Positions 1 to 64,000 of a stretch of 64,000 bases of DNA are shown piece after piece; within the stretch, counting starts at the first letter, position 1; every line of letters starts with the position of its first letter. The notes below the pieces were generated by a model, which did no database searches, was not told where the DNA came from, and saw only the letters and a list, made by a program, of their open reading frames with translations. A program made the translations under genes and the position numbers. Source of the stretch: Patescibacteria group bacterium (GTDB lineage: Bacteria > Patescibacteriota > Patescibacteriia > Veblenbacterales > UBA10138); contig JAHITT010000006.1 in the NCBI GenBank assembly GCA_018817715.1, forward strand, positions 75,147-139,146, given 5' to 3'.

Positions 1-41
1 CCGTTGTATAGAATTGGAGTATGATAAAGTAAATAAATATT

Positions 42-728
42 ATGAATAAAACCAAACATCTTATAATTTATTCCCATGGCTTTGGCGTACAAAAAGATGA
101 ACGGGGAATGTTTACAGAACTAGCCCAAGTTTTGCCTGAAGCGGAACATATAATGTTTGATTATAATCTGGTAAACAAAGCCCAAAATACGCTTACCTTA
201 AGCCCTTTGGATAAACAGGTAGAAATACTAGCCAAGACCCTAAAACAAGCCCTAAACAGCCATTTAGGGGCTAATATAAGCCTGATAGCGCATTCCCAAG
301 GCTGTTTAGTGGCGGCTATGCTTAAACCTATGGGTCTAAGCCAGGCTATTTTTTTAAATCCACCTTTTACTCTGGATGATCAAAGAACTATTAGTAATTT
401 TAAAAACCGCCCGGGCTGTGTAATTGATATGGAAGGTGTATCTAAATTTCCCAGGCTAGACGGTACCACTACTTTGGTACCTAAGGAGTATTGGCAAAGT
501 CGGCAGGGTATAAACCCGGTTAATTTGTATAATGACTTTGTCAAACTAACGGACTTAGCAATTATTACCGCTAAAGATGATAAACCTGCTTCGGCCGTGC
601 CGCCCAAAGAACTGGATTCAAAAATAAAAGTGCTAACTCTGCCCGGCGGGCATAATTTTGACGGGGAGTACCGAGCTGAACTGTTAAAGACTGTTAAAAG
701 TATATTTCTTTCTCATAATGAAAAATAA
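42..728 (+). CDS. alpha/beta-fold serine hydrolase (esterase-like)
   Basis: 228 aa; nucleophile-elbow GxSxG (AHSQG) after HGFG-like N-terminus typical of alpha/beta hydrolases. Confidence 0.55.
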   Translation: MNKTKHLIIYSHGFGVQKDERGMFTELAQVLPEAEHIMFDYNLVNKAQNTLTLSPLDKQVEILAKTLKQALNSHLGANISLIAHSQGCLVAAMLKPMGLSQAIFLNPPFTLDDQRTISNFKNRPGCVIDMEGVSKFPRLDGTTTLVPKEYWQSRQGINPVNLYNDFVKLTDLAIITAKDDKPASAVPPKELDSKIKVLTLPGGHNFDGEYRAELLKTVKSIFLSHNEK

Positions 729-733
729 ATCCT

Positions 734-1282
734 ATGAAAAATTTATTAAAAGATATTATAATAGTGGATTTTGAAACTACCGGTTTTAATTTAGAAAAAG
801 ACGAAGCTGTGCAAATTGGTTTTATTGTTTTAGATAAAAATAATTTATCAGAAAAAGCCAGTTTTGTTTCCTGGATAAAACCCCAACAACCAATTAATCC
901 AGATATGCCGGGTTTTAAATGGGCAACATTAAGCCGAAACGATTTAGAAGAAATAAACAAGGCGCCTAGCCTTAAAGAAGTTGCTCAACAAATAACTAAA
1001 ATAATACCGGACAAATATACTCTATGCGCCTGGAATGCTAATTTTGATTGGCATTTTTGGAAAAACTTACTTAAAACCGTCAACATAGATATTAAACCAG
1101 GGGGCTTGCTAGATTTATGGGGTTCAGCTTATTTAAAATTATTAAACGATCCAAATTATCAAGGCGACTATAAATCGGAATCTGTTTTTCAATACTTTGG
1201 AGCTAAGCCCAGATTAAAACACGACGCTTTAGAAGACTGTCGTTTAGAAGCCATGGTTTTACAAAAACTATTAGACAAATAG
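734..1282 (+). CDS. DEDDh 3'-5' exonuclease (DnaQ/epsilon-like)
   Basis: IIVDFETTGF Exo I motif, later CAWNANFDW and HDALEDCRLE (Exo III with His) motifs. Confidence 0.7.
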   Translation: MKNLLKDIIIVDFETTGFNLEKDEAVQIGFIVLDKNNLSEKASFVSWIKPQQPINPDMPGFKWATLSRNDLEEINKAPSLKEVAQQITKIIPDKYTLCAWNANFDWHFWKNLLKTVNIDIKPGGLLDLWGSAYLKLLNDPNYQGDYKSESVFQYFGAKPRLKHDALEDCRLEAMVLQKLLDK

Positions 1283-1286
1283 AGTT

Positions 1287-1547
1287 ATGCTTAAAAAAAT
1301 TATTGGTCTTAATGTAATTGTTTTACTGTCAGCTATTGGTTATTATTTTTGGCATTTAAAAGAACTAACCAAATGGACTGGCATATTTTCTAAAACCGGC
1401 GGCGGGCCAGCTGAAGTGCAAGGTTTAAGTCTTCTGCTATACCAATATGAAGATGTTATAATAGCTGTACCAAATTTTATTATTTATTTTTTGGTAGTCG
1501 GACTTATTGTAAATATAATTATGTTAATTAAACTAAAGTATGAATAA
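1287..1547 (+). CDS. small hydrophobic membrane protein
   Basis: 86 aa, two predicted TM stretches; 8-nt overlap with next ORF. Confidence 0.35.
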   Translation: MLKKIIGLNVIVLLSAIGYYFWHLKELTKWTGIFSKTGGGPAEVQGLSLLLYQYEDVIIAVPNFIIYFLVVGLIVNIIMLIKLKYE

Positions 1548-1941
1548 ATTTTCTGCCGGCATACACGTTTTAGTTAATTGTAAAAATAAATATTTATTAC
1601 TAAAAAGAGGAAAAAAGGCCCGAGACGAACAAGGTTGTTGGGATTTTCCCGGCGGTGGAATTGAATTTGGTGAACAACCCTTAAAAACAGCTACCAGAGA
1701 AACCAAAGAAGAAACCGGTTTAAAAATAACCAACTTAAAACTAATAAATGTTTGGGCGGCTAAATGGCCGGGTAACTACTGGTCAGTTGAACTTTTAGCC
1801 AGCGCTAAAACTCACAGTCAAAAAGTCCGACTAAGCCCAGAACATAGTGAATTTAAATGGCTAACTATCTCTGAGTTAAAAAAAATCAACCCTCGTAGCG
1901 CCCATTTATTAAACTTTATTAAATATTTAAAAAGTAAATAA
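1540..1941 (+). CDS. NUDIX hydrolase
   Basis: Nudix box GGGIEFGEQPLKTATRETKEETGL. Confidence 0.8.
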   Translation: MNKFSAGIHVLVNCKNKYLLLKRGKKARDEQGCWDFPGGGIEFGEQPLKTATRETKEETGLKITNLKLINVWAAKWPGNYWSVELLASAKTHSQKVRLSPEHSEFKWLTISELKKINPRSAHLLNFIKYLKSK

Positions 1942-2532
1942 ATGTTACAAGCAGTTATTTTTGATTTAAACGGTGTTTTTATAATTAGCCCTAAGTTAAG
2001 CGATCGGGTACATAAAGATTTTGGCCTGACTACTCAAGAATTTTTACCAGCCTTATTCAGCATAATGGACCAAGTACGTAAACCTAAGGCTGGTCCGGCT
2101 TTTACCTATTGGCAACCTTATTTACAAAAATGGGGGATTAATTTAAACGAACCAGAGTTTTGGGATTACTGGTTTAAGGGTGAAGTACCTAACCAAGCTA
2201 TGATTAATCTGGCCAAAAAATTTAGGCAGCAAGGTCTAAAAATTATTATTTTATCCAATAATTTTAAAGAACGGGCTGAATTTTACCAATCTTACCCTTG
2301 GCTTAATGAAATAGCGGACAAAATTTATTTTTCCTGGCAAACTGGTTTAGTAAAGCCAGATATAAAAGCTTGGCAACTGGTTTTAACCGATAATAATCTT
2401 AAAGCCGAAAACTGCCTGTATTTTGACGACCAGGCTAAAAACTTAGCTGCGGCTGAGTCTTTAAATATACCTAATTTTGCTTTTACTAACGCCACCAATA
2501 CCAATAGCCTTATCCAGCAGTATTTAAAATAA
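1942..2532 (+). CDS. HAD-superfamily hydrolase
   Basis: N-terminal VIFDLNGV (DxDx(T/V) motif I), C-terminal YFDDQAKN motif IV-like. Confidence 0.65.
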   Translation: MLQAVIFDLNGVFIISPKLSDRVHKDFGLTTQEFLPALFSIMDQVRKPKAGPAFTYWQPYLQKWGINLNEPEFWDYWFKGEVPNQAMINLAKKFRQQGLKIIILSNNFKERAEFYQSYPWLNEIADKIYFSWQTGLVKPDIKAWQLVLTDNNLKAENCLYFDDQAKNLAAAESLNIPNFAFTNATNTNSLIQQYLK

Positions 2533-2577
2533 ATGCTATAATAAAAAGGTTAATAAACTAAAACTTAGTAAATAATC

Positions 2578-3168
2578 ATGTCTAAATTGTTTAACATTAC
2601 CAACATCATAATTCTTTTAGTAGTTTTAGGTGGGGGCTATGGGTTGTTTAAAGCTCTTACTTATACATCTATTAACGAGATTCAAACAGCTACTCTAGAC
2701 TTATCTAAACCTAGTGAGCCAGAAGCAACTGTAGAAGTAATGCCCGAATTCAACAATCCGTCAGACACGGCAACCATACAACCTCAACCGCAACAAACTC
2801 CGCCACCTATACCGCAAATCGGCGCTGACCAGCAACCAGCTAATCAACCACCAATAGATAATAAAGCTCCCACTAATACCGGGTCTTTAATAAGCCGGTG
2901 GCAAAACAACAGTGATGATAAATATCAAATTAATTACCGAGCTGATAACACAGTAGAAGAATTTTATAATAATGAGTCAAAAGGTACTGGCACTTGGGAA
3001 TATGTTAAACCCGAAGCAGGCCAAGCCGGGCCCAGTACGCAAATTCTGCGAGTAACTTTAAATGGCCAAATTTCTGATTATCAAATTATCAACCTATCTG
3101 CCAGCAACCTTTCCTATGTTAACAGCGCTAAAGGAGAAATTGTAAGCTTTAAACGCCTGCCAGAATAG
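2578..3168 (+). CDS. membrane-anchored Pro/Gln-rich hypothetical protein
   Basis: N-terminal TM helix, low-complexity PQ-rich linker, C-terminal globular part. Confidence 0.35.
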   Translation: MSKLFNITNIIILLVVLGGGYGLFKALTYTSINEIQTATLDLSKPSEPEATVEVMPEFNNPSDTATIQPQPQQTPPPIPQIGADQQPANQPPIDNKAPTNTGSLISRWQNNSDDKYQINYRADNTVEEFYNNESKGTGTWEYVKPEAGQAGPSTQILRVTLNGQISDYQIINLSASNLSYVNSAKGEIVSFKRLPE

Positions 3169-3280
3169 AATTAATAAATCTTAAATTCTAAATCCTAAAT
3201 CTCAAATAATACCCAAATCGCAATTGTTTTAAATTTTTAGGATTTAAGTTTTAGGATTTGAAAATTTATTTTACTAATCT

Positions 3281-4039
3281 ATGTCCAAATATTACAACCC
3301 TAACCGCTCCAGTAAATACTGTTATAACCCTAAATCAGGCGAACCCTTTCGCTTAAGCCGCAGTAAGATTGATTTATTTTTAAATTGCCCGAGGTGCTTT
3401 TATTTAGACAGGCGCTTAGGCGTGGCTCAACCGCCTGGTTATCCCTTTGCTTTAAACTCGGCTGTGGATACTTTATTAAAAAAAGAATTCGACACTCACC
3501 GCCAAGCCCAAACTCCACATCCTTTAATGGTAGAAAACGGTATTAAAGCTGTACCATTTAACCACCCACAAATTGATACCTGGCGCGATAGTCTGCGCAG
3601 CGGCATAACTTTTTTACACCCGCCAACCAATTTACTAGTAACTGGCGGAGTAGACGATGTTTGGCTTAACGAGCAAGAAGAATTAATCATTGTAGATTAT
3701 AAAAGTACCAGCAAAGAACAAGAAGTAACCTTAGAAGCTGATTGGCAAATTGGTTACAAACGACAAATGGAAATATATCAATGGCTTTTTAGGCAAAACA
3801 ATTTTAAGGTAAACCCCACTGGCTATTTTGTTTATTGTAATGGCTTAACTGACCGCCCAGGTTTTAATGCCCGCCTGGATTTTGACATTAAAGTTTTGCC
3901 TTACCAGGGCGACGATTCTTGGGTAGAACAGGCTATTATCGATGCACACGAATGTTTAAATGCTAACAATCTGCCAGGTGCAGCCTTTGATTGTGATTAT
4001 TGCCGCTACCGGGAAGCAGTTGGGCCTCACGAAGTTTAA
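3281..4039 (+). CDS. Cas4-like PD-(D/E)XK nuclease (RecB-family), stand-alone
   Basis: N-terminal CPRCFYL motif, GGVDDV...IIVDYKST (D..D/ExK), QMEIYQWLF (QxxxY), C-terminal CDYC; four-Cys arrangement typical of Cas4/AddB nuclease domains. Confidence 0.6.
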   Translation: MSKYYNPNRSSKYCYNPKSGEPFRLSRSKIDLFLNCPRCFYLDRRLGVAQPPGYPFALNSAVDTLLKKEFDTHRQAQTPHPLMVENGIKAVPFNHPQIDTWRDSLRSGITFLHPPTNLLVTGGVDDVWLNEQEELIIVDYKSTSKEQEVTLEADWQIGYKRQMEIYQWLFRQNNFKVNPTGYFVYCNGLTDRPGFNARLDFDIKVLPYQGDDSWVEQAIIDAHECLNANNLPGAAFDCDYCRYREAVGPHEV

Positions 4040-4041
4040 TT

Positions 4042-4593
4042 ATGGCCAACAATATTATTTTTGTACCCGGAACTTTAACCCAAGGCCATTTATACGGCCC
4101 TTGGCCAGCAGTGGATATTTGGCTTAAACACAACCAAGCCACTTTAACCAACCCGCCTGACATAGTAATTGCTTACAGTTTAGGCGCCACTTGGGCAGTA
4201 ACCAATCTTAAAATCACTCCGGCTACCAAATTTATTTTAATTAATCCTTTATTAATAAAAAAACCTTGGCCTATTATTTTATTTAATTGGTTTAAGTATT
4301 TAAATCAAGAAGGTTTTAAAGAAAGTCAGTTTATTAAACAAGAGCATTGGTGGTCTAGTTTAAAGTTAGTTTTTAAATTAATTAAAATAGATTTATTACC
4401 CGAACTTATAAAAATTCCTAAAAGTAATTTACTTATTATAAAAGGGGAGGACGACAGCTTTTTTTGCGACCAAACAGTTAAAACTCTAGCTGAACGTTAT
4501 AATTTACCCCTTAAACTGGTTAAGGCTGGCCATAATTGGAATGCTAATATTTTTGAACAAGTGCAGGCGGCTATAAACAAACCATTTAACTAA
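4042..4593 (+). CDS. alpha/beta hydrolase-like protein (RBBP9/YdeN-like)
   Basis: GxSxG-like AYSLGA. Track ORF starts at 4000 inside the preceding gene, so start placed at ATG 4042 just after its stop (4039). Confidence 0.45.
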   Translation: MANNIIFVPGTLTQGHLYGPWPAVDIWLKHNQATLTNPPDIVIAYSLGATWAVTNLKITPATKFILINPLLIKKPWPIILFNWFKYLNQEGFKESQFIKQEHWWSSLKLVFKLIKIDLLPELIKIPKSNLLIIKGEDDSFFCDQTVKTLAERYNLPLKLVKAGHNWNANIFEQVQAAINKPFN

Positions 4594-4630
4594 TTTTCTA
4601 CCACCACAATTCAATAACCACCAATTAATT

Positions 4631-4672
4631 AAACCTTCTAACATTCTCAAGAATGTTAGAAGGTTTATAAGG
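4631..4672 (+). terminator. strong stem-loop downstream of hydrolase gene (putative terminator)
   Basis: AAACCTTCTAACATT-ctcaag-AATGTTAGAAGGTTT, 15-bp perfect stem; weak U-tract. Confidence 0.4.
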
Positions 4673-4765
4673 ATGAATTAGATTATTATTTATCTTTGAC
4701 GTTTAAGTTTAAAAATAGTAAGTTTAATTACCAGACTATTAATTTTTTGCAATTATTTTAGAGCT

Positions 4766-5296
4766 ATGACCAAAATAAAATATAAATTCTGTCCCGTGTG
4801 TGGCGGTTTATTTAAAAATATTTTAATACCTAAAGAAAATCGTAAAAGATTAACCTGCCAACAATGCAATTTTGTTTTTTATCAAAACCCTAAAACCACC
4901 GCTGGTGTAATTATTGTTAAAAACGGCCGAGTCCTGCTGGGTAAAAAAGCCAGTGGCCCTAAAAAAGGCCTTTGGAATATACCGGGTGGTTTTTTGGAAG
5001 CTGGGGAGCATCCTCTGCAAGGTGCTAAACGGGAAATTAAAGAAGAAACTAACCTTAATATTAGAATTATCAAACTGTTAGGTATTTTTAAAAGCCGTTA
5101 TTTTACTGGTGATCATTGTGTGAATATTTTTTATTTAGCCGAAATTATAAGTGGTCCAGCCAAAGCTGGCGATGATTTAAGCCAACTTAAATGGTTTAAA
5201 CCCAGTGAACTACCTAAAAAAATGGCTTTTAAGGATAATGTACAAGCGCTTCAGGCTTGGCTTAAGGAGGCCAAAAACCACCTGGCACTTAATTAA
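4766..5296 (+). CDS. NUDIX hydrolase with N-terminal zinc ribbon (NudC-like architecture)
   Basis: CPVCGG...CQQCNF zinc ribbon followed by Nudix box GGFLEAGEHPLQGAKREIKEETNL. Confidence 0.75.
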   Translation: MTKIKYKFCPVCGGLFKNILIPKENRKRLTCQQCNFVFYQNPKTTAGVIIVKNGRVLLGKKASGPKKGLWNIPGGFLEAGEHPLQGAKREIKEETNLNIRIIKLLGIFKSRYFTGDHCVNIFYLAEIISGPAKAGDDLSQLKWFKPSELPKKMAFKDNVQALQAWLKEAKNHLALN

Positions 5297-5311
5297 GGCT
5301 AAGTACAGCTA

Positions 5312-5342
5312 ATTAATTTTAGTCTAACTAAAATTTTTTTGT
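5312..5342 (+). terminator. rho-independent terminator
   Basis: TTTTAGTctaaACTAAAA hairpin followed by T7. Confidence 0.5.
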
Positions 5343-5424
5343 ATTATCTTTGATAATTTAATATAATTAAATAAAGGTCTGCAATTTTAACCAAGTACCA
5401 CTTATTATTAATTTAAAAAAACAT

Positions 5425-5826
5425 ATGAACGGCTACATTTCTAACATAGAAAAAATAACCAAAGAAAATAAAAACTTTAGGCAGGTGCTTTACACGGGTA
5501 AACACAGCCAATTAGTGGTTATGCGGCTTAAACCCGGGGAAGATATAGGAGAAGAAATTCACACCCTAGACCAATTTATTAGAATAGAACAGGGTAGTGG
5601 ACAAGTTATCTTAAACGGCGTGGAATCGGAAATAAAAGAAGATTACGCTATTGTTATACCGGCCGGCGTTAAGCATAACGTGGTTAACAGCTCTTTAAGC
5701 GATGATATGAAGCTATACACGGTTTATTCGCCGCCAGAACATAAAGACGGCATTGTTCACCTAACCAAAAACCAGGCTCTAAACGATCTGGATGATCATT
5801 TTGACGGCAAAACCACAGAAAAATAA
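5425..5826 (+). CDS. cupin-domain protein
   Basis: 133 aa; G(x)5HxH-like EEIHTLDQ...GxxxxxG...H motifs of cupin barrel; TAATG overlap with next ORF. Confidence 0.5.
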   Translation: MNGYISNIEKITKENKNFRQVLYTGKHSQLVVMRLKPGEDIGEEIHTLDQFIRIEQGSGQVILNGVESEIKEDYAIVIPAGVKHNVVNSSLSDDMKLYTVYSPPEHKDGIVHLTKNQALNDLDDHFDGKTTEK

Positions 5827-6233
5827 TGAAAATAAACCATAGTTTAAAGCTAGCTACAATTTCATTAATAGGCGCAGCTTTAATACTTTTAAGCTTCTGC
5901 TCTGTTTTAATAGAGCCCAAAGAATCTGCAACGACTGGATTTATTAATTTGTCCAATAATTCAGAAAAATGTTGCGGAATATTGACGCAAACTCATTTTT
6001 TGCACGAACAAAACAGAGACTTAATTTTACCAATTGTTAAAAATAACAAGGCTTGGTTATTGCTGCAATTTTTATTAGCCGGTAGTTTAATATTTTTATT
6101 AAAATCTTTTTGGTTAAAAGACAAAAATTATAAATGCTCTCTGTTTTTAAAAAGGTATTATTCAGATTTGCCTTTTTATTGTTACTTAAAAATATTTCTT
6201 TCTCGGGGTTTATTGCATCCTAAAATTTTTTAA
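5826..6233 (+). CDS. hypothetical membrane protein
   Basis: signal/TM N-terminus, second TM; no recognisable motif. Confidence 0.3.
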   Translation: MKINHSLKLATISLIGAALILLSFCSVLIEPKESATTGFINLSNNSEKCCGILTQTHFLHEQNRDLILPIVKNNKAWLLLQFLLAGSLIFLLKSFWLKDKNYKCSLFLKRYYSDLPFYCYLKIFLSRGLLHPKIF

Positions 6234-6306
6234 CTTAAAATATTTTAAAAAATTCCCTAGATAAAAATAGGGCGTCTTTTAATTTTATTATTTTATTTTT
6301 TAAAAC

Positions 6307-7083
6307 ATGCATTTATTAAAAACTACCGAACAAACTAAAAATAATTTGTTCGAAAACATGCCACCTAAACTAAGTTTTATTTTCGGCTTAGTTAGTGGTT
6401 TAGCTGTTGTAGGTCTGCTGGGTTTATTATTAACCACCACCTATTTATTGACTAATAAAAACAAAACCGAAAAAATTACCAACTCTCCCAACCAACCAAC
6501 TGCTAATAATACCGATACCGTTGGTTTAAACCCGCCCCTACAACCAGTTAATATCACTGCTAAAGATACCGACTATATTCGAGGAAATAAAAATGCGGCT
6601 ATTACATTAATAGAATATTCAGATTTAGAATGCCCTTTTTGCCAACGGTTTCACCCTTCTATGCTCCAATTGTTACAAGAATACCCCGAACAAGTCCGTT
6701 GGATTTATCGACACTTTCCTTTATCTTTCCACGCCAATGCCCAAAAAGAAGCTGAGGCAGTTGAATGCGCGGGCAAACTTGGTGGCAATGACAAATTTTG
6801 GCTTTACCTTGATACCATATTCAACAGAACAACCTCCAACGGTACTGGTTTTGCTTTAGATAAACTCACCCCCTTAGCCGTAGAAATAGGCTTACCTAAA
6901 GACAAGTTTGAAACTTGTTTGGAAAGCGGAGAATTTGCTGGTAAAGTCCAAAACGATTTGCAAGAAGGCTCTAGTTTTGGCGTTTCTGGTACACCCACTA
7001 CTTTTGTTAATGGACAACCAGTGGAAGGGGCTGTTCCTTATGCTCAATTAAAACAAATAGTAGATTCTTTACTAGAACAATAA
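6307..7083 (+). CDS. DsbA-like thiol:disulfide oxidoreductase (thioredoxin fold), membrane-anchored
   Basis: N-terminal TM anchor, CPFC active site, DsbA-like C-terminal GTPTFFVNG motif. Confidence 0.7.
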   Translation: MHLLKTTEQTKNNLFENMPPKLSFIFGLVSGLAVVGLLGLLLTTTYLLTNKNKTEKITNSPNQPTANNTDTVGLNPPLQPVNITAKDTDYIRGNKNAAITLIEYSDLECPFCQRFHPSMLQLLQEYPEQVRWIYRHFPLSFHANAQKEAEAVECAGKLGGNDKFWLYLDTIFNRTTSNGTGFALDKLTPLAVEIGLPKDKFETCLESGEFAGKVQNDLQEGSSFGVSGTPTTFVNGQPVEGAVPYAQLKQIVDSLLEQ

Positions 7084-7596
7084 ATGACTAAATATAATTC
7101 AACTAAACAACTTAATCAAAAAATAAAAAATAGAAAAAAATTCGTCAAAAAAATTTCATTTCTTATTTTGTTTTTGTTGATAACCGGATTTATAACCTGG
7201 TTAATTCTACGATCATCGTACAATAAACCAAAAATTGATAATGGTTTAATATCTAAAAATGGACTTCATTGGCACGCTCAGTTAAGCATTAAAATAAACG
7301 GCCAGTTAGAAAAAATTCCGGCAGATGTGGGTTTAAAAACAATACATTTACCTATTCATACTCACGAAACCGACGGCACCATTCATCTGGAATTTTCCGG
7401 CTTAACAACTAAACAAGACACTCAATTGGGACAATTCTTTAACAATTGGGGAAAAGTTTTTAATAGCAACTGTATTTTTGATTATTGTACTGACAACAAC
7501 AAAAAACTCAGTCTATATGTTAACGGGCAACCTAATTGGGAATTTGACAAATATGAAATGAAAGACAATGATACACTAGAGATAGTGTTTGAATAA
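7084..7596 (+). CDS. membrane-anchored hypothetical protein with His-rich motif
   Basis: TAAATG-adjacent to DsbA-like gene; HWH...HTHETDGTIHLE possible metal site. Confidence 0.35.
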   Translation: MTKYNSTKQLNQKIKNRKKFVKKISFLILFLLITGFITWLILRSSYNKPKIDNGLISKNGLHWHAQLSIKINGQLEKIPADVGLKTIHLPIHTHETDGTIHLEFSGLTTKQDTQLGQFFNNWGKVFNSNCIFDYCTDNNKKLSLYVNGQPNWEFDKYEMKDNDTLEIVFE

Positions 7597-7624
7597 TTAA
7601 TTCTTTATCTACTAATAAAATTTT

Positions 7625-7861
7625 ATGTGGAATTCCTATTGTGGTAATATTTTTGGCTGGGGGATGGCTGGTCCGGTTATTATGATAGTTTTTTGGCTGG
7701 CAGCTATTTTACTGTTTATTTGGCTGGTTAAACACTTTACCAAAAGTAACCACCAAGACAACAGTTCTACTAAAGCTGCGGCTATCTTAAAAGAGCGTTA
7801 TGCCAAGGGCGAAATAAGCCAGCAAGAATTTGAAGAAAAATTAAAAAACTTACAATCCTAA
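7625..7861 (+). CDS. SHOCT-domain small membrane protein
   Basis: one TM helix then ERYAKGEISQQEFEEKLKNL (SHOCT-like). Confidence 0.45.
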   Translation: MWNSYCGNIFGWGMAGPVIMIVFWLAAILLFIWLVKHFTKSNHQDNSSTKAAAILKERYAKGEISQQEFEEKLKNLQS

Positions 7862-7881
7862 ATTAATAAATAATCAAACTT

Positions 7882-8133
7882 ATGAAATTATCAATTAAAA
7901 AATCTACAAAAAATAAAATTAAATCAAATACTAACAAAGTTAAAGATGAAATTACCGAAGAGCTTCGCAAACTTGGCGATAAAATTATGATTATGACCAA
8001 AGAGGCCAAAGTTAAGTATGATCAGTCCGACGAGCAGACTAAGAAAAAAATTCTAACCGGCGTAATCGGCGCGGCTACTATTCTTTCCGGTATTATTGGT
8101 TATAAAGTAATTAAGGGCAAAAAAAGTAAATAA
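7882..8133 (+). CDS. Lys-rich hypothetical protein with C-terminal TM helix
   Basis: 83 aa ORF, tail-anchored. Confidence 0.3.
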   Translation: MKLSIKKSTKNKIKSNTNKVKDEITEELRKLGDKIMIMTKEAKVKYDQSDEQTKKKILTGVIGAATILSGIIGYKVIKGKKSK

Positions 8134-8218
8134 TTATAAGCTTTACTTATTAAATAGATTTGCTATATTCACTAATACTATGTTGGCCAAGTGTTTAAAT
8201 AACGACAATAACGATAAT

Positions 8219-8296
8219 AACCAGCCCTAAGGACTTGGCCTGTTAGCTTGTATTCAAAAAAAACGCCAGTCCTTACCCAGGGCTGGTGGTTTTTTA
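8219..8296 (+). terminator. long imperfect hairpin plus U-tract (terminator or small RNA)
   Basis: ACCAGCCCTAAGGACTTGGC...GCCAGTCCTTACCCAGGGCTGGT followed by TTTTTT. Confidence 0.4.
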
Positions 8297-8313
8297 TAAC
8301 TTAATAATATTAT

Positions 8314-8388
8314 TCTGGGGTAGTTCAAAGGTAGAACGCTGCGCTGTTAACGCAGATGTTGAAGGTTCGAGTCCTTCCCCCAGAGCCA
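8314..8388 (+). tRNA. tRNA-Asn (anticodon GUU)
   Basis: cloverleaf read by hand: acceptor UCUGGGG/CCCCAGA, D stem GUUC/GAAC, anticodon stem CUGCG/CGCAG with loop CUGUUAA, T arm GAAGG-UUCGAGU-CCUUC, discriminator G, encoded CCA. Confidence 0.85.
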
Positions 8389-8422
8389 CGCTCAGCGTGG
8401 CTATACCCGCGCTTAGCGCGGG
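8385..8422 (+). repeat. tandem GC-rich perfect hairpins immediately 3' of tRNA-Asn
   Basis: GCCACGCTcAGCGTGGC (includes tRNA CCA end) and CCCGCGCTtaAGCGCGGG; shared CGCT/AGCG core. Confidence 0.6.
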
Positions 8423-8449
8423 AGCCATATAGATACGTTGAGCAAAAAA

Positions 8450-8481
8450 AATCACCCGGTGTACGCTAGGTGATTTTTTTA
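8450..8481 (+). terminator. rho-independent terminator
   Basis: AATCACC-loop-GGTGATT followed by T7. Confidence 0.6.
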
Positions 8482-8496
8482 TGCTAAAATTAATTT

Positions 8497-8766
8497 ATGT
8501 ATTACACTTATGTTCTCCATTCTATCAAAGATGGACAACTATATACAGGCTATACTCCCAATCTAAAAAGTCGGATTAAATCCCACCAAGATGGCTATGT
8601 CACAGCAACAAAAAGTCGGCGTCCTCTAATATTAATATATTATGAATCATTTATAGTCGAATCTGACGCTAAACGAAGAGAACTTTTTCTAAAAGGTGGC
8701 AATGGTAAAAAAGAATTAGAAAAAATCTTAAAAGATTATTTCAAAAATAATCTCTGGCATAAATAA
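8497..8766 (+). CDS. GIY-YIG nuclease-domain protein
   Basis: YTYVLHS...GQLYTGYT..NL..R...H...E motif pattern of GIY-YIG; 89 aa. Confidence 0.7.
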   Translation: MYYTYVLHSIKDGQLYTGYTPNLKSRIKSHQDGYVTATKSRRPLILIYYESFIVESDAKRRELFLKGGNGKKELEKILKDYFKNNLWHK

Positions 8767-9020
8767 AATGAACATCCCAAAAACAAAACCTTAAAAACTA
8801 TCTTATTTAATTTTTAACTAATATCTATATCTATTTACGGAAAAAAACACGGTGACGGCATTGTCGGCGGCATATACGGCCTAGGGCTAATTGGTGCAGC
8901 AGTTTATTATATCCAGCAGGCTGACAGCTTTGTTGTAGGCCTTTTAGGCGTACTTAAGGCTATTATTTGGCCAGCCATGCTAATTTACAAATTAATGCAC
9001 TTTTTAGGCATGTAATTTTA

Positions 9021-9059
9021 TAGGCTTATTCGTACGAATAAGCCTATGATATCCACAGG
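9021..9059 (-). repeat. palindromic repeat element copy A (inverted, diverged)
   Basis: TAGGCTTATTCGTACGAATAAGCCTA perfect 26-bp palindrome plus TGATATCCACAGG arm; related to copies at 55747 and 61350. Confidence 0.8.
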
Positions 9060-9070
9060 GTATATAAATT

Positions 9071-9292
9071 ATGTTTTTTCAAAAAAAGTTATCCTTATCT
9101 TATTTAAGCAAAAATTTGTCTGTAGTGGTGGGTTTGGTTTTGGTCTGGCGGGGGATTTGGTACATACTGGACTGGTTGGACTATGAATTATGGGGTGGTT
9201 ACCACGGCTGGACAGCTTTGGGCGGAGTGGTGCTGGGTTTGTTGATTTTATATCTACCCGACAAAGACTTAAAAGAGATCCAAAAACTCTAA
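9071..9292 (+). CDS. small membrane protein
   Basis: 73 aa, two TM helices. Confidence 0.35.
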   Translation: MFFQKKLSLSYLSKNLSVVVGLVLVWRGIWYILDWLDYELWGGYHGWTALGGVVLGLLILYLPDKDLKEIQKL

Positions 9293-9471
9293 TTTAGACA
9301 TCAATTATAGATTTATTAAAAACACCTCCTTAATTATAACTAGGGAGGTGTTGTGTTAGGCAATTAAAAGGCTAAATTAACTATCAGTCAAAAAATTTTA
9401 ACACCCTAAAAAACAATAAATAAACCATAATTCTTTGATAAATTTCACACAATATTGTATTTTTATACTGT

Positions 9472-10722
9472 ATGTCAAAAACAATTTCTGCTATTTTTCT
9501 TTTTTTAGCTTTAAGTTTGTTGCCTAATTTAGCCCAGGCCCAAACTAATCAAAACTGTTCCCAGGTAAAAGCTTATTTTTTCTGGCAAGAGGGTTGCCCT
9601 CATTGTACTAAGGCCAAGCCCTTTTTACTATCTCTACAAAAGCAGTACCCCCAACTAATAGTCGATAGTCACGAAATCAGCAAAAACTTTGATAATTACC
9701 GCCTAATGAAACGCCTAACCGATAATTTGGCTATAGAAGTTAATGGCGTACCTTTTACAGTAATTGGCCAAAATTATTTAATCGGTTGGTATGATGAATC
9801 TTCTAGCGGCGGACAATTAGACTGGTTTGTTAAATCAGCTTTAAATAAACCATGCTTTGATGCCGCTTTAACTTCGGTTAATCAACAACCGACTGATGCT
9901 AAAACTAAAGACCAATTTTTTGAACAAAAAACAGTAAGCAACACCGAGGTCTTGCCAAATGATGATAACAAATCTTTTAATATCAACTTGCCACTACTAG
10001 GTGTAACTAACTTAGCCAAATTTTCTTTACCAGTTTTAACTGTTATTATAGGCGCCTTGGATGGTTTTAATCCCTGCGCTATGTGGGTGTTAGTATTTTT
10101 AATCGGCCTACTACTTAATATGCCTAACCATAAAAGAATGTGGTTATTAGGCAGCACTTTTATTGTTTCTTCAGCTGCGGTTTATTTTATTTTTATGGCC
10201 GCTTGGCTTAATTTATTATTATTTGTCGGTTTTCTATTTTGGGTGCGTTTTATAATCGGCTTAATCGCCTTGGGCGGGGGAGCTTATAACCTAAAAGAAT
10301 ACTTTTCTAACAAAGAAGGTGCTTGCAAAGTAGTTGGTACAGAAAAAAGAAATAAATATTTTACCAGACTAAAAAATATTACCCAGCAAAGTAGTTTATT
10401 GTGGGCCCTAGCGGGCATAATAATTTTAGCCGCTTCAGTTAATTTGGTAGAACTTGTTTGTTCAGCCGGACTACCGGCTGTTTACAGCCAAATATTAGCA
10501 CTTAGTCATTTGGCAACCTGGCAATATTATTTATATTTGCTTCTTTATGTTTTTGTTTTTATGTTGGACGATTTGTTAATTTTTATAATTGCCATGATAA
10601 CTCTCAGATTAACCGGCTTAACTACCAAATATACACGTTGGTCACATTTAATCGGCGGGGTATTAATGCTAATTATCGGCTTATTATTAATCTTCAAACC
10701 AGCCTGGCTGATGTTTGGTTAA
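9472..10722 (+). CDS. secreted thioredoxin-like domain fused to CcdA/DsbD-type transmembrane domain
   Basis: signal peptide, CPHC thioredoxin motif, then multi-TM region with GFNPCAMWVL (CcdA-like SPC motif) and second Cys in LVCSAGLP. Confidence 0.6.
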   Translation: MSKTISAIFLFLALSLLPNLAQAQTNQNCSQVKAYFFWQEGCPHCTKAKPFLLSLQKQYPQLIVDSHEISKNFDNYRLMKRLTDNLAIEVNGVPFTVIGQNYLIGWYDESSSGGQLDWFVKSALNKPCFDAALTSVNQQPTDAKTKDQFFEQKTVSNTEVLPNDDNKSFNINLPLLGVTNLAKFSLPVLTVIIGALDGFNPCAMWVLVFLIGLLLNMPNHKRMWLLGSTFIVSSAAVYFIFMAAWLNLLLFVGFLFWVRFIIGLIALGGGAYNLKEYFSNKEGACKVVGTEKRNKYFTRLKNITQQSSLLWALAGIIILAASVNLVELVCSAGLPAVYSQILALSHLATWQYYLYLLLYVFVFMLDDLLIFIIAMITLRLTGLTTKYTRWSHLIGGVLMLIIGLLLIFKPAWLMFG

Positions 10723-10784
10723 TCTTGTAAAAAATAAATTACCCAGCTTAACCACTCTTTTTTATTTTCTAGATAAAAAAACTT

Positions 10785-11636
10785 ATGACAAAAATTATAG
10801 AATTTTACAATACTTATCTTTTTTCCTGGCTAATAAACCATGGCTTTAAAATAATAATTATTTTATTAGTCGCCTGGCTAATAAATAAATTTAGCCGACA
10901 AATTATAAAACGTTTGGTAACGACCGCTGTTCGTGAAAATAAATATCCCAATAAAAAGGAGGAAAAACAAAGGGAGGAAACTTTAATAGGCCTACTAACT
11001 AGCACCAGTCGAATTGCTGTAATTACTTTAACTGGATTAATGGTTTTATCTGAAGCTGGACTGGCTATTGCGCCTTTACTAGCGGCCGCTGGTATAGCTG
11101 GTCTGTCCTTTGGTTTTGGTGGACAATATTTAATTCGGGACGTTATTACCGGCTTATTCTTAATTTTAGAAAATCAGTACCGGGTGGGGGATGTAATTTG
11201 TTTAGGTGACAAATGTGGCCTAGTGGAAAATATGTCCTTAAGAATTACGGTTATGCGCGATTTAGACGGCACGGTCCACCACGTACCTCACGGCGAAATA
11301 AAAATCGTCTCTAATCTTTCTAAAAGCTATGCTCGAATAAATTTAAATATAGCCGTCTCTTATGAGACCGATCTAGATGTAGCAGAAAAAATAATCAACC
11401 AAGTAGGCCAAGATTTGGCTAAAGATCCAATTTGGCAAGATAAAATAATAACCGCCCCGGCTTTTGTTAGATTGGATGATTTTGCCGATTCGGCCATGAT
11501 TATAAAAGTACTAGGCGACACTAAACCACTGGAACAATGGTCAGTTACCGGCGAATTTAGAAAAAGATTAAAAAAATCCTTTGATCAAGCGGGTATTATT
11601 ATACCCTTCCCCCAAATGGTCATAAGGAAGGGCTAA
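10785..11636 (+). CDS. small-conductance mechanosensitive channel (MscS family)
   Basis: TM helices followed by conserved MscS beta-domain YRVGDVI...GLVENMSLRITVMRDLDGTVHHVPHGEI. Confidence 0.8.
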   Translation: MTKIIEFYNTYLFSWLINHGFKIIIILLVAWLINKFSRQIIKRLVTTAVRENKYPNKKEEKQREETLIGLLTSTSRIAVITLTGLMVLSEAGLAIAPLLAAAGIAGLSFGFGGQYLIRDVITGLFLILENQYRVGDVICLGDKCGLVENMSLRITVMRDLDGTVHHVPHGEIKIVSNLSKSYARINLNIAVSYETDLDVAEKIINQVGQDLAKDPIWQDKIITAPAFVRLDDFADSAMIIKVLGDTKPLEQWSVTGEFRKRLKKSFDQAGIIIPFPQMVIRKG

Positions 11637-11676
11637 AACTCTTGTCCATAATTATTATTAACTGTATAATTTACCT

Positions 11677-12372
11677 GTGACTAACGGAAATAATTTAAAA
11701 AAAGGAGAGAATATACTCCAAGTAACTAAAGCTGAGCAATATCGCACGGTAGCTGAATTGTTTCAAAAAAGCCAACCGGATTCAGTTTTTTATACCTTGC
11801 TGACTTTGGCTGTTATTATTGTGTCTTCTGGTTTATTAATAAATAACAGCTTTATTGTAATTGGCGGTATGTTAGTAGCCCCAGTCTTAACTCCAGTCAT
11901 GCTGGCGGCTTTAGGCTTGGCTGTCGGACAAACCAAACCAGTTAAAGATGGTGCTTTACTTATTATCAGATCATCTTTGTTAATTGTCGTTGGCGGGCTG
12001 GTTATGTCCTTTGTCTTTGGCTCCAATCAGCATAATTTATTTTTTGAAAACACCATGCGCACGGCTATTCTTTACTTTATTGTGGCCATTGCTTCAGGTG
12101 TAGCCGCTACTTTAGCCTGGACCCGGAAAGAAATAATTGACGCTGTAACTGGTACAGCCATTGCTTTATCTTTGGTGCCACCACTGGTTTTAATAGGTAT
12201 ACGTTTAGGCAATTTAGATTTTGAATTAGCCCGTTATTATTTTTTGGTCTTTCTTTTTAACTTATTAGGCACTTTGGTTGGTAGTTTGGTAACTTTTACC
12301 ATGTTAAAATTCTATAAAAGCGAACAAAAAGTGGTTCAAGAGGTAAAAGAGCATACTAACCAAGCTGAATAA
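11677..12372 (+). CDS. DUF389-like integral membrane protein
   Basis: IVIGGMLVAPVLTPVM resembles the conserved IGAMLIAPLM core of the DUF389 family; multiple TM. Confidence 0.4.
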   Translation: MTNGNNLKKGENILQVTKAEQYRTVAELFQKSQPDSVFYTLLTLAVIIVSSGLLINNSFIVIGGMLVAPVLTPVMLAALGLAVGQTKPVKDGALLIIRSSLLIVVGGLVMSFVFGSNQHNLFFENTMRTAILYFIVAIASGVAATLAWTRKEIIDAVTGTAIALSLVPPLVLIGIRLGNLDFELARYYFLVFLFNLLGTLVGSLVTFTMLKFYKSEQKVVQEVKEHTNQAE

Positions 12373-12382
12373 ATCTTTAAAA

Positions 12383-12411
12383 AAACCTCCTTGCTTTAAG
12401 GAGGTTTTTTT
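12383..12411 (+). terminator. rho-independent terminator
   Basis: AAACCTCCTTgctttAAGGAGGTTT followed by T-run. Confidence 0.65.
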
Positions 12412-12442
12412 AATATATAACCAACTATGATAAACTTTAACT

Positions 12443-13858
12443 ATGCAAGTTACTTTTTATGGTGCCGCTCAAGAAGTCACCGGCTCTAAACATTTACTAT
12501 CTGTCGGTCAATATAAAATCTTATTAGATTGCGGTTCTTTTCAAGGACGCCGCCAAGAAACTTATCTCTTAAACAAAACCTTACCTTTTGATGCCAAACA
12601 GATAAATGCGGTTATTTTATCCCATGGTCATTTGGATCACAGTGGTTTATTGCCTTTACTAATTAAAAAAGGTTTTAAGGGTAAAATTTACGCTACCTCG
12701 GCAACCATTGATATCGTACGTTGGTTATTATTAGATTCAGCCAAAATTCAAGAGCAAGATGCCAAATACATGGGCCGACATAAAATTAAAGGCGCCAAAA
12801 GAGCTCAACCTCTTTACAATAAAACCGACGTAGATAAAACAATGAAACGTTTTATTATTGTGCCTTTTGTTTCGGCTACAGAACAATCTTGGCAAGAAAT
12901 TCTACCCGGCCTAAAAATAAAAATGTATCAAGCCGGACACATTTTAGGTTCAGCCGTTACAGTCATTCAAAGCCAACTAGCGGGCCAAACAACAACTCTA
13001 GCTTATAGCGGCGATTTAGGACGAGCTAATACACCTTTAATCGACGACCCTGAATATATTAAAGAATCAGTGGACGCCTTAATTTTAGAAAGCACCTATG
13101 GTAACCGCCGGCACGATCCTTTTAGTTTAGCTGTGGAAAAAATTAAAGAGGTTATCAACAGCACAGCCGCTAAACAAGGAAAAATAATCATACCGGCTTT
13201 TGCTTTGGGCCGCACCCAAGAAATAATCTACTTAATCCATAAATTAATGGACCAAGGCCAAGTACCTAATTTACCTATTTATGTAGATAGTCCTTTAGCT
13301 ACTCATTTAACTGAGGTTTTTAAAACTCACCGCGAACTTTATGATACTGAAGCTTGGCAGGATTTTTTACAAAGCGGTCGTTATCCTTTAGCTTTTAAAA
13401 ACCTAACCTACGTCAGTAAAGCAGAGGACTCTAAAAAACTTAATACTAAAAAAGGCAGTTTTATAGTAATTGCCGGCTCAGGCATGTGTGAAGCTGGCCG
13501 CGTCTTACATCATTTAATAAACGGCTTAGGGGATAATAATAATACTGTTTTAATAACGGGCTTTCAGGCGGCTAATACTTTAGGACGGCGTCTAGTAGAA
13601 GGCGCCAATAAAGCCAAATTATTTGGCCATGACTATCCGGTACGAGCCCGTATAGAAGTTTTGAACGAACTAAGCGCCCACGCTGACAGTCAAGATTTAG
13701 TTGATTATGCTACCAATACTCCAAACCTTAAAAAAATTTTCTTGGTTCATGGTGAATTTAATCAAGCTCAATCTTTACAAAATAAATTACGTTTAACTAA
13801 ACATAATTGGCAAGTTACTATACCGGCTCGCGGCGATACTTTTAAAATAAACTCTTAA
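12443..13858 (+). CDS. metallo-beta-lactamase-fold beta-CASP ribonuclease (RNase J/CPSF-like)
   Basis: HGHLDHSG metal motif early, later MBL motifs and C-terminal beta-CASP-like HADSQDL. Confidence 0.7.
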   Translation: MQVTFYGAAQEVTGSKHLLSVGQYKILLDCGSFQGRRQETYLLNKTLPFDAKQINAVILSHGHLDHSGLLPLLIKKGFKGKIYATSATIDIVRWLLLDSAKIQEQDAKYMGRHKIKGAKRAQPLYNKTDVDKTMKRFIIVPFVSATEQSWQEILPGLKIKMYQAGHILGSAVTVIQSQLAGQTTTLAYSGDLGRANTPLIDDPEYIKESVDALILESTYGNRRHDPFSLAVEKIKEVINSTAAKQGKIIIPAFALGRTQEIIYLIHKLMDQGQVPNLPIYVDSPLATHLTEVFKTHRELYDTEAWQDFLQSGRYPLAFKNLTYVSKAEDSKKLNTKKGSFIVIAGSGMCEAGRVLHHLINGLGDNNNTVLITGFQAANTLGRRLVEGANKAKLFGHDYPVRARIEVLNELSAHADSQDLVDYATNTPNLKKIFLVHGEFNQAQSLQNKLRLTKHNWQVTIPARGDTFKINS

Positions 13859-13905
13859 CTTCGTACAGTGGGCAGAAAAAATTCGATATGTTATAATAAC
13901 AAAAG

Positions 13906-15162
13906 ATGAAAAAAAATAACTATCGTTTATTTGGTTGGGGATTAACCATAGCTCTACTATTGCAACCATCCATCAGCTTGGCCCAAAACCTCCCTCCAAA
14001 CGAAACAAATGATAATTCACCAGCGCCAGTTTTAACTAACCTAAGCAACAATCAATCATTAATTAAATCATCAACCGCCGTAACCGACGGCTCTTTAATG
14101 TTGTCTAACTTACGAACAGCCCGACAAGAATTGCAAGATAGATTAATTAAAAATAATAAACAACCCACCAAACCAACTTTTGTTACCAGTTATTCAGCAC
14201 CAGTGGAAATTACCTTAGCCTTGTGGCAAGAGGAAAATAATCAATTAATTTATTTATCAGCTTATAAAGCTGGCAATAAAATACAATTAAAAGAAAAATC
14301 CGATTATCAACTGGAAGTTACTTATAATAACGGAGTAAATTCTCAATACCGCGTTACCGGCCAGCCAACAGCTTATGTTTTAGCTGTTATTCATCCAATT
14401 TATCATTCTCAGGGCACAACCCAACGACCGTTTTACCGGTTGGAAAATGTAGTGTATGCGCCCTTTCACGATTATTTACTTAAACCAGCTTTAATAACGG
14501 CTGGCCAAGAATATTTTGCCAATAAAATAGCAGCCGTTTATGAAGAGTTAAGAGTTACTGGCGTTAGGTCTTATGCTTATCCTAAAGAATTACTAGCTGA
14601 TGTTTTAGATCCAGCTTTAGTTAAAGTAATTATTGCTATTGAACATGTTAGTGCCCATCAACTTTTAAATAACAATCATTATGATTATTTAAGCCAATTT
14701 TACGTAACTTTAGCTGGTAATGAACAGGCGGCTTATGCCTATGCTAAAAGTTCAGCTTCGGCCCGTGGTTTAGTCCAATTTATACCAACAACTTATCAAA
14801 GTTTAAGAAAATTGCAACCAGGCTTAACCTTACCAACTGACTTTGTACAGGGGATGACCGATCCTTATAATGCTATTAAAGCAGCCATTGGCTTAATGGA
14901 TTATAATTTAATTTTTATCCCAAGCAACCTTAGAACCAAAGAAAAATTAAAGGAAAAAAATATCGGCGCTCTTTTAGCCGCCATTTATAATGGGGGACCT
15001 AGCCGTTTAAGAAAGGCCTTGGCTGTCTGGGGAGAAAATTGGGACAAACTTCATTCCAAAAACAGTTTAAAATTGGAAACCGTAAACTACGTGGCTAAAT
15101 ATGAACTGGTCTACGACCATTTTGCTAGCGGTGAACAAATGTTCTTAGCCTTAAAACCTTAG
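13906..15162 (+). CDS. secreted protein with lytic transglycosylase (SLT)-like domain
   Basis: signal peptide; SASARGLVQFIPTTY resembles the SLT GLMQ catalytic-region motif. Confidence 0.4.
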   Translation: MKKNNYRLFGWGLTIALLLQPSISLAQNLPPNETNDNSPAPVLTNLSNNQSLIKSSTAVTDGSLMLSNLRTARQELQDRLIKNNKQPTKPTFVTSYSAPVEITLALWQEENNQLIYLSAYKAGNKIQLKEKSDYQLEVTYNNGVNSQYRVTGQPTAYVLAVIHPIYHSQGTTQRPFYRLENVVYAPFHDYLLKPALITAGQEYFANKIAAVYEELRVTGVRSYAYPKELLADVLDPALVKVIIAIEHVSAHQLLNNNHYDYLSQFYVTLAGNEQAAYAYAKSSASARGLVQFIPTTYQSLRKLQPGLTLPTDFVQGMTDPYNAIKAAIGLMDYNLIFIPSNLRTKEKLKEKNIGALLAAIYNGGPSRLRKALAVWGENWDKLHSKNSLKLETVNYVAKYELVYDHFASGEQMFLALKP

Positions 15163-15204
15163 TCCTAAACAATTTAAATACTAACCAAGCCTTGCCTTAG
15201 GCTT

Positions 15205-15242
15205 AAAAAAAGAGTACAATCCTGTCGTACTTTTTTTAATAA
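15205..15242 (+). terminator. rho-independent terminator
   Basis: AGTACaatcctgtcGTACT followed by T7, preceded by AAGCCTtgccTTAGGCTT hairpin. Confidence 0.5.
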
Positions 15243-15289
15243 CCTAATTTGATATTTTAGCTAATCTTAGGCAAATATATTAACCGGCT

Positions 15290-16891
15290 ATGTCCTATAC
15301 ACCCCTAACTCCCCTGAGCAGTGAACTAATACAACGATTAAGCGAATCTACTCCAACTGAAACAAACGATCAGCCAAAAATCCATGTTTCCGAAATTGCC
15401 AGTTTGCCAATTTTTATATATGAAAAAATAAGAAATTTCATTGATTATAAAGATGAATATTTGCTCCGCAAGAACGCTGTTAAAAGATTTTTAAGACGTT
15501 CTTTCTTATTGCCTAATTTTAAGAATTATAAATCAGAACAACTGGCTTTATCTTTAATTCGCGAATTAATCTTATCGCGTTATTTAAAAAATGATTCAGT
15601 ACTACAATCAAAGATAAAAGAGCTTTCGCCAGTTTTAGAAAAATATTATCTTTTATTACAACAAACCGACAATAATCAAGTTAAATATCCTAAATGGCGA
15701 GAAGCTGTCTTAGGATTAGCAGCTGTAGAATGTGATTCTTATTTAGTCTCGCCCCAAAAACGACATGCCTACATAGCCTTTGCTTTTAACCAGATAAAAG
15801 ACTTAATAAAATTACCAGCTGGTGAAGCAGATACTGAAACTATTAATGTTCAAATACTCTTAAACACCCAAAGAATATTAGAAAGAGCTGATCAGGATAT
15901 TTTGGGTTATTATCTGTTAGTACATTATTATCCTAATTGGTTTAACTTAAAAACTACTGAAGCCGCCAACTGGTTGTCACCACAGCTTAACAGTGTTTTA
16001 CACAATCTAAAATTTATAAGTGAACAATCCTTGGGTAAAAGAGTAATGCCAACAGTGCGTAAATTACTAATACCCATAGTCGTTCTGCAACAAATGCTCC
16101 ACGAAACCGACAAACCCTTAAGAGATTTATTGAGTGATCCCACTAAACTCAACGAACAAATTAAAAAAACTTATCACGACTTTTGGAATAAAACAAGAAA
16201 AAAAATACGCAACAAAGGTTTCCATGCTATCTTTTACATATTTATAACTAAAATGGTTCTAGCGCTTTTGGTAGAATTCCCTTATGAAAAAATTTTTTTA
16301 GGACAAGTTCATTATTTATCCCTAGGCATAAATTTACTTTTTCCTCCTTTATTAATGGGGTTAATTACCATTTTAATAAAATCACCAGGTAAACAAAATG
16401 AAACCAGGGTAGCCGAAGCGGTTAGTGAGCTTATCTACGGTCGTGATACCGGTTTTTACAAGATTAAAGAACTTAAACCACTCAAAAATAATTTCTGGGG
16501 TAAATTCTTTTACGCCTTACTTTATTTAATTACTATAATCAGCTCCTTTGGCTTGGTCATAACTTTCTTAATTAACCTAAATTTTAATATATTATCTGGT
16601 GGATTTTTTATATTATTCATAAGCCTTGTTAGTTTTTTTGGTTTATCTTTGCGCCAACAAGCAAGGCAGTTACGTTTGATTAACGAAAAAGATACTATGT
16701 TGGCTTTTGCTTTGGACTTTTTTAGTCTACCAGTGGTAACTTTTGGTAAATGGCTATCCACAACTTTCGATAAATTAAATGTTTTCGTCTTTATTCTTGA
16801 TTTTTTATTTGAACTACCGTTCAAAACTCTGCTAAAATTAATTGAGCAATGGTTCCAATTTTTACGAGAAAAAAGAGATCAAATGTATTAA
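15290..16891 (+). CDS. hypothetical membrane protein (soluble N-domain plus C-terminal multi-TM)
   Basis: 533 aa ORF, no recognisable motif. Confidence 0.35.
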   Translation: MSYTPLTPLSSELIQRLSESTPTETNDQPKIHVSEIASLPIFIYEKIRNFIDYKDEYLLRKNAVKRFLRRSFLLPNFKNYKSEQLALSLIRELILSRYLKNDSVLQSKIKELSPVLEKYYLLLQQTDNNQVKYPKWREAVLGLAAVECDSYLVSPQKRHAYIAFAFNQIKDLIKLPAGEADTETINVQILLNTQRILERADQDILGYYLLVHYYPNWFNLKTTEAANWLSPQLNSVLHNLKFISEQSLGKRVMPTVRKLLIPIVVLQQMLHETDKPLRDLLSDPTKLNEQIKKTYHDFWNKTRKKIRNKGFHAIFYIFITKMVLALLVEFPYEKIFLGQVHYLSLGINLLFPPLLMGLITILIKSPGKQNETRVAEAVSELIYGRDTGFYKIKELKPLKNNFWGKFFYALLYLITIISSFGLVITFLINLNFNILSGGFFILFISLVSFFGLSLRQQARQLRLINEKDTMLAFALDFFSLPVVTFGKWLSTTFDKLNVFVFILDFLFELPFKTLLKLIEQWFQFLREKRDQMY

Positions 16892-16898
16892 TTCAAAA

Positions 16899-17558
16899 AT
16901 GAAAAAACTTACTTTATTTTATTTTTTATTTATCGGTTTAATTTTAGCTGGCTGTTCTCTTAAAGGGCCAGACTGGCAAGCTAATAAACAAGACTATCAA
17001 CAAGTCGGACTAACTAATCCCAATAACTATCCAACTAGTAACGCTACTAATATGACTAAACCTCAAACTCCACCTGACCTAAACTATACCTCGGCCACCT
17101 TAGTTACCAATTTAGGGGAGATGACTATTACTTTTTATCCTGAACCTAAGCAAACAGTGGCTAATTTTCTAAAATTAGCGGCGGAGGGGTTTTACGACGG
17201 GGTTAAATTCCATCGTGTTATAAAAGACTTCATGGCCCAAACAGGGGACCCTAATTCTAAAGACGATGATTGGTCTAACGATGGGCGGGGCGGACCAGGT
17301 TATACCTTTGCTGACGAAATAAATGAACACCCTTTAGTACGCGGTTCCGTAGCTATGGCTAATGCTGGGCCCAACACTAACGGCAGTCAATTTTTTATTG
17401 TAACTGCCGAAGCCACGCCCTGGCTAGACGGCAAACACACTAATTTTGGCTATATTAGCGAAGGTTATGCCCTTTTAAATAAGATTGAAGATATACCCAG
17501 AAATGCTGACGATCATCCCTTAACCGATATTACTATAAAGAGCATAAAACTTAAATAA
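16899..17558 (+). CDS. peptidyl-prolyl cis-trans isomerase, cyclophilin type, lipoprotein
   Basis: lipobox LILAGC after signal peptide (start moved to ATG 16899), FHRVIKDFMAQTGDP and GSQFFIV cyclophilin motifs. Confidence 0.85.
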   Translation: MKKLTLFYFLFIGLILAGCSLKGPDWQANKQDYQQVGLTNPNNYPTSNATNMTKPQTPPDLNYTSATLVTNLGEMTITFYPEPKQTVANFLKLAAEGFYDGVKFHRVIKDFMAQTGDPNSKDDDWSNDGRGGPGYTFADEINEHPLVRGSVAMANAGPNTNGSQFFIVTAEATPWLDGKHTNFGYISEGYALLNKIEDIPRNADDHPLTDITIKSIKLK

Positions 17559-17578
17559 TATATCTGGAATTCAATAAT

Positions 17579-18019
17579 ATGAACAAAATTTTAAAAAGTA
17601 TTTCTTGTTTATCCTGCTTGGGCACTTTATTCGCTTTAACCGTTACTCTTAGGCAATATATTGCACCAGCTAATGAACCAGGTATATTTTCTTGTGTGGG
17701 TTTAAAGATATTCGGTTTATCTCCTTGCCCTTTTGGTTTAGGTTTTTTTGCTTTGCTACTTTTAAGTAGTTTGCTGGCCTTACGCCAAAAATCTAATTGG
17801 TTCAGTTCTCCTAAAACGATTAGATTTTTTGCTTGGGCAGGCACTTTATTTTCTGGTTGGGTAGCTTGGCGAGAAATTGGCCTACCAATTTTAATCAGGG
17901 GTTTGTCGAATTACTGGCAAACTTTTTCCCTAGCCCAAGTGCCAGCTTGCGTTTGGGGGTTCTTTGTCTTTTTGGCGGTCGCCATTCTTAGTCTTTATTA
18001 TAAAAACGAAAAAAAATAA
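17579..18019 (+). CDS. Cys-containing small membrane protein (possible DsbB/VKOR-like)
   Basis: 4 TM, CLSC pair plus two further Cys; assignment speculative. Confidence 0.25.
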   Translation: MNKILKSISCLSCLGTLFALTVTLRQYIAPANEPGIFSCVGLKIFGLSPCPFGLGFFALLLLSSLLALRQKSNWFSSPKTIRFFAWAGTLFSGWVAWREIGLPILIRGLSNYWQTFSLAQVPACVWGFFVFLAVAILSLYYKNEKK

Positions 18020-18022
18020 TTC

Positions 18023-19531
18023 ATGTTGGCTTGGCTGCTTAATAAATTTAAAAAAGAAACAGTTTACCGGATATTTGAAATAATACCCGGCCTATTAGTC
18101 TGGTCTACTTTAATCGGAGCAGTTATTTTGTCTTTTATAAAACCGCTGTGGGCCATTTATATAATTATTGTTTTTGACCTTTATTGGTTACTGCGAGTAG
18201 CTTATTTGTTAATTTACATGATTGGTTCCTGGAAAACTTATAAACAAACTGTTAGTCAAAATTGGCGACTAAAACTAACTGCTTTACCGGCTAGCCAAAA
18301 TATTCATCACTTAATCTTTTTACCAACCTATCAAGAATCTTTAGAAGTTTTACGAGCTTCTTTAACATCGTTAGTTAATGTGGACTATCCTTTAGATAAA
18401 TTTATTGTCGTTTTAGCTGGTGAAGCTAGAGATAAAGATAATTTTTTAGAATCAGCCAATTTAATAAAACAAGAATACGGTCACCGTTTTGGACATTTTT
18501 TGATAACTCTTCATCCTAGTGACATAGTGGGGGAAATAGCCGGTAAGGGTTCTAATATTCACTGGGCTGGTCACCAAGCTAAAAAATTAATCGACCAATT
18601 AGGGCTAGATTATCCTAATATAATAGTGTCCACTTTTGATATTGATTCTTGCGCCCACCCGCAATATTTTTCTTATTTAACTTATGTTTATTTAACTCAC
18701 CCCGATCCTTTACATTCCAGCTACCAGCCAGTAGCCATTTATAACAACAATATCTGGCAATCACCGGCTGTTAGCCGAATTGTAGCTAATTCCACAACTT
18801 TTTGGTTATTAACCGATTTGGCCAGACCAGAACGTTTGTTTACTTTTTCTTCGCATTCCATGCCTTTTAAGGCTTTGGTAGATGTTGGTTTTTGGCAAAA
18901 TGACATAGTTACCGAAGATTCTAGAATATTCTTACAATGTTTTGTCCGTTACAATGGCAACTATCAAGTAACGCCCTTGTATATGCCTATTTCTATGGAT
19001 ACGGTCTATGCCGGTTCCTTGTGGCGTAGTTTGGTTAATCAATATAAACAACAAAGACGTTGGGCCTATGGTGTAGAAAATTTTCCTTATATGGCTTGGC
19101 ATTTTTGGCGCTCCAAAACAATCCCTTTTAACAAAAAAACTCGTTATTTATGGAATCAATTAGAGGGAGTTTATTCTTGGGCCACCGCTCCTTTAATTAT
19201 TTTTATACTTGGCCGCTTACCTTTAATGATGGCTGATAATGAAGTTAAAACCACTATTTTAGCTCATAACGCCCCAGTAGTCCTAGGTTGGCTAATGACT
19301 TTAGCTATGATTGGTTTAATATTCAGTGCCGCTTTATCCACCATGCTTTTACCAGCCCGACCCAAGGATAAATCCATCTTCATGTACATACCAATGATTT
19401 TGCAATGGATACTCTTTCCAATTATTATGATTATTTTTGGCGCTATACCAGCCACCGACGCTCAAACCAGATTAATGCTGGGTAAATATTTAGGTTTTTG
19501 GGTAACAGAAAAAAAACGAGCCACAACTTAA
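18023..19531 (+). CDS. GT2 processive beta-glycosyltransferase (cellulose/chitin-synthase-like), membrane-embedded
   Basis: DxD (FDIDS), TED, and QQRRW (QxxRW) motifs with N- and C-terminal TM helices. Confidence 0.7.
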   Translation: MLAWLLNKFKKETVYRIFEIIPGLLVWSTLIGAVILSFIKPLWAIYIIIVFDLYWLLRVAYLLIYMIGSWKTYKQTVSQNWRLKLTALPASQNIHHLIFLPTYQESLEVLRASLTSLVNVDYPLDKFIVVLAGEARDKDNFLESANLIKQEYGHRFGHFLITLHPSDIVGEIAGKGSNIHWAGHQAKKLIDQLGLDYPNIIVSTFDIDSCAHPQYFSYLTYVYLTHPDPLHSSYQPVAIYNNNIWQSPAVSRIVANSTTFWLLTDLARPERLFTFSSHSMPFKALVDVGFWQNDIVTEDSRIFLQCFVRYNGNYQVTPLYMPISMDTVYAGSLWRSLVNQYKQQRRWAYGVENFPYMAWHFWRSKTIPFNKKTRYLWNQLEGVYSWATAPLIIFILGRLPLMMADNEVKTTILAHNAPVVLGWLMTLAMIGLIFSAALSTMLLPARPKDKSIFMYIPMILQWILFPIIMIIFGAIPATDAQTRLMLGKYLGFWVTEKKRATT

Positions 19532-19541
19532 CCAATTTAAA

Positions 19542-20633
19542 TTAATTAACGGGCATATTAATAATTTCCACAGCCCCGTTTAATTTAGGTATAGCATAGT
19601 CTTCTATAAGAATAGGGTATTCTTCAAATTTAACAAAAGCGAACTTTACTTGACCGTTCGGCTCTTCTTTTTTTTGAGCTGTTATTCTAACAACTAAACC
19701 CTGTTTGGTTGGTTGACTCCACATTTGATCAAAAATAAAATTACCCAAAGAATAATAAATCATTTTTTTCTTGTAAATTTCTCTAGGCTGCACCCAATGA
19801 GGATGATGCCCAATCACTAAATCAGCACCTTGATCAATGGCTGTATGGGCAAATTTTATCTGACTCAAGGAAGCTTTATCTGTATATTCCACTCCACCAT
19901 GCATACTAACCACAATTAAATCAACTTGCTGTCTAAGATTATCAATTGAGGCGCTTAATTTTTTCCAATCATCCCACCTGGCTATGTAAGGACTGCTAGC
20001 TACGCCATTATCATTAAAAGAACTATAAGAAACGGCCAAAAAACCTATTTTAATGCCTTTGTTTTCTAAAATAGCCGGTTGCCAAGCTTCTGCACTATCT
20101 TGCCCAACACCGGTAACCTGTAGCCCTTGGTTTAACAACAAAGAACGACTATGCTTTATGGCCTTAAGACCATAATCTAAAGCATGATTATTGGCTAGGC
20201 TTAAGACTTTAAAATTATTTTCTACTAAACCTAAAAGACTGTCCGGCCAGGCATTAAACAATAAACTATTAACCGGTGGTATAAAATTAGAACCAGTAAA
20301 AAGTGATTCCAAATTGGCAAAATTAAAATCATTACTTTTAAGCCATTCGCCCATACCAATAAAAGGCAACAGGGGATTATTATGTTTTTTCATTTGATCA
20401 GCTACCTGACGGGACAGCATTATATCTCCCACCACCCCAAAAACTACGTATTGGTCTTTTGGTTGATCTTTTTTTAATTGACTAACCGCCTGGTCAGAAA
20501 AATTTAGGGATTCCTTAGACGTGGTACTTTTGGTGATTACTCCGTACTTAAAATAAAAAAAAGCCGCGAAGAACGCGGCCATAATTAACAAAGCTGAAAC
20601 AACAAAAGAAAAATATTTATCAATTTTATTCAT
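19542..20633 (-). CDS. CapA/PGA_cap family metallophosphatase-like protein
   Basis: VFGVVGDIMLSRQV...LANNHALDYG motifs typical of CapA family. Confidence 0.65.
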   Translation of the reverse strand: MNKIDKYFSFVVSALLIMAAFFAAFFYFKYGVITKSTTSKESLNFSDQAVSQLKKDQPKDQYVVFGVVGDIMLSRQVADQMKKHNNPLLPFIGMGEWLKSNDFNFANLESLFTGSNFIPPVNSLLFNAWPDSLLGLVENNFKVLSLANNHALDYGLKAIKHSRSLLLNQGLQVTGVGQDSAEAWQPAILENKGIKIGFLAVSYSSFNDNGVASSPYIARWDDWKKLSASIDNLRQQVDLIVVSMHGGVEYTDKASLSQIKFAHTAIDQGADLVIGHHPHWVQPREIYKKKMIYYSLGNFIFDQMWSQPTKQGLVVRITAQKKEEPNGQVKFAFVKFEEYPILIEDYAIPKLNGAVEIINMPVN

Positions 20634-20635
20634 AT

Positions 20636-21568
20636 TTACTGTAAAACAGTTCCCACAAAAGAAGCCTGGCCACGAATAAAATCTCCAGCCAGCATTGGTT
20701 TTCTTCCTGCTAACTGAATTTCTTTAACTAATATACTGCCAGACTGACAATCAATAGATAACCCTTGGTTTTGATATTCTTTAACCAAACCTGGTTTGGT
20801 TAATTCAACATCTAAAACCTCTGTTTGTAATAATTTAACAACTTGACCTCGCCAAGTAGTCCACAAACCAGGCCAAGGGTAAAAAGCCCGCCTTAAATTA
20901 TTTAACTGCTCAGCAGTTAAATTAAAATTAGCTCGCCCATCCGAACGGCTAATTAACTTAGTATAAGTAGCCAAAGAATGGTCTTGGGCAACTGGTTTAA
21001 TCTTACCTGATAGATAATCAATTAAAACATTGGGTAATATTTCGCCGGCTAAACCAGCCAAAGCTTGGCTTAAAGTTAAGGCATTGTCTTTTTCTTTAAT
21101 AAGGTACTCAACCTGCTTTAATAATGGTCCGTGATCCATCAGATCATCCAAAAGCATTAAACTAACCCCAGTTTTAAACTGACCAGCCAATAAGGCACTA
21201 GCGATAGGAGAGGCCCCTCGATACAAAGGCAACAAAGAAGGATGCACATTAACTATACCTTTAGGGTATAAAACCAAAACTGAAGCTGGCACAATCTGTC
21301 CAAAAGCCGCTAAAACAGCAAAATCTGTTTTAAATTTAGCTAATTGTTTCTTGATATCTACATTTTTTAAACTAGGGGATTCTAATAATTCTAACTGATT
21401 AGCTACAGCTCTTAGACCAACTGGCGAAGAAGTTTTTTTAAGTCCCCGGCCTTTAGCCTGCGGTAAGGTAGTCACCACCAAAACCGGCCTTAAACCAGCT
21501 TTAAGCAAACCGGTTAAAATAATATCGGCAAAATCAGAAGTCCCAAAATAAACAAATGACTTATTCAT
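20636..21568 (-). CDS. fmt: methionyl-tRNA formyltransferase
   Basis: formyltransferase N-domain with HPSLLPLYRGASPI; adjacent to def. Confidence 0.85.
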   Translation of the reverse strand: MNKSFVYFGTSDFADIILTGLLKAGLRPVLVVTTLPQAKGRGLKKTSSPVGLRAVANQLELLESPSLKNVDIKKQLAKFKTDFAVLAAFGQIVPASVLVLYPKGIVNVHPSLLPLYRGASPIASALLAGQFKTGVSLMLLDDLMDHGPLLKQVEYLIKEKDNALTLSQALAGLAGEILPNVLIDYLSGKIKPVAQDHSLATYTKLISRSDGRANFNLTAEQLNNLRRAFYPWPGLWTTWRGQVVKLLQTEVLDVELTKPGLVKEYQNQGLSIDCQSGSILVKEIQLAGRKPMLAGDFIRGQASFVGTVLQ

Positions 21569-22043
21569 TTTTATATTTAGCCAACAATTCCTGACCAGCG
21601 ATTATTTCCTTAGTTAAATCTATAAACAAAATACCATTTAAATGATCAACCTCATGCTGATAAACTCTAGCTGTCAAACCGTCTAACCATTCTTGGTGTT
21701 TGAGACCATCACTACCCAAATAATTAGCTAATACTCGAATTGGCCTCTTAACTAACCCATAAACCCCAGGCAAAGATAAACAACCTTCTTCCATAACAAC
21801 TTTGCGCCAAGAAGATTTTACTATCTCCGGATTAAAATAAGCTTGCGGTTTCTCTCCAGTGCTAATAACTATTAATCGGCGGGAAAAATTAACCTGTGGA
21901 GCAGCCAAACCAATACCATTATAATGAACCACGGCCGCTTCCATGGCTTGAGCCAATAATAAATCTGACTTGCTTAAGGGTAGGGGTAAGCTTTCAGCTT
22001 TGGCTCTTAAAATATCCTGGGGAGCGATAATTAAAGGTAACAT
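21561..22043 (-). CDS. def: peptide deformylase
   Basis: GIGLAAPQV, EGCLSLPG and HEVDHLNG motifs. Confidence 0.9.
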   Translation of the reverse strand: MLPLIIAPQDILRAKAESLPLPLSKSDLLLAQAMEAAVVHYNGIGLAAPQVNFSRRLIVISTGEKPQAYFNPEIVKSSWRKVVMEEGCLSLPGVYGLVKRPIRVLANYLGSDGLKHQEWLDGLTARVYQHEVDHLNGILFIDLTKEIIAGQELLAKYKNE

Positions 22044-22057
22044 ATTATAAAAAGTAT

Positions 22058-23908
22058 TTAACTTAAAATATTTTCCGGATCTATATCAATAATAACATCA
22101 TCACCAACTAATGGCCAAATTAAACGGCCAACTGAACTAGTGGTAAATTTAACAAGTAAATGAAAACGATATTTGCCCCTAAGCTGGTGATAATAGTCAG
22201 CATAAGGACCAATTATTACTTCTTGATTCAGTAAATTGGTTTGTAGTTTCTTTTTTAAAACTCTACAACTAGCCAAAGCAGCTGCCTGGCTAGTTAAAGC
22301 AACTGTTAAGCGGAGTAAATTACTAACAGGTGGATAACCGTATTTAATTCTTTCTTTAAGTTCAGTTTCATAAAAATAGGTTAGACCTTCTTTCTTAATA
22401 AAAGATTGCCAAACATAATGTTCTGGCTGATAAGTCTGAATTAATACCCGCGTAGCACCGCTAGATAAAAATCCAGCCACCCGGTGTCTTAATCTTTCAG
22501 TAGCGCGAAATTCTGGCACCGACATTTCATTATCGGGATTAACTAAAATAATCAAACCAAATTTAGTTTTTTGATTATTTAACCAAGCCGTTTGACCACC
22601 CACCAACACAACAGGTCCCACTGGCGCCTTGTCAGATAGACTATCTTTAAAAACAATACTGGCCGGGTATAACTTCTTAACAAATTGATAAAGTCTATCT
22701 AAACCAACTCCCCGCATTGCCACATTATTACCAGAACAATCGGGACAAGGTAGGGGATAAACTTCCTCTAAGGAACAATGATAACAATAAAGATTGTTTT
22801 TGTCTGACCGGCTGACTAAAGTTCTTTGGCATTTAGAACACTTAGCAACATAACCACAATCGGTACAAACCGCCGAAGTAGCTTCACCTAAACGATTAAG
22901 ATAAACAAAAACAGACTGCCCAGTCTTAAGACTTTTTTCTAAGAGTTTTAAAGAAGTCAAAGATAATAAATTTTTATTACCAGCCTGATGTTCAGCTATC
23001 ATATCAATTAAAGTCAATTCCGCTGGCTGACCCTTTAAATCCAACCATTTTTCTTGACCAGCCTGAGCTTTATACCATCTTTCTAAACGAGGAGCAGTTG
23101 ATAAAAGCAAACAAGAAACCGACAAATTCTTGGCCAATTCAATAGCTAAACTCACTGGATCATAACGTGGGTTTTGATCACTTTGCTTATAGTAGTCACT
23201 AGCTGATTCATCAACCACCAGGCCACCCAAATTTAAAAATGGTAAAAACAAAGCCAATCTAGTGCCGACCACAACCACTTTATCTCCCCGCCGTAATTTT
23301 AACCAAACCGCCCGACGATCGGCTAAACTAATTTCCGAAGAAAAAACAACCAAAGAAAATTTATCTTTTAGCTTTTCTTGCCAAAATTCTAAACGACTGT
23401 TAGTTGGGACCAAAAACAATACCTGTTCTTGCCGAAGCATAATCCGATTAAGCAAATTAAAAACAACTTCATCTAATTTGCTAGGAGAAGAATATACCAA
23501 GTTAGTTAAAAAAGAATTCGTTTTCTTAATAAGTGGCCGAGTGCGCTTAGTGCTTATGGGCTCAATTTTAAAATTACGATTAGGTTGCAATAAAATAAAC
23601 AACTTAATAGCCGCCGACATGGTTAAGCCATAATTATGAGATAACCACTTAACCAAATGCAGCTGCCAAGAAAAAAGATAATTAGCAACCACTAAGTCCT
23701 TAACCTCTTTGAGAGTTTTGTTTTTAGGTAACGAAGATTTGATTATTTTTTTTACTACTACCGCCTTTATCAGGCTAGATCGAAAAGGTAAGTTAACTAA
23801 ATCTCCAGGATTCAACTGTAAAGGACCGGCGCTATAATCAAAAACCGTTAATCGGCGCGGCAATCTTTTTAAAGGTACCACTTGAACAATCGGAAACAAG
23901 TTAACCAT
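22058..23908 (-). CDS. priA: primosomal protein N' (PriA)-like helicase
   Basis: CxxC...CxxC zinc-binding insert (CTDCGY..CSKCQ...CYHC...CPDC), DExx box region VVDESASDYYKQ; synteny priA-def-fmt. Confidence 0.65.
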   Translation of the reverse strand: MVNLFPIVQVVPLKRLPRRLTVFDYSAGPLQLNPGDLVNLPFRSSLIKAVVVKKIIKSSLPKNKTLKEVKDLVVANYLFSWQLHLVKWLSHNYGLTMSAAIKLFILLQPNRNFKIEPISTKRTRPLIKKTNSFLTNLVYSSPSKLDEVVFNLLNRIMLRQEQVLFLVPTNSRLEFWQEKLKDKFSLVVFSSEISLADRRAVWLKLRRGDKVVVVGTRLALFLPFLNLGGLVVDESASDYYKQSDQNPRYDPVSLAIELAKNLSVSCLLLSTAPRLERWYKAQAGQEKWLDLKGQPAELTLIDMIAEHQAGNKNLLSLTSLKLLEKSLKTGQSVFVYLNRLGEATSAVCTDCGYVAKCSKCQRTLVSRSDKNNLYCYHCSLEEVYPLPCPDCSGNNVAMRGVGLDRLYQFVKKLYPASIVFKDSLSDKAPVGPVVLVGGQTAWLNNQKTKFGLIILVNPDNEMSVPEFRATERLRHRVAGFLSSGATRVLIQTYQPEHYVWQSFIKKEGLTYFYETELKERIKYGYPPVSNLLRLTVALTSQAAALASCRVLKKKLQTNLLNQEVIIGPYADYYHQLRGKYRFHLLVKFTTSSVGRLIWPLVGDDVIIDIDPENILS

Positions 23909-23914
23909 AAATAT

Positions 23915-24700
23915 CTAATAAATAAATTCCGCCGTCAGCCAACCCGCCTCATAAGGCGCTTCGAAAGATATCAAATTTAAATTAATTTTTTTATTAGCTA
24001 AAAAAGATTTAAGCAAAACCGCTGGCGACCAAATTGATTGACCGCTTAACTCCAACAACTCCGTTGGAAAATTATAAATAGACGACCAATCATCTTGGCG
24101 ACTAAAATTTACGAATTGTTGATTAAAAAGTTTAGCTTCCACCTGGTTAGTACCAATAACTCGCCCTAATTCACCAGCGGCCAAAATAACCACCCGTTCT
24201 GAGCTTGATTGCAATTGTTCATATAAGTGCTGACTTACTAAATTTAAATTTTCTAAATCTATTTTCTGCGGAACCTGTAAATATACTAACGGTTTATCAA
24301 CCAAAGACTGGCCAAAAATTAAAAGTGGTACTCCAGCCGTATATGGTAAATTACTTACACTAACCAAAGGAATGGGGAATAAAGATTCCAAAGTTTCTTT
24401 TAAACGATGGGTAAAACCAACGGCCATCTTTATTGATTGCTGGCTTATAAAATCTCCCAAAAATGAATAATCCAAAGTAACTGACTGGTTTTGTAAAAAA
24501 GCCCAATCAGATTTAGTAAGTTTGGTGTCTGAACTAACACTAGATATTACAAAAATAATATCAGGAGAACGTAAAGATAATTCCGAGCCAAGTTGGTTTA
24601 AAGCGGTAGTAGTTTTAACAACAGCCTTTCGCACCTGGCTTTTTAAGCCAGGTAATAAAAGAGGGGAATTGGGTACTAAAGCCGCGCCGACAATAGGCAT
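23915..24700 (-). CDS. hypothetical protein
   Basis: 261 aa ORF in operon position after priA. Confidence 0.35.
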   Translation of the reverse strand: MPIVGAALVPNSPLLLPGLKSQVRKAVVKTTTALNQLGSELSLRSPDIIFVISSVSSDTKLTKSDWAFLQNQSVTLDYSFLGDFISQQSIKMAVGFTHRLKETLESLFPIPLVSVSNLPYTAGVPLLIFGQSLVDKPLVYLQVPQKIDLENLNLVSQHLYEQLQSSSERVVILAAGELGRVIGTNQVEAKLFNQQFVNFSRQDDWSSIYNFPTELLELSGQSIWSPAVLLKSFLANKKINLNLISFEAPYEAGWLTAEFIY

Positions 24701-24724
24701 AAAAATTAATATTGTTTAATTAAT

Positions 24725-26098
24725 TTAAAAACTAACACCAATAGGGTCACCTAAAACGTGTATACTGATAGCTTCGTCACTAGTGGCAATAACTTTAGAA
24801 AAATCAAAACCTAAATCCAAAAAGGCTTCAGCTGATAAAAAGGGGCGCCTAGTCTGATTAGAAATTAAGTAAACGGTCGCTTGCGACCAAGATCGCACCA
24901 ATTGACCATCACGAAAAACTATCGGCAAACCAGTTAAATATTGTTCCAATTGTTTGGTAGTGGCTCGACTTATTTTACGATTTTTAAAATTATTCTGCAG
25001 TATCTCTCGCGACCAAATAGGATGTTTAACTCCTTCCTGCACCCAAAAAATTCCTCCTGATTTTGTATCCTGTAACAAAACCCCCAAAGGATAAATTGAT
25101 TTATCGGTTATCGGTTCACCCTCACCGTAAGAAATAATATCTTCACTACTGACATTAACTATTTCTTCAGGATTTATTCCTAAACGACGTAAAACTTCAG
25201 CCGAAGCTATACCTCGCAACATATCATCAGCTAACAAATAAACCGTACCTTTAGGAATACGTAAAAAACTGTAATTAGAAAATTTTATCGGACTGCCTTC
25301 AAGATATTTTGATAATTCGGTTTTATTAACCGTTAAAACAGAAGAAAAATCATCATAATACGATAAAAAAACTGAACGATTAGCAAATTGCCTCCTTAAA
25401 CCATTTTGAATATAATAAACCTCTGTTTGACCATCAACATTAAGTAGGGTGCCATCGGGGTAATAACGACTAAAATATCTATTCCAAACAGTCCATAATA
25501 ATCGATTACCAGCTAAATGGGGAGTATAAGTATAAGCTATAGCCGTGGCTTTATTGGCTGGTATGACTACCTGACCATCAACTAATTTGGGTAAACCGGG
25601 CCCAAACCCAGAAATAGTACGGTTTTGACTGTCTAAATCCACTAAATAACTTAAACGAATTCTTTTGGCGGCGCTATAAATTTGATTATAAAAACCTTTA
25701 AATTTTTGTAACAAAGGATCATCTAAACTACAACTGTCGCAAACGGCATAACCCATGGCCCAATCAAAATTTTTATTACTCGGCCTCGGATTTTCTATTA
25801 AACTTTGTTCTTTTTGTAAAAGAGCTAACAAAAATTTCGGGCTTATTTTAAATTCTTGAGCCGATAAATAAATAATCTGACTAGCTGCTAAAGAAGTTAT
25901 TGGATCAACATAATTAGCCAAAGCACTGCCTTTATCTTTTAAAAAAGAATTTATTTGTACCAAATCCATGGAAACATAATCAAACATATCATCGTCCGAT
26001 AATATGTAATTATAGTCGAAATTTTCTTGAGCTAGTCCAACCTTAGGACTAAACAAAAAAAATGCAATAAAAAACCAAGCTACCAGTCGTAATTTCAT
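24725..26098 (-). CDS. secreted hypothetical protein
   Basis: signal peptide (MKLRLVAWFFIAFFLFSPKVGLA), 457 aa. Confidence 0.35.
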   Translation of the reverse strand: MKLRLVAWFFIAFFLFSPKVGLAQENFDYNYILSDDDMFDYVSMDLVQINSFLKDKGSALANYVDPITSLAASQIIYLSAQEFKISPKFLLALLQKEQSLIENPRPSNKNFDWAMGYAVCDSCSLDDPLLQKFKGFYNQIYSAAKRIRLSYLVDLDSQNRTISGFGPGLPKLVDGQVVIPANKATAIAYTYTPHLAGNRLLWTVWNRYFSRYYPDGTLLNVDGQTEVYYIQNGLRRQFANRSVFLSYYDDFSSVLTVNKTELSKYLEGSPIKFSNYSFLRIPKGTVYLLADDMLRGIASAEVLRRLGINPEEIVNVSSEDIISYGEGEPITDKSIYPLGVLLQDTKSGGIFWVQEGVKHPIWSREILQNNFKNRKISRATTKQLEQYLTGLPIVFRDGQLVRSWSQATVYLISNQTRRPFLSAEAFLDLGFDFSKVIATSDEAISIHVLGDPIGVSF

Positions 26099-26198
26099 GT
26101 TATATATTATAACAAATATTGACCCTTATTTCAATTATTAAACTCTGCTTAACCAACTGTTTTTTATAAACTAAAAATGCTATAATTAAACTATAAAT

Positions 26199-27203
26199 AT
26201 GAAGTTATGGTTGTCTTTAAATTTGGACCAAAATACTTGGCGCCAAACAGGCTCCTATTTGTCTTGTTTAAAAAATCAATTAAAACACAACGATCTTAAA
26301 AGTTATTTAACTCCTGTAAAAAAAGATCAACTAACTACCACTTTTCTAAATGAAGTAACTTTAGCCAAACTACCAGCTTTAACCCTTAAACTTAAAAAAA
26401 TAGCGGACCAAACAACTGTTTTTGATTTAAAATTCAGTTCCTCGGCCTGGCTTAAACAAAATCAGCCAGAAATTTTGCTTAAAACTACTACCAATTCTGC
26501 TTATCGTTTGTTACAAAAAACTATTGCTTTAGAATTAAAAGAAATAGAATTAACAACTAGTAGTTACCAACCAGGTTTAATTATAGCCAAACTAAACAAA
26601 ACAAAAGGCGTCCTACCCAAAATAAACTGTCCACCCTTTACTGTCCAACCTAATGGTCTTAATTTAATAACCAGCCAATTAACTCCCCAGGGACTAATTC
26701 ATAAAAAACTTAATACCTGGCTGTTTAAAACAGAAAAATTTCGACGTAATGTGGTAATTTGTTTACTTAATGCTAATGATGAAATATTACTTACTCAACA
26801 CCAAGATCGGCCACTCAGCTGGCAACTACCCCAAGGTGGAGTAGAATCAACAGAAAATTTAACCCAAGCGGCCCTAAGAGAAATTAAAGAAGAAGTGGGT
26901 GTTTCTCAAACCCGTTGTTTATTGGTTAAGCCAGACCTACACCGTTATCGCTGGCCTAAATATCTTTTATTACACGGTCAAGATCCAGAAAAAAAACAAT
27001 ATGTCGGCCAATTACAAAGTCTAGTTGTATTACGAATAGCCAAACAAACAGTTAATTTAACTTTAGATAAAAGGGAAGCCGCTTTAGCCCTATGGATAAA
27101 ACCAGCTGATTTAATAAAGCAATTGCCTCGTTCCAGAAAACCAATTGGCCGTTTAATAATTAAGGAACTTAAAATAAACAAATTAATCAGTCCTATAACT
27201 TGA
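26199..27203 (+). CDS. NUDIX hydrolase with ~190-aa N-terminal extension
   Basis: Nudix box LPQGGVESTENLTQAALREIKEEVGV in C-terminal half. Confidence 0.6.
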   Translation: MKLWLSLNLDQNTWRQTGSYLSCLKNQLKHNDLKSYLTPVKKDQLTTTFLNEVTLAKLPALTLKLKKIADQTTVFDLKFSSSAWLKQNQPEILLKTTTNSAYRLLQKTIALELKEIELTTSSYQPGLIIAKLNKTKGVLPKINCPPFTVQPNGLNLITSQLTPQGLIHKKLNTWLFKTEKFRRNVVICLLNANDEILLTQHQDRPLSWQLPQGGVESTENLTQAALREIKEEVGVSQTRCLLVKPDLHRYRWPKYLLLHGQDPEKKQYVGQLQSLVVLRIAKQTVNLTLDKREAALALWIKPADLIKQLPRSRKPIGRLIIKELKINKLISPIT

Positions 27204-27236
27204 TTTTGCCGGCTTGATAGGGTAATTTAAAATTCT

Positions 27237-28682
27237 ATGGTTAGAGTACGTTTTGCTCCTTCGCCAACTGGCGAACTTCATATCGGCGGCGCCCGCACTG
27301 CTTTATATAATTATCTTTACGCCCTTAAACAAAAAGGGAATTTTATAATCAGAATAGAAGATACTGACCGAGAAAGACTAGTTCCTGGCAGCTTAAACAG
27401 ATTGCTACAAGGTCTTAAGTGGTTGGGTTTAAATTGGCAGGAAGGTCCGGATATCGGCGGACCATATGGACCTTATATTCAATCGGAACGTCTACCAATC
27501 TATAAAGAGCAGGCCCAACAGCTACTTAATAATAATCAAGCTTATTATTGTTTTTGTTCTAGCCAAAGGCTAAGCGAACTTAGACAAACACAATTAGAAC
27601 AAAAATTACCCAGCCGTTATGACCGGACTTGTTTAAAATTAACCAAAGAAATAGTTCAAGATAATTTAAACAATAAACTACCTTTTACTATTCGTTTAAA
27701 AGTACCGACTGGCACAACGACTCTTTATGACTTAATCCGCGGCACAGTGGTCTTTAATAACAAAGAAATAGACGATCAGGTTCTGCTTAAATCAGATGGT
27801 TATCCAACTTATCACTTAGCCAACGTAGTCGACGATCATTTAATGGCTATTAGCCATGTTATCAGGGGAGAGGAGTGGTTACCTTCGGCACCCAAACATT
27901 TATTGCTTTATCAGGCTTTTGCTTGGCAACCGCCGGCCTTTGCCCACCTACCCAATGTTTTAAACAAACAAAAAGCCAAACTGTCCAAAAGAAAAGATGG
28001 TGCGACTGTGTGGTTAGAAACCTACCAGACCCAAGGCTATTTACCAGCCGCCCTGGTTAATTTTTTAACTCTATTAGGTTGGCATCCAACAAACGATCAA
28101 GAAATATTTAACCTTAAGGAATTAAGTCAGCTTTTTTCTTTAGACCGCGTACAAAAAGGCGGAGCTATTTTTGATTTAGATAAACTAAACTGGTTTAATC
28201 ATCTATATTTACAAAAATTATCTTCTAGTGAACTAGATGAAAAACTACAAACTCATTACCAAACTCTTAAACAATCCGGCCGGCCAATCACCAGCACTTT
28301 AAGACTTACAGAAATAATCAAAGACAGGCTAGTTAAATTAAACGATGTTCAATCAACCAATTGGTTTTTTAGTAATGATCTATCAAGCGCTTTACCAATT
28401 ATTGTCCCAAATAAAAGCACCCCTGCCACAACCAAAAAATCGTTACAGTTAGCCCAATTATCCTTAAATCAAACAATAGCTTGGACCATTGAAGCAATTA
28501 AAACAGCTTGCCAAAAAAATCAAGAGGCTAATAAATTATCCAATATGGAATTTTTATGGCCAGCTCGAGTAGCTGTTACTGGACTTAATAAATCACCGGA
28601 TTTTTACACAGCTGCTTGGGCCCTAGGTAAAGAAGAGGCTCTTAAAAGACTGGCTTGGGTAGAAGCAAACATGTTATTATAG
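27237..28682 (+). CDS. gltX: glutamyl-tRNA synthetase
   Basis: class I HIGH (ELHIGGART) and KLSKR motifs, canonical GltX N-terminus. Confidence 0.9.
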   Translation: MVRVRFAPSPTGELHIGGARTALYNYLYALKQKGNFIIRIEDTDRERLVPGSLNRLLQGLKWLGLNWQEGPDIGGPYGPYIQSERLPIYKEQAQQLLNNNQAYYCFCSSQRLSELRQTQLEQKLPSRYDRTCLKLTKEIVQDNLNNKLPFTIRLKVPTGTTTLYDLIRGTVVFNNKEIDDQVLLKSDGYPTYHLANVVDDHLMAISHVIRGEEWLPSAPKHLLLYQAFAWQPPAFAHLPNVLNKQKAKLSKRKDGATVWLETYQTQGYLPAALVNFLTLLGWHPTNDQEIFNLKELSQLFSLDRVQKGGAIFDLDKLNWFNHLYLQKLSSSELDEKLQTHYQTLKQSGRPITSTLRLTEIIKDRLVKLNDVQSTNWFFSNDLSSALPIIVPNKSTPATTKKSLQLAQLSLNQTIAWTIEAIKTACQKNQEANKLSNMEFLWPARVAVTGLNKSPDFYTAAWALGKEEALKRLAWVEANMLL

Positions 28683-28687
28683 ATGGA

Positions 28688-29896
28688 ATGAATAGATTTA
28701 TAAAATCATTATTGATTACTGGCGCTTTAATCTTAAGTTTAGCGCCTTTTTTGCCTAAAACCCAAGTAGCCGCCGTGGATGACTTAAACGAGCAAATAAA
28801 AAACAAACAAAGTCAATTAACCGAATTAAAAAAACAAATTGATACTTACCGTAATGCTATCGCCGATAAACAAGCCCAATCTTCCTCTTTAAAAAAACAA
28901 TTAACCGTTCTGGATGACAAAGTTGCCCAAGCTGAACTTAATATTAAAGGAAAAGAATTGGCTTTAGCAACAGTCACCCTACAAATCCAAGCGGTTACTT
29001 TAGATGTTGGCCGGCACGAACAATCAATTGCCGACAAAAGTTCTAAAATAGCTGAAATACTACGACAACTTTATCAAAATAACCAAAAAAGTCTGTTGGA
29101 AATAATCGCTCTAAATACTTCTTTTGGAAAATATTTTGATCAACTTAGCTATTTAGAAGAATTGGAACGCAATCTGCAACAACAAACCAACCAACTACAA
29201 ACATCTAAAACAGAATTAGAACACCAACAACAAAACTTAGCTCTATATAAAATTGATTTAACTAAGACTAAAAACGACCTGGAAGAATCCAAGGGTCAAT
29301 TAAGTAGCGAATTAAATACTAAACAATACATCCTAAAGCAAACCAGAGAATCAGAAAGCCGTTATCAAAATCTTTTAACCCAAGCTATTCAGGAACAACA
29401 AAAGGCCAATGCCGACATAAATAACTTGGAACAAGAAGTTAGACGGCGTTTAAAAAATCAAGGTATTCAAAGTCTAAACCAACTGGATACTAATTTTATT
29501 TGGCCGGTCAAACCTTATAAAGGCCTATCCACTTATTTTAACGACCCTACTTATATTTTTAGAAAATATTTTGAACATGGGGCCATTGATATTCCCAATC
29601 CGCAAGGAACAGCCATTAAAGCGGCGGCGGCCGGCTACGTGGCCCGAGCCAAAGACGCCGGCTTGGGTTACAGTTATATAATGATAGTCCATAACAACGG
29701 CCTGGCCACGGTTTATGGGCACACCAGCCGAATTGACGTGGAAGAAAACAGCTTTGTTACCAAAGGACAGGTTATTGGCGCTGTTGGTGGCCTGCCAGGC
29801 ACTAGGGGAGCCGGCAGTTTAACCACTGGCCCGCATTTACACTTTGAAATTAGACTTAATGGTATACCAGTTGATCCCTTAAATTATTTACCCTAA
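28688..29896 (+). CDS. M23 family metallopeptidase with N-terminal coiled coil (EnvC-like)
   Basis: signal/TM, long coiled-coil, C-terminal HxxxD...HLHFEI M23 motifs; start placed at ATG 28688 after gltX stop. Confidence 0.8.
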   Translation: MNRFIKSLLITGALILSLAPFLPKTQVAAVDDLNEQIKNKQSQLTELKKQIDTYRNAIADKQAQSSSLKKQLTVLDDKVAQAELNIKGKELALATVTLQIQAVTLDVGRHEQSIADKSSKIAEILRQLYQNNQKSLLEIIALNTSFGKYFDQLSYLEELERNLQQQTNQLQTSKTELEHQQQNLALYKIDLTKTKNDLEESKGQLSSELNTKQYILKQTRESESRYQNLLTQAIQEQQKANADINNLEQEVRRRLKNQGIQSLNQLDTNFIWPVKPYKGLSTYFNDPTYIFRKYFEHGAIDIPNPQGTAIKAAAAGYVARAKDAGLGYSYIMIVHNNGLATVYGHTSRIDVEENSFVTKGQVIGAVGGLPGTRGAGSLTTGPHLHFEIRLNGIPVDPLNYLP

Positions 29897-29912
29897 AATT
29901 TTTATATAAATT

Positions 29913-29943
29913 TAAGCAGGCTATTTTGTAGCCTGCTTTTTTT
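29913..29943. terminator. hairpin terminator between convergent genes
   Basis: AAGCAGGCtattttgtaGCCTGCTT followed by T-run. Confidence 0.6.
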
Positions 29944-29948
29944 AATTT

Positions 29949-30482
29949 TTAAATTATTTCCAGAGTTTTATAACAAAATTCCTGTAAATCGCCCCAAAAA
30001 ATTTCTACGCCATAATCCGCCTTTAAATCAAAATCCACATACCTAGCACCAGAAAACCCATGTTCCATACCCATAATTACCTTACCTGGCCACTCTTGCG
30101 GATTTTCATTTAAACGAGTAAACCATTTACCAACTTCATAACGAGTGGATTGCGCGTATGACCCGTTATAATTAGGCCTCTCTTGGCACTCCATAGGCGG
30201 ACACCAAAACATTATAACCCCCTTAGCATACCCGCCAGTTAAATCCATATGATACTTTATCCAAGCACACTCCTTATACCATTCAGTCATATGAAATCCG
30301 GATAAAACCAATTTTTTAGGTGAAATAATTATCACCTCTGGATCAATATCATGAATAATTTTAATGGCCCGGCTGTGCCAATCTGGAGCGTGTTTAACTG
30401 GACCAGCCAAATAAACCACCTTACAATCAACAGGCAGATTTTTAATTTTTTTAGGATAATGTACTACTTTTGATTTTTTCAT
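29949..30482 (-). CDS. nucleoside 2-deoxyribosyltransferase-like protein
   Basis: VVYLAGP N-terminal motif and later RYEVG Glu; visibly GC-richer than neighbours; low-confidence family call. Confidence 0.3.
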   Translation of the reverse strand: MKKSKVVHYPKKIKNLPVDCKVVYLAGPVKHAPDWHSRAIKIIHDIDPEVIIISPKKLVLSGFHMTEWYKECAWIKYHMDLTGGYAKGVIMFWCPPMECQERPNYNGSYAQSTRYEVGKWFTRLNENPQEWPGKVIMGMEHGFSGARYVDFDLKADYGVEIFWGDLQEFCYKTLEII

Positions 30483-30543
30483 TTTAATATCCTTGCTTTT
30501 GTTATTTTTGGCTTATCTTAAACAAAAAACAAAGATATGTCAA

Positions 30544-31527
30544 TTATTTATTTAAAGGATGAAATTTACGGTGTGTAGTTTCCGCATATTTATCCGAAGC
30601 ATGAACATAGCGAGTAGTAGTATCAAGTGATTCATGGCCCAGCAATACTTGTATAGCGGCCGGATTAGCCCCGCTTTCCGCCAAATAAGTGGCAAAACCA
30701 TGCCTTAGAGAGTGGGCTGAAGTTGGCACATTAATGTGCAACTGTTCCCGATACTGTTTTATTTTCATTTGCAAATAATTAGTCGACAGTCTTTTAGTAG
30801 TTTTGCCAGAATTTTCACCCCGATAAGGAATAAACAAGGCTGGCCAACTATCGTGGCGCAAAGCTAAATAATAATTTATATGCTTTAAGGCCCGATCAGT
30901 TAAATAAACAAAACGCTGTTTGCGACCCTTACCAGTCACAAAAATACGTCCACTTAAATCTATCTGCGATTTGTTTAAACTAATCAACTCAGAAATACGT
31001 AAACCAGTGGCAAATAATACCTCCAACATAGCCCGATTACGAGTGGCCACTTGTTTATTTTTTTCTAGTAAAGAAGGTGACTCAATTAATTTCACCAGCT
31101 CATTAAGTTCTGCCACTTGCGGATGTTTCTTTTCGGTTTTAACCAGTTTAACAGATTCGGGCGACAAAGGTGTTTGGTAATCCAAATCTATTAAATATCT
31201 TAAATAAGCACGTAAACTGGATAACATACGATTTAAAGAATAACTGCGCAAACGTAAGCTTGGTTTATTTTTTTCAGCTGTTAATCGGTCTACTGAGTTT
31301 AAATAAGCCTTATAGCGGTCAATAATTCTTTTGTCTACCTTAAGAAAGGGGATTTTATTATCCAACAAGAACTTATCAAAGACTTTAAGATCTCTTTCGT
31401 AATTATAAATTGTTTCTGGGGAATAATTATTAGTCTGCAAAGACAATAAAAAATCATCCAAATAATCCAAACTCAAAGAAGCTGTTTTAGTTTTGGGGGA
31501 CAGGTGTTTTTTTGCTGCTGTAATCAT
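30544..31527 (-). CDS. tyrosine recombinase (XerC/XerD family)
   Basis: C-terminal catalytic motifs ATGLRISE...HSLRHGFAT...LLGH...TTRYVH. Confidence 0.85.
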   Translation of the reverse strand: MITAAKKHLSPKTKTASLSLDYLDDFLLSLQTNNYSPETIYNYERDLKVFDKFLLDNKIPFLKVDKRIIDRYKAYLNSVDRLTAEKNKPSLRLRSYSLNRMLSSLRAYLRYLIDLDYQTPLSPESVKLVKTEKKHPQVAELNELVKLIESPSLLEKNKQVATRNRAMLEVLFATGLRISELISLNKSQIDLSGRIFVTGKGRKQRFVYLTDRALKHINYYLALRHDSWPALFIPYRGENSGKTTKRLSTNYLQMKIKQYREQLHINVPTSAHSLRHGFATYLAESGANPAAIQVLLGHESLDTTTRYVHASDKYAETTHRKFHPLNK

Positions 31528-31929
31528 AATATTAATAATTAAGGTTTTAACTGAGTGTAAGAGATATTATACTCAGTTTAGCATAAGCCTTTTATTAAGG
31601 CAAACTACTAAAGCTTACTGCTTATTAAGCAGTATTAGCCTATAAATTACGTCCTTAGCCTAGGATTATCAGTCTAAATACTCCTACTCAGCTAATTTAG
31701 ATGCCTTATTAACTGTTAAATTCGCTTTAAACTAATTAGCCACCAACCAAACTAAGTTGTTAACATTAAAATGGTCTTAAATTAAGGTTTGAATTTAATA
31801 AATCCTTAAGGTAGTTAGCTTTAAAATTAATTTAGGTTTACTTTGGAAATGACTGTCCCACTAATAAGTTTTTTTAATACAGTCTTAGTGCTAAAGATAA
31901 TCGCCTAACTTGAATAATTATTAACTTAT

Positions 31930-32598
31930 TTAAGTGTCGCAAAATATATAATGTTGCAATGCTTTATCAGCTAAACTACTAACCACTATGTCAGCCTGGC
32001 TAAAATCTTGACCTAAGGTGTACTGATTAGGTACAGCAACTACCAAACAGCCGGCGGCTTTAGCCGCCTTAACCCCATTTACCGAATCTTCCAATACCAA
32101 ACAACTTGCCGGGCTTAAATTTAAAGCTTGGACGGCTTTTTGGTATATGGCAGGATGGGGTTTGCCAAATTTTACATCCTCACTAGTGATAACTGTTGGA
32201 AAATAACTAGCTAAATCAAATTTATTAAAAATCAATTCCACCCATTTTTTTTCTGAAGCTGTCGCCAAGACTAAATTAATTCGTTGACCCTTGGCTCTAG
32301 ATAACAAATCAAGTAACCCTGGCAACGGCTGCAACAAATTATCAGTCAGTAAATATTTTTCATAAGCCTGCCTAGCTTCTTTAACCAATACCGGCACTTC
32401 ATCAGGCAAATTGTAATATTTCTTTATATAAGCCCAAACCTCAGGCAAACGCAAACCCATTATTTGACGTTTCAAATCCAAGGTAAAATTTTTACCCCTG
32501 GCCTCTAATACTAATTGACCGGCTTTGGAATAAATTGTTTCCGTGTCAAACATTAAACCATCCATATCAAAAAGCAAAGCAGAAAATCTATTGGCCAT
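31930..32598 (-). CDS. HAD hydrolase (beta-phosphoglucomutase-like)
   Basis: LLFDMDGLMFDTE motif I, later HAD motifs. Confidence 0.65.
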   Translation of the reverse strand: MANRFSALLFDMDGLMFDTETIYSKAGQLVLEARGKNFTLDLKRQIMGLRLPEVWAYIKKYYNLPDEVPVLVKEARQAYEKYLLTDNLLQPLPGLLDLLSRAKGQRINLVLATASEKKWVELIFNKFDLASYFPTVITSEDVKFGKPHPAIYQKAVQALNLSPASCLVLEDSVNGVKAAKAAGCLVVAVPNQYTLGQDFSQADIVVSSLADKALQHYIFCDT

Positions 32599-32601
32599 AA
32601 G

Positions 32602-33492
32602 CTACTTTAATTTATAGAATAAACGAGCACCAAAACGAACATCCACGTACAGCAAACGGTTAATGTCTCCTTTTATTTTTTCCGCTAATAAACGCTTTAA
32701 AGAATTTATTTGCCCTAACGGATCTTCACGTACTGAAAGATAAACATACCAACCATCTGCAGTATAAGCCTGAACAGTTGGCAAACCAGCCAAATCCAAT
32801 AAAACATAATCCAACTTGATTTTTGAAAGATTCTCTTGCCAAAATTTGTTAAAACTATCCACAAAAGCAATAGCCTGCTCATCAATCACCTGATCACCTA
32901 AATTATAGCCCTTATCCCCCACTTCCCTAATTAAAACTAAATTAGTACTTAAAACTGCTTGATCTTTTAATTCTTGAACAATTATCCCCCTTTGGTCAAC
33001 GGCATATACTTTATTTTTAGTTTGCCAACGAGCGATCATTAAACTTTCCCGAAAATTCAATTTTAAAACATTCGGCCAATGTCTTTTAAAAAATAAATCC
33101 TGACTGTAAAATTCCTGACCAACCAACTTGCGAGCCTTAGAAGTATCAAAAAAAATAATATTAGACTGAGGCCACAATAACCAACGTCGTCCAGCTATTT
33201 CCTGGTTTAAAATCAATCTTATTTTGTTTCTGGCTTCTTGCGAAGGTACACCATTAATAATAATATTCTTTATGGAAAAAATTGGTAAATGAATAATCAC
33301 TGCAACTAAAACAATAAATAATCCAGGTAAAATATAATAGAGTCTCTTTCGCCAAGTCGGTTTAGCCTGAGTTTGATAAGCTTTAAACAACCGACGATTA
33401 ACGTCGGGAATTTCATGTTTAGCTCGAGCATAATCATGCCCGCGCCTTTTTTTTACAGTTGAACGTGCTTTAAATTGCTTTACTGATACCAT
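32602..33492 (-). CDS. cell division protein FtsQ/DivIB-like
   Basis: basic N-terminus, single TM, POTRA-like region; located immediately downstream of ddl as in dcw clusters. Confidence 0.4.
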   Translation of the reverse strand: MVSVKQFKARSTVKKRRGHDYARAKHEIPDVNRRLFKAYQTQAKPTWRKRLYYILPGLFIVLVAVIIHLPIFSIKNIIINGVPSQEARNKIRLILNQEIAGRRWLLWPQSNIIFFDTSKARKLVGQEFYSQDLFFKRHWPNVLKLNFRESLMIARWQTKNKVYAVDQRGIIVQELKDQAVLSTNLVLIREVGDKGYNLGDQVIDEQAIAFVDSFNKFWQENLSKIKLDYVLLDLAGLPTVQAYTADGWYVYLSVREDPLGQINSLKRLLAEKIKGDINRLLYVDVRFGARLFYKLK

Positions 33493-34604
33493 TGTTTAGT
33501 GGGTTTATAAGAAGTCTGTAATTGTTTTTTGTCCTGATAATTAGCCAAAGCCAAAGAGATTAAACGATCTAATAATTCAGAATATCCTAATCCGGAGTGC
33601 CCCCATAATTTAGGATACATACTAATACTGGTAAAACCCGGCATAGTATTTGGTTCATTTAAATAAATTTTTCTTGACTTTTGGGACACCAAAAAATCTA
33701 TCCTGGCTAAACCTTTTAAATCTAAAACTTTAAAACAAGCCACGGCTAAATTTTTTATTTTCCGACTGACAGTTTTAGATAAAGGGGCTGGAATTATCAA
33801 ATTAGATTTACCATCAACATATTTAGCGTCGTAATCATAAAATTCATTGCTAGGTATAACCTGACCTAAAACAGAAACTTGGGGCTCATTATTACCCAAA
33901 ACCGAACACTCAATCTCTAAAGGTTGTTTGACCGCTTGCTCAACCAAAATACGCCTGTCATATTTAAAAGCTAAATTAATAGCAATTTTAAGCTGCAACA
34001 AATTATTAACCTTACTAATACCCACCGAAGATCCTAAATTAGCTGGTTTAACAAACATAGGATATTTTAAAACTTGGCAATTTTTTATAAAAACCGCTGA
34101 ACTTTTTTTATAATCAAACTTATTAGTATAAACAAAAGGTAACACTGGTAAACCAGCCTGCTGACAAATTAATTTTTGAATAATTTTATCCATAGCTACG
34201 GCCGAACCCAATACTCCAGCGCCCACATAAGGCAAATCTGTCAATTCTAAAAAACCTTGAATAATTCCATCCTCCCCAAAGGTACCATGTAAAACCGGCC
34301 AAATAACATCAACAGTTCCTTGTATTTTTTTTATATCAGTTCTTTTATAAAAGCGTCCACCATTCGGTTCGGGTAATAAAACAATTTCTTTTTTAAAGAA
34401 ACTTGTTTGGGGATTTTTTAAGAATTTTAAAACAGTTGAACCACCCAACCAAATACCCTCTTTAGATAAACCAATTGGCACGACTTGATATTTTTTTTTG
34501 TCTAAATGTTTAATTACCGAAGCAGCTGAAACTAAAGAAACTTCATGCTCCGCCGAACGACCACCAAACAAAACACCAATTCGTAATTTATTTTTTTTAA
34601 CCAT
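33480..34604 (-). CDS. ddl: D-alanine--D-alanine ligase
   Basis: [18 protein letters not shown]-terminus and ATP-grasp motifs. Confidence 0.9.
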
Positions 34605-34609
34605 AAAAA

Positions 34610-35767
34610 TTATTTAACCAATACTCTAGGTAATAATGGATTAATAGCCGTTATTACCTCATAATTTATAGTACCAGATTTAATGCCTATTTGCTCGGCC
34701 GTTATCTGCTTTTTACCTTGGCAGCCCAATAAAACAACTTCGTCATTAACCCTAACCTTAGCTAATTTAGTTACATCTACCATGGTTATATTCATACAAA
34801 CACGACCAATAACCGGGCAAAGCTGACCTTGGATAATAACCTCCCCTTTGTTAGATAAAGACCGACGATAACCATCCCAATAACCTACTGGCAAAACCGC
34901 CATAGTAATGGCTTGTTTGGTAGTATAGGTGCGTCCATAACCAACTGTTGCACCTTTAGGCAATTTTTGCAGTTCAATAATAAAAGTTTTCCAAGTTAAA
35001 GCCGGCTGAAGACGAATTTTGGGCTTAAATTTATTAACAACTAATTTATTTTCTGCTGACGGCCACAAACCGTAATAACCTATACCCAAACGTCCCAAAT
35101 CATAATGAGAGTTTTTAAAACTATTCAAAGCGGCTGTACAAGCTATATGACGATAATATTTATCCGGCAACCAAGCTTGACCTTTTTCCAAAAAAGCTGA
35201 AAAATTTCCCAACTGTTCTAATAAAAATCCAGACTGTTTTGATTCGGCAGTAGCCAAATGAGAAGCCACACCTTCCAATTTTAACCAAAGAGAATTCCTT
35301 ATTTGTTTAAGAAAATCATAAGCTTGTTTATCGCGTAATCCCAAACGAGCCATTCCAGTGTCTATTTTTAAATGAACACGAGCGGGCTTTTTAACTTGCT
35401 GCCCCGCTTTACTTAAAGCTAATAAAGCCGACTGCTCGTAAACCACAAAAGAAATTTTTTGTTTAATAGCTTTTTGTAAATCAAATTGACGTAACGGCTG
35501 GTAATAACTTAAAACTAAAATTGGCAAATTAATTTTAGCCGCCCGTAAAGAAAAAGCTTCGGCTAAAGAAGCTACACCTAACCAATCTATTTTACCCGAA
35601 GACTCCCCGACCTTGGCGGCCAAAACCAAACCATGTCCATAAGCATTACTTTTTACTACTGCCATTAATTTAGCTTGGCCACCTAAAAAAGACCTATGAA
35701 CACTTATATTGTTCAGTAAGGCTTTACGACTTACTTCTAGCCAAGAATAATTAGGATAATCTTTCAT
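34610..35767 (-). CDS. alr: alanine racemase
   Basis: PLP site [11 protein letters not shown]. Confidence 0.85.
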
Positions 35768-35779
35768 GTTTTTAGCCTG

Positions 35780-37015
35780 CTAACCTATTTTAGCTAGGCC
35801 TCCCATATAAGGCTGCAAAACCTTAGGGATAATAATACTGCCGTCAGCCTGCTGATAGTTTTCTAAAATAGCTATCAAAGTACGACCAATGGCAAAAACT
35901 GTTCCGTTAAGCATATGAACAAAATCCATTTTACCCTCGGCTGTTTTATAGCGAATATTCAAACGCCTAGCCTGAAAATCCGTGGTAGTTGAACAAGAAT
36001 GAGTTTCTCGATATTTACTCTCCGAAGGAATCCAAGTTTCGATATCATACTTACGAGCAGCTGGATCTCCTAAATCCGCTGTACACATCTTAATAACTTG
36101 ATAAGGTAATTTTAAACCTTGCATCAATTCTTCTTCTATAACCAAGAGTTTATCGTGCTCCTTATCCGAATCCTCTGGTTTAGTAAATACTACCATTTCC
36201 AATTTATCAAACTGATGAACGCGTAAAATACCTTTGGTATCCTTACCATAACTACCGGCCTCACTTCTAAAGCAAGAAGAAAAACCAGCATATCTTTTAG
36301 GTAAATCTGTAAGTTCTAAAACTTCATCCATATGCATAGGCCCGATTGATTGTTCAGAAGTACCTACTAAATAAAGCTGTTGTTCTTTTAAATGATAAGT
36401 TTCTTCTTCCCCACCATTTTCCAAATAACCCATAGCTTGCATGGCTTTTTCACTAATTAAAACCGGCGGCACTACTGGCACAAAACCATTTTTAAGAACC
36501 ACTGATAAACCATACTGGACTAAAGCAAATTCCAATAAAACCGCTTCATTTTTTAAATAACCAAACCTAGAACCTGACACTTTGGCGGCCCGGGCCATAT
36601 CTATTAAATCGTGCTGCTCCGCCAAAGTTAGATAATCTTTAACTGTAAAATTAAAATCCGGCTTACTACCTACCTGCCTTAAAACCTCATTATCATTTTC
36701 TGTTTTACCAACTTTAACATCGGGCCGAGCCGGATTAGGCAGGCTAAGCAAAATATCATTTAACTGGTCAGTTAACTGTTTTAATTCTTGCTCTTTAGTT
36801 TTAAGAACTTCCTTTTTAGCCTTGGCTTCAGCTCGATCCGCCTCGCTTACCAACTTATCCCCTCGACCTTGACGTAAACCATCCACTTCCGCTTGCAAAG
36901 CCCTTCTTTGATTATCCAAATCCAAAATAACCTTAATATCTATAGTCCGATTTTTAGCCTGGCTAGCCTTAACTACTAAATCCGGATTGTCTCTTAAATA
37001 TTTTATATCAATCAT
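35780..37015 (-). CDS. serS: seryl-tRNA synthetase
   Basis: N-terminal coiled-coil arm, class II motifs (FRSEAGSYGKDTKGILRVHQF). Confidence 0.9.
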   Translation of the reverse strand: MIDIKYLRDNPDLVVKASQAKNRTIDIKVILDLDNQRRALQAEVDGLRQGRGDKLVSEADRAEAKAKKEVLKTKEQELKQLTDQLNDILLSLPNPARPDVKVGKTENDNEVLRQVGSKPDFNFTVKDYLTLAEQHDLIDMARAAKVSGSRFGYLKNEAVLLEFALVQYGLSVVLKNGFVPVVPPVLISEKAMQAMGYLENGGEEETYHLKEQQLYLVGTSEQSIGPMHMDEVLELTDLPKRYAGFSSCFRSEAGSYGKDTKGILRVHQFDKLEMVVFTKPEDSDKEHDKLLVIEEELMQGLKLPYQVIKMCTADLGDPAARKYDIETWIPSESKYRETHSCSTTTDFQARRLNIRYKTAEGKMDFVHMLNGTVFAIGRTLIAILENYQQADGSIIIPKVLQPYMGGLAKIG

Positions 37016-37626
37016 ATTTGGGAAAGATAAGAATCTAATTGCTTAATAATTTCCGGCCGATGACGAAAACCCGCTTCTGCTAATTCTTGATAAGATAATT
37101 CCGCTGACATTTTATTGTATTTTGACACAAAAAACAAAGAACGGAAAGGGTAACCCACTATCCTTTTAGAACAGGTTGCTTCGGCAATATAACCAGTCAT
37201 CCCTTGAGCAACAGCTATGTGCACTTGATTGGCTTTTATAACTAAAGCGGTAGCTATAGCAAAATGACAAGTTCTTTTATTCCAAGATACTCCCTGTAAA
37301 CGACGTAAGGTTTCACTTATTAATTCATCATCCGTAGCTTCTTTGTTTGAATTTTCAAAAATCCGACGCGAAGATACGCCCGGCCAACCACCTAAAACAT
37401 CTATTTCTAAACCGCTATCATCGGCTAAAGTTGGCAAACCAGACAACTGATAATAAAACTTAGCTTTGCTAAGTGCGTTAGCCTCAAACGTTTTACTATC
37501 TTCCGGCGCTTTATCAGTTATAGCCATATCTTTAAGAGAAACTAAATCAAAAGAATAATCTTTTAATAATTCAGCAAACTCGTTAAATTTAGCTGGGTTA
37601 TGAGTGGCAATTAACAGTTTGGGCAT
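37012..37626 (-). CDS. rdgB: non-canonical purine NTP pyrophosphatase (RdgB/Ham1)
   Basis: KLLIATHNPAKFNEF N-terminus and Ham1 motifs; 4-nt overlap with serS. Confidence 0.8.
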   Translation of the reverse strand: MPKLLIATHNPAKFNEFAELLKDYSFDLVSLKDMAITDKAPEDSKTFEANALSKAKFYYQLSGLPTLADDSGLEIDVLGGWPGVSSRRIFENSNKEATDDELISETLRRLQGVSWNKRTCHFAIATALVIKANQVHIAVAQGMTGYIAEATCSKRIVGYPFRSLFFVSKYNKMSAELSYQELAEAGFRHRPEIIKQLDSYLSQI

Positions 37627-37628
37627 AA

Positions 37629-38114
37629 TTATTTTTTTCTAGGACCAGACGGCGATGTTAAATCATCAAACTTTAAACCTAAATTTAATAATTTTTCTGC
37701 CTGTTTAATTTCCTCGGCCACGCCCACGTGGTCTAATTCCTTCAAATCTTCCAAACTTACCCATTTATAATCCACAAAATCATGGGCATCAAAATTAACT
37801 GCTTGACCATCATCAGCCAAACGACACAAATAAGTAAACACCCTAACTGCTTGGCCATCCGACCTAATAAAAGCCGTATCACGCAATAAAATCTTGCCGG
37901 GCAACACATTTAAACCTGCCTCTTCTTTTACCTCTCGCTGTAAAACTGATTCTATATCTTCCAATCCTTCAGTTTTACCCCCAGGAAAACACCATTTGTT
38001 AGGATAAGCAATTTCCCGTGGATGGCGCTTTAATAACAAATAGCGGCCGTCTTTATTCCTAATTACGGCCGTGACAGTGACAATATACAATTTATTCTGC
38101 TTGTCGTAGGGCAT
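37629..38114 (-). CDS. NUDIX hydrolase
   Basis: FPGGKTEGLEDIESVLQREVKEEAGL. Confidence 0.75.
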   Translation of the reverse strand: MPYDKQNKLYIVTVTAVIRNKDGRYLLLKRHPREIAYPNKWCFPGGKTEGLEDIESVLQREVKEEAGLNVLPGKILLRDTAFIRSDGQAVRVFTYLCRLADDGQAVNFDAHDFVDYKWVSLEDLKELDHVGVAEEIKQAEKLLNLGLKFDDLTSPSGPRKK

Positions 38115-38120
38115 AAATAT

Positions 38121-38813
38121 TTAATGAGAGAAAATCACCTGATTAACCCTATCCCCTAAATGCTTATGCTTAATTGAGCCGCTAAAAGTCAGCCCTTTTA
38201 TAAAATCTTTATCTTGATGAATATTAATTACTGATTTATAATTTTCCGTTGACTCGTTCAAGGCTTTATAAAATTCTTCTGAAGCATAATCATTAACCAC
38301 ACACCCCACTTCCGGATTTTCTTTAATTTGTATCAGTTGATCAATGCTTTCAAAAACAGTTTTTTCCATTAAAGGTTGGACAACTTGACCCAACCCCTTA
38401 CTAAAATTAACTAATTTTAATCTCAAACTAATGCCTGATTCTGACATATAATACAAAGAATCTAAAACTGATTTGTTTAATGGTTCTTCTGTGCCACCAC
38501 CACTTAAAGAGTCTGTAGAAAACTTATATTTCCAAATATTTTGATTGTCTAAAAATTTTTCTATAGAAACTATATACTGTTGACAAAGACTTTCTTTTTG
38601 AATGCCCGAGCCAGTTAATTTAGCGTTGTGATTATAGTCTTTTATTAAATTGTTTAAAGAATCTTGAATGTCTTTTAACTTTTTTAAATCATCAACCGAA
38701 ATTACCTCATTTTTAAAAGGGTATTTACTTATTTCAGAAAATTCTTGTTCTTGTTTATTTTTAAATTGACCAAACGCCTGAGCAAACCCTGAATCTGGCG
38801 CAAAACTGTTCAT
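38121..38813 (-). CDS. hypothetical protein
   Basis: 230 aa soluble ORF, no motif recognised. Confidence 0.35.
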   Translation of the reverse strand: MNSFAPDSGFAQAFGQFKNKQEQEFSEISKYPFKNEVISVDDLKKLKDIQDSLNNLIKDYNHNAKLTGSGIQKESLCQQYIVSIEKFLDNQNIWKYKFSTDSLSGGGTEEPLNKSVLDSLYYMSESGISLRLKLVNFSKGLGQVVQPLMEKTVFESIDQLIQIKENPEVGCVVNDYASEEFYKALNESTENYKSVINIHQDKDFIKGLTFSGSIKHKHLGDRVNQVIFSH

Positions 38814-38827
38814 AAAATTAAACTTTA

Positions 38828-40312
38828 TTAATTATCTCTCATTGGCGGGAACAAGACAGTTTCTCGTATTGGTTTATCAACAATAAAACTAAAGAGTCTT
38901 TCTGAAAAACCAAAGCCAGCCGCCGGTGGCATACCATACTCTAAAGCTTCAATGAAATCATTATCCAACATCATTGCTTCATTATCGCCACCCTCTCTTA
39001 ATTTCATTTGCTCGGCAAACCTTTGTCTTTGTTCTTTAGGATCATTAAGTTCGCTAAAACCATTACCTAACTCAGAACCAGCCACAATTATTTGCAATCT
39101 TTCCACCCGATCAGGCATAGTCCGATGTGCTTTAGCCAAAGGTGAAACCTCCAACGGATGATTTATCAAAAATAACGGGCCCACTACTTTAGGGCGAACT
39201 AATTTTTTCCAAAATAAATCAATCAAACGCCCAGCACCCATACTATCTTCATAGCGAATTTTGTTTTTTTCTAATAATTTACGCAAATCTTCCACCTTGG
39301 TTACCCCAGCTAAATCCTCCCCTGTATACTCTTTAATAATTTCAAAATAATCTTTTTTCGGCCAATCGCCAGACCAATCTATTTCTCGGCCATCATAAGT
39401 AGTGATTAAACCACCACTAACGGCCTGAACAATAGCCTGATACATTTTTTGCGTAAAAACCAACAAATCCTCATAATCCGCATAAGCCCAATAAAATTCA
39501 CACATGGTATAATCCTGTAAATGTTCGGTATCTATGCCTTCGTTGCGAAAAACTTTACCAATTTCAAAAACCTTACCAAAACCACCGACCAATAAACGTT
39601 TTAGTGGTAATTCCAAAGAAATGCGCAAATAAAAATCTCGATCTAAAGCATCGTGATGAGTAATAAAAGGACTGGCGTCGGCTCCACCGGCAATAGTTTC
39701 CAAAGCTGGCGTATCCACCTCCATAAAGTCAGCCGCTTGCAACCAAGTCCGGGCTGTTTGCCAAAATAAAGACTTTTTTTTAAAAATTTCTCTTGTCTCC
39801 TCTGACATCATTAAATCTAAATAACGCCGCCTTAATCTTTGTTCTACATCTTTTAAGCCATGCCATTTTTCCGGCAAAATCTGTAAACCTTTAGCCAGAG
39901 GAATTAATTCACTAACTAAAACAGTCAATTCACCACGTCGGCTTTTTACTAAAACACCCACGACACCAATTATATCTCCCCGATCTAAATTCTCGGCTAA
40001 TTGCCAAAATTTTTGATTAACTATTTTTTCCACCAAAGCAATTTGCAAACTACCGGTTTCGTCCTGCAAAGTAGCAAACCACAATGAACCATGCGATCGC
40101 AAGGTCATTAAACGACCAGCTGTTGTAAAAATTTGACCCCTAACTGCTTCGCCAGTTAATAAAGGTATTTCCTGTTCAAAAGCTTGGCTACGAATATCGG
40201 CTATGGTCTGTTGTCTTTTAAAATCACTAGGATATTGCTTAAAACCCAAATCCTGCCAAGTTTTTAGCTTGGCCTGACGACTTTTTAATTCTTGATCTTG
40301 GCGTATAGACAT
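38828..40312 (-). CDS. lysS: lysyl-tRNA synthetase (class II)
   Basis: OB-fold N-domain, class II motifs incl. FRNEG and GGAD...GFG. Confidence 0.9.
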   Translation of the reverse strand: MSIRQDQELKSRQAKLKTWQDLGFKQYPSDFKRQQTIADIRSQAFEQEIPLLTGEAVRGQIFTTAGRLMTLRSHGSLWFATLQDETGSLQIALVEKIVNQKFWQLAENLDRGDIIGVVGVLVKSRRGELTVLVSELIPLAKGLQILPEKWHGLKDVEQRLRRRYLDLMMSEETREIFKKKSLFWQTARTWLQAADFMEVDTPALETIAGGADASPFITHHDALDRDFYLRISLELPLKRLLVGGFGKVFEIGKVFRNEGIDTEHLQDYTMCEFYWAYADYEDLLVFTQKMYQAIVQAVSGGLITTYDGREIDWSGDWPKKDYFEIIKEYTGEDLAGVTKVEDLRKLLEKNKIRYEDSMGAGRLIDLFWKKLVRPKVVGPLFLINHPLEVSPLAKAHRTMPDRVERLQIIVAGSELGNGFSELNDPKEQRQRFAEQMKLREGGDNEAMMLDNDFIEALEYGMPPAAGFGFSERLFSFIVDKPIRETVLFPPMRDN

Positions 40313-40415
40313 AAGTTAAAGATATGGCTAATTTTACCCTTTATTTAGCGGCTTGGCAAACTAAAACAAGCCATCTTAAAAAACTAAAGATGATTAAAAA
40401 AATATTCAACAATTA

Positions 40416-40886
40416 TTAACTTATTTTAGTAATTTTATAAATCACTCGACCAACTGGCAAACTAACCTCTACTTTATCTCCCACCTTGCGCCCTAAAAAA
40501 GCCTGGCCCAAAGGTGATTCATTGGAAATTAAACCCATTACTGGGTTAGCCTCATTGGAACCCACAATAGTGTATTCTTTATCACCCTGAGGAGAAGTAA
40601 AAGCCACTTTGGAACCAACCTGCACCTCATCACCGCCGGTTGAATCTGGTATAACCTCAACATTTTTTAAAATATTCTCCAACTCAATTATTTTACCCTC
40701 AATAAAGCCTTGTTCAGTCTTAGCTTCCACGTACTCGGCATTTTCCGACAAATCTCCTAATTCTTTAGCCTCTTGAATGCGCCAAGCAATTTCCTTACGC
40801 TTAATTGTTTTAAGCTCCTTTAATTCAATTTTAATTTTCTGCAAACCGTCTTTAGTGACGTAATTTTGTCCATTATTATTTGTCAT
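40416..40886 (-). CDS. greA: transcription elongation factor GreA
   Basis: YVTKDGLQKIKIELKELK...SENAEYVEAK and C-terminal FKBP-like domain. Confidence 0.9.
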   Translation of the reverse strand: MTNNNGQNYVTKDGLQKIKIELKELKTIKRKEIAWRIQEAKELGDLSENAEYVEAKTEQGFIEGKIIELENILKNVEVIPDSTGGDEVQVGSKVAFTSPQGDKEYTIVGSNEANPVMGLISNESPLGQAFLGRKVGDKVEVSLPVGRVIYKITKIS

Positions 40887-41008
40887 AATATATACAATCT
40901 AAAAACCGGCTCTAAATTTATACTACTTAAAAATGGCCGGTCATTAAGAATAGCTAAAAGATACTGGTCGACACTTATTTTGTCAAGATTTAATAAATAC
41001 CAAGATGC

Positions 41009-42961
41009 TTAAATTTCTGAATCTAAAAAATCAGAGCCAGTAGGTGCATTAGAAAAATATTCGGCCATCATTTTACGCACAATTGGCACAGCTACACTAG
41101 AACCTTCTCCACCTTGCTCCACCATAGCCACCACTAATAAAGTTGGCTTATCATAAGGCGCATAACCCATAAACCAAGCATGGGTTAAGGTCTGACTACC
41201 GGTTTGAGCCGTACCGGTTTTACCAGCCGCTTTAACCGGCAAACTATTCAAATACCTAGCACTACCATCGGTAACGGTTTGCCTCATACCTTTTTGAACA
41301 ATTTGTAGAATTTCATCACTTAAACCAAAATCTTCCATTTCTGTAACAGGTGTTTGTTGTGTCCGACGGTCCGGCCAAACTATTTCTTTTAGTAAATGAG
41401 GTTTTTTAATTCGACCATTAGTAACCAAGGCTGAATAATTAACAGCTAACTGCAAAGGGGTAACCAATAAATCACCTTGACCAATAGAAATATTATAAGT
41501 ATCACCTTTATACCAACGCTCATTTAATTTATCTAACTTCCATAAAGGGGTTGGAATAAAACCCAACCTTTCACCAGGTAAATCTATGTTTCTTGGTTGC
41601 GAAAAACCAAATTTTTCCAAATAAGCGGTCAAACGACTTATACCTAAACCGCTGTCTGCTTCACCACCGCCACCCAACAAATAAAAAAAAGTATTAACAG
41701 ATTCAGCAATCGCCTTATAGACATTAACTAAACCATGCCCACCGGCTTTCCAATCAGCAAAATATTGATCTCCCAGACGAACCCCTCCACTACTAAAAAA
41801 AGTAGTTTGCTCGGTTATAACACCTTCCTTTAAACCAGCGGCTGCCCAAAAAGGTTTAATAGTGGAACCAGGCGGATACTCGCCAGCCAAAACTCTATTA
41901 AATAAAGGTTTGGTTTGATCTTTAAGCAAATCCCTAATTTTATTATTATCACGATTAATAGTAAAAATATTAGGATTATAACTAGGATAACTAACCAGGG
42001 CTAAAATTTCACCGGTTTGCGGATTTAAAGCTACCACACTGCCACCTTTTTTAGCTGGACTAGCCGCCTCTTTTAAAGACTCATAAGCAACTTTTTGTAA
42101 GCCGGCCTCTACTGTTAAAACCAATTTAGCGCCCGGCACAGAAGCTTGGGCGGCATAAATTTTTCTTTCTTTCCCAAAAGCATCCACTTCCACTTGTTTT
42201 TTCCCAGGCTGACCGCGTAAAGCCTCTTCATATTGCATTTCTAAACCAGCTTGACCTATATAATCATTTATTTGATAACCTTGATTTTTTAAATCAGTAT
42301 ATTGTTGAGCAGAAATTTTTCCTACATAACCCAATAAATGAGCAAAAGATTCACCAGACAAATAATCTCGAATATTGCTAGGCTCAACTCTTAAGCCTTG
42401 GTAATCACGGCTAACCACCATAAGTTTTAAAGCCAAATCATGAGGAATATTTTGGGCAATAATAACCGGTAAATAAGAAAAAGTAGACAAATCAACTAAT
42501 TCATCTTTATCAATGTATTCAGCTGGCACCGAAGCCAAAATCTCGTTTAAAAATTGCTGACGAACAGTTTCATCGCGTGGCATATCAGCTGGAATAGCCA
42601 CCACGCTAAAAGTAGAATTATTCCGTATTAAAGGTTGGCCCTGCCGATCGGTAATCAAGCCTCGTTGAGCGCTAATTATTTCTAACCTAATACGGTTACC
42701 CTCAGCCACGCTACGCCACCTTTGGCCTTGCCAACCTTGTAAATAAAAAAGTTTTATAAAAAATATAAACAAAACTAAAGCCACAGCCACAGCCAAAACC
42801 ATAGGCACGGCCTGACTAATAACTCGTCGCAAAGTACCAACACCGCTTTCTCCCAAAGTAGTACCCTCTAATCTGCGCCAACTAAAACCAGTCACCTTAC
42901 GGTCCTTTATGTTACCGCCATATTCTTTTATAACAAAGGGATCACGACGCCAATTAGACAT
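41009..42961 (-). CDS. mrdA: penicillin-binding protein 2 (transpeptidase)
   Basis: STIKP (SxxK), SxN, KTGT motifs; follows mreBCD. Confidence 0.85.
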   Translation of the reverse strand: MSNWRRDPFVIKEYGGNIKDRKVTGFSWRRLEGTTLGESGVGTLRRVISQAVPMVLAVAVALVLFIFFIKLFYLQGWQGQRWRSVAEGNRIRLEIISAQRGLITDRQGQPLIRNNSTFSVVAIPADMPRDETVRQQFLNEILASVPAEYIDKDELVDLSTFSYLPVIIAQNIPHDLALKLMVVSRDYQGLRVEPSNIRDYLSGESFAHLLGYVGKISAQQYTDLKNQGYQINDYIGQAGLEMQYEEALRGQPGKKQVEVDAFGKERKIYAAQASVPGAKLVLTVEAGLQKVAYESLKEAASPAKKGGSVVALNPQTGEILALVSYPSYNPNIFTINRDNNKIRDLLKDQTKPLFNRVLAGEYPPGSTIKPFWAAAGLKEGVITEQTTFFSSGGVRLGDQYFADWKAGGHGLVNVYKAIAESVNTFFYLLGGGGEADSGLGISRLTAYLEKFGFSQPRNIDLPGERLGFIPTPLWKLDKLNERWYKGDTYNISIGQGDLLVTPLQLAVNYSALVTNGRIKKPHLLKEIVWPDRRTQQTPVTEMEDFGLSDEILQIVQKGMRQTVTDGSARYLNSLPVKAAGKTGTAQTGSQTLTHAWFMGYAPYDKPTLLVVAMVEQGGEGSSVAVPIVRKMMAEYFSNAPTGSDFLDSEI

Positions 42962-43460
42962 AATTAAAAGTTTTTTTAAATTTAACTTTATACCAACCTA
43001 TTATACTCAAAATTATTAAAACTCCGGCAATATAGCCCAACCAACTTAACCAAGATAACCAACTAAAAGACACTGGCAAAAAATAATCAAAACCCAAACG
43101 CCAACCTAACCACATCACACCCCAACGAATCAGCCGCCAACTAATAACCCAAGCAAACATATTAAGTGCCCGACCTAAATTAGAAGATTCGGCTAAAAAA
43201 TCTTCAATAAATTGACGATAAATTATGCCGGATAAAAAAGCGGCTATAGTATAAACCGGCCAATTAGAAAAAGTTATAACATCTATTAAAAAACTGGCTA
43301 CTAATAAAGCCGTCCAAGGTTTTAAAAAACCCATTTGCCAAACTAAATAAATTGGCCAAGCTAACAATACAGCATCAGCCAACAGCGGATTAAAAGTGGC
43401 TAAAGCTTGGCGCACTAACCATAAAACAATCCCGAATATAATATTAAACCACCAAGACAT
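42954..43460 (-). CDS. mreD: rod shape-determining protein MreD-like
   Basis: 168-aa polytopic membrane protein in mreC-downstream position. Confidence 0.5.
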   Translation of the reverse strand: MSWWFNIIFGIVLWLVRQALATFNPLLADAVLLAWPIYLVWQMGFLKPWTALLVASFLIDVITFSNWPVYTIAAFLSGIIYRQFIEDFLAESSNLGRALNMFAWVISWRLIRWGVMWLGWRLGFDYFLPVSFSWLSWLSWLGYIAGVLIILSIIGWYKVKFKKTFNYV

Positions 43461-43466
43461 AATAGC

Positions 43467-44279
43467 TTATGGTTTTTTTAAAACGTAAAGATATTTAAAA
43501 CGGTCTAATTTAACTGGCGGAGTTACCACAGCCGATTTAAAAAAGGATCCTTCGTTAGCCTCAATAGCCGAAACCACTCCCAACAAAAGACCGCTCGGTA
43601 ATTGCGGATCAGTATTACTAGTCACAGCTAACTCTCCTACCTCCACCGACTGATCCTGAGGTAAATAACGAATACGTAAAGCTAAATTATATTCACCCAC
43701 TGCTAAACCCTGAGTACGACTATCATTTAAGACTTGGGAAACTAAACGACTATTAGGGCTAGTAGTTAAAATAAAACCAGCTGTTTTTTCATTAACACTT
43801 TTTATAGTACCTACTAATAATCCACCGTAAGAACCTTCATTAGTTTTAAGTCCAGCGACCACAGCCAAACCAGGCTGTAAATTCTGTTGCTGACCAGCGT
43901 TTATTAAATATAATGTCCCACTATCATCGCTTTGTCGCCCAAGCACTTCAACAGCTTGAGCTTGCCAATCTAAAGGTTTAGATAAATTCAGTAAAGATTT
44001 TAATTCAACGTTATCTTTTTTTAATTGTTCTTTGTCCGCCTCTAAAAAAGATAACCCAGCTACCTGATCTATTAATTCGTTATTCTGTTTTTTTAGTTCT
44101 TGAGCTTTTAAAAATACCCCAAACCAATCAACCGTCCGGCTCCAAGTGGTAACCACTGGAACAGTAACATATTGAAATGTACCAACTATAAAACCCCAAA
44201 CATAAGGATTGGCTAAAAGAAAAATAATCAGTAAAGCCGCTCCTATTTTACCTAAGCGGCGCCCTAAACTAACTGGCAT
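43467..44279 (-). CDS. mreC: rod shape-determining protein MreC
   Basis: N-terminal TM, coiled coil, C-terminal beta-rich domain; synteny. Confidence 0.65.
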   Translation of the reverse strand: MPVSLGRRLGKIGAALLIIFLLANPYVWGFIVGTFQYVTVPVVTTWSRTVDWFGVFLKAQELKKQNNELIDQVAGLSFLEADKEQLKKDNVELKSLLNLSKPLDWQAQAVEVLGRQSDDSGTLYLINAGQQQNLQPGLAVVAGLKTNEGSYGGLLVGTIKSVNEKTAGFILTTSPNSRLVSQVLNDSRTQGLAVGEYNLALRIRYLPQDQSVEVGELAVTSNTDPQLPSGLLLGVVSAIEANEGSFFKSAVVTPPVKLDRFKYLYVLKKP

Positions 44280-44294
44280 AATTTTTATTGTCCA

Positions 44295-45332
44295 TTATTT
44301 AGTGGAAGGCAATAATAAATCCCTAGTATGTTCAATATCATCCAAAATAACTCCAGCCCCGCGCACCACAGCGGTTAAAGGATCGTCGATTACTTGAATC
44401 GGTATAGCCAATTCACCAGCCAACAATTTGTCCAAACCTTTAAGTAAAGAACCCCCGCCAGTCATAACGATACCTCTTTCATAAATATCAGCTACTAATT
44501 CAGGCGGGGTGTTTTCAATAGTCGATTTAACATTTTCCACCATAGCCCGAAAAATCTTTTGTAATGATTCACGAACTTGCGTATCATTAATAACCACTTC
44601 CCTGGGTAAACCAGTCATTAAATCGCGTCCCCTAATTCGCATTTCTATTGGTTCGTCTAGGGCTACAGCACTGCCTATTTTCATTTTTATTTCTTCAGCT
44701 GTCCTATCGCCCAACAATAAATTAAAATGATCACGAACAAATTGAACTATATTGTCCGTCATTTCATCACCAGCAATACGCAAAGAGCGTGACATTACCA
44801 CGCCACCCAAAGAAATAACAGCAATCTCGGTAGTGCCGCCGCCAATGTCAATAATCAACTGACCGGTAGCATCCCTGACTGGCAAACGCGCGCCCAAAGC
44901 CGCCGCCATTGGTTCTTCTATTAACAAAACTTCCCTGGCTCCGGCCGACTGTGCAGCATCTTCCACTGCTTTGCGTTCCACTTCAGTAACATCCAAAGGA
45001 ATGCCTATGACTACGCGGGGCCGGGGGGAAATGGCATAACTTTCTTTATGCACGCGATCAATAAAATACTTAAGCATTTTTTCGGTAACTTCAAAATCCG
45101 AAATTACCCCGCCAACCAATGGCCTGGTGGCCACAATATGCGGTGGAGTTTTGCCTATCATTTTTTTGGCATCATGACCAACGGCCACAATTTGATCGGT
45201 TCTGGTGTTTATAGCCACCACCGAAGGTTCGTTTACGACTATCCCTTTATCCTTAACATAAACCAAGGTATTAGCCGTACCCAAATCAATTGCTATATCG
45301 CGGGAAAATCTACCCAAGAAAGACTTAAACAT
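44295..45332 (-). CDS. mreB: rod shape-determining protein MreB
   Basis: actin-fold motifs IDLGTANTLVYV, DIGGGTTEIAV. Confidence 0.9.
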   Translation of the reverse strand: MFKSFLGRFSRDIAIDLGTANTLVYVKDKGIVVNEPSVVAINTRTDQIVAVGHDAKKMIGKTPPHIVATRPLVGGVISDFEVTEKMLKYFIDRVHKESYAISPRPRVVIGIPLDVTEVERKAVEDAAQSAGAREVLLIEEPMAAALGARLPVRDATGQLIIDIGGGTTEIAVISLGGVVMSRSLRIAGDEMTDNIVQFVRDHFNLLLGDRTAEEIKMKIGSAVALDEPIEMRIRGRDLMTGLPREVVINDTQVRESLQKIFRAMVENVKSTIENTPPELVADIYERGIVMTGGGSLLKGLDKLLAGELAIPIQVIDDPLTAVVRGAGVILDDIEHTRDLLLPSTK

Positions 45333-45371
45333 ACAGCCTAATTCTATCTGATGCTAAGCCTTATGTCCAGA

Positions 45372-46619
45372 CTAAGATTGAACACTAAATTTATTCAGTA
45401 CTTCCGACACTGTCAGCAAAATACTTTCCTGAGAATTTCTAGCTTTTAATTCTACTTTGGGCAAGTTTTTTTGCCCAACTATAACTCGCCAAGGCATACC
45501 CAACAAATCAGCATCTTTAAATTTAACCCCGGCTGATTCATCCCGATCATCATATAATACCTCCACTCCGGCCTTACTTAGTAAAGTATATAATTCTTGG
45601 GCTGATTGACTAACACCAGCCTCTTTACCCAAATTAAGCAAATGAATTTTAAAAGGCGCCACTGCTTCCGGCCACATAATTCCCGCCTCGTCATTAAAAA
45701 CTTCTACAATCGTACCCATTACCCGCCCGGGCCCAATACCATAAGAAGCCATAATAACCGGTTTTAACTCGCCGGCTTCATCGCTGTAATAAAGTTTAAG
45801 GCTTTCGGAAAATTTAGTGCCTAATTTAAATATATTTCCAACTTCAACGCTCTTGCCTTTAAGCAACTTGGTTTGGTGGCAATTAACACACTCTTCACCT
45901 GCCTGGCCTTTGGCTACTTCTAAATTCTGAGCATAGCTACAATTTGGACAATAAATTACGTAATCCTCACCCGCTTCAGTTAAAACCTGAAATTCATGGG
46001 AATATTTTTTAGTAAAAGCCCCACCCGAAGCTTCCACCACTAAAGCCTTAAGTCCACAACGTTCAAAAACTTTTAAATAAGTTTGTTTAACTTTTTCATA
46101 ATAAGCATCCAAATCCTCTTCCGTAGTATGAAAACTGTATAGATCCTTCATAACAAATTCCCGGGTACGCATAATGCCCGATTTAGCCCTGGGCTCATTG
46201 CGGAATTTGGTCTGCAATTGATAAACGTATTTAGGCAAATCACGATAAGAACTGATAAAACGTTTGGCAATTTGCGTTATGGGCTCTTCATGAGTCCAAG
46301 CCAGCCCCACACTGGCACCTGATTTTTCTTCAAATTTATACATTATTTCTTCCGGCGTTACCCAACGATCAGTTGTTTGCCATAATTCTTTGGGTTGCAA
46401 AGAAGTCATAACCAATTCTTGGCCACCCACGGCATTCATTTCTTCCCTAATAATCTGGCAAATCTTATTAAAAACCCTTAAACCCAAAGGCAAATAACTA
46501 TAAGCGCCAGACATTTGCTTGTCTATGTAACCGGCCTGGGTTAATAAACGGGCATTAGTTGATTGTTCTTCACTGGCCACTTGCCGAGCGGTTTTACTGA
46601 ATAATTGTGATTGCAACAT
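45372..46619 (-). CDS. proS: prolyl-tRNA synthetase, minimal form without editing domain
   Basis: ProRS N-terminus, motif 2 FRNEPRAKSGIMRTREFVMKD, motif 3 GIGPGRVMGTIVE, short C-terminal anticodon-binding domain; CxxC...CxxC insertion. Confidence 0.8.
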   Translation of the reverse strand: MLQSQLFSKTARQVASEEQSTNARLLTQAGYIDKQMSGAYSYLPLGLRVFNKICQIIREEMNAVGGQELVMTSLQPKELWQTTDRWVTPEEIMYKFEEKSGASVGLAWTHEEPITQIAKRFISSYRDLPKYVYQLQTKFRNEPRAKSGIMRTREFVMKDLYSFHTTEEDLDAYYEKVKQTYLKVFERCGLKALVVEASGGAFTKKYSHEFQVLTEAGEDYVIYCPNCSYAQNLEVAKGQAGEECVNCHQTKLLKGKSVEVGNIFKLGTKFSESLKLYYSDEAGELKPVIMASYGIGPGRVMGTIVEVFNDEAGIMWPEAVAPFKIHLLNLGKEAGVSQSAQELYTLLSKAGVEVLYDDRDESAGVKFKDADLLGMPWRVIVGQKNLPKVELKARNSQESILLTVSEVLNKFSVQS

Positions 46620-46687
46620 ATTCTAAGGCTAGCAAACTAAACCACAAAAGACAACTTTTGTTAACTATAATCAACTTTATTTAAAAA

Positions 46688-46831
46688 TTAAAATTTTCCC
46701 CTTTTGTACCAGGCCATTAACAACAACACAACAGCCGCCAAAAGCAACCAAGAAGTAACTGTCCAATCTACAAAAGCCACAAATAACATTAAAACTATGG
46801 CGCTGGCGGTAAAAATTTGATCTTTAGGCAT
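46688..46831 (-). CDS. unlisted 47-aa hydrophobic peptide
   Basis: ATG 5 nt after upstream stop; MPKDQIFTASAIVLMLFVAFVDWTVTSWLLLAAVVLLLMAWYKRGKF. Confidence 0.3.
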   Translation of the reverse strand: MPKDQIFTASAIVLMLFVAFVDWTVTSWLLLAAVVLLLMAWYKRGKF

Positions 46832-46835
46832 AAAA

Positions 46836-47201
46836 TTAATCAAAAATAATTTTTTCCAAAGCATTTAATTTTTCTTGAAACTCAATCATTATTTCCTCAG
46901 GTATTTTATCAACAAACCCGCTATATTTTTTAGCCCTATCTTCGACCCATTGACGCATTGTTTCTAATTGCATTTTAACTGTTTCATAAACATTCGGATC
47001 CAATTCCCCTTGAGCTGCTTGCAAATGTAAAAAAATAGCGTCAAAGCTAGTAATAAAACAATCCGCTAAATTATAAGCCGGTAAACCTTCTGGAGACTTT
47101 GGCCTATTATAAAATTCCATTTGGGCGGCGGCTGGAGTTTGTTTAAAAACATTACGCAACGCTTCTAATTTATTTTTTTCTGCTAAAGGTTCTTTTTCCA
47201 T
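46836..47201 (-). CDS. hypothetical protein
   Basis: 121 aa acidic helical ORF. Confidence 0.35.
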   Translation of the reverse strand: MEKEPLAEKNKLEALRNVFKQTPAAAQMEFYNRPKSPEGLPAYNLADCFITSFDAIFLHLQAAQGELDPNVYETVKMQLETMRQWVEDRAKKYSGFVDKIPEEIMIEFQEKLNALEKIIFD

Positions 47202-47570
47202 AAATTAAAGCAACTATCAAGAATAAACTCTCTGCTACTGTAGTTTAATACCTAAACCGCTTGCTTGACAAACTAGTGTAGAACAATCTTATTAAACCTT
47301 ACTCTAAGCTTAAAAATAATTTACCTAATTTACCTGTTCCACAACCCTTGACTTTCTCACCTCTAATTATATATTTAACTGTTATTTAACAATCAAGTTT
47401 TGTGCTTAATAACTTGGAGGGGAGACAAAATTAATTGTGCTGGTCTGTTTAGCTGGTACTAACTAGCTCTAACCAGAGGTCAATTAATTCGAAACAGTGA
47501 TCTTTGGATCAAAACTGTTTCCTAAGTTCTCCTCCAGATTAATAAATTCAAACCATAAATATCCAGCTTA

Positions 47571-48068
47571 CTACAAGCTGGATATTTTATTCAATAATCT
47601 TTTCCGGTATTCCATTTCTATTAACCAAATAGCTAAACAATCAAAAATTATAAAACCAGCCAACCACCAAGTTGGCCTAATTAACCAATGATACGCTTGG
47701 TATGTTAATATAATAGCCAAAAATAATTCATACCAACGGTAAGACCAAAGCCAGCCACGATAAACAGCTGCCGATAGCACTATTTTAGCTGAGCCCTGTA
47801 ATAAAAAATATACAGCCAAAAAAAACTGCACTTTAAAAGAAATATGGCTGGAAAGATTGGTTAAATAATTGGCTATAAAATCTGATGGATCTTCAGCTAA
47901 TTCCCGCCAAAATAACCAACCCACTAAACCCACAATCGATCCGGTCGGGTTAAACCAAAGTATTAAGCCGGCAAATAATTCAGCCAAACCTTCCAAAGAT
48001 TTACTAATAATCGTAATATCAAACAAACCGTGTAAAACCTTATAAAGCCTGGCTTTTTTCTTAATCAT
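47571..48068 (-). CDS. hypothetical membrane protein
   Basis: 165 aa, 4 TM. Confidence 0.35.
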   Translation of the reverse strand: MIKKKARLYKVLHGLFDITIISKSLEGLAELFAGLILWFNPTGSIVGLVGWLFWRELAEDPSDFIANYLTNLSSHISFKVQFFLAVYFLLQGSAKIVLSAAVYRGWLWSYRWYELFLAIILTYQAYHWLIRPTWWLAGFIIFDCLAIWLIEMEYRKRLLNKISSL

Positions 48069-48732
48069 AAACAGCCACTAATTTACTACCAAATTTTTTA
48101 ATTTTTTTTAACAAGACAAATAACAAATCCTTTTTTCTTTTTAATAAGCCACCAGCTAATATTAATATCTCCGGATTATATTTATTTGCTAGATCAGCTA
48201 TTTTTGGATGTAACCAACTAACAAAGTTATCTAATCCGTCAGATTTTTTAATTTTATACTCGCTTTCCCACGGTTCGCGCTGTTCCAACTTTTTTATTTT
48301 CTTAACCCGACCGTTCTCGGCCACAGCTCTCCCCACACCCGTACCTAAAGTTATAAGCAAAATTTTCTTAGTTTGCCAAAGTGGTTTAGTTTTTAAAATT
48401 TGCCGCAAACGCCATCTGGCATCATTATCTACTATTAATTTAACACCAACTGGCAGTAATGTTTTAAAATTAAAATTCTTTAAAAAAGGGATGTTACTGC
48501 AACTTATAACTTTAGTACCACTTACCCGCCCGGCCACGCCAATATCCACCACACTAATCTGCTGATCGCCTGATAATCGACTAAACAATTTGCTAAAATT
48601 TTTTTTAAAATCTACTAAATTAGCTAACTGTTTAATTTTAATGGTCTTAATTATTTTTTGTCCACTAACCAAGCTAGCTCGAACATAAGTACCGCCGATA
48701 TCAAACAAAATTTTAAAAATTCGTTGGCTCAT
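48061..48732 (-). CDS. ROK/BadF-type ATPase-domain protein (short sugar-kinase-like)
   Basis: FDIGGTYVR and LGTGVGRAV motifs. Confidence 0.4.
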   Translation of the reverse strand: MSQRIFKILFDIGGTYVRASLVSGQKIIKTIKIKQLANLVDFKKNFSKLFSRLSGDQQISVVDIGVAGRVSGTKVISCSNIPFLKNFNFKTLLPVGVKLIVDNDARWRLRQILKTKPLWQTKKILLITLGTGVGRAVAENGRVKKIKKLEQREPWESEYKIKKSDGLDNFVSWLHPKIADLANKYNPEILILAGGLLKRKKDLLFVLLKKIKKFGSKLVAVYD

Positions 48733-48735
48733 AAA

Positions 48736-49383
48736 TCAGTCTTTTATCAAGTGTCTATTATATCCTTCTTTTACTAAAAATTCATAAGCTGCCCAAACGT
48801 CATCAGGAATCTCTTGCGGTATTTGAAAACCTTTTTCTGGATATAATTTAATCCTTTGTAAATCTCCAACTATGATATTTATTAAATCGATTTCGGGTAT
48901 CTGCTCGTTAGGGTAATCTTCAAAAGATATTCTAGGTGAAGTAACTATTAAACTCTTTCCCGGCCATAATTTTTTAAAAGTTGCGTAAGCTCTTCTCTCC
49001 ATATAAGGCTTTTGTACCACCATAAAAGAATTAGGATTGACGTTCTTTTTCCTTAAAAGCTCTTTGGTAAACAAAATATTTTCTCCAGTGTTAGTGGATT
49101 TATTCTCGATAATAATTTTTTCCTTAGGTACTCCTTTGTTAACGGCAATTTCAGCAAAGATATCCGCTTCACTTTTTGACCAAATATCCTTAGTCAAATT
49201 ACCCAATCCACCGGAAAAAATAATCAAAGGGGCATAACCTTCCAAAAACAAATCAGCACCCATCTCGCCCACTCTGACGTCATGACTGCCTAAAACAAAT
49301 ATACAATCAGCTTTTTTCAACGATTGATTAAGCCGGTGGTAGTTCCACAATATTTTAGCCGCTTTATGTACCTCATTACCCAT
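48736..49383 (-). CDS. DUF218 (YdcF/SanA/ElyC-like) domain protein
   Basis: CIFVLGS...PLIIFSGG pattern. Confidence 0.55.
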   Translation of the reverse strand: MGNEVHKAAKILWNYHRLNQSLKKADCIFVLGSHDVRVGEMGADLFLEGYAPLIIFSGGLGNLTKDIWSKSEADIFAEIAVNKGVPKEKIIIENKSTNTGENILFTKELLRKKNVNPNSFMVVQKPYMERRAYATFKKLWPGKSLIVTSPRISFEDYPNEQIPEIDLINIIVGDLQRIKLYPEKGFQIPQEIPDDVWAAYEFLVKEGYNRHLIKD

Positions 49384-49401
49384 AAAACTAATTAACGTAA
49401 A

Positions 49402-50163
49402 CTAAGTAGCTAGCCAACCGCCGTCCACATGTAAAGTGGCGCCGGTTACATACCCAGCTTCCCCTGAAGCCAAAAACACAGCCGCGGCCGCCACTTCTTC
49501 GGGTAAACCCATTCTGTTAAGCGGTATGCGAGCCATAAGCCCTTGTAAAGCTTCTTTGGGTATATCAGAGGAAGAGGCCATAGGCGTATCTATAGCGCCG
49601 GGGGCTATAACATTAACTGTAATACCCAAAGGCGCCCATTCTATAGCCATAGTTTCGGACATACCAATAACCCCTCCCTTAGAAGAGGTGTAATGAACAC
49701 CCCCAGCAATACCCACACCTACCTGCCCCGAAGCTATAGAAGAAATATTTATAATGCGACCCCATTTATTCTTAGTCATCAACTTAGCGGCCGCCTGGGC
49801 GCAAAAAAACTGACCTTTTAAATTTATATCTATAGTTTTATCCCAATCGCCTTCTGTTAATTCAGTGGCGGCTTTAGGCAGATAAACTCCGGCATTGTTT
49901 ATTAAAATATCCAGCCGGCCATAGTGTTTTTCCACTTCAGCAAATACCTGATTAATTTCTTGTAAATCAGTTACATCCATTTTAAAAGCTATAGCCTGGC
50001 CACCAGCGCCAATTATTTCTTCGGCTACTTTTTGGCACTCTGCCAAATTTATATCTGTTACCACCACCTTAGCGCCCTGACTAGCTAAAGCTTTAGCATG
50101 CGCTAAACCCATGCCCTGCTTAGCTCCAGTAATAAGAGCGACCTTGCCTGTTAAATTAAACAT
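49402..50163 (-). CDS. short-chain dehydrogenase/reductase (SDR)
   Basis: TGAKQGMG Rossmann motif, NNAG, S..YxxxK catalytic pattern (YTSSK). Confidence 0.85.
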   Translation of the reverse strand: MFNLTGKVALITGAKQGMGLAHAKALASQGAKVVVTDINLAECQKVAEEIIGAGGQAIAFKMDVTDLQEINQVFAEVEKHYGRLDILINNAGVYLPKAATELTEGDWDKTIDINLKGQFFCAQAAAKLMTKNKWGRIINISSIASGQVGVGIAGGVHYTSSKGGVIGMSETMAIEWAPLGITVNVIAPGAIDTPMASSSDIPKEALQGLMARIPLNRMGLPEEVAAAAVFLASGEAGYVTGATLHVDGGWLAT

Positions 50164-50170
50164 AAATTTA

Positions 50171-50839
50171 TTAATTTAAATAATTAGCTAAAGATTTTAT
50201 CTTTTTTATCTGAATATCAGCTGCCGATAAATCCCCACTGACTTGCGAATACAAACCTACTGTTTTAAAACCGATTTTACTGGCCACAGGAAACATTTTC
50301 GGCATATCATCAACATAAATAATTTCTGTGGGTTGTAATTTAAAAAGTTTAATAGCTTTTAATAAGCCTTGCGGGTGCGGTTTGGGCTTAACAACGTCTT
50401 CCCCAGCCACAATAAAAGAAAAATAATCTTCTAAATCAAATTTTTGCAAACCATTTTTTACAATATCTTGCCCGGCCGCACTTAAAATTCCCATTTTTAT
50501 ATTATTTTTATTTAACTTTTGTAATAAACTTTTAACACCCGAATTTGCTTTAATGTATTTTTCGTATTTTTTATATCGACTGTTCATTAAATTATGAACT
50601 TTAGATAATTTATTTTTAGGTACGCCGTGCTCCAAATAAAACCCCTGCCAATCTTGGTGTATGTTTTTAAACCAATAAGCCATAGACAATCTTTTTCCGC
50701 CTAAATCGACTATCACATCACACTCGGCCCGACCACAAGCGCCTAAATCATCCACTATAACCCCGTTATAATCGAATAAAACAGCTTTTATTTTATTTTT
50801 TGTTTTAATTTTGCGAATCATAATAACTACTTTATCCAC
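50171..50839 (-). CDS. HAD-family hydrolase
   Basis: AVLFDYNGVIVDD motif I. Confidence 0.55.
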   Translation of the reverse strand: MDKVVIMIRKIKTKNKIKAVLFDYNGVIVDDLGACGRAECDVIVDLGGKRLSMAYWFKNIHQDWQGFYLEHGVPKNKLSKVHNLMNSRYKKYEKYIKANSGVKSLLQKLNKNNIKMGILSAAGQDIVKNGLQKFDLEDYFSFIVAGEDVVKPKPHPQGLLKAIKLFKLQPTEIIYVDDMPKMFPVASKIGFKTVGLYSQVSGDLSAADIQIKKIKSLANYLN

Positions 50840-52191
50840 ACTGTTTTAATATTAGTAAAAGCCTTAATACCATAGGCACCCATTTCCCGGCCATAACCGG
50901 ATTTTTTTATGCCGCCAAAAGGCAACCGGGGGTCAGATTTAACCATAGAATTCACAAACACCGAACCGGCTTTTATTTGTGGCACTAATTCTTGTATTAA
51001 TTTTTCATCCTTAGTCCACAACGAAGCGCCCAAACCAAAACGGGTGTCGTTGGCTATAGTAATAGCTTCGGCTGAATTTTTTACTTTTATAACCGCCGCT
51101 ACCGGACCAAAAACTTCTTCCTCATAAGCCGGCATACCTGGTTTAACATCTGTTAAAATAGTTGGCTGATAAAAATAACCGGTTTTAGCCAAGCGCCGGC
51201 CACCGCACAAAATTTTGGCCCCTAATTTAACCGAAAGATCCACTTGTTTTTCCACTTCTAATAAAATTTGCTCTGTAGCCAAAGGGCCAACATTGGTTTC
51301 TTTATTTTCCGGATCGCCCACTATTAAATTTTGATAATGTTTTAACAACTGACTAACAAACTGATCATAAACTGGTTCTTCCACAATAAATCTTTTAGCC
51401 GAAATACAGGTTTGTCCGGCATTATTAAGCCTGGCTGTTACAGCCACCTGGCAACTTAAATCCACATCCGCCTCTTGTAAAACTATAAAAGGATCACTAC
51501 CGCCTAATTCCAAAACTGATTTTTTAATAGCTTGGCCGGCAATAGCGGCCACGCTTTGCCCGGCTGCTTCACTGCCGGTTAAACTAACTCCTTGTATTCT
51601 GTCATCCTTTATCACCTCGGCTACTCTGGTTGAGCCTATTAATAAATTTTGATAAATATTTTCCGGACAACCACTATCTTTAAAAACTTTAGCAATTAAT
51701 TCAGCTGATTGTGGCACATTGGAAGCATGTTTTACTACCACAGTATTACCAGCCATTAAAGTAGGCGCCACAAACCGAAAAACCTGCCAAAACGGAAAAT
51801 TCCAAGGCATTACTCCCAAAATAACGCCTAAGGGTTCAAAAACAACATAACTGGAACCAGCGTCGGTTTTTATGACTTCTTTATTTAATAAATCTTCTCC
51901 AGCTTCAGCGTAATACTCCAGCACCCAAGCACTTTTTTCTACCTCACTATTAGCGGCCGCCAGCGGCTTACCCATTTCTTTAGTAATAATAAACCCTAAA
52001 TCTTCTTTATGGCTTCTTAAATAAGCAGCTAATTCATTTAAATGTTCTGCTCGCTCCTTATAACTTAAAGCACTCCAAGCGGTAAAGGCCTGCGCCGCCA
52101 AAGCCAGCTTATTATCAAGTTCGCTTGAAGAAATTTCTTGATACTCAGCTTCGACTTTTAAAGTAAAAGGATTTTTGGAAATAAAAGGCAT
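50827..52191 (-). CDS. NAD(P)+-dependent aldehyde dehydrogenase
   Basis: catalytic LELGGSDP and GQTCISAKR motifs. Confidence 0.85.
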   Translation of the reverse strand: MPFISKNPFTLKVEAEYQEISSSELDNKLALAAQAFTAWSALSYKERAEHLNELAAYLRSHKEDLGFIITKEMGKPLAAANSEVEKSAWVLEYYAEAGEDLLNKEVIKTDAGSSYVVFEPLGVILGVMPWNFPFWQVFRFVAPTLMAGNTVVVKHASNVPQSAELIAKVFKDSGCPENIYQNLLIGSTRVAEVIKDDRIQGVSLTGSEAAGQSVAAIAGQAIKKSVLELGGSDPFIVLQEADVDLSCQVAVTARLNNAGQTCISAKRFIVEEPVYDQFVSQLLKHYQNLIVGDPENKETNVGPLATEQILLEVEKQVDLSVKLGAKILCGGRRLAKTGYFYQPTILTDVKPGMPAYEEEVFGPVAAVIKVKNSAEAITIANDTRFGLGASLWTKDEKLIQELVPQIKAGSVFVNSMVKSDPRLPFGGIKKSGYGREMGAYGIKAFTNIKTVWIK

Positions 52192-52328
52192 AAAGTTTAA
52201 ATCCTAATTAATTGACACGTTAGATGTCATCCTGAGGCCTTAGCCGAAGGATCTCAACACCTAAAAATTTGCTAACAAAATTCTTCACCCTACGAACGAA
52301 GGGTTCAGAATGACCCTACTTTTGATTC

Positions 52329-53990
52329 TTACAGTTCACAGGTTTTTTGTTTTAGCTCTTCATCAAAAACTTTTTTATTTTCACTGTAATCTATAGGACA
52401 ATCTATTATTTGCACCCCGCCTAAAACCTTAGCTTTATCTAAAGCCTTGGTAAAACCTTCAGCCGATTCTACTTTTAAACCACCAGCGCCAAAACTTTTA
52501 GCTAAACTAACAAAGTCGGGGTTAGTAAAATCTAAACCAAAATCAGTAAAACCCATTTGCTGTTGTTTCCACTTTATCATACCCAGGCCTTTGTCATTTA
52601 AAACAACCACTACTAAATCCAAACTCAAACGAACAGCTGTTTCCAAGTCGCCTAAAGACATCATAAACCCGCCATCACCCACCACGGCCACCACCAATTT
52701 TTCCGGATTAAGTAATTTAGCCGCCATAGCCGAAGCTAAGCCGGCGCCCATAGTAGCTAAAGCGTTATCTAACAAAACTGTATTAGGTTCCCGAGCAGGA
52801 AAATTCCTAGCCAGCCACAATTTATACATACCATTATCCAAAGCCAAAATACTGTCTGCTGGCATAAAATCCCGCAAGTCTTTAGCTAATCGTTGCGGTT
52901 TTAAAGGCCAAGCTGAATCGTCAGCTTTTTCTAAAATATGTTCTTTTAATTTTTGGCTTAACTTTTTATAATAAGAAAAATCCCAAACAACACTAGGTTT
53001 AATTTTTTCGGCCAGCGCCCACAAAGAATGAGCAATATCGCCTACCACTTCCAAGGTTGGCGCATAAACATAATCCACATCCGCCTCGGAAAAATTTATA
53101 TGAATAACCTCTCTGTCACCCTGAGCCATAATTAACGGCGGTTTTTCCACTGTTTCATGACCAACAACAATTAATAAATCTGCTTTTTGCAAAGCGCAGT
53201 GAATATAATCTCCCTCGCTTAAAGCTGTATTGCCGATATAACATTCTTTGGTTTCGTCTAGCACGCCTTTACCCATTTGCGTGGTTATAAAAGGAATACC
53301 GGTTTTTTTTACAAACTCGCTTAAGTGCTTATGAATTCTTTTGCGATTGGCCCCAGCGCCAATTACTATTAACGGCCGTTGAGCTGACATTATTTTGTTA
53401 GCCGCCTCGGTAATAGCTTTGGGGTCGGGCCCGGGTCGTCTAACTTTTACTGGCAACAAAACTTGCTTGTCGGTTATATCTTCGGCTATATCCTCAGGCA
53501 GTTCTAAATGAACCGCGCCCGGCCGTTCGCTTTCGGCCACTTTAAAAGCTTCCCGCACCATAAAGGGCGCCCGATCAGCGCTAACTATAGTACTAGCCAG
53601 TTTAGTAACCGGCTCCATCATTCTAACCACATCTAATATTTGAAAATGACCTTGCCTAGATTTACGCAAAGCTTTTTGCCCAGTAATTATAATAAGTGGC
53701 ATACCACCTAAATTGGCATAAGCCGCGCCGGTTACCAAATTGGTAGCACCGGGGCCCAAGGTACTTAGCACCACGCCAGCTTTACCTGTTAAACGGCCAT
53801 AAGTAGCCGCCATAAAAGCGGCGGTTTGCTCGTGTCTGGTTAAAATAAACTTTATTTGCGTTGATTTACTTAAAGCTTGTAACAAAGACAAATTTTCCTC
53901 ACCAGGCAAGCCAAAAACATATTTTACGCCTTCTGTTTCCAAGGCTTCCACTATAATTTCCGCTGCTGTTTTAGGGTTTTTATTTAACAT
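52329..53990 (-). CDS. thiamine-diphosphate-dependent enzyme, acetolactate-synthase-like
   Basis: N-terminal AAEIIVEALETEGVKYVFGLPGEENL, TPP-binding GDGGF...NN motif. Confidence 0.8.
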   Translation of the reverse strand: MLNKNPKTAAEIIVEALETEGVKYVFGLPGEENLSLLQALSKSTQIKFILTRHEQTAAFMAATYGRLTGKAGVVLSTLGPGATNLVTGAAYANLGGMPLIIITGQKALRKSRQGHFQILDVVRMMEPVTKLASTIVSADRAPFMVREAFKVAESERPGAVHLELPEDIAEDITDKQVLLPVKVRRPGPDPKAITEAANKIMSAQRPLIVIGAGANRKRIHKHLSEFVKKTGIPFITTQMGKGVLDETKECYIGNTALSEGDYIHCALQKADLLIVVGHETVEKPPLIMAQGDREVIHINFSEADVDYVYAPTLEVVGDIAHSLWALAEKIKPSVVWDFSYYKKLSQKLKEHILEKADDSAWPLKPQRLAKDLRDFMPADSILALDNGMYKLWLARNFPAREPNTVLLDNALATMGAGLASAMAAKLLNPEKLVVAVVGDGGFMMSLGDLETAVRLSLDLVVVVLNDKGLGMIKWKQQQMGFTDFGLDFTNPDFVSLAKSFGAGGLKVESAEGFTKALDKAKVLGGVQIIDCPIDYSENKKVFDEELKQKTCEL

Positions 53991-54092
53991 AAACGTCCAT
54001 CTATTTTAGCAGACTACCGAGCTTGTATCAAAAAAACCCGCTAACCTTCTTAAATTCACAAAAACATAAGGAACTGACGAACACCTCAAAGT

Positions 54093-54122
54093 AAAAAACA
54101 CTGAGCCGTTCAGTGATTTTTT
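54093..54122. terminator. bidirectional hairpin terminator
   Basis: A6-CACTGAgccgtTCAGTG-T6. Confidence 0.6.
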
Positions 54123-54139
54123 GGCTAAAATTAAATAAT

Positions 54140-54841
54140 TTAACCTGCCTTTTCCTTATCAAACAAATAATGTTTTAATAAAATAATCAGCACCCACGCG
54201 ACGCAAATAATTAAAACCCACTTTAAACCCATAATTTTAAGGGCCGATGGACCAAGTTTAAAAACCAATATACCCCAAAAAGTTTCCCAAAATACTATGC
54301 CAGCCAAAGAATAAGCGGCAAAACGACGCCAAGGAATTTGTAAAATTCCCGCGGCCGTAGCTGTCATGGCGGCTAGATTAGGATTCCAGTAAGTAAACAA
54401 AACCGCTGTGGATTCCTTACTAACTAGTTTTTGTTTAGCCAGTTCAATGGCTTTGCTAAAACCGAATTTCATAAATAGTTTGTACCAACCATACTTACCT
54501 AATAAATAACTGACTGAATAAGAAGCCACAAAAGCCAGCATAACAATAAGCACCATAGTAACGACTTTTAAAATATCCTGACCCGAAGATATTACTCCCA
54601 AAAAAATAATGACTCCACCCGGAAAATACTGGCCAACAATAAAAAACCCTTCTAAAAAGGCGCCCAGAAATACCACCCACAAACCTAATTCAGAAAACTT
54701 TTCCAAAATCATGTTAGCGACTGATTCATCCACTGGCAATCCCAATAGGCGCCAAATTACGTAAACAACCAAATAAGTGCTCAGCACTATAATGGGTAAA
54801 ATCAACAGACCGATTATTTCTTTAAATTTAGTCATACTCAA
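54140..54841 (-). CDS. DedA/VTT-domain family membrane protein
   Basis: FLEGFFIVGQYFPGG region resembles DedA signature; multiple TM. Confidence 0.45.
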   Translation of the reverse strand: MSMTKFKEIIGLLILPIIVLSTYLVVYVIWRLLGLPVDESVANMILEKFSELGLWVVFLGAFLEGFFIVGQYFPGGVIIFLGVISSGQDILKVVTMVLIVMLAFVASYSVSYLLGKYGWYKLFMKFGFSKAIELAKQKLVSKESTAVLFTYWNPNLAAMTATAAGILQIPWRRFAAYSLAGIVFWETFWGILVFKLGPSALKIMGLKWVLIICVAWVLIILLKHYLFDKEKAG

Positions 54842-54963
54842 AATATAACATTAATTTAATAAATAATCACAGAAAAACTAATAAATTGACTTTTCTAAGT
54901 ATTGGCTTTAAGGTAAGGGCAAATAAATAAAGCATTATTAAAAACAACATATAAAGGTGCCAA

Positions 54964-55671
54964 ATGAATCTACAAAAATTAATGGAGCATTTTTTTAAAC
55001 TCTACGGCAAAAGAAATAGAATATTCCTGCAAAACTTATTGCAGCGCATAGTCTTTTTAAATCTGGCTATAGCCGATTTACAAGAAGCTATCAGAAAACA
55101 AGCCGACCCAGCTGATTTAAAAATAGCTTTAGCAAGAATAGTGTCTAGAATTTTCTGCGTAGCCGATTACTTTGCTAGCGACCAACTGGCGGTTGTTATG
55201 TCTCAAAAATACCCCAATAGCCATTGCAGTTACTGCCAAAAATTACCTTGTAAGTGTCCAGAAAAAAGACCTAGCAGTATATTAACAAATCCAAACCCTA
55301 CTCAACTGAACTGGACCTTAAAACAATGGTGCCGACATTTTAAAAAAATCTACGGCGCTAAAAATAAATCCAAGGGTCTTGAAAATATTCTTAACCGCTT
55401 GTTCAAGGAAATAAGCGAACTATTGATACTAGCTATGAAAACTCCCAGCACTTTTTCCGCCCATACAACCATAGACGACATAGAAATAGAATTTTCCAAA
55501 GAACTAGCTGATACTCTAGCCTGGACAATAGCTATAGCCAATTTATTGACAGTTGATTTAGAACAAGCTGTTTTGGAACGTTATGGTAATGGCTGCTGGA
55601 AGTGTCATAACACTACCTGTACCTGCACGGAATTCAATTATGACCAAGTGTTTTGGCCATCGGTAAAATAA
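54964..55671 (+). CDS. MazG-like nucleotide pyrophosphohydrolase-domain protein with Cys clusters
   Basis: two helical EExxD-like segments (ELADTLAWTIAIANLLTVDLEQAVLERYG) plus CSYCQKLPCKC and CWKCHNTTCTC. Confidence 0.35.
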   Translation: MNLQKLMEHFFKLYGKRNRIFLQNLLQRIVFLNLAIADLQEAIRKQADPADLKIALARIVSRIFCVADYFASDQLAVVMSQKYPNSHCSYCQKLPCKCPEKRPSSILTNPNPTQLNWTLKQWCRHFKKIYGAKNKSKGLENILNRLFKEISELLILAMKTPSTFSAHTTIDDIEIEFSKELADTLAWTIAIANLLTVDLEQAVLERYGNGCWKCHNTTCTCTEFNYDQVFWPSVK

Positions 55672-55746
55672 TAATTATTATGACCAAGTTGTTTAAAAAA
55701 CAACTTGGTTTTTTAATATTAAAAACAACAAAATAACCTAAATTAA

Positions 55747-55786
55747 CCTGTGGATAACATAGGCTAATTCGTACGAATTAGCCTAT
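55747..55786 (+). repeat. palindromic repeat element copy B
   Basis: CCTGTGGATAACAT + TAGGCTAATTCGTACGAATTAGCCTA; identical 40 bp to copy C. Confidence 0.85.
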
Positions 55787-55793
55787 AAAGAAA

Positions 55794-56615
55794 TTATTTA
55801 AAGGGATGAGACTTTTTAAACTCTTCTAGGACTCCAGATTTTTTGGCTATGGACAACAATTTTTTATGCAAATGTTTGTTACTTAATAAAGCGCCTTTAA
55901 TAAACCCGTTATACTTTTGTTCCTTCCCCCATAAATCTGTTACCTTACCACCAGCTTCCTCCACCACTATTTTAGCCGCCGCAATGTCATGGGCTAATTT
56001 ACCATTAAATATACAACCATCAAACCCGCCAGTAGCTATTAAAGAAGCCGCTTCAGCTACCGAATAAACCTCGGGCGTGCGAGCGTTTTGTTTATGAAGT
56101 AAAACAGAAGCGGACGAACTTTTCCAACCGGTTTTTATTAAAGCGCCAGCCAAAATTTTTTTATTGCTTACTGATAACTTAAAATTCTTTTCCACCAAAT
56201 AAGCGCCCTTGCCTTTTTCGGCCAGTACTGTGCGCCTGGCTAAAGGATTACACAGCACTCCAGCCACTGGCCGACCATCTATAACAATAGCGGCCGAAAA
56301 AACAAACAACGGCGCGCCAATAATAAACATATGCGTGCCATCTATGGGGTCCACCACAAATAATTTACGACCAATTGTTTTAGAACTTATTTCTTCACCC
56401 AAGACATCAAAATCCGGGTAAGCCTTGGCCACCTCGCGCAGAACCATTTGGTTAACAGCAATGTCGGCCTTGGTTACGGCATCCAATCCCCAATCAGCCT
56501 TTTTATTTTTAATAGTATAACTTACCCCACAAGGATTGTAATACTTAAGCATTAGCCGACTAGCTTTGCTGGATAAGTTTAATAGGAATTTTGTTTGCTT
56601 GCTAAATTTTTTCAT
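55794..56615 (-). CDS. inositol monophosphatase family protein (IMPase/SuhB/CysQ-like)
   Basis: VVDPIDGT and GGFDGCI-like motifs of IMPase fold. Confidence 0.75.
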   Translation of the reverse strand: MKKFSKQTKFLLNLSSKASRLMLKYYNPCGVSYTIKNKKADWGLDAVTKADIAVNQMVLREVAKAYPDFDVLGEEISSKTIGRKLFVVDPIDGTHMFIIGAPLFVFSAAIVIDGRPVAGVLCNPLARRTVLAEKGKGAYLVEKNFKLSVSNKKILAGALIKTGWKSSSASVLLHKQNARTPEVYSVAEAASLIATGGFDGCIFNGKLAHDIAAAKIVVEEAGGKVTDLWGKEQKYNGFIKGALLSNKHLHKKLLSIAKKSGVLEEFKKSHPFK

Positions 56616-56687
56616 AAAGACAAATTAAGATTGCCATTCAAAACTATCTCCCAACCAACCGCTTTGGATAACAAGTTTGTAGTAAAA

Positions 56688-59429
56688 TTATTCTTTATCA
56701 AACAATGTTGGCTTCTGTCCGTTTGTAAATTCTTCGGTTGCCAATTCCTTGTGGCGTAATTCGTCATATCCCTCAAAATCGCTCACGCTCGCAATTTTAA
56801 CTGCCTTGAACCCTCTTTTTTCCATTGCCTTGTCCACGAGGAAAAAAGTTTGAACGCCGCCCTCTTTTTCTAAAAGTTTTAGGGCTTTCTTGCGGTCATC
56901 AATTTGTTTCGCTTCGGCAAGATGCTTGCCTTTAACATCAACGACTATCCACTTGCCTTCGATAAACGCAAGAAAGTCCGGATAAAATGGTGCTGGCTTT
57001 ACTTCAACGGGATACTCAAAAGGATCATTTCTAACCCAAAAACTTTTCTTTTTCTTGTCCAATGAACAAAGATGCTCCAAAGCGTCAGCGACCCATTTTT
57101 CGGGCGGCGAATCAAACTTTACAAACGGACGAGCAGAAAATTTATATCCTTCAACAATAATACCTTTCTGCTGTAAGTGCGAGGACATGGGTTGATGAGA
57201 AGGAATCAAGTTGAGAGTAAGTCCGTCTCGTTTTCTAACAGTAATTTTGCCATCCACAAAAATATCTTTTACATTTTTCTTTCGGAATATAAATTGTCTC
57301 TTGAACATCAATTCAAATGCGCCTTGTCCGTAAAATTCAATAATACTCTTTTTTAGAGCTTTCAAGGCGCGTTTATAGTCCACCGCGTAGGCGGTATCAA
57401 CCTGTATTCCGGCACCAATAATGTTTTCTATCAGCTTCTTTGCAGTATCAAATGAGTTATTTCCGATAAATGAGCCAGTTTGTTCTATAAAATCTAACGC
57501 CCAGCGCGCAATTTCGTTTTTAGGCAAAGCTATTGTTCTGCGGGTAGTCGCTGGCTTGTCAGTCTGCATGGCGATTTCATCAGTTGTAATTTCCGCATAG
57601 TCAATCATTGCCAAAACTTCTGGCTTTAGAACTTTGTCACCCTTGGAAAGCCCGCACACCTCATCAACAAACGCTTTAACGCTTAACGATTGATCTTTTA
57701 GCGCGTCTTCAAAACTTTTACCGGTTGCAGTTGGTTTGATCTGCAAAATTGGAATTTCGTAGTCATCAATAATTTTTCTGTTTACTTTATTCTCGCGGTC
57801 TTCTTCCTCGGTTGGAATTTCAACATTTGCCGGCGACAATGCTAATTTTTGCCGAATTTCTTCTACGATTTGATCAAAGCGGCGGCCCCTCTCGCAAATA
57901 ACATGTAAAATTTCGCTCTGCTCTTTTAGTTCATCGCCCAAAATATCAAACTCCCGTTTTTCTTTGTAAAGTCGGAGACCACGCCCGATAAGTTGGGCCG
58001 CCGCGAGACCAACTTTCTCAACAGTATCGCCCAAAACAACGATTGTATAAAAATTGTCGTAATCAACGCCCTCGGTGAATATACGGACTTGGTTTACAAC
58101 TTCGGCATTATTGTCGTCGAGCGATTGATAATCTGTCCAGACCTCTTCCTCGCTTTTATTTTCGCTATGAATGGTGAAAACAGATTTTGCCACTCGCGAC
58201 AATTTTTTTACTAATTCTGATTTGTTTTTTGGTATATTCGTACGAACAATTTTAGCAATATCGGTTCCTTCACGATTTACTTGTTCCAACACATCATCAA
58301 GCTCGCCCGCAACCGAATCAGGCCAATTTTTGAGATAATCATCAATCGCGTCCGCGTGTTTTATAGTTCTTGCTTTGGTAAGCAACATCGCTTTTTTCAC
58401 TGGCGCGTTAGCGGCGGCAAGCGACTCGGTTTTTAGCAAATGAATCAACATGCCCCAAACCAATTTCTGCTTATCACTATCGGTCACTTCGTCTGAAATT
58501 TTCTCGTCGCTTGTTCCGCAACCAACCGCAAAAATCCTCTTGCCATATCCCTCTCCAATATATCTTTGCATTGGATACTTGTATAAGTTGTCTTGTCCAA
58601 AACTCTCGCTACCACCTTTTTCAAGTGATGTTGCGGTAAATTCCAGCACAGCGCTCGGCAAGAGCTCAAAAATTGCTTCTGCGGTTTTCTTTTGCTGGTA
58701 GTGGTGTGCTTCATCAGAAATAATGACTGGCCGCTTTTCGCGTAAAAATTCCACAAACGATATGGTGTGTTGCCCGCTTTTATCACGCCACAATGATTCT
58801 TCAAGCGGCCGGCGAACATATGGTGTCCCTTTCATTGTATCTTCACCGTCTTTTTTGTTCGATGAAGCCGCTTTATCGTAAAACTTCTGCATGTTGAAAA
58901 CATAGAAAGAAACGTCGCGATCATCTTCGTAATTGCAGGTTTTATCACGATAAGAATTTCCCGTAACCAAGTTGTAGGTTAAATTCCAACCGTCGCCAAA
59001 AATGCTTTTTACTGCGCGCGGCGTAAAGTTTTCTATCGTCTTATCAAACAAAATTGTGTTCGGAGTGAGAATAAGAAAATCTCTAAAACCTCGGTGGTAT
59101 AAGTCCAAAATCGCCGCGCCCATCAAAAGGGTTTTGCCGGAACCGGTCGCCATTTCAAAACCGACCTTATTCCACCCAACAATCTTATCGTCATCGTCTT
59201 TTCCTTGTTGAAGTGTTTTCTGCTTTAAGCTCCGGCTGTCAAACTTGTCTTTCCAAAAAAGTTGAAATGCGCTCAATGCTTCTATTTGATACGGGCGCAA
59301 GGCAAATTTAAGCAAATGCTGTATCTTTTCGTAATTCTCAATCGTTTTTGGCGACGGCGAACCGACGGCAATTTTGTATTGCTGGTCTTGGCTCACTAAA
59401 TCGTAAAATGTTTGCGGTTTTGTTCTCAT
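56688..59429 (-). CDS. res: Type III restriction enzyme Res subunit
   Basis: SF2 helicase motifs (ATGSGKT, DEAHH) and C-terminal PD...DVK nuclease motif; ATGA overlap with mod stop. Confidence 0.85.
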   Translation of the reverse strand: MRTKPQTFYDLVSQDQQYKIAVGSPSPKTIENYEKIQHLLKFALRPYQIEALSAFQLFWKDKFDSRSLKQKTLQQGKDDDDKIVGWNKVGFEMATGSGKTLLMGAAILDLYHRGFRDFLILTPNTILFDKTIENFTPRAVKSIFGDGWNLTYNLVTGNSYRDKTCNYEDDRDVSFYVFNMQKFYDKAASSNKKDGEDTMKGTPYVRRPLEESLWRDKSGQHTISFVEFLREKRPVIISDEAHHYQQKKTAEAIFELLPSAVLEFTATSLEKGGSESFGQDNLYKYPMQRYIGEGYGKRIFAVGCGTSDEKISDEVTDSDKQKLVWGMLIHLLKTESLAAANAPVKKAMLLTKARTIKHADAIDDYLKNWPDSVAGELDDVLEQVNREGTDIAKIVRTNIPKNKSELVKKLSRVAKSVFTIHSENKSEEEVWTDYQSLDDNNAEVVNQVRIFTEGVDYDNFYTIVVLGDTVEKVGLAAAQLIGRGLRLYKEKREFDILGDELKEQSEILHVICERGRRFDQIVEEIRQKLALSPANVEIPTEEEDRENKVNRKIIDDYEIPILQIKPTATGKSFEDALKDQSLSVKAFVDEVCGLSKGDKVLKPEVLAMIDYAEITTDEIAMQTDKPATTRRTIALPKNEIARWALDFIEQTGSFIGNNSFDTAKKLIENIIGAGIQVDTAYAVDYKRALKALKKSIIEFYGQGAFELMFKRQFIFRKKNVKDIFVDGKITVRKRDGLTLNLIPSHQPMSSHLQQKGIIVEGYKFSARPFVKFDSPPEKWVADALEHLCSLDKKKKSFWVRNDPFEYPVEVKPAPFYPDFLAFIEGKWIVVDVKGKHLAEAKQIDDRKKALKLLEKEGGVQTFFLVDKAMEKRGFKAVKIASVSDFEGYDELRHKELATEEFTNGQKPTLFDKE

Positions 59430-61149
59430 AGTAATTTATATTCTCTCAAAATTGCTGCCGGTATCTTTTTTACCATAACGCGATCGTCCAACGAATCTGG
59501 CGGCACGGAAACGGCGACATTGGTAAAAATTGTTAGGTGTTTGAATTTTTCTCTTTCCAATTCGGCAATAATTTTTTCATATAGATCAGCCGTTAGTGTT
59601 TTTACTTCTCTTGAAGCAAAAGAAATGGCGAAATGATAGCGTGCAGATTGGTGCTTGCCGAGATACATACCTTCCTTCTCCACCCACTTCGTCTCTATCG
59701 GTCTGTATTGGAAATGTAAAAATACTGCTTCGGCCATTTCTGCTGCTTTCAGCGACCAATTCATATCTTGTTCATGTATCACGCTCTCGCCTAGTTGGTA
59801 GTATTTGAACCCTCCGCCACCTTTCCAGTTCACATCCTTGCTTATCCCTGTTTGATCTTTCCCAGAGATGATTTTTTGTAGGCGTGGCATGATGAGTTCG
59901 TCAGCGTGACGTCCCATTTCTACCATAATCCAACGACGTTCCATTTTGTGCGCCACGGCTCCCGTGGTCCCAGAACCAGCAAAAGAGTCAAAAACCAAAT
60001 CATTTTTTCAGTCGAGATTGAGATAATACGCTGTATAAGTTTTTCAGGTTTTTTTGATTTGGGAAAGTCAACCCCTCCTTCGCCCGCAATTCCTTCCCAA
60101 GAAATATCGTCCCAAATATCTGTTATCGCCTCTACTGGCAATAGATTTCCATCCACTTCCTGTAATCTTTCTCTATAAAATAGGACTCTCTCGCCCCCAA
60201 TGAATAAATAGTCCATATCATCATTTGGATGTCTAACAATTTTATTCTTGAGTTTGCGCGACTTTTCAAGAGTCTTAATCCTCTTGAGACGAGCTCCACC
60301 AGTAACCGACGCCGTACGAAAGACTCTCTCGGCATTTTTAATTGCAAAAACTCCTCTTTCAGCATTAAATTCATCCTCTCTTAATTCTTTTTTTGCGTCC
60401 CTTGCATTTGAAAATCCAAGCTCTAGCGCCACAACTTCATCAATATTCTTCCATGACCATTTATCTTCTGGTTTTTTTATATCGTCAAAAACCCAACGAT
60501 ATGCTTGATCATATCCCTTTTCAATAAATGTCTTTTTGAATTTCAGTTGAGCAGAGTCTTTTGCGAAAATCAAAAGGTTATTTGCTGATTTGAAAAGCTG
60601 ATTTGAAGTGTGCTTAAAACCAAAAGGACTATTTGCTTTTATAGTCACAGTATTTAGATAATTCTGTCTGCCAAATGTCTCATCAAGCAAAACACGGCAA
60701 TACGCGACTTCTTTATCATCCAAATGTACGAAAAGAATCCCGTCCTTTCTCAAGAGTTTGCGTAGCAGAAACAACCTGTCGCGCATCATTGTTAGCCATT
60801 CAGAATGTTCAAGATTGTCGTCATAGTGTTTGAAGGCGTTCCCTGTATTAAATGGAGGGTCAATATAAATACATTTCACTTTTTCCTTATCCGGTCGGCC
60901 CTTAAACATCTCAACCAAACTTCGCAAAACTAACAAGTTATCGCCCTTGATAAGCATGTTATCGCCTGTCTTGTCGCCAAAGTCTTTGGCAAAGCGTAAA
61001 ATGCGCGGTTCGGCAACGCGAATATCATTTTTCGGCACCCAAACCGGCCGGACACCCTTGCCCTCCTTTTCGTCAATTTCGTAGTAAAGCGAAAGGTCTT
61101 TGTTTATCCAATCCAGCCGTAACGAGCCCTTGTAACTTCTTTTTTGCAT
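59426..61149 (-). pseudogene. mod: Type III N6-adenine DNA methyltransferase Mod, split by -1 frameshift at a T6/A6 tract (60003-60008)
   Basis: upstream part carries DPPFN (motif IV), downstream part FDSFAGSGTTG (motif I); one extra A would fuse the frames into ~574 aa. Confidence 0.75.
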
Positions 61150-61151
61150 AA

Positions 61152-61290
61152 TTACTTTATTAAATCATCTAAGGTAACACTAAGAGCCTTAGCGATTTTC
61201 CGCCAGAGGAGGACAGATTTTAACTATCTCAATAGTCGGATTAGGGGTGGCGCCGGCTTTGATTTTGGCCATAGTTAGCATATTCATATA
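61152..61290 (-). pseudogene. degraded HTH (XRE/C-protein-like) gene fragment upstream of mod
   Basis: translations ...ATPNPTIEIVKI... and ...RKIAKALSVTLDDLIK* in two adjacent frames; matches only the C-terminal helix pattern of XRE HTH domains. Confidence 0.3.
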
Positions 61291-61349
61291 GCTTTACTAT
61301 ACCAAAAATTACCAAACAAGATAACTAAGCTAAAATCAGCCAAAACCAG

Positions 61350-61389
61350 CCTGTGGATAACATAGGCTAATTCGTACGAATTAGCCTAT
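61350..61389 (+). repeat. palindromic repeat element copy C
   Basis: CCTGTGGATAACATAGGCTAATTCGTACGAATTAGCCTAT identical to copy B. Confidence 0.85.
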
Positions 61390-61623
61390 GAGGAAAATTT
61401 AGGCCAAAATTCAAAAAATTATAAAATCCTATCAGATTGCTTCCTCCTTCGCTATCCTCCTTTATTAAAATTTCGGCAGGACTAGAAGCTACGGCGGACA
61501 AGTCGTCGCCGTGCTCCTCGCAATGACAAAGGAAATATCATCGCGCCCTTCGAATCCATTAACTTATCCCAAACAAAAAAACAGACTAATGTCTGTCATC
61601 TTATAAACCATTTATGTACAAAG

Positions 61624-61694
61624 CTGGGAGACATGGATTCGAACCATGATTACCAGGGCCAGAACCTGGCGTCCTACCATTAGACGATCTCCCA
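61624..61694 (-). tRNA. tRNA-Gln (anticodon CUG)
   Basis: hand-folded: acceptor UGGGAGA/UCUCCCA (U1-A72), D stem GUCU/GGAC, anticodon stem CCAGG/CCUGG with loop UUCUGGC, T arm CAUGG-UUCGAAU-CCAUG, discriminator G, CCA not encoded. Confidence 0.8.
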
Positions 61695-61765
61695 GCTTTA
61701 AACACAAATACCAAAAAAGCCAACGACCAATATTGTAATGTTTAACAATATAAAAATCAAGACTC

Positions 61766-63367
61766 TTAGACTAACTCACCGCCAAAAGTGCTTAAAACAT
61801 TACTAAGCAAATCCCCGCTTTTTCCCTTAGTAACTTCTTCCATTTCAGTCTTAACCAAAATAGTTCCGCCGATAACCTGGCTTAAAACATCTTCTACCTG
61901 CTGTCTTATTTTTTTATCTCGCACTCTTTCCTGATGCAATTTATATTGAAAACTAATAGTTAATTCATTACCAACCAATTTAAACGGTTTGGCAATACTA
62001 AGAATAAAAGATAATGAATGATTAAGGTCCCGTAATTTATTTATTACCTCGGCCCAGTCTTGGTTTATTTTTTCCAAGGTTAATTCAGCTGAAAGTGTTT
62101 TGGCCCCTAATTTAGGCTGTTGTGGCTCGGCTGGTTCCACTACTGGCGCCAGAATAGGTTTAACCGCTTCTAGAGGCTGGTTAGTCTTAGCCGCTGGCGG
62201 ATTAATCTTGCTAGATGGCTTGGTAATACTTTCTTCGTTCTGGCAAATATTTATAACTGCCAATTCCAAAGGAATTTGAAAAGACTGCGATTGTTTTCTT
62301 AAATTATCCACTTCCAGCCAAATAACCATCATCCTTTGCAAAGCATTTTGGCTTATCTTTAAAGCCCACTGAGCCAGTTCTTTTTCTTGCTCCTCTTTTA
62401 GTTGCAAGGAAGAATAATCTGTTAAATTGCCACCTAATTTATAAAGAAGTAATTTACGCAATAATTCCAAAACCTGGCTATAAAAATAACCTAAATCTCC
62501 GCCAGCTAATAAAAAATCATTTAATTCAGCAATAGCCTGAGCTGACGAATTATTGACTAAATGACCAATAAAGCCCAAAGCAATAGCCGCGTCGGCCCTG
62601 GGTAAAACCAAACCGGCTTGAGCATAAGTAATAGTGGCTTCGTTTAAGCTTAACAGTTTACCTAAATAACTTTCGGCATCCCGCGTAGAACCATTGGCTA
62701 AATGAGCCACTTCGCGCAAAACATCCTCGGCTATATCCACCTTTTCGGCAGCGGCTAATTTTTTTAAACGAATCATCAGGTTAGCCACGGCTAAACGATG
62801 AAAATCAAACCTTTGGCAACGGGATAAAATTGTTTCGGGTAATTTATGCGGCTCGGTGGTGGCCAAAATAAAAATAACGTGGGCTGGCGGTTCTTCCAAA
62901 GTTTTTAACAAAGCATTAAAAGCTTCGTTAGTTAACATATGCACCTCGTCAATTATAACCACTTTATATTTAGACCGGGCCGGACCATAAGGCACCTTAT
63001 CTCTAACTTCCCGAATGTCGTCTATACGCCTGTTAGAAGCCGCGTCAATCTCGATTAAATCCAAAGAACGCCCCTTATTTATTTCCAAACAAGACTGACA
63101 CTTATTGCAGGGCTCGGCCAGATTATTTTTTCTGGTTTCACAATTAATCGATTTAGCTAAAAGTCTGGCCATAGTGGTTTTGCCAACTCCCCTGGTACCA
63201 CAAAATAAATAAGCATGGGTTAGCTTATTATTAATAATTTCCTGTTCAATAATAGTTTTTACATGATCCTGCCCAATAACTTCGGCAAAGGTGCTGGGAC
63301 GATATTTACGGTAAATTGTTTCAGTCATAGCAAAACTTATTGTAACGCGTAACTGCCGCTTAAGCAA
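61766..63367 (-). CDS. dnaX: DNA polymerase III subunit gamma/tau
   Basis: AAA+ clamp-loader motifs GTRGVGKTT, zinc module CETRKNNLAEPCNKCQSC, SRC. Confidence 0.9.
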   Translation of the reverse strand: MLKRQLRVTISFAMTETIYRKYRPSTFAEVIGQDHVKTIIEQEIINNKLTHAYLFCGTRGVGKTTMARLLAKSINCETRKNNLAEPCNKCQSCLEINKGRSLDLIEIDAASNRRIDDIREVRDKVPYGPARSKYKVVIIDEVHMLTNEAFNALLKTLEEPPAHVIFILATTEPHKLPETILSRCQRFDFHRLAVANLMIRLKKLAAAEKVDIAEDVLREVAHLANGSTRDAESYLGKLLSLNEATITYAQAGLVLPRADAAIALGFIGHLVNNSSAQAIAELNDFLLAGGDLGYFYSQVLELLRKLLLYKLGGNLTDYSSLQLKEEQEKELAQWALKISQNALQRMMVIWLEVDNLRKQSQSFQIPLELAVINICQNEESITKPSSKINPPAAKTNQPLEAVKPILAPVVEPAEPQQPKLGAKTLSAELTLEKINQDWAEVINKLRDLNHSLSFILSIAKPFKLVGNELTISFQYKLHQERVRDKKIRQQVEDVLSQVIGGTILVKTEMEEVTKGKSGDLLSNVLSTFGGELV

Positions 63368-63452
63368 ACAATTAAAAAATTACCAAATAAAACACCCGCC
63401 TTTGTTTAAGTTTAACCAAGACGGGCGCTTAATTTACTAAAATAAGATAGGA

Positions 63453-64000
63453 TTAAATCTCTATTTTTTCCGCTTTCAGCTCGCCAACTTTAACCTTTAA
63501 ACCGTTTTTAACCGCTGTTTTAGTGGTTTTTTTAAGCGGGGCTTTAGAAGTTGTTTCTAAGGTGTCTGTTGAACTATTTTCCAAAATTGGCGCTTCTTGG
63601 CCAGCTTTAATAACATTTTCCACAGCCGCCCAAGTGGAAGTAGTATTCTTGGGCACCAGAATAACAATCTCATCGCCCAATTCACCTTTAAAATAAGTAA
63701 CACTGGCCAACAATAATTTATAATAACGACCCTGGCACAAAACTCTAAAATCTTCACTCTCTTCGTCTTTTACCAAAACACCCATTAATCTATCCCGATC
63801 CACCGGACCAATTTGTTTATAAATAAAAGAACCATTAGCGCTAATGGTTAACTTAAGCAAATCACCTTCAACTAATTTAGATTTAGAAGCATAGTTGGCT
63901 GGCACACTGTACATTTTTCCATCCGGACCGACCATATTTTGCCCGTCAAACACGCCTTCAATTATAACCGCACCCTGCTCGGTTCTTTGAATTCCGCCAC
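63453..64000 (-). CDS. hypothetical protein, probably 5'-incomplete
   Basis: frame stays open from GTG 63953 to the window edge; C-terminal Lys/Thr-rich tail. Confidence 0.3.
   Translation of the reverse strand, partial: GGIQRTEQGAVIIEGVFDGQNMVGPDGKMYSVPANYASKSKLVEGDLLKLTISANGSFIYKQIGPVDRDRLMGVLVKDEESEDFRVLCQGRYYKLLLASVTYFKGELGDEIVILVPKNTTSTWAAVENVIKAGQEAPILENSSTDTLETTSKAPLKKTTKTAVKNGLKVKVGELKAEKIEI

What the first reader, a model, noticed from the sequence alone, without database searches (positions are those of the whole stretch)
55747..61389. Type III restriction-modification island bounded by identical 40-bp direct repeats next to tRNA-Gln
res (913 aa) has an SF2 DEAH helicase plus a PD...DVK nuclease motif. 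mod has DPPFN then FxGxG, the beta-class order typical of Type III Mod. Both sit on the minus strand and are translationally coupled by an ATGA overlap. By eye the res/mod DNA is much more GC-rich than the flanks, for example runs like gccgcgagaccaactttctc against neighbours of about 30% GC. The IMPase-res-mod-HTH-remnant segment is bracketed by two perfectly identical 40-bp direct repeats at 55747-55786 and 61350-61389, with a tRNA-Gln gene about 230 bp beyond. Foreign composition, tRNA proximity and repeat flanks are a classic signature of a horizontally acquired defence module. The flanking repeats could be the footprints or sites used for its mobilisation.
Basis: partly seen in the sequence, partly recalled or inferred. 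Interest (0 to 1): 0.7.

Follow-up and report, generated by a model that had tools for sequence, protein, structure and literature searches.

The report
Type III restriction cassette between regulatory palindromes
A horizontally acquired but frameshifted Type III restriction-modification gene pair sits in a candidate-phyla-radiation (Patescibacteria) genome. The two identical 40-bp "flanking repeats" are not insertion scars. They are copies of a 28-bp palindrome that is widespread, though sporadic, across this bacterial group, and that normally brackets a small ArsR-type regulator gene.

Summary
**Observation.** The 40-bp identical repeats, res, mod, the ATGA overlap and tRNA-Gln are all real.

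**What the interpretation gets wrong.**
- DNA homology to the same mod-res cassette in unrelated genomes (81-88% DNA; Res 80-95% aa in Pacebacteria, Omnitrophica, Planctomycetes) spans only 56687-61159. It stops 190 nt and 900 nt short of the repeats.
- The IMPase gene "inside the island" is native.
- dnaX→tRNA-Gln is conserved synteny, not an integration signature.
- There is no integrase and no tRNA-derived att repeat.
- mod carries a 1-nt deletion, so the system is probably dead.

**What the repeats are.** Each repeat is a perfect 28-bp palindrome (ATAGGCTAATTCG-TA-CGAATTAGCCTAT) plus a lineage-specific 12-nt flank.
- A third copy lies at 9020-9059.
- The exact palindrome core occurs in about 14 Patescibacteria MAGs of very different classes.
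- In 56 of 80 metagenomic loci, related palindromes bracket a small ArsR/SmtB-family gene on both sides, often next to tRNA-Gln. The arms change symmetrically.

**Best reading.** The repeats are binding sites of that regulator (inferred, not tested), and the R-M cassette landed between two of them.

**Verdict.** The R-M island is ordinary. The palindrome/ArsR pair appears undescribed and is moderately interesting.

The parts
55747..55786 (-). Repeat copy B: a 28-bp perfect palindrome (55759-55786) plus a 12-nt flank. Read on the - strand it is palindrome→GTTATCCACAGG. It begins 7 nt after the IMPase stop codon, in a convergent intergenic region.
61350..61389 (-). Repeat copy C, identical to B. 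The palindrome is 61362-61389. It lies about 190 nt after the tRNA-Gln terminator and 212 nt upstream of the mod start.
9020..9059 (+). Repeat copy A: palindrome 9020-9047, then GATATCCACAGG. It starts 4 nt after the stop codon (9013-9015) of a small membrane-protein gene and ends 23 nt before the ATG of the next (9071-9292). The site is orthologous in MAG186 (L019). Within the 28-bp palindrome the only difference between the two genomes is one symmetric A/T pair in the arms; the 12-nt flank also differs at one G/T.
56687..61159 (-). Horizontally acquired mod-res cassette. This is the block of 81-88% DNA identity to cassettes in unrelated genomes. Homology is interrupted at about 60056-60700, the variable target-recognition region of mod.
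56688..59429 (-). res, the Type III restriction subunit. The ORF is intact at 913 aa, with DEAH helicase and PD-(D/E)xK motifs.
59920..61149 (-). N-terminal part of mod (409 aa; DPPFN; matches PADLOC MTase_III profile positions 7-363 of 575). It ends in a frameshifted tail.
59426..59998 (-). C-terminal part of mod in another frame (FAGSGTT; matches profile positions 366-480 of 575). It overlaps the res start by ATGA.
60005..60010 (-). Frameshift site. The window has an A6 run (- strand) with one base missing relative to L033, L028 and L029. One extra base restores ...STEKNDLVFDSFAGSGTT...
55794..56615 (-). Inositol-monophosphatase-family gene. It is native, not part of the acquired DNA.
61160..61290 (-). 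Possible frameshifted C-terminal remnant of an XRE/Cro-type HTH gene. It lies outside the cassette homology block.
   Evidence: weak
61623..61694 (-). tRNA-Gln(CTG), with its own terminator at 61580-61597. Its position after dnaX is conserved in relatives.
61766..63367 (-). dnaX, the conserved left anchor of the variable segment.
52329..53990 (-). TPP-dependent enzyme gene, the conserved right anchor. It is adjacent to IMPase in L021 and follows dnaX-tRNA-Gln-DS in L116.

Best explanation
Two independent features happen to lie together.

**1. The restriction-modification cassette.** A compact Type III mod-res cassette (56687-61159) was acquired horizontally. It entered the variable segment between the conserved dnaX-tRNA-Gln and TPP-enzyme/aldehyde-dehydrogenase genes of a Patescibacteria genome, upstream of the native IMPase gene. 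As assembled, mod carries a 1-nt deletion. Because Res depends on Mod for DNA recognition (established knowledge of Type III systems), the system is probably inactive.

**2. The 40-bp 'direct repeats'.** These are two of at least three copies in this window of a lineage-specific version (palindrome + GTTATCCACAGG) of a palindrome found sporadically but across diverse Patescibacteria classes: AT-N-GGCTAATTCG-YR-CGAATTAGCC-N-AT.
- In most other genomes examined, this palindrome lies on both sides of a small (~86 aa) ArsR/SmtB-family winged-helix gene.
- It most likely is that protein's dimer-binding site, a 13-2-13 operator. It would act on DNA as an autoregulatory operator and, at gene ends, as a roadblock or insulator.

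**Shown versus inferred.** Shown here: the sequence facts, the cassette boundaries, the horizontal transfer, the dispersion of the palindrome and its association with the ArsR-type gene. Inferred: that the protein binds the palindrome, and what binding does.

The repeats are therefore host cis-elements that the cassette landed between, not scars or sites of its mobilisation.
For: **Cassette boundaries and horizontal transfer**
- blastn homology to five loci from different organisms covers exactly 61159→56687.
- The contexts of those loci are all different, with no palindrome adjacent to the cassette.
- Res is 80-95% identical across phyla.
- Composition is deviant.

**Native frame**
- IMPase is 90% aa / 85% DNA identical to L021, where it adjoins the same TPP gene.
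- dnaX→tRNA-Gln is conserved in L114-L117.
- L116 has dnaX-tRNA-Gln-...-TPP-Aldedh with different content in between.

**mod frameshift:**. The same split is called in the 531-kb source contig.

**Palindrome**
- A third copy lies 46 kb away in the window.
- The exact 26-nt core occurs in 20 loci of about 14 MAGs from Saccharibacteria to Kaiser-, Kerfeld- and Staskawiczbacteria, with GC from 33 to 61%.
- It is adjacent to an ArsR (HTH_5) gene in 10 of those 20 loci.
- Starting from the ArsR protein instead, 60 of 80 loci have a 5' copy, 65 of 80 a 3' copy and 56 of 80 both.
- The protein matches HlyU, PagR, NolR, CadC, CzrA and SmtB.
- The arms co-vary: 70.9% of cells are paired vs 62.5% in shuffles and 36-41% in slid controls; columns 15/38 read AU33 / UA30 / CG20 / GC9.
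- G-T and A-C mismatches are equal (47 vs 46), so the constraint is strand-symmetric, i.e. at DNA level.
- Sites built from two different half-site types exist.
- Copy number per genome is low.
- There is no T-tract after the stem, no Rfam match and no viral hits.
Against: - No arsR gene lies in this 64-kb window, so the trans factor is inferred from a relative (L015, MAG186).
- Binding is untested.
- Outer arm positions stay complementary even where they differ between two sites of one locus. A simple dimer-operator model does not predict this; it suggests hairpin or cruciform formation matters.
- Several copies, including copy B, lie between convergent genes where there is no promoter to regulate.
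- Copies B and C share extra flank similarity (64 nt at 86%) and are absent at the corresponding places in relatives (L021, L114, L115). A local duplication linked to rearrangement of this segment is therefore not excluded.
- No true empty site was recovered.
- The frameshift could still be an assembly error.
Confidence: 0.72

Rival explanations
1. First reader's model. The whole IMPase-res-mod-HTH segment is a mobile island integrated next to tRNA-Gln, and the 40-bp direct repeats are its att-like footprints.
For: - The repeats are identical, direct and bracket the R-M genes.
- The flanks of B and C are more alike than those of copy A.
- Relatives lack palindromes at these two positions.
- The region between dnaX and TPP is variable among relatives.
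- Relatives show partial tRNA-Gln duplications, so this tRNA is an integration hotspot elsewhere.
Against: - Foreign homology ends 190 nt and 900 nt inside the repeats.
- IMPase is native.
- No integrase is present.
- There is no tRNA-derived repeat in the window.
- The same 40-mer occurs 46 kb away at a site conserved in MAG186 without any R-M.
- The palindrome is found across Patescibacteria classes and tied to arsR.
- R-M homologues elsewhere have no such repeats beside them.
Confidence: 0.05
2. The palindrome acts mainly as a nucleic-acid hairpin (RNA or extruded DNA). It could be a factor-dependent or bidirectional terminator, an mRNA-end stabiliser or a processing site at gene boundaries. 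The ArsR gene would merely be one conserved neighbour.
For: - Hairpins are strong: DNA -10 to -13 kcal/mol and RNA -17 to -21 kcal/mol, z about -5.5 to -7.
- The arms co-vary, and stems extend beyond the core with variable sequence, up to about 24 bp.
- Copies usually follow a gene's 3' end and often lie between convergent genes.
- In 10 loci the palindrome overlaps the arsR stop codon.
Against: - There is no U/T tract.
- Canonical terminators exist alongside, for example 55682-55710 and 61580-61597.
- No G-U over A-C excess is seen on the sense strand.
- Sites with non-complementary hybrid half-sites persist.
- The inner 10 nt per arm are invariant in sequence, not merely paired.
- Linkage to the gene of a DNA-binding protein, on both sides, is very tight.
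Confidence: 0.17
3. The 40-bp unit is a REP/MITE-like mobile palindromic element that has recently spread in this lineage. Copies B and C would be new insertions.
For: - Copies are dispersed and intergenic.
- B and C are absent at the corresponding sites of relatives.
- Core identity is near 100% across distant lineages, yet only about 14 of the GTDB species genomes hold the exact core.
- Short arrays of 3-4 copies occur upstream of arsR in L089, L101 and L111.
Against: - Copy number is very low: 1-5 per MAG and 3 in about 73 kb here.
- No target-site duplications or transposase were seen.
- The arsR-palindrome-tRNA-Gln synteny is stable across lineages.
- Relaxed matching shows graded, lineage-specific divergence, as expected for vertical descent.
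- There are no hits in viral contigs.
Confidence: 0.06

Closest known systems
Type III restriction-modification systems (EcoP15I / EcoP1I type: Mod + Res)
   Same: - mod lies upstream of res with overlapping stop and start codons.
- Mod is a beta-class N6-adenine methyltransferase: DPPF (motif IV), then a variable TRD, then FxGxG (motif I).
- Res has an SF2 DEAH helicase plus a C-terminal PD-(D/E)xK nuclease.
- Matches to PADLOC MTase_III / REase_III and Pfam ResIII / N6_N4_Mtase.
   Different: - mod is frameshifted here.
- Only about 24-25% identity to plasmid-borne Type III Res.
- The closest relatives are uncultured Patescibacteria, Omnitrophota and Planctomycetota.
- No simple-sequence repeat of the phase-variable kind is present.
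ArsR/SmtB-family repressors with 12-2-12 inverted-repeat operators (SmtB, CzrA, CadC, NolR, HlyU)
   Same: - A small winged-helix protein matching Pfam HTH_5 and PDB entries for HlyU, PagR, NolR, CadC, CzrA and SmtB.
- A 13-2-13 inverted repeat lies immediately upstream of its own gene, as for autoregulated family members (the operator format is from general knowledge of the family).
   Different: - The protein is minimal (~86 aa). Metal- or ligand-binding residues were not analysed, so any sensing function is unknown.
- A second site lies just after the gene in most loci.
- Sites occur between convergent genes.
- The arms are kept complementary and often extended.
- The element is found across Patescibacteria classes with an invariant ATTCG-YR-CGAAT centre.
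- Binding is untested.
CIRCE / HrcA
   Same: A long inverted repeat conserved across very distant lineages and recognised by one dedicated repressor (comparison from general knowledge, not tested here).
   Different: The sequence and arm orientation differ (TTAGCACTC-N9-GAGTGCTAA), as do the regulator family and the target genes. No chaperone genes lie next to the sites here.
tRNA-linked genomic islands with att direct repeats
   Same: Direct repeats, a nearby tRNA and compositionally deviant defence genes.
   Different: - The repeats are not derived from the tRNA.
- They do not coincide with the foreign DNA.
- No integrase is present.
- The position of the tRNA is ancestral.
REP / BIME extragenic palindromes
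   Same: Dispersed intergenic palindromes, frequently after gene 3' ends.
   Different: Only a few copies per genome are seen. They are tied to a regulator gene, and the sequence is conserved across Patescibacteria classes rather than being species-specific.

Membership tests
Type III restriction-modification system | Mod is a beta-class N6/N4 methyltransferase (motif IV DPPY/F before the TRD, motif I FxGxG after it). | tested here: met
   IYIDPPFNTG lies in the N-terminal part and DSFAGSGTTG in the C-terminal part. Pfam N6_N4_Mtase matches profile positions 1-181 and 185-217 of 221. PADLOC MTase_III PDLC03636 matches positions 7-363 and 366-480 of 575.
Type III restriction-modification system | Res has an SF2 (DEAH) helicase/ATPase and a PD-(D/E)xK nuclease. 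| tested here: met
   Pfam ResIII at E = 2.5e-22. PADLOC REase_III. DEAH and YPDF...VVDVK are read in the translation. The nuclease motif is identified by eye only.
Type III restriction-modification system | mod-res operon with an intact Mod, which is needed for both methylation and restriction. | tested here: not met
   The operon and the ATGA overlap are present. However, mod is split by a 1-nt deletion relative to three homologues, so the system is a probable pseudogene as assembled.
Type III restriction-modification system | Asymmetric recognition site with hemimethylation. | not testable with these tools
   This needs methylome data.
tRNA-integrated genomic island bounded by att repeats | The direct repeats coincide with the ends of the foreign DNA. 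| tested here: not met
   Foreign homology spans 56687-61159, whereas the repeats lie at 55747-55786 and 61350-61389. Native IMPase lies between them.
tRNA-integrated genomic island bounded by att repeats | The repeat is a duplicated piece of the target (the tRNA 3' end). | tested here: not met
   The window holds only one copy of the tRNA-Gln 3' half. The repeat is unrelated to the tRNA.
tRNA-integrated genomic island bounded by att repeats | An integrase or recombinase is encoded in the island. | tested here: not met
   Pfam scans of every ORF of 150 aa or more across 50.8-64 kb found no integrase or transposase.
tRNA-integrated genomic island bounded by att repeats | An empty site with one repeat copy exists in relatives. 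| tested here: inconclusive
   The relatives' contigs break in this region (L021, L114, L115). L116 has different genes between dnaX-tRNA-Gln and TPP. None carries a palindrome there.
ArsR/SmtB regulator with its operator | A winged-helix ArsR-family protein. | tested here: met
   HTH_5 scores above the gathering cut-off for all five ArsR-type proteins scanned. PDB profile hits HlyU at 2.6e-16 through SmtB at 1e-6. These proteins come from other genomes; none is encoded in this window.
ArsR/SmtB regulator with its operator | An inverted-repeat site of 12-2-12 type next to the regulator gene. | tested here: met
   A 13-2-13 palindrome lies 5' of the gene in 60 of 80 loci, 3' in 65 of 80 and on both sides in 56 of 80. 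It is also adjacent in 10 of the 20 loci found by DNA pattern.
ArsR/SmtB regulator with its operator | The protein binds the site and controls transcription. | not testable with these tools
   This needs EMSA, ChIP or reporter assays.
Intrinsic (rho-independent) terminator | A stem-loop followed by a U tract. | tested here: not met
   The mean T count in the 12 nt after the stem is about 2.8, which is background. The consensus terminator scan does not report the three window copies.
REP/MITE-type repeated element | High copy number in the genome. | tested here: inconclusive
   There are 3 copies in 64 kb and none in a further 9 kb. Exact-core copies number 1-4 per MAG. Complete genomes could not be scanned.

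The most novel reading that the evidence does not exclude
The palindrome and the ~86-aa ArsR-like protein form a previously undescribed cis/trans system shared across diverse Patescibacteria classes. In it, the winged-helix protein recognises a hairpin- or cruciform-capable 28-32-bp palindrome placed at gene boundaries: around its own gene, before tRNA-Gln, and between convergent genes. The system would act as a bidirectional transcriptional insulator or roadblock, or as a chromosome-organising, centromere-like site (compare the ArsR-like AspA), rather than as a classical metal-sensing operator.
Probability: 0.25. Interest if true: 0.65.

Novelty: new member of a known kind. Interest (0 to 1): 0.4.

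Why it matters
**For the original claim.** The result is a caution. Identical direct repeats plus a nearby tRNA plus foreign composition looked like a textbook island, but each of the three has a separate, mundane cause. The real mobile unit is just the two R-M genes. That cassette is shared at 80-95% protein identity among Patescibacteria, Omnitrophota and Planctomycetota, which documents recent cross-phylum exchange of a defence cassette with no recognisable vehicle.

**The by-product.** This may matter more. Gene regulation in Patescibacteria is almost unknown, and these organisms have very few transcription factors. A 28-bp palindrome that is nearly invariant from 33% to 61% GC genomes and brackets one small ArsR-type gene is a directly testable candidate regulator/operator pair for the group. 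Saccharibacteria are among the lineages carrying it (L002, L014, L008).

Tried and rejected
- **Terminator reading of the palindrome.** Rejected: no T tract, and canonical terminators lie next to it.
- **Known RNA family.** None at the gathering threshold in the window. None at E ≤ 1 in three ArsR loci apart from spurious miRNA hairpins.
- **Phage or plasmid origin.** The palindrome has 0 hits in viral contigs. res has no viral relatives, and plasmid hits are only about 24% identical.
- **Empty-site search.** Tried through IMPase homologues and dnaX homologues. It established synteny and the native status of IMPase and tRNA-Gln, but gave no clean empty site because the relatives' contigs are short. 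The 97 nt upstream of IMPase in L021 has no significant match in the window.
- **tRNA-derived att repeat.** None in the window.
- **General IMPase-arsR linkage.** Rejected as a rule: only 1 of 80 loci, plus L001 and L022.
- **RNA-strand test.** G-U vs A-C mismatches showed no asymmetry.
- **Conserved promoter elements.** None found at a fixed distance from the palindrome.
- **Relic fourth copy upstream of IMPase (GTTATCCAAAG at about 56650).** Not significant: alignment score 36 vs shuffles 25.6 ± 4.8.
- **Phase variation of mod.** Unlikely: homologues have no homopolymer at that site.
- **Literature.** Four searches found no description of the sequence or of an ArsR/palindrome system in Patescibacteria.

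Full report
**1. What is in the sequence**

The two 40-bp copies (55747-55786 and 61350-61389) are identical, and none is expected by chance. Similarity continues to 64 nt at 86%.

Each copy has two parts:
- a 12-nt flank, CCTGTGGATAAC, which contains the DnaA-box nonamer TGTGGATAA;
- a perfect 28-nt palindrome, ATAGGCTAATTCG-TA-CGAATTAGCCTAT.

The palindrome can fold as a 12-13-bp hairpin. Folding energy is -10 to -13 kcal/mol as DNA and -17 to -21 kcal/mol as RNA, with z about -5.5 to -7.

All genes between the copies lie on the minus strand:
- a doubtful XRE-type remnant at 61160-61290 (HTH_26, E = 0.078, on a hand-repaired peptide);
- mod;
- res (56688-59429, 913 aa, ResIII, DEAH, PD...DVK);
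- an inositol-monophosphatase-family gene, IMPase (55794-56615).

The ATGA overlap of mod and res is real. tRNA-Gln(CTG) lies 233 nt beyond the right copy, followed by its own terminator.

- mod is split into a 409-aa and a 190-aa ORF in different frames;
- a third copy of the 40-mer lies at 9020-9059, with 3 mismatches.

**2. The R-M genes**

PADLOC assigns the two mod pieces to consecutive parts of a single Type III methyltransferase profile (positions 7-363 and 366-480 of 575) and assigns res to REase_III.

Aligned with three homologues, the window lacks one base in ...ACTGA-AAAAATGA.... Adding it restores ...STEKNDLVFDSFAGSGTT... The homologues have no homopolymer at this site, so slippage-based phase variation is unlikely.

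The window comes from a 531-kb contig whose name suggests a short-read assembly (k141_...), and the same split is called there. The frameshift is therefore probably real, but this is unverified. Because Type III Res depends on Mod (established knowledge of the family), the system is probably inactive.

**3. Is it foreign, and where are its ends?**

*Protein identity.* Res homologues of 80-95% identity occur in Pacebacteria, Vogelbacteria, Omnitrophica/Omnitrophota and Sedimentisphaerales. For comparison:
- the window's IMPase has hits of 90% and 72-75%, then 61% or less;
- dnaX has hits of 73%, 71% and 62%, then 58% or less.

*DNA homology.* The window matches five such cassettes at 81-88% over exactly 61159→56687, that is, from 10 nt before the mod ATG to the res stop. 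There is a gap at about 60056-60700, the variable target-recognition region.

*Contexts elsewhere.* The contexts of these cassettes are all different and lack integrases. One mod is split by an IS. None has the palindrome beside it.

*Composition.*
- mod-res is 41.2% GC against 36.2 ± 1.4% for other 4.5-kb windows (maximum 40.0%).
- Its tetranucleotide distance is 0.43 against 0.14 ± 0.01.
- GC3 is about 0.40 against 0.31-0.37 for native genes.
- The immediate neighbours are 37-41% GC, not about 30%.

The acquired DNA is therefore the 4.47-kb gene pair only.

**4. The frame is native**

- *IMPase.* It is 85% identical in DNA to L021, over the gene only. In L021 it is followed by an ordinary terminator and the same TPP-enzyme gene.
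- *dnaX→tRNA-Gln(CTG).* This order is found in MAG186 (L114), GCA_964619435.1 (L115) and a more distant relative (L116/L117). The distant relative then continues ...TPP-Aldedh as in the window, but with a deoxyhypusine-synthase gene in between.
- *No att or integrase.* The window has no second piece of tRNA-Gln and no integrase among the ORFs from 50.8 to 64 kb.

The tRNA proximity is thus ancestral synteny. The dnaX...TPP interval is a variable segment into which the cassette came. No clean empty site could be recovered, because the relatives' contigs end there.

**5. What the 40-bp repeat is**

*Distribution.* A scan of one genome per GTDB species with TAGGCTNATTCGTACGAATNAGCCTA found 20 loci in about 14 MAGs. 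All are Patescibacteria, of very different classes and GC content (33-61%).

*Link to an ArsR-type gene.*
- In 10 of the 20 loci the palindrome lies within about 50 nt of the 3' end of an ~86-aa gene, and in three of them also 5' of it.
- That gene is ArsR family: HTH_5 scores above threshold, and PDB profile hits range from HlyU at 2.6e-16 to SmtB.
- Starting instead from the protein, 80 metagenomic loci were fetched. A palindrome with the invariant centre ATTCG-YR-CGAAT is 5' of the gene in 60 loci (modal distance 27 nt to the ATG), 3' in 65, and on both sides in 56.
- tRNA-Gln follows directly in 14 of these 80 loci and in L001, L009 and L013. This may be why a tRNA-Gln is nearby in the window too.
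- In the relative L022 (IMPase 72% identical) the order is motif-arsR-motif-IMPase. General IMPase linkage is nevertheless rare (1 of 80).

*The lineage-specific flank.* In the window's lineage (window plus MAG186: L011, L015, L019, L020), every copy carries the extra flank (C/T)TGTG(G/T)ATA(A/T)C on the same side. In the four copies that follow a gene (window A, B, C and L015), this is the downstream side with respect to local transcription. This explains why 40 nt, rather than 28, are identical.

*Orthologous copy.* Copy A is orthologous in MAG186. Within the 28-bp palindrome it differs only by a symmetric A/T exchange in the two arms; the 12-nt flank also differs at one G/T.

**6. How the palindrome probably works**

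Over 123 distinct instances:
- the inner ten positions of each arm are nearly invariant;
- the outer ones vary but stay complementary: 70.9% of cells are paired against 62.5% in shuffles (0 of 500 reach the observed value) and 36-41% in slid controls;
- columns 15/38 read AU33 / UA30 / CG20 / GC9;
- stems are often extended by further, non-conserved complementary bases.

G-T and A-C mismatches are equally frequent (47 vs 46), so there is no sign of a sense-strand RNA helix. No T tract follows the stem. Sites made of two different half-site types persist. No promoter element is conserved at a fixed distance. Non-arsR copies usually follow a gene's 3' end, and several lie between convergent genes.

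The most economical reading has three parts:
- The element is a DNA site for the dimeric ArsR-like protein. A 13-2-13 repeat is the family's usual operator format.
- It would be autoregulatory at the 5' copy.
- It would act as a roadblock or insulator at gene ends.

Selection for self-complementarity suggests hairpin or cruciform extrusion also matters. Binding and effect are inferred, not shown.

In the window, copy C would place the XRE remnant, mod, res and IMPase downstream of such a site. Copy B closes the unit. Copy A precedes a 73-aa membrane-protein gene.

**7. Comparison and novelty**

The R-M pair is a regular, decaying member of Type III. The 'island with att repeats' model fails three of its defining tests.

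The palindrome/ArsR pair fits the ArsR/SmtB operator paradigm but has unusual traits:
- it brackets the gene on both sides;
- its arms co-vary;
- it is conserved across diverse Patescibacteria classes;
- it is linked to tRNA-Gln.

It has no match in Rfam and none in the searchable literature.

**8. Verdict**

- *Observation:* largely confirmed.
- *Interpretation:* half right. The Type III R-M is foreign, but the repeats, the tRNA and the IMPase are host features.
- *Interest:* low for the island, moderate for the palindrome/regulator pair.

Noticed in passing
window 9020-9059 and 8830-9292: The third copy of the 40-mer lies between two small membrane-protein genes. The upstream one (ending at 9015) has ATA where its MAG186 orthologue has the ATG start, so it has no canonical start codon in the window.
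   Followed up: partly
window 55749-55757 and 61352-61360; also L011, L020: The lineage-specific flank of the palindrome contains a perfect DnaA-box nonamer (TTATCCACA on the - strand). Two of the three occurrences in the window are in the repeats (expected 0.5). GC skew gives no sign of an origin in the window.
   Followed up: partly
window 61390-61580: The ~190-nt spacer between the tRNA-Gln terminator and copy C contains AATGGATTCGAAGGGCGCGA. This sequence is also found after tRNA-Gln in the relative L115 (3544-3563). Its function is unknown and it has no Rfam match.
   Followed up: partly
L114 2956-3140; L115 3298-3723: Relatives carry partial direct duplications of the tRNA-Gln 3' end just after the gene: about 50 nt in MAG186, and short TCTCCCAGCTTTGTA-plus-terminator repeats in GCA_964619435.1. 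These look like integration or excision scars at this tRNA. The window has none.
   Followed up: partly
L034, L036-L038, L042, L043, L045-L049, L107, L109, L110, L001, L009, L013: tRNA-Gln lies immediately downstream of the arsR-palindrome unit in many unrelated Patescibacteria. In other loci arsR sits inside tRNA clusters (Ala/Arg/Val/Pro: L012, L018, L071, L077, L085, L088).
   Followed up: partly
L022 410-440; L050, L052, L055, L056, L059, L063, L078, L079, L081, L082: In ten of the 80 metagenomic ArsR loci (and likewise in L022) the 3' palindrome starts 9 nt before the end of the arsR stop codon, so the TAA stop is the TAA of CTAATTCG.
   Followed up: no
L089 2531-2975; L101 213-1470; L111 655-1640: Short arrays of 3-4 palindromes at spacings of roughly 60-560 nt lie upstream of arsR. 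In L101 small ORFs lie between them.
   Followed up: no
L027 5346-8004: In a 1.5-Mb contig carrying a 91%-identical Res, mod is interrupted by an IS (DDE_Tnp_1). This is a second independent inactivation of mod in this cassette family.
   Followed up: no
window 56640-56660: The 70-nt gap between res and IMPase contains GTTATCCAAAG, which resembles the palindrome's flank GTTATCCACAG. The alignment to copies B and C is not significant.
   Followed up: yes
window 8497-8766: A stand-alone 89-aa GIY-YIG nuclease-domain gene starts about 110 nt downstream of tRNA-Asn (8314-8388).
   Followed up: no
window 54964-55671: A 235-aa cysteine-rich ORF has no Pfam or PADLOC match. It is convergent with IMPase and absent from the IMPase-TPP interval of L021.
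   Followed up: no

Follow-up and report, generated by a model that had tools for sequence, protein, structure and literature searches.

[quoted passage not shown] Both are encoded by a mod-res operon: Mod is a beta-class N6-adenine methylase in which motif IV is followed by the recognition domain and then by motif I, and Res joins an SF2 ATPase to a C-terminal PD-(D/E)xK motif. The division of labour is well described: Mod recognises the site, directs and positions Res, and stabilises it (PMC3874151). In systems of this type, Mod hemimethylates the DNA, and ATP-dependent cleavage requires a pair of asymmetric sites in inverse orientation.

Some Type III mod genes are phase-variable. In modH, modJ and modL of H. 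pylori, and in modU of C. upsaliensis, the length of a homopolymer inside the open reading frame sets the reading frame, and the ends of the gene are conserved around a swappable recognition domain (PMC5909438). Their tracts consist of about 9 or more G's; they are shared between alleles, and their length varies from strain to strain. A survey of phase-variable Type III mod genes counts mononucleotide tracts of at least 9, dinucleotide repeats of at least 5 units, and longer units repeated at least 3 times; its short exceptions are G7-G8 tracts, which can vary in phase at 1e-3 to 1e-2 in some bacteria, and surveys overlook OFF alleles and short tracts (PMC5909438). The mod gene of MmyCI, in the small AT-rich genome of Mycoplasma mycoides, is truncated by a simple repeat of another kind, a long dinucleotide array, AG[12] (PMC3498834).

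Frameshifts in poly(A) tracts are also found in genes of Buchnera and Blochmannia, whose genomes are again small and AT-rich, and slippage of the polymerase during transcription partly rescues these genes (PMC5574713, PMC3017870). The tracts involved are about 9-11 A's long. Insertions during transcription cluster in A/T runs and become exponentially more frequent as the runs lengthen (PMC5574713); that study itself found no restored frames.

We consider here a mod gene in a 64-kb stretch of DNA from a Patescibacteria group bacterium, a tiny uncultured organism whose genome, like those of M. mycoides, Buchnera and Blochmannia, is small and AT-rich; the whole of this stretch is called the window in what follows. 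The gene is most likely a Type III mod of the ordinary kind that was frameshifted not long ago, and its interest as such is low. The locus is probably a genuine Type III mod-res operon that was acquired horizontally by a Patescibacteria genome, and in which an ordinary A7 run has recently lost one A. Table 1 gives the coordinates of its features.

On the plus strand the site of the break reads as a run of six T's between the flanks ATCA and CAGT. The minus-strand frame of 409 amino acids reads ...RIISISTEK-MIWFLTLLLVLGPREPWRTKWNVVGLW* in this region, and the alternative frame, (TGA)-KNDLVFDSFAGSGTTG..., is open as far as the stop at 59426. A first-pass annotation of the window had placed the interruption of mod at this T6/A6 tract, had proposed that a single added A would give a Mod of about 574 amino acids, and had read methyltransferase motif I in the +1 frame: the position is accurate to the base, and the other two claims hold as well. 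With one A inserted into GAAAAAAT, the protein has 574 amino acids, its match to the Pfam family PF01555 (N6_N4_Mtase, 3.7e-41) covers residues 91-418 and thus spans the junction, and the missing A sits just before motif I.

The lesion can be pinned to the A run, because a TGA in the target frame stands next to it on the 5' side and confines the indel to the run, and because the relatives read T-E-K-(N/E/G)-D-L-V-F-D at the junction with no change in length. Runs of A or T of at least 6 nucleotides make up only about 3% of the gene, so that a break inside a homopolymer exceeds chance expectation. The intact state of the site would be A7, in the form GAA AAA AAT, or E-K-N; judging by the closest intact relatives, the ancestor most simply read ACT GAA AAA AAT GAT, and a single A would since have been lost.

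The two parts of the gene divide the functional elements of the enzyme between them. Residues 1-382 of the 5' ORF are authentic Mod, with the N-terminal region, motif IV (IYIDPPFNTGN, residues 93-103 of the repaired protein) and the target-recognition domain; the final 27 codons are out-of-frame read-through without homology, followed by the premature stop. The 3' part has no internal stop, carries motif I (DLVFDSFAGSGTTG, residues 384-397 of the repaired protein) and a conserved C-terminal region, and its stop overlaps the start of res as ATGA at 59426-59429. The frameshift leaves the catalytic motif IV and the target-recognition domain on one side of the break; the AdoMet-binding motif I lies on the other, together with the C-terminal region, and the A6 allele does not encode a full-length Mod.

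Table 1. Features of the mod-res locus, with the evidence or remark that goes with each. Coordinates are those of the window, except for the intact HTH_3 genes, which are given in the coordinates of the related loci.
Feature	Position	Strand	Evidence or remark
Third copy of the repeat element	9020-9059	-	
Second direct copy of the repeat element	55730..55793	+	5603 bp from the copy at 61333-61396
res, 913 aa, intact	56688..59429	-	PF04851 ResIII 2.5e-22; REase_III 7.9e-15; purifying selection; motifs
mod 3' part, +1 frame, ~192 codons	59426..60004	-	Sequence; ORFs; Pfam; alignment with EcoP15I Mod; dN
mod 5' ORF, 409 aa	59920..61149	-	Sequence; ORFs; PF01555; 4zcf_A 4.2e-21; MTase_III 4.3e-115
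Frameshift site: coding-strand A6, plus-strand T6	60003..60008	-	Sequence; relatives
HTH-XRE (controller-like) gene remnant	61155..61287	-	Directly upstream of mod; comparison with intact relatives
Repeat element copy, mod-proximal side	61333..61396	+	TGTGGATAA and 30-nt perfect palindrome
Intact HTH_3 genes of relatives (examples)	L024 3241-3450; L019 3797-3994; L009 955-1185		

The assignment to Type III, also made in the first pass, is borne out. The repaired Mod scores 4.3e-115 with the PADLOC model MTase_III, and among solved structures it comes closest to the Mod subunit of EcoP15I (4zcf_A, 4.2e-21); in the alignment with that subunit, the junction falls a few residues ahead of the FxGxG AdoMet motif. 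The order of its elements is that of beta-class N6-adenine methyltransferases: motif IV DPPY/F, then the target-recognition domain, then motif I FxGxG. The product of res follows the Type III pattern, an SF2 helicase-type ATPase with a C-terminal PD-(D/E)xK. It matches REase_III models of PADLOC (7.9e-15 and 1.2e-12), and has a Walker A motif GSGKT at 96, DEAH at 239, QxxGRGxR (motif VI) at 479 and a C-terminal PD(817)...DVK nuclease motif, all of which are kept in the relatives. Unlike its EcoP15I and EcoP1I counterparts, this Res is too diverged to match any solved structure at the sequence level, and its classification is based on Pfam, PADLOC and motifs. The gene mod lies directly upstream of res in a single operon, and this order is identical in all relatives examined. 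Two further differences from EcoP15I and EcoP1I are that the host here is a Patescibacteria MAG and that mod is frameshifted.

Neither res nor the 3' part of mod shows decay, which argues that the lesion is recent. For the 3' part of mod, dN relative to L003, one of the related loci (numbered with the prefix L), is 0.089, and the intact relatives differ among themselves by 0.10-0.20; dS is saturated, and the test is weak. The ratio dN/dS of the two halves of mod against L003-L007 was set aside, dS being above 1.7 or undefined: it shows only that there is no excess of dN downstream. As a clock, res is better: compared with the 97%-identical res of L125, whose neighbour is an intact mod, it has a dN/dS of 0.033 and a dS of 0.42. 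Four outgroups served to polarise the changes, of which 11 nonsynonymous and 74 synonymous ones fall on the window lineage, against 13 and 67 on the intact lineage. Constraint has thus not been relaxed, and either the frameshift is young or the gene is periodically restored. An origin of the break at a recombination junction was also considered and rejected. A BLASTN block of 90% identity to L124 starts at 60001, adjoining the tract, and a 60-nt sliding identity profile has no breakpoint there; the edge of the block marks none, because its high identity derives from res.

About 126 related loci, gathered from metagenomes and genomes, give a view of the tract in other alleles. At the site, the intact Mods nearest to this one, with 81-87% identity, have ACA GAA AAA GAA GAT, ACT GAG AAA AAT GAT, ACG GAA AAA GGA GAT and ACA AAA AAA GGA GAT; in L003-L006, what stands there is an A5 interrupted by G. 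Over the family, the length of the run goes from none of at least 3 up to 8, and the codons of the site vary in the closest relatives and in L125. More distant relatives (L007, L033, L044 and L123) have A7 or A8, all in frame. A frameshift at the site is found in 0 of the roughly 126 loci, and a change of frame anywhere in mod in 3, of which 2 are N gaps. Frameshifting as a habit of the family was thus rejected: L081 and L110 have N gaps, the mod of L124 differs in its start call and is intact, and the change in L074 lies in a variable region. The tract is not conserved, and the run stems from the coding of Glu-Lys-Asn in an AT-rich genome.

One rival reading is that the break is a sequencing or assembly artefact, and that the true genome carries A7 and encodes an unbroken Mod of 574 aa. 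Errors in the length of homopolymers are a classic kind, and the A6 allele is known from three assemblies, independent by assembler and not by library, all of them possibly from one sample and one read set: a 531-kb ENA MEGAHIT contig, a second large contig, and the Logan assembly of SRR6514274. Against an artefact, the three come from different pipelines and are the same base for base; the Logan contig is 100% identical to window positions 55757-61379 and passes through the site unbroken. To judge by its name, k141_..., the contig was assembled from short reads by MEGAHIT, and in such assemblies consensus errors at homopolymers of 6-7 nt are rare. A scan in which all 702 runs of at least 5 in the 64-kb window were edited by plus or minus 1 nt is also informative: mod is the sole place where a 1-nt edit reunites a split protein domain, which makes an assembly riddled with homopolymer errors unlikely, and not one of the 98 other A/T runs of at least 7 in the window (74 A/T7, 23 A/T8 and 1 A/T9) breaks a gene. 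The scan flagged 6 other places (7 runs), which are junctions of complete separate genes, including def/fmt, a PBP and its neighbour, and a cyclophilin and its neighbour; a general homopolymer error or decay in the window was dropped on this ground. NCBI contains the Res sequence, as MBU1039305.1 of 'Patescibacteria group bacterium', but no 409-aa Mod fragment, an absence consistent with a pseudogene call there too, by a third pipeline. We consider the artefact very unlikely; of the alternatives left by the first-pass annotation, the evidence favours recent decay, and assembly error fits poorly with the agreement of the three assemblies and with a window in which no other gene is broken at a homopolymer. 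It is still less credible, and in our view extremely improbable, that the A6 allele is rescued by recoding, in which a useful full-length Mod would arise by transcriptional slippage adding one A or by a -1 slip of tRNA-Lys on A-AAA-A, or in which the fragments would form an active split enzyme. Slippage most often takes just the form needed here, an extra A in an A run or a -1 slip on A AAA A, and translation from a TTG codon at 59998 could yield a fragment beginning MVFDSFAGSG. However, the frameshift is kept in none of the roughly 126 relatives, and so is no programmed feature of the family; six A's are at the low end for slippage, compared with the longer tracts of Buchnera and Blochmannia; no Shine-Dalgarno-like sequence is seen by eye upstream of the TTG; and the gene caller starts the 3' ORF past motif I, at a length of 172 aa. 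The A AAA A permits a tRNA-Lys slip but, read in the zero frame, does not form an X XXY YYZ heptamer. No stimulatory RNA structure is found on the 3' side of the site, where the folding of 93 nt does not surpass that of shuffled sequences (z = +0.97).

The headline proposal of the first pass was that the tract is a phase-variable switch: an A6/A7 contingency locus would flip the methylase by slipped-strand mispairing, the genome having been assembled in the OFF phase, and would flip restriction too, and possibly a methylation-dependent regulon. Several observations are those expected of such a phasevarion. The break lies exactly within a homopolymer, and one more base restores the gene; the remainder of the operon is intact; res and the 3' part of mod are undecayed, as a reversible switch would also leave them; the ends of mod are conserved around a swapped recognition domain, as in the alleles of H. 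pylori and C. upsaliensis; and surveys tend to overlook OFF alleles and short tracts (PMC5909438). The evidence from the tract itself does not support a switch. At A6 now, or A7 if intact, it is below the 9 bases asked of mononucleotide tracts, and the documented short tracts are poly-G, not poly-A. No other simple sequence repeat is found in mod or in the 300 nt upstream, and di- to hexanucleotide repeats are absent from mod, in contrast with the array of MmyCI. The same gene holds three more A7 runs, all intact (60049-60055, 60388-60394 and 60472-60478), and four more A6 runs. The comparison of the tract in relatives, a check put forward in the first pass, came out against the proposal: it is unconserved in the nearest ones, which differ in their site codons, and none is frameshifted there, the alleles with A7 or A8 included. 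No ON allele is on record: no intact allele of more than 87% identity exists among 5.8 billion protein clusters, the exact Res sequence used as a query for such an allele returns just the same three contigs, and all three assemblies, possibly from one sample, show A6 only, the Logan contig running through the site unbroken. While the tracts of H. pylori and C. upsaliensis are conserved and polymorphic, here we have an unconserved A6/A7, one of several equal runs, seen in one state. None of the testable features that define a contingency locus is found here. We thus regard the phasevarion as very unlikely, and give a little less credit still to the idea that A6/A7 turns a Type III methylase ON and OFF, reversibly and at a low rate, in a Patescibacteria (CPR) episymbiont; what stands of the first-pass account is its other suggestion, recent decay. 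If the host lacks mismatch repair, A runs of 6-7 nt could flip often enough to matter; the locus would gain in importance only if A6/A7 heterogeneity existed, since phase-variable methylases would then extend to short poly-A tracts and to Patescibacteria; and a true switch would be the first phasevarion-like system in CPR, toggling phage defence and genome-wide methylation.

The reading that we prefer, and consider likely, is a real and recent deletion of 1 nt in an ordinary A7 run (GAA AAA AAT to GAA AAA AT) that disables the R-M system as a whole. One A would have been lost by replication slippage, from which indels in homopolymers usually arise, at a tract without special status. The N-terminal product, having no motif I, should be unable to methylate, and the frameshift is expected to silence methylation and restriction alike without self-killing (PMC3874151). 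The whole system would be off because Res needs Mod for site recognition and stability, a dependence that the first pass had stated correctly (PMC3874151), and because res is translationally coupled to the mod stop through the ATGA; a lesion with this outcome would be tolerated for that very reason. The premature stop lies about 490 nt ahead of the res start, and should also end the translational coupling that the overlap implies. On this account mod would be a young pseudogene. A trace of Mod may return if A6 reverts to A7, or through a rare slip of the polymerase or the ribosome: this would be noise, and not an evolved switch. In practice, the gene should be annotated as a pseudogene with a frameshift, and this genome listed as having no active R-M system at the locus, a call that bears on inventories of defence systems in CPR bacteria. 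The locus would also be a clean example of a Type III system safely shut off via mod, Res being harmless without Mod.

The cassette as a whole appears to have travelled. The G+C content of the res-mod region, at 56001-60000, is 41-43%, against about 35% for most of the window, a contrast consistent with recent acquisition; and res has 90% DNA identity and 97% protein identity to a copy in unrelated contigs, one of which is binned as Bacteroidota. The contrast and the near-identical copies together argue that the cassette is horizontally mobile. The cluster of Res proteins at 90% identity takes in contigs of 1-3.5 Mb. Mod and Res compare differently with L125 (window 59426-61149 against L125 175-1920 for mod, and 56688-59429 against L125 1917-4658 for res): Res is 97% identical, and the identity of Mod is 92-98% across the first 100 residues, drops to 12-40% in the central recognition domain and is 78-90% at the C-terminus. 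Such a mosaic indicates a swapping of recognition domains between alleles on a conserved backbone, with wide horizontal spread. A tRNA-Gln(CTG) gene lies at 61623-61694 on the minus strand, between dnaX and the cassette, and related mod-res cassettes also adjoin tRNA genes, a tRNA-Ser in both L124 (40-129) and L006 (3736-3828): these neighbours hint at tRNA-adjacent insertion sites.

In the controller-like gene remnant upstream of mod, the 5' half is gone, and an insert of 22 nt, lying between AAAATC repeats, splits the rest. In many relatives an intact HTH_3 gene of 65-76 aa occupies this place and ends 2-20 nt ahead of mod (examples in Table 1). These HTH_3 proteins resemble the controller (C) proteins of Type II systems, with a weak match to C.BclI (1.3e-3). 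As a proof of the decay of the cassette, the remnant is weakened by the closest intact relatives, L003-L007, which have no HTH gene.

Finally, the segment that holds an Inositol_P gene, res and mod is bounded by two direct copies of an intergenic repeat, CCTGTGGATAACATAGGCTAATTCGTACGAATTAGCCTAT. The element is 40-64 nt long, and consists of a perfect DnaA-box 9-mer (TTATCCACA on the opposite strand) adjoining a 30-nt perfect palindrome. The window as a whole contains 3 DnaA-box-like 9-mers, compared with 0.65 expected. It contains no replication origin or terminus between positions 1 and 64000, since cumulative GC skew drops monotonically throughout. The hairpins of the element fold far better than shuffles (z from -3.8 to -5.3), and the third copy has compensatory A/T swaps that preserve the stem. 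The independent Logan contig of SRR6514274, L002, ends inside both flanking copies. Candidates for the role of the element are a terminator, a protein-binding site or the end of a mobile element.
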